This document shows, one piece after another, positions 1 through 18,958 of a stretch of DNA of 18,958 bases (positions are counted from its first letter, which is position 1; every line of letters begins with the position of its first letter). Under the pieces are notes generated by a model. The model was not told the origin of the DNA, made no database searches, and worked only from the letters and a program-made list of their open reading frames with translations. A program made the translations under genes and the position numbers. The stretch covers positions 1 through 18,958 of the forward strand of contig CAXHJY010000250.1 in the NCBI GenBank assembly GCA_964016885.1. Direction: 5' to 3'. Origin of the DNA: Eledone cirrhosa (Eukaryota).

Positions 1-926
1 TGTCCACTATTTCTATAGAACCCTCTGCGCAATTGAAAGAGCTAGTATTTTGTCGGCACTTGCTGCTACTTATTGCACCAGAGCACTGGCCACATGTAAA
101 ATCTATGTTCTTAGTTAGCTTACCTGTGATCCCACTACATCTTTTATGCACCCATACTTTGCATTTGGGACACAAAATGGAGTTTCTACCTACGCCTTTC
201 CTACACACTGAGCATGGCCACTTCCCGGAAGGGACCGGTCATCTGCGTATAGGAGTTCCCATGGGCAACCGGTCTTGAACTCCTCTGTTATAGCCTGAAG
301 GGCAATAATAAATAGTAGGGGGCTGAGAACAGAGCCCTGATGGACGCCAACTTTTACGCTAAACTCTTCATTATATTCGTTGTTAATTCTAACCTTGCTG
401 ACTGTTTCTTTATACATGGCTTGTATAGCTCTCACAAGCCATTCATCAACACCTAGTTTTCCAAGAGCCCACCAGATAATGGAACGGGGTACTCTGTCGA
501 AGGCTTTCTCCAAGTCGACAAAAGCTAAGTATAGGGGTTTACTTTTAGCTAGGTACTTCTCCTGTAGTTGTCGTACAATGAAAAGAGCGTCTGTGGTACT
601 TTTGCCTGACACAAACCCGAACTGCATTTCATCTAGATCAATTCTCTCTCTGATTAGTTGCGCTATTACTTTTTCCATGACCTTCATGACCTGGTCGATT
701 AATTTAATGCCTCTATAGTTACTCCTATCTAGGGCATCTCCTTTACCCTTATAACAGTTAACGATGATGCTGCTACGCCAGTCCTTCGGAACAACCCCAT
801 TCTGTATGACTTGGTTAACTATCCGGGTGACCATGGTGTGTCCCACCGTACCAGATGCCTTCAGCATCTCGGCAACTATTTCCGAAGGCCCAGCCGCCTT
901 ACCCATCTTCGTATCTTTGATTGCCT

Positions 927-929
<3 letters not shown>
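1..929 (-). mobile_element. RTE-clade LINE fragment (RT domain + PHD-like finger), 5'-truncated, internally deleted, runs off the window edge
   Basis: ORF 190..984(-) reads [49 protein letters not shown]. Homology to the + copy starts at ~929. About 136 bp after YADD are missing (junction 236/237), causing a frameshift. The shifted frame gives KWPCSVC...WVHKRC...CGQC. Confidence 0.93.
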
Positions 930-964
<35 letters not shown>

Positions 965-1360
965 GCATATATATGTATATACATATATATATATATACAT
1001 TATATATGCATATATATGTATATACATATATATATATATACATTATATATGCATATATATGTATATACATATATATATATATACATTATATATGCATATA
1101 TATGTATATACATATATATATATACATATATATTATATATGCATGTATATGTACATACATATATATATATATGCATATATATATATGCATATATGTATAT
1201 ATAGATATATATGCATATATATGTATATACATATATACATATATATATATATATGCATATATATGTATATACATATATATATACACGCATGTATATGTAT
1301 ATAAACATATATGCATATATATGTATATACCTATATACATATATATATATGCATATATAC

Positions 1361-1397
<37 letters not shown>

Positions 1398-1472
1398 TAT
1401 ATATATGTATATATATGTATATATGCATATATATATATATATATATATATGTATATGTATATATGCATATAT
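930..1472. repeat. Compound (TA)n microsatellite with TACA/TGCA/TGTA interruptions and a 43-bp higher-order period
   Basis: Almost pure alternating purine/pyrimidine. The block CATTATATATGCATATATATGTATATAC recurs at 998, 1041 and 1084. Confidence 0.97.
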
Positions 1473-1475
1473 CCG

Positions 1476-3602
1476 GAATGTGTATCCGGAATGATAAAGG
1501 TGAGCTTGCCTCACAAGTGCTGAGAAGAAAGATGCATGGAAGAGTCATTATGATAGATTACTAAATGAGGAGAATGCATGGGAAGAAGAGACCCTACTCC
1601 AAGTAGACCCTATAGAGGGGCCAGCAGTACAAGTCAGCAGCAGCGTAGTAAGTAAGGCAATCAAAGATATGAAGATGGGGAAGGCAACCGGTCCATCGGG
1701 TATAGTTGCCGAGATGCTGAAGGCATCTTGGTCTGTAGGTCACACTATAACCACACGTATTGTTAACCAGGTAATACTAGAAGGTGTCAAACCAAAAGAT
1801 TGGTGCAGTAGCATCATTGTCAACTGCTACAAAGGTAAAGGTGATGCACTAGATGGAGGAAACTATAGAGGTATAAAGATGATGGACCAGGTCATGAAAG
1901 TAACAGAAAGAGTTGTAGCACAGTTGATTAGGGACCGGGTGAAACTAGACGAGATGCAATTTGGGTTTGTACCAGGAAGAGGCACCACTGATGCCCTCTT
2001 CCTTGTCAGGCAGTTACAGGCAAAGTACCTAACAAAAAGTAAGCCACTCTACCTGGCATTTGTCGACCTTGAGAAAGCCTTTGACAGAGTTCCACGTGCT
2101 GCAATCTGGTGGGCTCTTAGAAAAGTAGGAGTAGATGAATGGCTTGTGAAAGCGGTACAAGCCATGTATAGGGGAGCAGTCAGCAAAGTTAGGATTAGCA
2201 ATGAGTATAGCGAGGAATTTAGCGTACAGATTGGGGTCCACCAGGGCTCTGATCTTAGCCACCTCTTGTTCATCATAGTCCTACAGGCAATAACGGAGGA
2301 GTTTAAGACCGGATGCCCATGGGAACTCCTGTATGCTGATGACCTCGCACTTATAGCTGAATCTATAGTAGAACTAGAGAAGAAATTCCAAACTTGGAAG
2401 CAGGGACTAGAAAGAAAGGGTCTCAATGTCAACCTGACAAAGACTAAGGTCCTTGTAAGTAGACGAGAAAACAGAACCCAGATCCCCTCAGGGAAATGGC
2501 CTTGCTCAGTATGTAGGAAAGGTATAGGTAGGAACTCCATTCTCTGCCCCAAATGCAAACAATGGGTACTCAAGAGATGTAGCGGGATCTCAGGAAGTTT
2601 AATTAAGAATGTAGGCTTCACATGCAGCAGCTGTGCTGGGACAGCAAGCAGCAAACAGCCACAGAAAACAAGTACCACCAATCTCTGGGAGGGCTCTGTA
2701 TAAACAGTAGACAGCTTCTGCTACCTAGTTGACCGAATTAGCAGCGGAGGTGGGTGTTCAGAAAGTACAATAACTAGGGTAAGAATGGGATGGAAGAAGT
2801 TTAGGGAACTACTACCACTGCTAGCTGCAAAAGGCTTCTCCCTCAAAATGAAAGGCAGACTGTATGATGCGTGTATCCGAACATCGATGTTGCATGGTAG
2901 TGAGACCTGGGCACTGAAGGTGGAAGACTTACGTAGATTAGAGAGAAACGAAGCCTGCATGCTCCGATGTGTGTGTAATAGTAATATACGCGAACGACAA
3001 AGCATAAATGAGTTGAGAGAGAGACTGAGCATAAGAGGAATCAAATGCTGTGTGCAGGAGAGGCGGTTGTATTGGTATGGACATGTGATGCATATGAAGG
3101 ATGACAGCTGCATAAAAAGGTGCAGAGCACTAGAAGTCGATGGAAATCGCGGAGTGGGGAGACCCAAGATGACCTGGGATGAGGTGATAAAAGCCGACCT
3201 TACCCAATTACACCTCTCAAAGGCGATGACACAGGACCGTGACCTCTGGCGTCACGCAGTAATACAGAGTACCCAACCGCCCATGGGTACAAGCTGAAGC
3301 ATATAGACAATATGCCCCCACACCCCCCACTGCAAGGTGGTTGTGGAGGTGCCACACCAAAAAAGCACCTAGCCCACACTGTAAAGTGGACGTGTAGGCG
3401 CCACGAAAAAGCACCCAGCACTCACTGTAAATGAGGTTGGTGTTAGGAAGGGCATCCAGCTGTAGAAATCAAGCCAAATCAGTTCCTGTATGAGGAAGGC
3501 ATGGTCAGCCGACCAGACACTGCCCACAACAGGACATCCCGTCTAACCCATGCTAGCGTGGAAGAACGGACGTAAAACGGTGATGATGATGATGATGATG
3601 AT
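1476..3602 (+). mobile_element. RTE-clade LINE, 5'-truncated (RT, C-terminal domain, 3' UTR, (GAT)n tail)
   Basis: Continuous RTE-like ORF homology from ~1478 to 3297. The 3' UTR contains GGTTGGTGTTAGGAAGGGCATCCAGC and a terminal stem-loop, followed by a (GAT)n tail at ~3581-3602. Confidence 0.95.
1478..3297 (+). pseudogene. Disrupted RTE reverse transcriptase ORF (frameshift ~1510, premature TAA at 2701)
   Basis: [10 protein letters not shown] shifts to [22 protein letters not shown], which is in frame with ORF 1669..2703. TAA at 2701 corresponds to GAA in the minus copy. The same frame continues (TVDSFCYL...) into ORF 2785..3297 (LHGSETW, RRLYWYGHV, GRPKMTW, DRDLWR). Confidence 0.92.
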
Positions 3603-4229
3603 ATATCAATAGAGAGAGAGACATATGTTTCCTTCTAATCAATTATACTGACTGCCTATAAATTTGCAGCCTTGTCACATTATATCAACATCATCGTCAT
3701 CATGATGGTCAGATTTGATATCTTAATTATCAATTTTCTGGCCGGCAGCAAATTATTTGGGTTCCTACGAAGATACCACAACACTAATAACAACACCAAT
3801 AACAACAATAATTACAATAATAGCAGCTTAAGGCAATGAAAATGAAAAAGAAATAAAATAATTATTTGTTGAAAAAAAATAATAGAAGATTGAAACAACA
3901 TTGTTTAGTATGCTAGGGTTGCAAAGAATTTTCTTTTGATTGTCAGAGAAGATGAGAAAATGTTTGGTGGAATATTGGCACCAGCTTGGCTTGAGGCAAT
4001 ATGGAAGCAATAGATATGGCAATGGAAACATATTAGTGGAGATAGAAGCCTAGTTGGAGATAAGAATCAATAGAATTATGTCAGGGTTAGTTGGAATATA
4101 TTGCATTCTAGCGATACACTATAAAACTGTAACATGGAATAAACACATTGGTCGTATCTGGTTTACAATATGTATACTGTATACTAGTAAATTGTAAGAG
4201 CCGATTAAAAGGTTTGGCATCAGGAAAAA

Positions 4230-4580
4230 CATCATCATCATCATCATCATCGTTTTATGTCTGTTGTTTACAAGGGTTGAAGATGTCCTTCTCAGTACAG
4301 AATCTCTCCTCTTGTCAACTCCTCCATGAGCTTTAGCGATCTGAGATCAGATCTCATCACTTCCATCCAGGTCTTCCTTAGACTTCATCTATTGTGGCTT
4401 CCTTCCACTGAGATTATTTGGCACTTCTTCAGCCCAGTGATCATCATCCATGTGCATCACATGTTCATACCAGTGCAGTCTCCTCTCCTGCTCACAACTT
4501 CCCATTCCTCTTATACCCAGTTTCCCCCTCAGTCCATCTTTGTTGTTCTCACCTATTAACATGGCACAACCTTGCAATGA
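4230..4580 (-). mobile_element. Old RTE LINE 3' fragment with most of the 3' UTR deleted
   Basis: (CAT)n tail at 4230-4251 followed by GTTTTATGTC. ORF 4389..4577(-) contains LRGKLGIRG...QERRLHWYEHVMHMDD, matching the RTE C-terminus. Confidence 0.8.
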
Positions 4581-5078
4581 GTATAATTAACCCCTCCTTT
4601 AGCAAAATGACTTTGTTGTTGTTGTGTAAAATGTGACAAACATTTCTCAAATATAGATACAATGGTACCTACATACGGGAGGGCGTGTGTTATTAAGAAA
4701 ATTTTAAAATATTCCTTGGCAGACCCGTCCCATGCTAAATCAGATATATGGAAAAATCCCAAATGTAAATGCATGAATGATTGAATATTGTATAAATGTT
4801 GCTGGTCACTGCTTCCATGCAAAAGATGTGAAGCTTTCAGACCTGTGGAGATCTCCCCTAACAGAAAGCTCAGATATCAGGATACCATAGCATGATGCAT
4901 TGGAATTGACAAGGATGACCTACAAACATTGATGGGAAAAGAGAGTCTGTTGGGAGGAAATTGTGCTTGTTATCTCAGTGGAGACTTCCAGTGTTCTTGG
5001 CTGTTTGGTCATATTGAGTGTAGAGGAGAAGTGTCTTTTGACACATATGTATACATATTTCAGGACATGTATGTGTGG

Positions 5079-5218
5079 GAGAGAGACAGAGAGAGAGAGA
5101 GGGGGATACAGAGAGAGAGAGAGAGAGGGGAGAAAGAGAGGGGAGAAAGAGAGAGAAAGGAAGAGAGAGAGAGAGAAAGGAAGAGAGGGAGAGAGAAATA
5201 GAGAGAGAGAGAGAGAAA
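5079..5218. repeat. Imperfect (GA)n polypurine microsatellite
   Basis: About 140 bp of nearly pure G/A. Confidence 0.95.
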
Positions 5219-5298
5219 TGAGAAGAATTAAGCCCAGTAGTTTATCAATGCTAGAAAGACAAAAATAATAAATTTAGTTATTAATCATTATTTTATGC

Positions 5299-5414
5299 AG
5301 TTCAAATTCCGCCGAGGTTAACTTTGCCTTACATCCTTACGGGGTCGATAAAATAAAGTACCAGTAATGTACTGGATATTTGCTGGCCTTGTGCCAAAAG
5401 TAGAAACAATTATT
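5299..5414 (+). mobile_element. tRNA-derived SINE fragment (B box + conserved Meta-domain-like core + AT-rich end)
   Basis: B-box-like GTTCAAATTCC, then TTTGCCTTACATCCTTACGGGGTCGATAAAATAAAGTACCAG, recalled as the conserved central domain of a widespread metazoan/octopus SINE group. The family assignment is from memory. Confidence 0.7.
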
Positions 5415-5587
5415 TTATGCAGCTGTAATTTTGTCAACTTCATTCTTGTACACAATTTCTTGTGCACATGTACCATACTTTTTGAAGTACTAGAATTTTT
5501 TCTATATGCTGATGCATGTGTGTGTATGTCTGTGTATGTGCATAAGCATACATTTATATGTATGAGTATATAAATATAAAAGTGCAA

Positions 5588-5731
5588 ACACAGACACACA
5601 AAAATACATACTCACAGACATACATTCACACACATACATTCACACAAACATACATTCAGACAAAAACACACATACACTCACACACAGTGTAGGTTTTTCA
5701 CCATCCCCTTACTTCCTTTTACACACACACA
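5588..5731. repeat. Degenerate (CA)-rich microsatellite
   Basis: CACA/CATACA runs with a repeated ACATACATTCAC(A) motif. Confidence 0.8.
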
Positions 5732-5912
5732 TATATTCATGCAGGCAGCAGACATAAAGAGAGAGGAGTAGTATGAGGTAGTCAAATTAGTCACAGAAAT
5801 TTGTATATAGATATAACAACTTTAAAATAGCTTAGTATCATAGAATGAAGGTACCAACTAAGCAGTTTGTCATCAAATATTTAGCAAAGACATGTCTTCT
5901 CAACCTTATTCC

Positions 5913-8900
5913 TGGGTGGAATGTGGGAGCTGAGTCGTCAAACTACTGGGTGGGATGTGGGAGCTGAGTTGTCATGGGTGGGATGTGGGAGCTGAGTCGT
6001 CAAACTACTGGGTGGGATGTGGGAGCTGAGTTGTCATGGGTGGGATGTGGGAGCTGAGTCGTCAAACTACTGGGTGGGATGTGGGAGCTGAGTCATCAAA
6101 CTACTGGGTGGGATGTGGGAGCTGAGTTGTCAAGCTACTGGGTGGGATGTGGGAGCTGAGTTGTCAAGCTACTGGGTGGGATGTGGGAGCTGAGTCGTCA
6201 AGCTACTGGGTGGGATGTGGGAGCTGAGTCGTCATGGGTGGGATGTGGGAGCTGAGTCGTCATGGGTGGGATGTGGGAGCTGAGTCGTCATGGGTGGGAT
6301 GTGGGAGCTGAGTCGTCATGGGTGGGATGTGGGAGCTGAGTTGTCATGGGTGGGATGTGGGAGCTGAGTCGTCAAACTACTGGGTGGGATGTGGGAGCTG
6401 AGTCGTCAAACTACTGGGTGGGATGTGGGAGCTGAGTTGTCAAGCTACTGGGTGGGATGTGGGAGCTGAGTCATCAAACTACTGGGTGGGATGTGGGAGC
6501 TGAGTCGTCAAACTACTGGGTGGGATGTGGGAGCTGAGTCGTCAAACTACTGGGTGGGATGTGGGAGCTGAGTTGTCTAGCTACTGGGTGGGATGTGGGA
6601 GCTGAGTCGTCAAACTACTGGGTGGGATGTGGGAGCTGAGTTGTCAAGCTACTGGGTGGGATGTGGGAGCTGAGTTGTCAAACTACTGGGTGGGATGTGG
6701 GAGCTGAGTCGTCAAACTACTGGGTGGGATGTGGGAGCTGAGTTGTCAAGCTACTGGGTGGGATGTGGGAGCTGAGTCGTCAAACTACTGGGTGGGATGT
6801 GGGAGCTGAGTCGTCATGGGTGGGATGTGGGAGCTGAGTCGTCAAGCTACTGGGTGGGATGTGGGAGCTGAGTCGTCAAACTAATGGGTGGGATGTGGGA
6901 GCTGAGTCGTCAAGCTACTGGGTGGGATGTGGGAGCTGAGTCGTCAAGCTACTGGGTGGGATGTGGGAGCTGAGTCGTCAAGCTACTGGGTGGGATGTGG
7001 GAGCTGAGTCGTCATGGGTGGGATGTGGGAGCTGAGTCGTCAAGCTACTGGGTGGGATGTGGGAGCTGAGTCGTCATGGGTGGGATGTGGGAGCTGAGTC
7101 GTCAAACTACTGGGTGGGATGTGGGAGCAGAGTCGTCAAACTACTGGGTGGGATGTGGGAGCTGAGTTGTCAAACTACTGGGTGGGATGTGGGAGCTGAG
7201 TCGTCAAACTACTGGGTGGGATGTGGGAGCAGAGTCGTCAAACTACTGGGTGGGATGTGGGAGCTGAGTCGTCATGGGTGGGATGTGGGAGCTGAGTCGT
7301 CAAACTACTGGGTGGGATGTGGGAGCAGAGTCGTCAAACTACTGGGTGGGATGTGGGAGCTGAGTTGTCAAACTACTGGGTGGGATGTGGGAGCTGAGTC
7401 GTCATGGGTGGGATGTGGCAGCTGAGTCGTCAAGCTACTGGGTGGGATGTGGGAGCTGAGTCGTCAAGCTACTGGGTGGGATGTGGGAGCTGAGTTGTCA
7501 ATCTACTGGGTGGGATGTGGGAGCTGAGTCGTCATGGGTGGGATGTGGGAGCTGAGTCGTCATGGGTGGGATGTGGGAGCTGAGTCGTCAAACTACTGGG
7601 TGGGATGTGGGAGCTGAGTCGTCAAACTACTGGGTGGGATGTGGGAGCAGAGTCGTCAACCTACTGGGTGGGATGTGGGAGCTGAGTTGTCAAACTACTG
7701 GGTGGGATGTGGGAGCTGAGTCGTCAAACTACTGGGTGGGATGTGGGAGCAGAGTCGTCAACCTACTGGGTGGGATGTGGGAGCTGAGTTGTCAAACTAC
7801 TGGGTGGGATGTGGGAGCTGAGTCGTCATGGGTGGGATGTGGGAGCTGAGTCGTCAAACTACTGGGTGGGATGTGGGAGCTGAGTCGTCAAGCTACTGGG
7901 TGGGATGTGGGAGCAGAGTCGTCAAGCTACTGGGTGGGATGTGGTAGCTGAGTCGTCAAGCTACTGGGTGGGATGTGGGAGCTGAGTCGTCATGGGTGAG
8001 ATGTGGGAGCTGAGTCGTCAAGCTACTGGGTGGGATGTGGGAGCTGAGTCGTCATGGGTGGGATGTGGGAGCTGAGTCGTCAAACTACTGGGTGGGATGT
8101 GGGAGCAGAGTCGTCAAGCTACTGGGTGGGATGTGGGAGCAGAGTCGTCAAACTACTGGGTGGGATGTGGGAGCTGAGTCGTCATGGGTGGGATGTGGGA
8201 GCTGAGTCGTCAAGCTACTGGGTGGGATGTGGGAGCTGAGTCGTCAAACTACTGGGTGGGATGTGGCAGCTGAGTCGTCAAGCTACTGGGTGGGATGTGG
8301 GAGCTGAGTCGTCATGGGTGGGATGTGGGAGCTGAGTCGTCATGGGTGGGATGTGGGAGCTGAGTCGTCAAGCTACTGGGTGGGATGTGGGAGCTGAGTC
8401 GTCATGGGTGGGATGTGGGAGCAGAGTCGTCAAGCTACTGGGTGGGATGTGGGAGCAGAGTCGTCAAGCTACTGGGTGGGATGTGGTAGCTGAGTCGCCA
8501 AGCTACTGGGTGGGATGTGGGAGCTGAGTCGTCATGGGTGGGATGTGGGAGCTGAGTCGTCAAACTACTGGGTGGGATGTGGGAGCTGAGTCGTCAAACT
8601 ACTGGGTGGGATGTGGGAGCTGAGTCGTCAAGCTACTGGGTGGGATGTGGCAGCTGAGTCGTCAAGCTACTGGGTGGGATGTGGGAGCTGAGTCATCAAG
8701 CTACTGGGTGGGATGTGGGAGCTGAGTCGTCAAGCTACTGGGTGGGATGTGGGAGCTGAGTCGTCATGGGTGGGATGTGGGAGCTGAGTCGTCAAGCTAC
8801 TGGGTGGGATGTGGGAGCTGAGTCGTCAAGCTACTGGGTGGGATGTGGGAGCTGAGTCGTCATGGGTGGGATGTGGGAGCTGAGTCGTCAAACTACTGGG

Positions 8901-10577
8901 TGGGATGTGGGAGCTGAGTCGTCATGGGTGGGATGTGGGAGCTGAGTCGTCAAGCTAATGGGTGGGATGTGGGAGCTGAGTCGTCATGGGTGGGATGCGG
9001 GAGCAGAGTCGTCAAGCTAATGGGTGGGATGTGGGAGCTGAGTTGTCAAGCTACTGGGTGGGATGCGGGAGCAGAGTCGTCAAGCTACTGGGTGGGATGT
9101 GGGAGCTGAGTCGTCATGGGTGGGATGTGGGAGCTGAGTCGTCAAGCTACTGGGTGGGATGTGGGAGCTGAGTCGTCAAACTACTGGGTGGGATGTGGGA
9201 GCTGAGTCGTCAAGCTACTTGGTAGGATGTGGCAGCTGAGTCGTCAAGCTACTGGGTGGGATGTGGGAGCTGAGTCGTCAAACTACTGGGTGGGATGTGG
9301 CAGCTGAGTCGTCAAGCTACTGGGTGGGATGTGGGAGCTGAGTTGTCAAACTACTGGGTGGGATGTGGGAGCTGAGTCGTCATGGGTGGGATGTGGAAGC
9401 TGAGTCGTCAAGCTACTGGGTGGGATGTGGGAGCAGAGTCGTCAAGCTACTGGGTGGGATGTGGGAGCTGAGTCGTCAAGCTACTGGGTGGGATGTGGGA
9501 GCTGAGTCGTCATGGGTGGGATGTGGGAGCTGAGTCGTCAAACTACTGGGTGGGATGTGGGAACTGAGTCGTCAAACTACTGGGTGGGATGTGGGAGCTG
9601 AGTTGTCAAACTACTGGGTGGGATGTGGGAGCTGAGTCGTCATGGGTGGGATGTGGGAGCTGAGTCGTCAAGCTACTGGGTGGGATGTGGGAGCTGAGTC
9701 GTCATGGGTGGGATGTGGGAGCTGAGTCGTCAAACTACTGGGTGGGATGTGGGAGCTGAGTCGTCAAACTACTGGGTGGGATGTGGGAGCTGAGTTGTCA
9801 AACTACTGGGTGGGATGTGGGAGCTGAGTCGTCAAGCTACTGGGTGGGATGTGGGAGCAGAGTCGTCAAGCTACTGGGTGGGATGTGGGAGCAGAGTCGT
9901 CAAGCTACTGGGTGGGATGTGGGAGCAGAGTCGTCAAGCTACTGGGTGGGATGTGGGAGCTGAGTCGTCAAGCTAATGGGTGGGATGTGGGAGCTGAGTC
10001 GTCATGGGTGGGATGTGGGAGCTGAGTCGTCAAACTACTGGGTGGGATGTGGGAGCTGAGTCGTCAAACTACTGGGTGGGATGTGGGAGCTGAGTCGTCA
10101 AACTACTGGGTGGGATGTGGGAGCTGAGTCGTCAAACTACTGGGTGGGATGTGGGAGCTGAGTCGTCAAGCTACTGGGTGGTATGTGGGAGCTGAGTCGT
10201 CATGGGTGGGATGCGGGAGCAGAGTCGTCAAGCTACTGGGTGGGATGTGGGAGCTGAGTCGTCATGGGTGGGATGTGGGAGCTGAGTCGTCAAGCTACTG
10301 GGTGGGATGTGGGAGCTGAGTCATCATGGGTGGGATGCGGGAGCAGAGTCGTCAAGCTACTGGGTGGGATGTGGGAGCTGAGTCGTCATGGGTGGGATGC
10401 GGGAGCAGAGTCGTCAAGCTACTGGGTCGGATGTGGGAGCTGAGTCGTCATGGGTGGGATGCGGGAGCAGAGTCGTCAAGCTACTGGGTGGGATGTGGGA
10501 GCTGAGTCGTCATGGGTAGGATGTGGGAGCTGAGTCGTCAAGCTACTGGGTGGGATGCGGGAGCAGAGTTGTCAAAC
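5913..10577 (+). repeat. G-rich minisatellite, roughly 145 units of 28 bp (TGGGTGGGATGTGGGAGCTGAGTCGTCA) or 34 bp (+A[A/G]CTAC)
   Basis: Unit starts at 5947, 5975 (28 bp) and 6009 (34 bp). Uninterrupted over ~4.67 kb with few substitutions. The unit count is an estimate. Confidence 0.99.
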
Positions 10578-10641
10578 ACTTCTTCCAGCAGGTCCTGTCA
10601 AAAGCAACTTGGATGTTATCCAACCATCTTTCTCACGGTTG
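10578..10641 (-). mobile_element. Remnant C-terminus of an RTE-like LINE ORF, continuous with the last minisatellite unit
   Basis: Minus strand reads QP*ERWLDNIQVAFDRTCWKKCL then TTLLPHPTQ into the repeat, resembling the RPR.RW.D.I / A.DR..W end of RTE ORFs. Confidence 0.5.
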
Positions 10642-10643
10642 AT

Positions 10644-10764
10644 TTTGACAATATATAAACAACCTTATGCTTATCGAACCAACCAACCGGAAACGTATAA
10701 TAAATTGAAGTGAAAACCAACAGGTGCGTGTGTTTTTATTGGCAACATGACCCTCCCAAAGTAT

Positions 10765-10770
<6 letters not shown>
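10644..10770 (+). mobile_element. Solo 3'-terminal fragment of the Penelope-like family at 10991-12310, followed by (TA)n
   Basis: Inverted homology with 10991-11149: TTTGACAATATAT...AACCAACCAACCGGAAA...TATAATAAATTGAAGTGAAA...GGTGCGTGTGTTT...TTATTGGCAACATGACCCT.CCAAAGTA.AACAA. Confidence 0.85.

Positions 10771-10805
<35 letters not shown>
10770..10805. repeat. (TA)n microsatellite
   Basis: Pure TA run. Confidence 0.95.
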
Positions 10806-10807
<2 letters not shown>

Positions 10808-10942
10808 GATAAATCTACCAAAATATATGGTAGTGTCCAATCCGTATGAAGAACTCAATGTAATCCAAATATCATGAAAAGAGAAGATGCACTCAAAAAT
10901 GTTCGATGAAAATCACAGGAAAACAGAGTCAAGATGAATTTA

Positions 10943-10952
<10 letters not shown>

Positions 10953-10991
<39 letters not shown>
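10953..10991. repeat. (TA)n microsatellite preceded by (TTTA)n
   Basis: Pure TA run. Confidence 0.95.
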
Positions 10992-10995
<4 letters not shown>

Positions 10996-11143
10996 TTACT
11001 TTGGAAGGGTCATGTTGCCAATAAGAAACACACGCACCAGTTGCTTTCACTTCAATTTATTATAAATTAAATTTGTAAATTTAGGAATTTATAAATTTCC
11101 GGTTGGTTGGTTGGTTCCACAACCAGATGATTGTTCATATATT

Positions 11144-11186
11144 GTCAAAGTTCTTTTGTCACATATTCTGTGATCTCTTCAGTGAC
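11144..11186 (-). ncRNA. Degenerate type I minimal hammerhead ribozyme (probably inactive)
   Basis: Minus strand: GTCA-CTGAAGA-gaTCACA gaata TGTGAc-AAAA-GAAC-TT-TGAC. Stem I GTCA/TGAC, stem II TCACA/TGTGA, with GAAA mutated to AAAA. Confidence 0.65.
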
Positions 11187-11369
11187 TGGGGATTCTTTTC
11201 TTTGTTTTTGTGTGCGTTGTGTGCTTAGTTTGCGCATCTGTTACATCCGGGTGTCTGTGTGTGTTTATATTTGTTTATTTATTTGTTTATTTACATGTTA
11301 TGGTTGGTTGTTTGTTCTATGTGTGTGTGTGTGTGTTTTCATTTTGTCCTTAATTGTAAGTTGTGATGT

Positions 11370-12309
11370 TGCTATTCCATTCATGCTTTCTATTTAATTA
11401 TGGTTGGAGTTCGTTTATGTTTATTGCCTCTGTGATTTGTCTAAACATTGCGTCTTTTCTGTGTGTAGATTCTATTTTTATTTCTATGTTCTCTAATTTA
11501 ACCTTATGTTCTATTTTAGCATGTTGGTAGAGTACAGATGATTCTTTACTATCTTGAAGCTCTCACCAGTGTTCATTTATCCGTTCTCCTATACTACGAG
11601 CTGTCTGACCTATGTACACTATATTCTTATCTCTACATTGTCCTTCAGTACATCTTATGCTATATACTACATTTATAGTTTTACAGTTAATATGGGGGCT
11701 TAATTTACAGATTATACATTTCTTATCTATACAGGGAGGTCTTTGAAAAGGGTATGTATTGCTAATAAGTGTTTTTATGGAGGTACCTGGTCTTTCTACT
11801 ATCTTAATATTGAGTTTATGTTTATCTAGGGCCCTTCTGAATTTGTAAGCTAATTCACCTCTAGGGGTTGTGTTGATGAACATTACACTCTGGTATTTAT
11901 TGCTATCATACCATGAGTTTATTCTATTAACCTTATTCCTAGTTCTTTCTATTCTATTCCAAAATTTGCTCCTATACAAGGGGCAGGTCCCGTTTGTATC
12001 ATTATTTACCATTTTTTCCCATTTGGTTCTGGTCTTATCTCTCTGATTGTAACCAGAGAACTGCATACGGTGGATGAAGTGTTGTATGTGTCTCTCTAGT
12101 TCTTTGGGGTTGCACATGCGGGACACATTTCTCATCACCCGTACCAAATCTGCAATCAATATATTGATTTTGGTGTGGTTCGAAACGGCTGAGTTTCGGT
12201 GGATTAGATATTTGGAAGTCATGGGTTTGGCATAATGGGAATGGAGGATCTGTTTTTTGTTAATGATAGTATCTAACCAGAGCTCTGTGTCTAGTACAGG
12301 TAATCGATT
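11370..12309 (-). pseudogene. Disrupted Penelope RT-thumb/GIY-YIG endonuclease ORF
   Basis: ORF 11563..12222(-) plus in-frame extensions on both sides. In-frame stops at 11563-11565 and near 11400. Confidence 0.85.
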
Positions 12310-12310
12310 T

Positions 12311-13132
12311 GCAGACTATATGATGCCTGCATACAAACAGCAATGTTACATGGCAGTGAGACCTGGGCAGAGGATCTGCGCAGACTGGAAAGGAACGAAG
12401 CTTGCATGCTCCGCTGGATGTGTAATAGTAATATACGTGAACAGCAAAACATAAATGAACTAAGTGAGAAATTAGGAATGAAAGGTATCAGATGCTGTTT
12501 ACTCAAGAGAAGACTACGTTGGTATGGTCACGTGATCTGCATGAAAGACAACAGCTGCATAAAAAAGTGCAAGGTAATCAAAATTGATGGTAGTTACGGA
12601 GTAGGTAGACCCAGAAAAACCTGGGACGATTTGATAACAACTGACCTTGCACACTTACACCTCTCTAAGGCAATGTCACTGGATCGAGATCTTTGGCGCT
12701 ATGCAGTAATACAGAAGACCCGCCTTGCCTAAGTACAAAGCGAAACCTACAGTCAGTAGGCACCTCTTAACCAAAAATACACCCCCATCACACTACCCCT
12801 ATTCCACCCCCACACCTATCAACACCACCCCTTTCTCTGTAAAGTTATGTTGGTACCACAACATCCAGTCCTAAATAAATGAGGTCGTGTAGGTGTCATG
12901 ACAAAAAAAACACACAGTCCACCCTGTAATGTGGCCGTGTAGGTAACACGGTAAAAACCTCCCAGCCCACACTGTAAACGTTGTTGGTGTTAGGAAGGGC
13001 ATCCAGCCGTAGAAAACCTGCCAGACAGTCCCCATACGAGCAAGACAACCAATCTTGCCTCAAGTGGGACAATTACCGTCTAAACCCATGCTAGCGTGGA
13101 CGATAGACGTTAAACGATGATGATGATGATGA
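12311..13132 (+). mobile_element. RTE LINE 3' fragment (subfamily B) with 3' UTR and (GAT)n tail
   Basis: Starts at RLYDAC. ORF 12343..12732 matches the RTE C-terminus with a 9-bp deletion after ETWA. Tail at 13116-13132. Confidence 0.93.
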
Positions 13133-13421
13133 AGTGATATGAAATAAGAGTTATTTCAACTTTGATAACCATTAGGATAACATTGATATTTTCTCCAGAT
13201 CATATATAGTACACTAGAATGAAATGTTTGCAAAGAAATACAAAGCAGTACCTATTTATAGAGGAACTGAACTGATGGATTGAAAGGTTCTAATCTATTA
13301 TTTTGTTGCCAAATCTGCACAGCTACTAACTGCATAGACAAAATTGTATCATAAATGTATCAGTGAATGTGAAGTTATATATAGAAATTATATGCAGTAT
13401 AAACAGAGCACACATGCATTT

Positions 13422-13445
13422 GTATGTATGTATATATATATATAC

Positions 13446-13477
<32 letters not shown>
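13422..13477. repeat. (TA)n/(TGTA) microsatellite
   Basis: Direct reading. Confidence 0.9.
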
Positions 13478-13483
<6 letters not shown>

Positions 13484-13516
13484 TCACAGTTTCGTTTATG
13501 TATATAATATACATGC

Positions 13517-14485
13517 GTTACCTGGGCGATAAAATCAGCAGTGGGGGAGGGTGCTCTGAAAGTACTGTAGCTAGAGTCAGAACTGGTTGGAAAAAGTTCA
13601 GAGAGCTTATACCACTATTAGCTGCTAAAGGGTTCTCCCTAAAAATGAAAGGCAGGTTGTACGATGCCTGCATACGAACAGCAATGCTGCATGGCAGTGA
13701 GACCTGGGCATTGTGTGCAGAGGATATACGCAGACTAGAGAGGAACGAAGCTTGCATGCTCCGCTGGATGTGTAACAGTAATATACGTGAATGGCAAAGC
13801 ATAAACGAACTTAGGAAAAAATTAGAGATAAGAGTGATCAGATGTTGTTTACTCGAGGGAAGGCTATGTTGGTATGGACACGTGATGCGCATGAAAGTCG
13901 ATAGCTGTATAACAAAGTGCAGGGCAATAAAGATAGACGGTAGTCACGGAATAGGCAGACCTAGAAAAACCTGGGACGAGCTGATAAACTCCGACATCAC
14001 ACACTTACACCTCTCCAAGACAATGTCACTGGACCGAGACCTTTGGCGGTACTCAGTAACAGAGAAGACCCGCCTTACCTAAATATATAGTAAAACCTAC
14101 TCCAGCCAGTAGGCATCTCTAACAAAATACACCCCGTCCCACCACCACCACCCCCACCCCATCCACACCACCCCGTTCTATGTAAAGTTATGTTGGTGCC
14201 GCGCCATCGAGGCCGAAACAAATGAGATCGTGTAGGTGTCACGACAAAAAAACACACAGTCCACGCTGTAATGTGGCCGTGTAGGCAACACGGTAAAAAC
14301 CTCCCAGACCCACACTGTAAATGTGGTTGGTGTTAGGAAGGGCATCCAACTGTAGAAAACCTGCCAGACAGTCCTATGCGAGCAAGACAATCACTCTTGC
14401 CTCAAGTGGGACTACCCCCGTCCAAACCCATGCAAGCGTGGAACACGGACGTTAAACGTTGATGATGATGATGATGATGATGATG
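13517..14485 (+). mobile_element. RTE LINE 3' fragment (subfamily B) with 3' UTR and (GAT)n tail
   Basis: YLGDKISSGGGC...DRDLWR open to the stop at 14082. The 3' UTR is colinear with 12733-13115. Tail at 14461-14485. Confidence 0.94.
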
Positions 14486-14557
14486 CATAAATATAATGGC
14501 TATATAGAGTATAGGCAATGCACACAAGCACATTTGTATATATATTTATATATATAC

Positions 14558-14605
14558 AACCCATACTAGCTTGGAAAGTGGACTTTAAATGATGATGATG
14601 ATGAT
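14558..14605 (+). mobile_element. Very short RTE-type 3' end (terminal stem-loop remnant + (GAT)n)
   Basis: AACCCATACTAGCTTGGAAAGTGGACTTTAAATGATGATGAT matches the other RTE termini. Confidence 0.7.
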
Positions 14606-14795
14606 ATATATAAATAGCTTACACAGTTATCTCCCATCATGAACCCAGAATCTTATGAGATTTTGATGAGAGAATCAGGCCCGACTGATGCAGATCAAAC
14701 CGTGAGCTGATCAATAAGCGAAACGTGTGTCACACATGAATAAAGTTAATGATACTCTTACACCTCATTCCAGCTTATTTTTAATTATAGATATA

Positions 14796-14961
14796 TCATT
14801 ATCATCATCATCATCATTTTACGCCCGCTTTTCCCTGCTTGCCAGGGTGGGACGGGAACTGATTCTGGCTTGATCTCTACAGCTGGATGCCCTTCCTAAC
14901 ACCAACCTCATTTACAGTGAGTGCTGGGTGCTTTTTTGCCGTGGAACCTCCACGTCCACTT
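14796..14961 (-). mobile_element. RTE 3' UTR fragment (same subfamily as 1476-3602), internally deleted, with (GAT)n tail
   Basis: The reverse complement aligns to 3384-3485 and then jumps to the terminal stem-loop. (ATC)n at ~14796-14817. Confidence 0.87.
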
Positions 14962-15109
14962 ATCATCTCATTTCTACAACTGAGTAAACTGGAGCAATGT
15001 GAAATAAAGTGTCTTGCTCAAGGAGACAACACATCACCCGGTCCGAGAATTGAACTGACAACCTTTCAATTGCAAGCCCAATGGTCTAACCACTAAGCCA
15101 TGTCCCTTC
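14962..15109 (-). mobile_element. tRNA-derived SINE head + CORE-like central domain
   Basis: Minus strand: A box TGGCTTAGTGG, B box GTTCAATTC, then GTCTCCTTGAGCAAGACACTTTATTTCAC...CTCCAGTTTACTCAG...AAATGAG. Confidence 0.8.
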
Positions 15110-15262
15110 ACGCACACACATATATATATATATGTATACACACATATATATATATATATACATATTTATATATATACACACACACATATATATATATATA
15201 TAATATACACACTCACACATACACACACTCACGTTTACGTTTGTGTATATAATATACATATG
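15110..15262. repeat. Compound (TA)n/(CA)n microsatellite
   Basis: Direct reading. Confidence 0.9.
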
Positions 15263-15497
15263 TAAGTGCCTACATTCCTCATATCGAGTAGGAACACACA
15301 GACACACATATGACTACAGATGTGTGTGAATGTGTTTAAAGTGTAGGTACAATAAACATGTTTATTTATTCAGCTTGATATCAGGAGACAGACGTAAAAT
15401 GATTCCGATACTGATGATTATATATGTGTGGGTGTGTATGTGTGTATAAAACAATGACAGTTACAGTGGTGATTATAATTTATGCATTTGTTATTTT

Positions 15498-15500
<3 letters not shown>

Positions 15501-15539
<39 letters not shown>
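15501..15539. repeat. (TA)n microsatellite
   Basis: Pure TA run abutting an RTE tail. Confidence 0.95.
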
Positions 15540-15541
<2 letters not shown>

Positions 15542-15868
15542 TCATCATCATCATTATCATCGTTTAACGTCCATCTTCCATGCTTGCATGGGTTTGGACG
15601 GGAGTTTTCCCACTTGAAGCAAGATTGGTTGTCCTGCTCGCATATGACTGTCTGGCGAGTTTTCTACGGCTGGATGCCCTTCCCAACACCAACTATTTTT
15701 ACAGTGTGGACTGGGAAGTTTTTACCTTGTGACCTACACAGTCACATTACAGAGTGGACTGTGTGTTTTTTTTGTCGTGACACCTACACAACCTAATTTG
15801 TTTCGGACTGGATGTTGTGGTACCAACATAACTTCACATTTAAGGGGGTGGTGTGGATGGGGTGGGGA
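15538..15868 (-). mobile_element. RTE 3' UTR fragment (subfamily B) with (GAT)n tail, flanked by (TA)n on both sides
   Basis: The reverse complement is colinear with the 3' UTRs of the 12311 and 13517 copies. Confidence 0.9.
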
Positions 15869-15882
15869 TATATATATATATG

Positions 15883-15929
<47 letters not shown>

Positions 15930-15933
15930 GTAT
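15868..15933. repeat. (TA)n microsatellite with TGTA interruptions
   Basis: Direct reading. Confidence 0.93.
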
Positions 15934-16057
15934 ATAATATATAAGAACAAAAGATGGTTAAAAGAGTTCCATGTATTTTATTATGGGCATTTCAAAAACA
16001 AATATCATCATGCAATAATATTTGTGTTTTCATCAGATAAAACAGGAGGACATGATA
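15934..16057. repeat. Left arm of 124-bp inverted repeat (partner 18604-18727)
   Basis: Base-by-base comparison gives 122/124 identity. Confidence 0.97.
15968..16047 (-). ncRNA. Type I minimal hammerhead ribozyme
   Basis: Reverse complement of the 18614-18693 motif. Intact CTGATGA and GAAA boxes; stem III region ATGCCCAT, cleavage triplet ATA. Confidence 0.85.
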
Positions 16058-16701
16058 TGAAGGTTAAAAAACACTTGTGGATAGTTCAGTTTTAAATCAA
16101 CATATGAGAAGTAGTTTTAGATTGATGTGTGATATTGGGAAAAATATTTTATTTAGAGGAGGTGGGGTGGAAAGGATGAAAAAAAAAGGAGATGAGAGTG
16201 AAGGTGGAGAGGGAGGAGTATAATGAGGAAGGATGAGATAGGAGGAGAGATGGGTGATAGAGAGAGAGAGATAGCTTTTATAACTGAGAAAGATATATTG
16301 TTTTACATAGAGAGGTTGAAAACCGTTGGAAGATAATGTATAAATTAAAAGAATTTGAAAATTAACGAAGAGAATAATAATGTAAAGTTAAGGTTTGTAT
16401 ATTGATGGGTTTGATAATATGTGCTAAGAAAAAGAAAGAGTTAATATGTATTGAGAATAATGAGTTAGATGATAGGGAGAAAAGAATAATGAATTGAGGA
16501 TGAATAATCTGACGTCAAAAAAAATGTATATGTTTACGAAGGATTTTTACAAGGTGATATAGAGTAAGAGTAATGAGTAAACAAGTATTATAGAATGTAT
16601 AATAACCTTTGAAATAAGGTAGAAAGATGGGTATATTTTAAAAATAAGTGTATATATATGTGCCTTTGAGAAAAGATTCTAAATTGATAAAGAATTGAAT
16701 A

Positions 16702-18603
16702 TTAGCTGTATACTTTGTGAAATGTTTTGTGGAATTTATGCAAGCAGATAGAAAACAAGTCAGTGCGTCTATTTATTATAGAATCTAGATTAGAGATAAT
16801 GGTAAATTTTTCATTTAGACAGAGATTGCAGATTTTAGATAGAGAACTGTTCAAGTATGTAGACGCAGAAGAAACCTTCTTCCAAAATATGCTATATTTA
16901 ATGTTTTTGTCTTTCAAGGACCATATGAGTTCTGAGAGAGCCGTGTTGGTTCTTTTAAGTTTATATTTAAAAGACGAATGATGGTTATAAAGACGAGCTT
17001 TAAAAGAGGTGGAAGTGGAGCCAAAATAGGTGAAGGAATTGGTGTCAGTTATAACTTTACATTTGTAAATTAAGTTTTTATCAAGACAGTGGTTGTTGAG
17101 AGGACATTTATTTTTAACAGGGCAATTGCAATTGTAATTAGAGAGATTATTAATGAGTGACCTAGTGTTATCTATAGAAGGAATTGGATTGGAGAAGTTG
17201 TTTGCGATAGGAATAATAGTTTCTTGATTTAGAATGGGATTATGAACATTTAGCGAAGTTGTGTTTGACGTTGTATTTGGGTTTGTAGAAATTAGCCTAG
17301 GGTTTACAATGACGTCGGGAGTACTATTGTTATGAAATTCAGTGTTGGAAGGAAGAGATTTAGTATTTAGTATTTTATTGTTGTGTTTAGAGATAATGTT
17401 GGAAATGTTGGAGGATGTAGAATAAGAAAATTTGATGGTGTGTTTGTTAAATATTTTACTATAGATATGTGAGGGAGGGAAGCATTTATTTAAGGCACTA
17501 AAGAATAATTTAGGAATATTGTTATTAATAGAGATGGAGAAAGGAGCATTATACCAGATTATGTTTTTGTATCTAGGTCCTTTATTAAAGTTATTGGAAT
17601 GATCATGATTAATAATTCTACTGTAATTTCTTCTAGAATTTGTTTCTTTACTATATTTTGATTTTATCTGGATAACCGGCTTTAGAAAGCGCGTTATTAT
17701 AGTAATTGGCGTTAGCATCAAAGATGTTTTATTAGAAGATAGGTTAGATATTCTTTTTTCCAATATTACTAACTATAGCATTCTTGATATTGGTAGGATG
17801 GATAGATTAAAGTTAACATAATTTAGGTTCTCATTGTTTTTATGGTAAGGGTAATATAGGCCAGTGTCAAGATTAAGAGATACATCCAAGAAATAGCTAG
17901 TTTGATACTGTTATCAAATTCAATTTTTAGGTTATGTTGGTTAAAGAGATTACATATATTGTTCTTAATAATATTAAGGTTAACTATATTGCCAATTTAA
18001 GATAGTAAAGAGGTCCATCGTCACGATAAATTCCACTGCGAAGTTGAGGAATTTTCCGACTCAAAGAGTTCAAAAATGAACATACCAATTAAATCAGGTC
18101 AATTGGGATGAATCGGATGCTCCCATTGTGATGTCGAAGTTGTTAGAGGTATTGGCTCTGGTCCAATATTCGTTGTTGAACTCTAGGATGGTTTTACGTG
18201 CGGTGAGAATGATGTGAAGTTCATCTTGTGGTGATGTCAGAATATTTAAGTGCGAAAAAATAGAGCATTATTGAGAAGTGAAGGCGAAATGGAGGAATAG
18301 TAGCTGGCAATATCAAATTGAAAAAAAATTTTAGTTTGTTTTTATTATTCAATTTGTTGAACCAGCTAATCACTTCAGAAGTACCAAACCATAAATTTAG
18401 GTTCAAAAGAAAAGCAATTAGAACGAACCTGTGGGATAATTCTATCCAAGATGGCTTTACTAACAACCCCCCAGATCAGATTTAGAGGGGGGCGATTAAT
18501 CTAACAGGTAGTTCAGTGGGAAAAATTGTTTTTGTGATCCTTGAGATTTATCCTCGGAGTTCTTGGGAGGAATGGTTCAGTCTTTTTTTCAATGCGAAGT
18601 TTT
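16702..18603 (-). pseudogene. Disrupted Penelope RT + GIY-YIG ORF
   Basis: The GIY-YIG half is open (353 aa ORF). The RT half (17764-18603) has multiple frameshifts and stops. Confidence 0.87.
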
Positions 18604-18727
18604 TATCATGTCCTCCTGTTTTATCTGATGAAAACACAAATATTATTGCATGATGATATTTGTTTTTGAAATGTGCATAATAAAATACATGGAACTCTTT
18701 TAACCATCTTTTGTTCTTATATATTAT
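18604..18727. repeat. Right arm of 124-bp inverted repeat (partner 15934-16057)
   Basis: Base-by-base comparison gives 122/124 identity. Confidence 0.97.
18614..18693 (+). ncRNA. Type I minimal hammerhead ribozyme
   Basis: Stem I TTTTAT (18619-24)/ATAAAA (18680-85); CTGATGA 18625-31; 15-position stem II 18632-46/18653-67 with one mismatch and one G-U; GAAA 18668-71; short stem III ATG-TG-CAT; predicted cleavage after AUA at 18679. Confidence 0.88.
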
Positions 18728-18812
18728 GTATACTCCAGTCCTACAAACTGTAGAGTGCTTCTTATCCGATATTTGCATTGCTTTATTGTACTACAATAAA
18801 ACTCACCTCCTA

Positions 18813-18814
18813 CA

Positions 18815-18862
<48 letters not shown>

Positions 18863-18958
18863 CATATATGTATGTATATATATATATATACATATCTGTA
18901 TGTATATATATATATATACATATATGTATGTATATATATATATATACATATATGTATG
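18813..18958. repeat. Compound (TA)n microsatellite with TACATATATGTATG higher-order motif
   Basis: Direct reading; runs off the window edge. Confidence 0.95.

What the first reader, a model, noticed from the sequence alone, without database searches (positions are those of the whole stretch)
15934..18727. Penelope-like element bracketed by two outward-facing hammerhead ribozymes in 124-bp inverted termini
Seen: both arms hold a complete hammerhead core with an unusually long AU-rich stem II, and each is oriented away from the element centre, so a transcript of either strand would meet a ribozyme near its 3' end. The arms are 122/124 identical while the enclosed RT is heavily frameshifted. 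Established: Penelope elements have minimal type I hammerheads and often show inverted pLTR arrangements. Inference: a defective copy recently mobilised in trans or homogenised by gene conversion; the structure mimics a TIR transposon.
Basis: partly seen in the sequence, partly recalled or inferred. Interest (0 to 1): 0.75.

Follow-up and report, generated by a model that had tools for sequence, protein, structure and literature searches.

The report
Ordinary Penelope insertion with inverted ribozyme end
This is one of thousands of copies of a Penelope-type jumping gene whose end, carrying a predicted self-cutting RNA motif, also sits back to front at its start, a layout already described; almost every such copy has one short and one long end, which likely means both strands of the cut DNA start copying.

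Summary
The sequence observation holds. The arms (15934-16057, 18604-18727) match at 122 of 124 bases, and each folds as a type I hammerhead pointing outward. The element is larger than stated: the right arm carries an 88-nt family tail to 18815. It is a 5'-truncated Hydra-clade Penelope-like element in (TA)n. The genome has 14,788 exact copies of its ribozyme core; 64 of the first 100 listed lie in outward-facing pairs. This layout (inverted truncated copy, one-sided tail) is published. The junction occurs once. Arm identity is ordinary for the family. The frameshifts are private to this copy, confined to 870 bp, all homopolymer-length changes, with no excess of substitutions, so likely an assembly error rather than decay. 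The family data add something: 62 of 63 inverted pairs have exactly one tailed end, paired arms share subfamily alleles, and 20 pairs, including this one, cannot come from a single fold-back. This favours two priming events at two fixed RNA sites. Hammerhead cleavage and expression were not tested. The scan noted similar things earlier on other DNA of this genome.

The parts
15868..15933 (.). (TA)n-type microsatellite, left flank (insertion target)
   Evidence: the family ends in TA runs at nearly all ends
15934..16057 (-). 3' end of the element (pLTR), tail-less 'short' end, holding the sense hammerhead
15973..16044 (-). Type I hammerhead motif in sense orientation; core CUGAUGA 16036-16030, predicted cut after 15982; its loop III has lost the family palindrome (self-dimer -0.9 against -10.5 kcal/mol in L002)
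   Evidence: mirror of the fold; activity not tested
16058..16701 (-). 3' UTR; the position about 48 nt upstream of the arm (near 16105) is the family's commonest 5' truncation point
16702..17655 (-). Open 3' part of the ORF: end of RT thumb, N/S/T-rich insert, CxCx5C linker, GIY-YIG endonuclease (LIY..YFG), CxxC and CxH motifs; no indels against the family
17656..18603 (-). 5'-truncated RT region (starts near residue 179 of the L002 frame; YRDD at 18029-18018); 16 private indel events, all within 17656-18525
18603..18604 (.). Head-to-head inversion junction, no microhomology, unique in the assembly
18604..18727 (+). Inverted 5'-truncated pLTR copy with the second hammerhead (18617-18687; core 18625-18631; predicted cut after 18679)
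18728..18815 (+).
18816..18958 (.). (TA)n-type microsatellite, right flank, running to the end of the contig

Best explanation
This is a single insertion of a Hydra-clade Penelope-like retrotransposon in a TA repeat, made of a long 5'-truncated copy joined head to head to a 212-nt inverted copy of the element's own end, likely formed when both nicked strands of the target each primed reverse transcription. Shown: the domain order RT then GIY-YIG, a hammerhead fold in the pLTR, two fixed 3' ends 88 nt apart in the family, one of each per inverted insertion, and a unique junction. Inferred: the element's protein nicks both strands of (TA)n; one nick primes at the tail-less site and here copied about 2.67 kb; the other primes 88 nt further downstream and here copied 212 nt; the two cDNAs, made from the same RNA or the same source locus, were then joined. 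The second ribozyme is then a passenger of the pLTR, not a selected part. The frameshifts arose after copying and only here, most likely as local sequencing-consensus error (about 60%), otherwise as one error-prone synthesis event.
For: Family: 14,788 exact matches to a 22-nt hammerhead-core word, 1,763 to a 22-nt endonuclease word, 8,998 to the tail end. Of the first 100 listed core matches (contig C1, first 43 Mb), 64 form 32 outward-facing pairs within 6 kb, against 1 inward-facing neighbour pair. Ends: 62 of 63 head-to-head pairs found among the loci have one tail-less and one tailed end; 38 of 39 in the two searches that did not select for the tail. Same template: at five subfamily sites paired arms agree in 198 of 212 comparisons against about 111 expected if independent; within-pair divergence 2.0%, between 4.6%. 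Two priming events: in 20 of 62 pairs, the window included, the tail-less arm reaches more than 15 nt further 5' than the tailed arm and has no tail to copy from, so one fold-back cannot make it. Independent origin: 26 of 26 short-dimer spacers differ; the window junction is unique. Literature: inverted truncated copy and one-sided tail (PMC8557442; PMC3846280); in vitro both strands are cut and extended and RT starts at two internal sites that delimit the tail (PMC11167929). Frameshifts: 13 insertion events in 942 nt against 1 in 23,176 nt of 29 other copies (Fisher p about 7e-18), all 16 events lengthen or shorten a run of identical bases, and the window is a whole 19-kb unplaced contig.
Against: 33 of 62 pairs are also compatible with fold-back of a tail-primed cDNA, 4 with fold-back from the other end, and 5 are unclear; many short dimers are nearly symmetric at a palindromic centre, as the published self-priming model expects. 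In vitro, PMC11167929 saw no difference in start site between strands, which does not by itself predict one end of each kind. One pair (L025) has two tails. Loci were the best BLAST hits, not a random sample, and the two L072 pairs are a local duplicate. Against assembly error: 18526-18815 has no indels though nearer the contig end, and a neighbouring repeat at 10957-12300 shows no insertion excess (1 insertion, 3 deletions). At the hammerhead's 10.1-11.1 position the pair is A-U, not the conserved G-C. No biochemistry was done.
Confidence: 0.75

Rival explanations
1. Single priming, then self-priming: one cDNA (or an antisense template) folds back and is copied, and the endonuclease resolves the product 88 nt short, leaving a one-sided tail.
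For: 33 of 62 pairs fit tail-first fold-back and 4 fit the reverse; near-symmetric palindromic junctions are common; it explains shared alleles; proposed in PMC3846280, with endonuclease resolution of the tail suggested in PMC8557442.
Against: Cannot make 20 of 62 pairs, including this window, without an extra jump back onto RNA. No palindrome or microhomology at the window junction.
Confidence: 0.2
2. One reading: a defective composite unit is mobilised in trans or cut and pasted like a TIR element, or its arms are kept alike by gene conversion.
For: Arms 98.4% identical, above the family median of 96.8%. Mobilisation in trans between pLTRs is reported for rotifer elements.
Against: Junction unique; no indel shared with 29 copies; 26 of 26 short-dimer spacers differ; ends asymmetric; same-template copying already explains arm identity.
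Confidence: 0.04
3. The frameshifts are real and come from one error-prone fill-in or late reverse transcription next to the junction (polymerase theta adds single bases in runs; recalled, not from a call).
For: The tract is bounded on both sides, starts 78 nt from the junction, and is insertion-biased; the rest of the contig tested is not affected.
Against: Seen in 1 of 30 long copies; no substitution excess; 870 nt is long for such a polymerase (recalled); small unplaced contig.
Confidence: 0.25
4. Both ribozymes are functional: transcripts of either strand are trimmed at their 3' end.
For: Core positions are conserved in 127 family arms; the family loop III is palindromic, as in dimer-type motifs.
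Against: The family is young, so conservation says little. The antisense arm would pair with the ribozyme. Both window loops depart from the palindrome. Ribozyme mutants did not affect insertion in vitro in another PLE.
Confidence: 0.08

Closest known systems
Hydra-clade C-terminal EN+ Penelope-like elements, e.g. Hydra-1_Obim (Craig et al. 2021, PMC8557442)
   Same: Single RT-EN ORF, DKT motif, CxCx5C linker, no CCHH inside GIY-YIG, CxxC and CxH around the conserved E and N, (TA)n targets, hammerhead near the 3' end.
   Different: A different family: other hammerhead sequence, stem II of 15 bp against 7 bp listed for Hydra-1_Obim, a long 3' UTR (768 nt), an N/S/T-rich insert of about 70 residues, RWI in place of RWK. 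Compared by eye only; no tree was built.
Inverted pLTR with one-sided tail in EN+ PLEs (Adineta vaga Pen2a, PMC3846280; fig. 2 legend of PMC8557442)
   Same: Adjacent inverted 5'-truncated copy, head-to-head, tail at one end, palindromes at many junctions.
   Different: Tail is 88 nt, against 30-40 nt reported; the one-of-each rule is counted here (62 of 63); no target duplication can be read in (TA)n.
Poseidon_Ac internal initiation (Frangieh et al. 2024, PMC11167929)
   Same: Two fixed 3' ends that delimit a tail lying downstream of the hammerhead in the upstream pLTR; AT-rich targets.
   Different: There the start sites lie 111-118 nt inside the ORF and the ORF begins in the ribozyme; here both ends lie upstream of the ORF.
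Minimal hammerheads of metazoan PLEs (Cervera and de la Pena 2014, PMC4209133)
   Same: Type I, long helix II, short palindromic helix III; that paper already reports pairs 100-700 bp apart on opposite strands in Schistosoma.
   Different: Helix II is about twice as long (15 against 7-8 bp), AU-rich, and closed by A-U rather than G-C.
TIR transposons and MITEs
   Same: Inverted termini; thousands of 300-500 bp copies in TA context.
   Different: Ends asymmetric, junctions all different, RT and GIY-YIG rather than a transposase.

Membership tests
EN+ Penelope-like element | Single ORF with RT followed by C-terminal GIY-YIG endonuclease | tested here: met
   YRDD RT motif and LIY..YFG motif in order in window and L002; homologues at 31-42% identity. 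Pfam gave no hit; the assignment rests on motifs and on comparison with the Hydra alignment rows.
EN+ Penelope-like element | pLTRs from partial tandems, direct or inverted | tested here: met
   Upstream pLTR running into the ORF in L002, L003, L004, L018; inverted copies in 63 pairs
EN+ Penelope-like element | Optional tail at one end | tested here: met
   88-nt tail; one end only in 62 of 63 pairs; longer than the 30-40 nt reported
EN+ Penelope-like element | Hammerhead motif in the pLTR | tested here: met
   Constrained fold and column conservation; Rfam did not detect it
Hydra clade | DKG modified to DKT | tested here: met
   SDKT in L002; this part is truncated away in the window copy
Hydra clade | CxCX5C linker; CCHH absent; CxxC and CxH around E and N | tested here: met
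   CNCPVKNKC, one C between the GIY and YIG positions, CNLC and CLH in the window ORF
Hydra clade | N-terminal RWK motif | tested here: inconclusive
   RWI in L002, RWR in three homologues
Hydra clade | Insertion into (TA)n | tested here: met
Hydra clade | Placement in the clade by RT phylogeny | not tested
   No reference sequences were loaded into the tools
Active hammerhead ribozyme | Self-cleavage at the NUH site, as monomer or dimer | not testable with these tools
   Fold only
TIR transposon / MITE | Symmetric terminal inverted repeats and a conserved unit moved whole | tested here: not met
   Asymmetric ends; junction unique; 26 of 26 spacers differ
Non-LTR retrozyme | Direct tandem repeats of 150-300 nt, each with a hammerhead, no ORF | tested here: not met
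   No such array at the element; neighbours within 6 kb are head-to-head in 32 of 35 cases. Definition from the abstract and recall.

The most novel reading that the evidence does not exclude
Penelope-type insertion is obligately two-ended: the protein primes the two nicked target strands at two different fixed RNA sites, one each, on the same transcript. Inverted pLTRs, one-sided tails and the thousands of MITE-like 430-bp double-hammerhead hairpins in this genome would all be the normal output of that one reaction, with the hotspot 48 nt upstream of the arm marking the RNA's 5' end.
Probability: 0.5. Interest if true: 0.55.

Novelty: new member of a known kind. Interest (0 to 1): 0.3.

Why it matters
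The locus itself is ordinary. The family is useful because how Penelope elements form inverted ends and tails is still open (PMC8557442, PMC11167929). Thousands of young copies with two sharp ends allow a genome-wide count that separates two-strand priming from fold-back, and they name the two RNA positions to test in vitro. Practically, such insertions can be mis-annotated as MITEs or TIR elements, and frameshifts on small unplaced contigs should not be read as decay.

Tried and rejected
Rfam scan: no hammerhead among 110 hits at E<=1, nearly all TA-repeat noise. Pfam: no relevant family for window or L002/L004 frames. PDB sequence search: nothing significant. Phage tblastn: no match. Read test of junction and frameshifts, inconclusive: no RNA holder listed. 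Contigs of three runs from one sample and one RAD-seq run showed the family state at the 12 indel sites listed, with 11 more rows not shown. At 100% likeness no listed piece crossed an indel or the junction (only the longest pieces are listed). The same runs also lacked several of the window's private substitutions in the clean half, so they may be another individual; a hole proves nothing. Read depth over the arms was far above the ORF, but the tool says it is no copy number, so pattern counts were used instead. Search for an allelic or empty site: the flank tried (10850-12300) is itself a repeat, 95 matches. The shared start at query position 125 in many hits first looked like a shared junction; it is only where this copy is truncated. 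Hammerhead cleavage as the source of 5' ends: no cluster at the cut site (+75) among the 5' ends listed; the cluster is at -48. Rows dropped before counts: L031, L032, L065 (the window again), L062-L064 (another repeat), L075, L085 (same place as L072, L077), L084, L088 (segmental duplicates of L083, L087). Literature: five searches; the one for Penelope with 'twin priming' returned one unrelated review, which does not show the idea is unpublished, as many subscription papers are outside the library.

Full report
Observation. The inverted repeat is real: 15934-16057 against 18604-18727, 122 of 124 bases, the two differences in loop III of the hammerhead. A fold with the core held open gives a type I hammerhead: stem I 8 bp, CUGAUGA, stem II of 3+12 bp, GAA, a short stem III and an AUA triplet with the cut after 18679. 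The left motif reads on the minus strand, the right on the plus strand. Rfam did not find it. The closing pair of stem II is A-U where PMC4209133 reports a conserved G-C. In the family copy L002 loop III is a perfect palindrome, the dimer type; both window arms depart from it.

What the element is. The coding strand is minus. The window holds a 5'-truncated RT followed by an open GIY-YIG frame ending at 16702. The motifs fit the Hydra clade as defined in PMC8557442 (passages): DKT (in L002), CxCx5C linker, no CCHH, CxxC and CxH, (TA)n target, hammerhead. The supplement lists a cephalopod member, Hydra-1_Obim, with similar RT motifs but a different ribozyme. No tree was built, so clade membership rests on motifs. 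The window is the whole of contig C277 in a 3.0-Gb assembly.

The boundaries need correcting. Sequence 18728-18815 recurs at family ends and, in upstream pLTRs, runs on into the 5' UTR and ORF. The family has two sharp 3' ends 88 nt apart, each normally followed by TA repeats. The window has the tail-less end on the left and the tailed end on the right. The insertion is 15934-18815: a long sense copy joined head to head to a 212-nt inverted copy.

How common it is. Exact word counts in the genome: 14,788 for the hammerhead core, 1,763 for the endonuclease, 8,998 for the tail end. Of the first 100 core matches listed, 64 lie in 32 outward-facing pairs within 6 kb, 19 of them under 300 bp apart; there is 1 inward-facing neighbour pair. 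Two outward-facing hammerheads are thus the usual state in this family. The layout is in print: inverted 5'-truncated copy and one-sided 30-40 bp tail (PMC8557442, passages; PMC3846280, passages), and opposite-strand hammerhead pairs 100-700 bp apart (PMC4209133, parts 1-2 of 4).

The junction word occurs once in the genome. Against 29 other long copies, the window has 13 insertion and 3 deletion events between 17656 and 18525 and none in 16702-17655; no gap column is shared with any copy. The other 29 copies have 1 insertion in 23,176 nt of the same half. All 16 events change the length of a run of identical bases (contexts), and substitutions are not raised (19/942 against 22/949). That is not decay and was not inherited from a defective source. 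It resembles long-read consensus error (recalled profile). Against that, the 290 nt from 18526 to 18815 are clean and a neighbouring repeat shows no insertion excess. The public runs could not settle it. I put assembly error near 60%, one-off error-prone synthesis near 25%. Arm identity is unremarkable: 2.0% mean divergence within 44 pairs, and 18 and 26 of 126 unrelated arms are as close to the window's arms as they are to each other.

Mechanism. Among 63 head-to-head pairs in the fetched loci, 62 have one tail-less and one tailed end; 16 of 17, 24 of 24 and 22 of 22 in the three searches, the second of which selected for the tail. Paired arms share subfamily alleles: 198 of 212 at five sites against about 111 expected; two further sites in the CpG of loop III show no such agreement (54 of 88 against 57 expected) and were biased by my queries. 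Both arms therefore come from one template or one source locus. Junctions differ every time (26 of 26 short spacers), so dimers are made anew rather than moved as units. In 20 of 62 pairs, the window among them, the tail-less arm is the longer and has no tail to copy, which a single fold-back cannot give; 33 fit tail-first fold-back, 4 the reverse, 5 are unclear. Two priming events, one per nicked strand at different RNA sites, explain all classes. This agrees with the in vitro finding that a PLE protein cuts and extends both strands and starts at two internal sites that delimit the tail (PMC11167929, parts 1-2 of 4), though that work saw no strand difference in start site. The analogy to L1 twin priming is recalled. 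The step is inferred, not shown. 5' ends cluster about 48 nt upstream of the arm (53 of the ends listed fall between -50 and -41), which may mark the transcript start or a fold-back or annealing hotspot; untested.

The second ribozyme. A transcript crossing the whole insertion in either direction makes the antisense arm first; its duplex with the sense arm is predicted at -190.7 kcal/mol against -15.6 for the arm alone. The inverted ribozyme is most simply a passenger. In the one PLE tested, ribozyme mutants did not affect insertion.

Other papers seen: bioRxiv 10.64898/2026.07.22.740005, abstract and outline only; PMC13282606, passages, no mention of hammerheads or the Hydra clade. After forming this reading I looked up earlier scan notes; several describe the same layout and a two-start model on other DNA of this genome. 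They are unchecked notes and add no support.

Verdict. Real feature, known architecture, new family member. The family counts give a modest, testable argument for two-strand priming. Interest 0.3.

Noticed in passing
Genome-wide; e.g. L036, L038, L040, L048-L050, L066, L079: Many family copies are 300-500 bp head-to-head hairpins of two hammerhead arms that look like MITEs; 5' ends cluster about 48 nt upstream of the arm, possibly the transcript start.
   Followed up: partly
window 5912-10575: Tandem array of a 34-bp G-rich unit, about 144 copies, with 28-bp variants.
   Followed up: no
window 10938-12300: Another repeat family, 88-92% identical copies on many contigs, also flanked by TA runs and with inverted partial copies nearby in some hits.
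   Followed up: partly
window 237-932 / 1649-2344, 2722-3500, 12364-14481, 15538-15861: Older dispersed repeats, some in inverted pairs; the 250-aa frame at 13330-14082 resembles the C-terminus of an RTE-type LINE (recalled; Pfam gave no relevant hit).
   Followed up: no
window about 17100-17350, minus strand: N/S/T-rich insert of about 70 residues between RT thumb and endonuclease linker; homologue P0001 has an N-rich insert at the same place, as do rotifer Penelope elements at a similar place.
   Followed up: no
L014 and L015 (G000:C1:199.092-199.098 Mb): A 6-kb head-to-head insertion of two long copies, one tailed and one tail-less; not counted among the 63 pairs because it spans two loci.
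   Followed up: partly
L025 (G000:C1205): The one pair of 63 with a tail at both ends.
   Followed up: no
L083/L084 and L087/L088 (G000:C1:426.59 and 426.81 Mb): Matching insertions 220 kb apart, apparently a segmental or assembly duplication.
   Followed up: no
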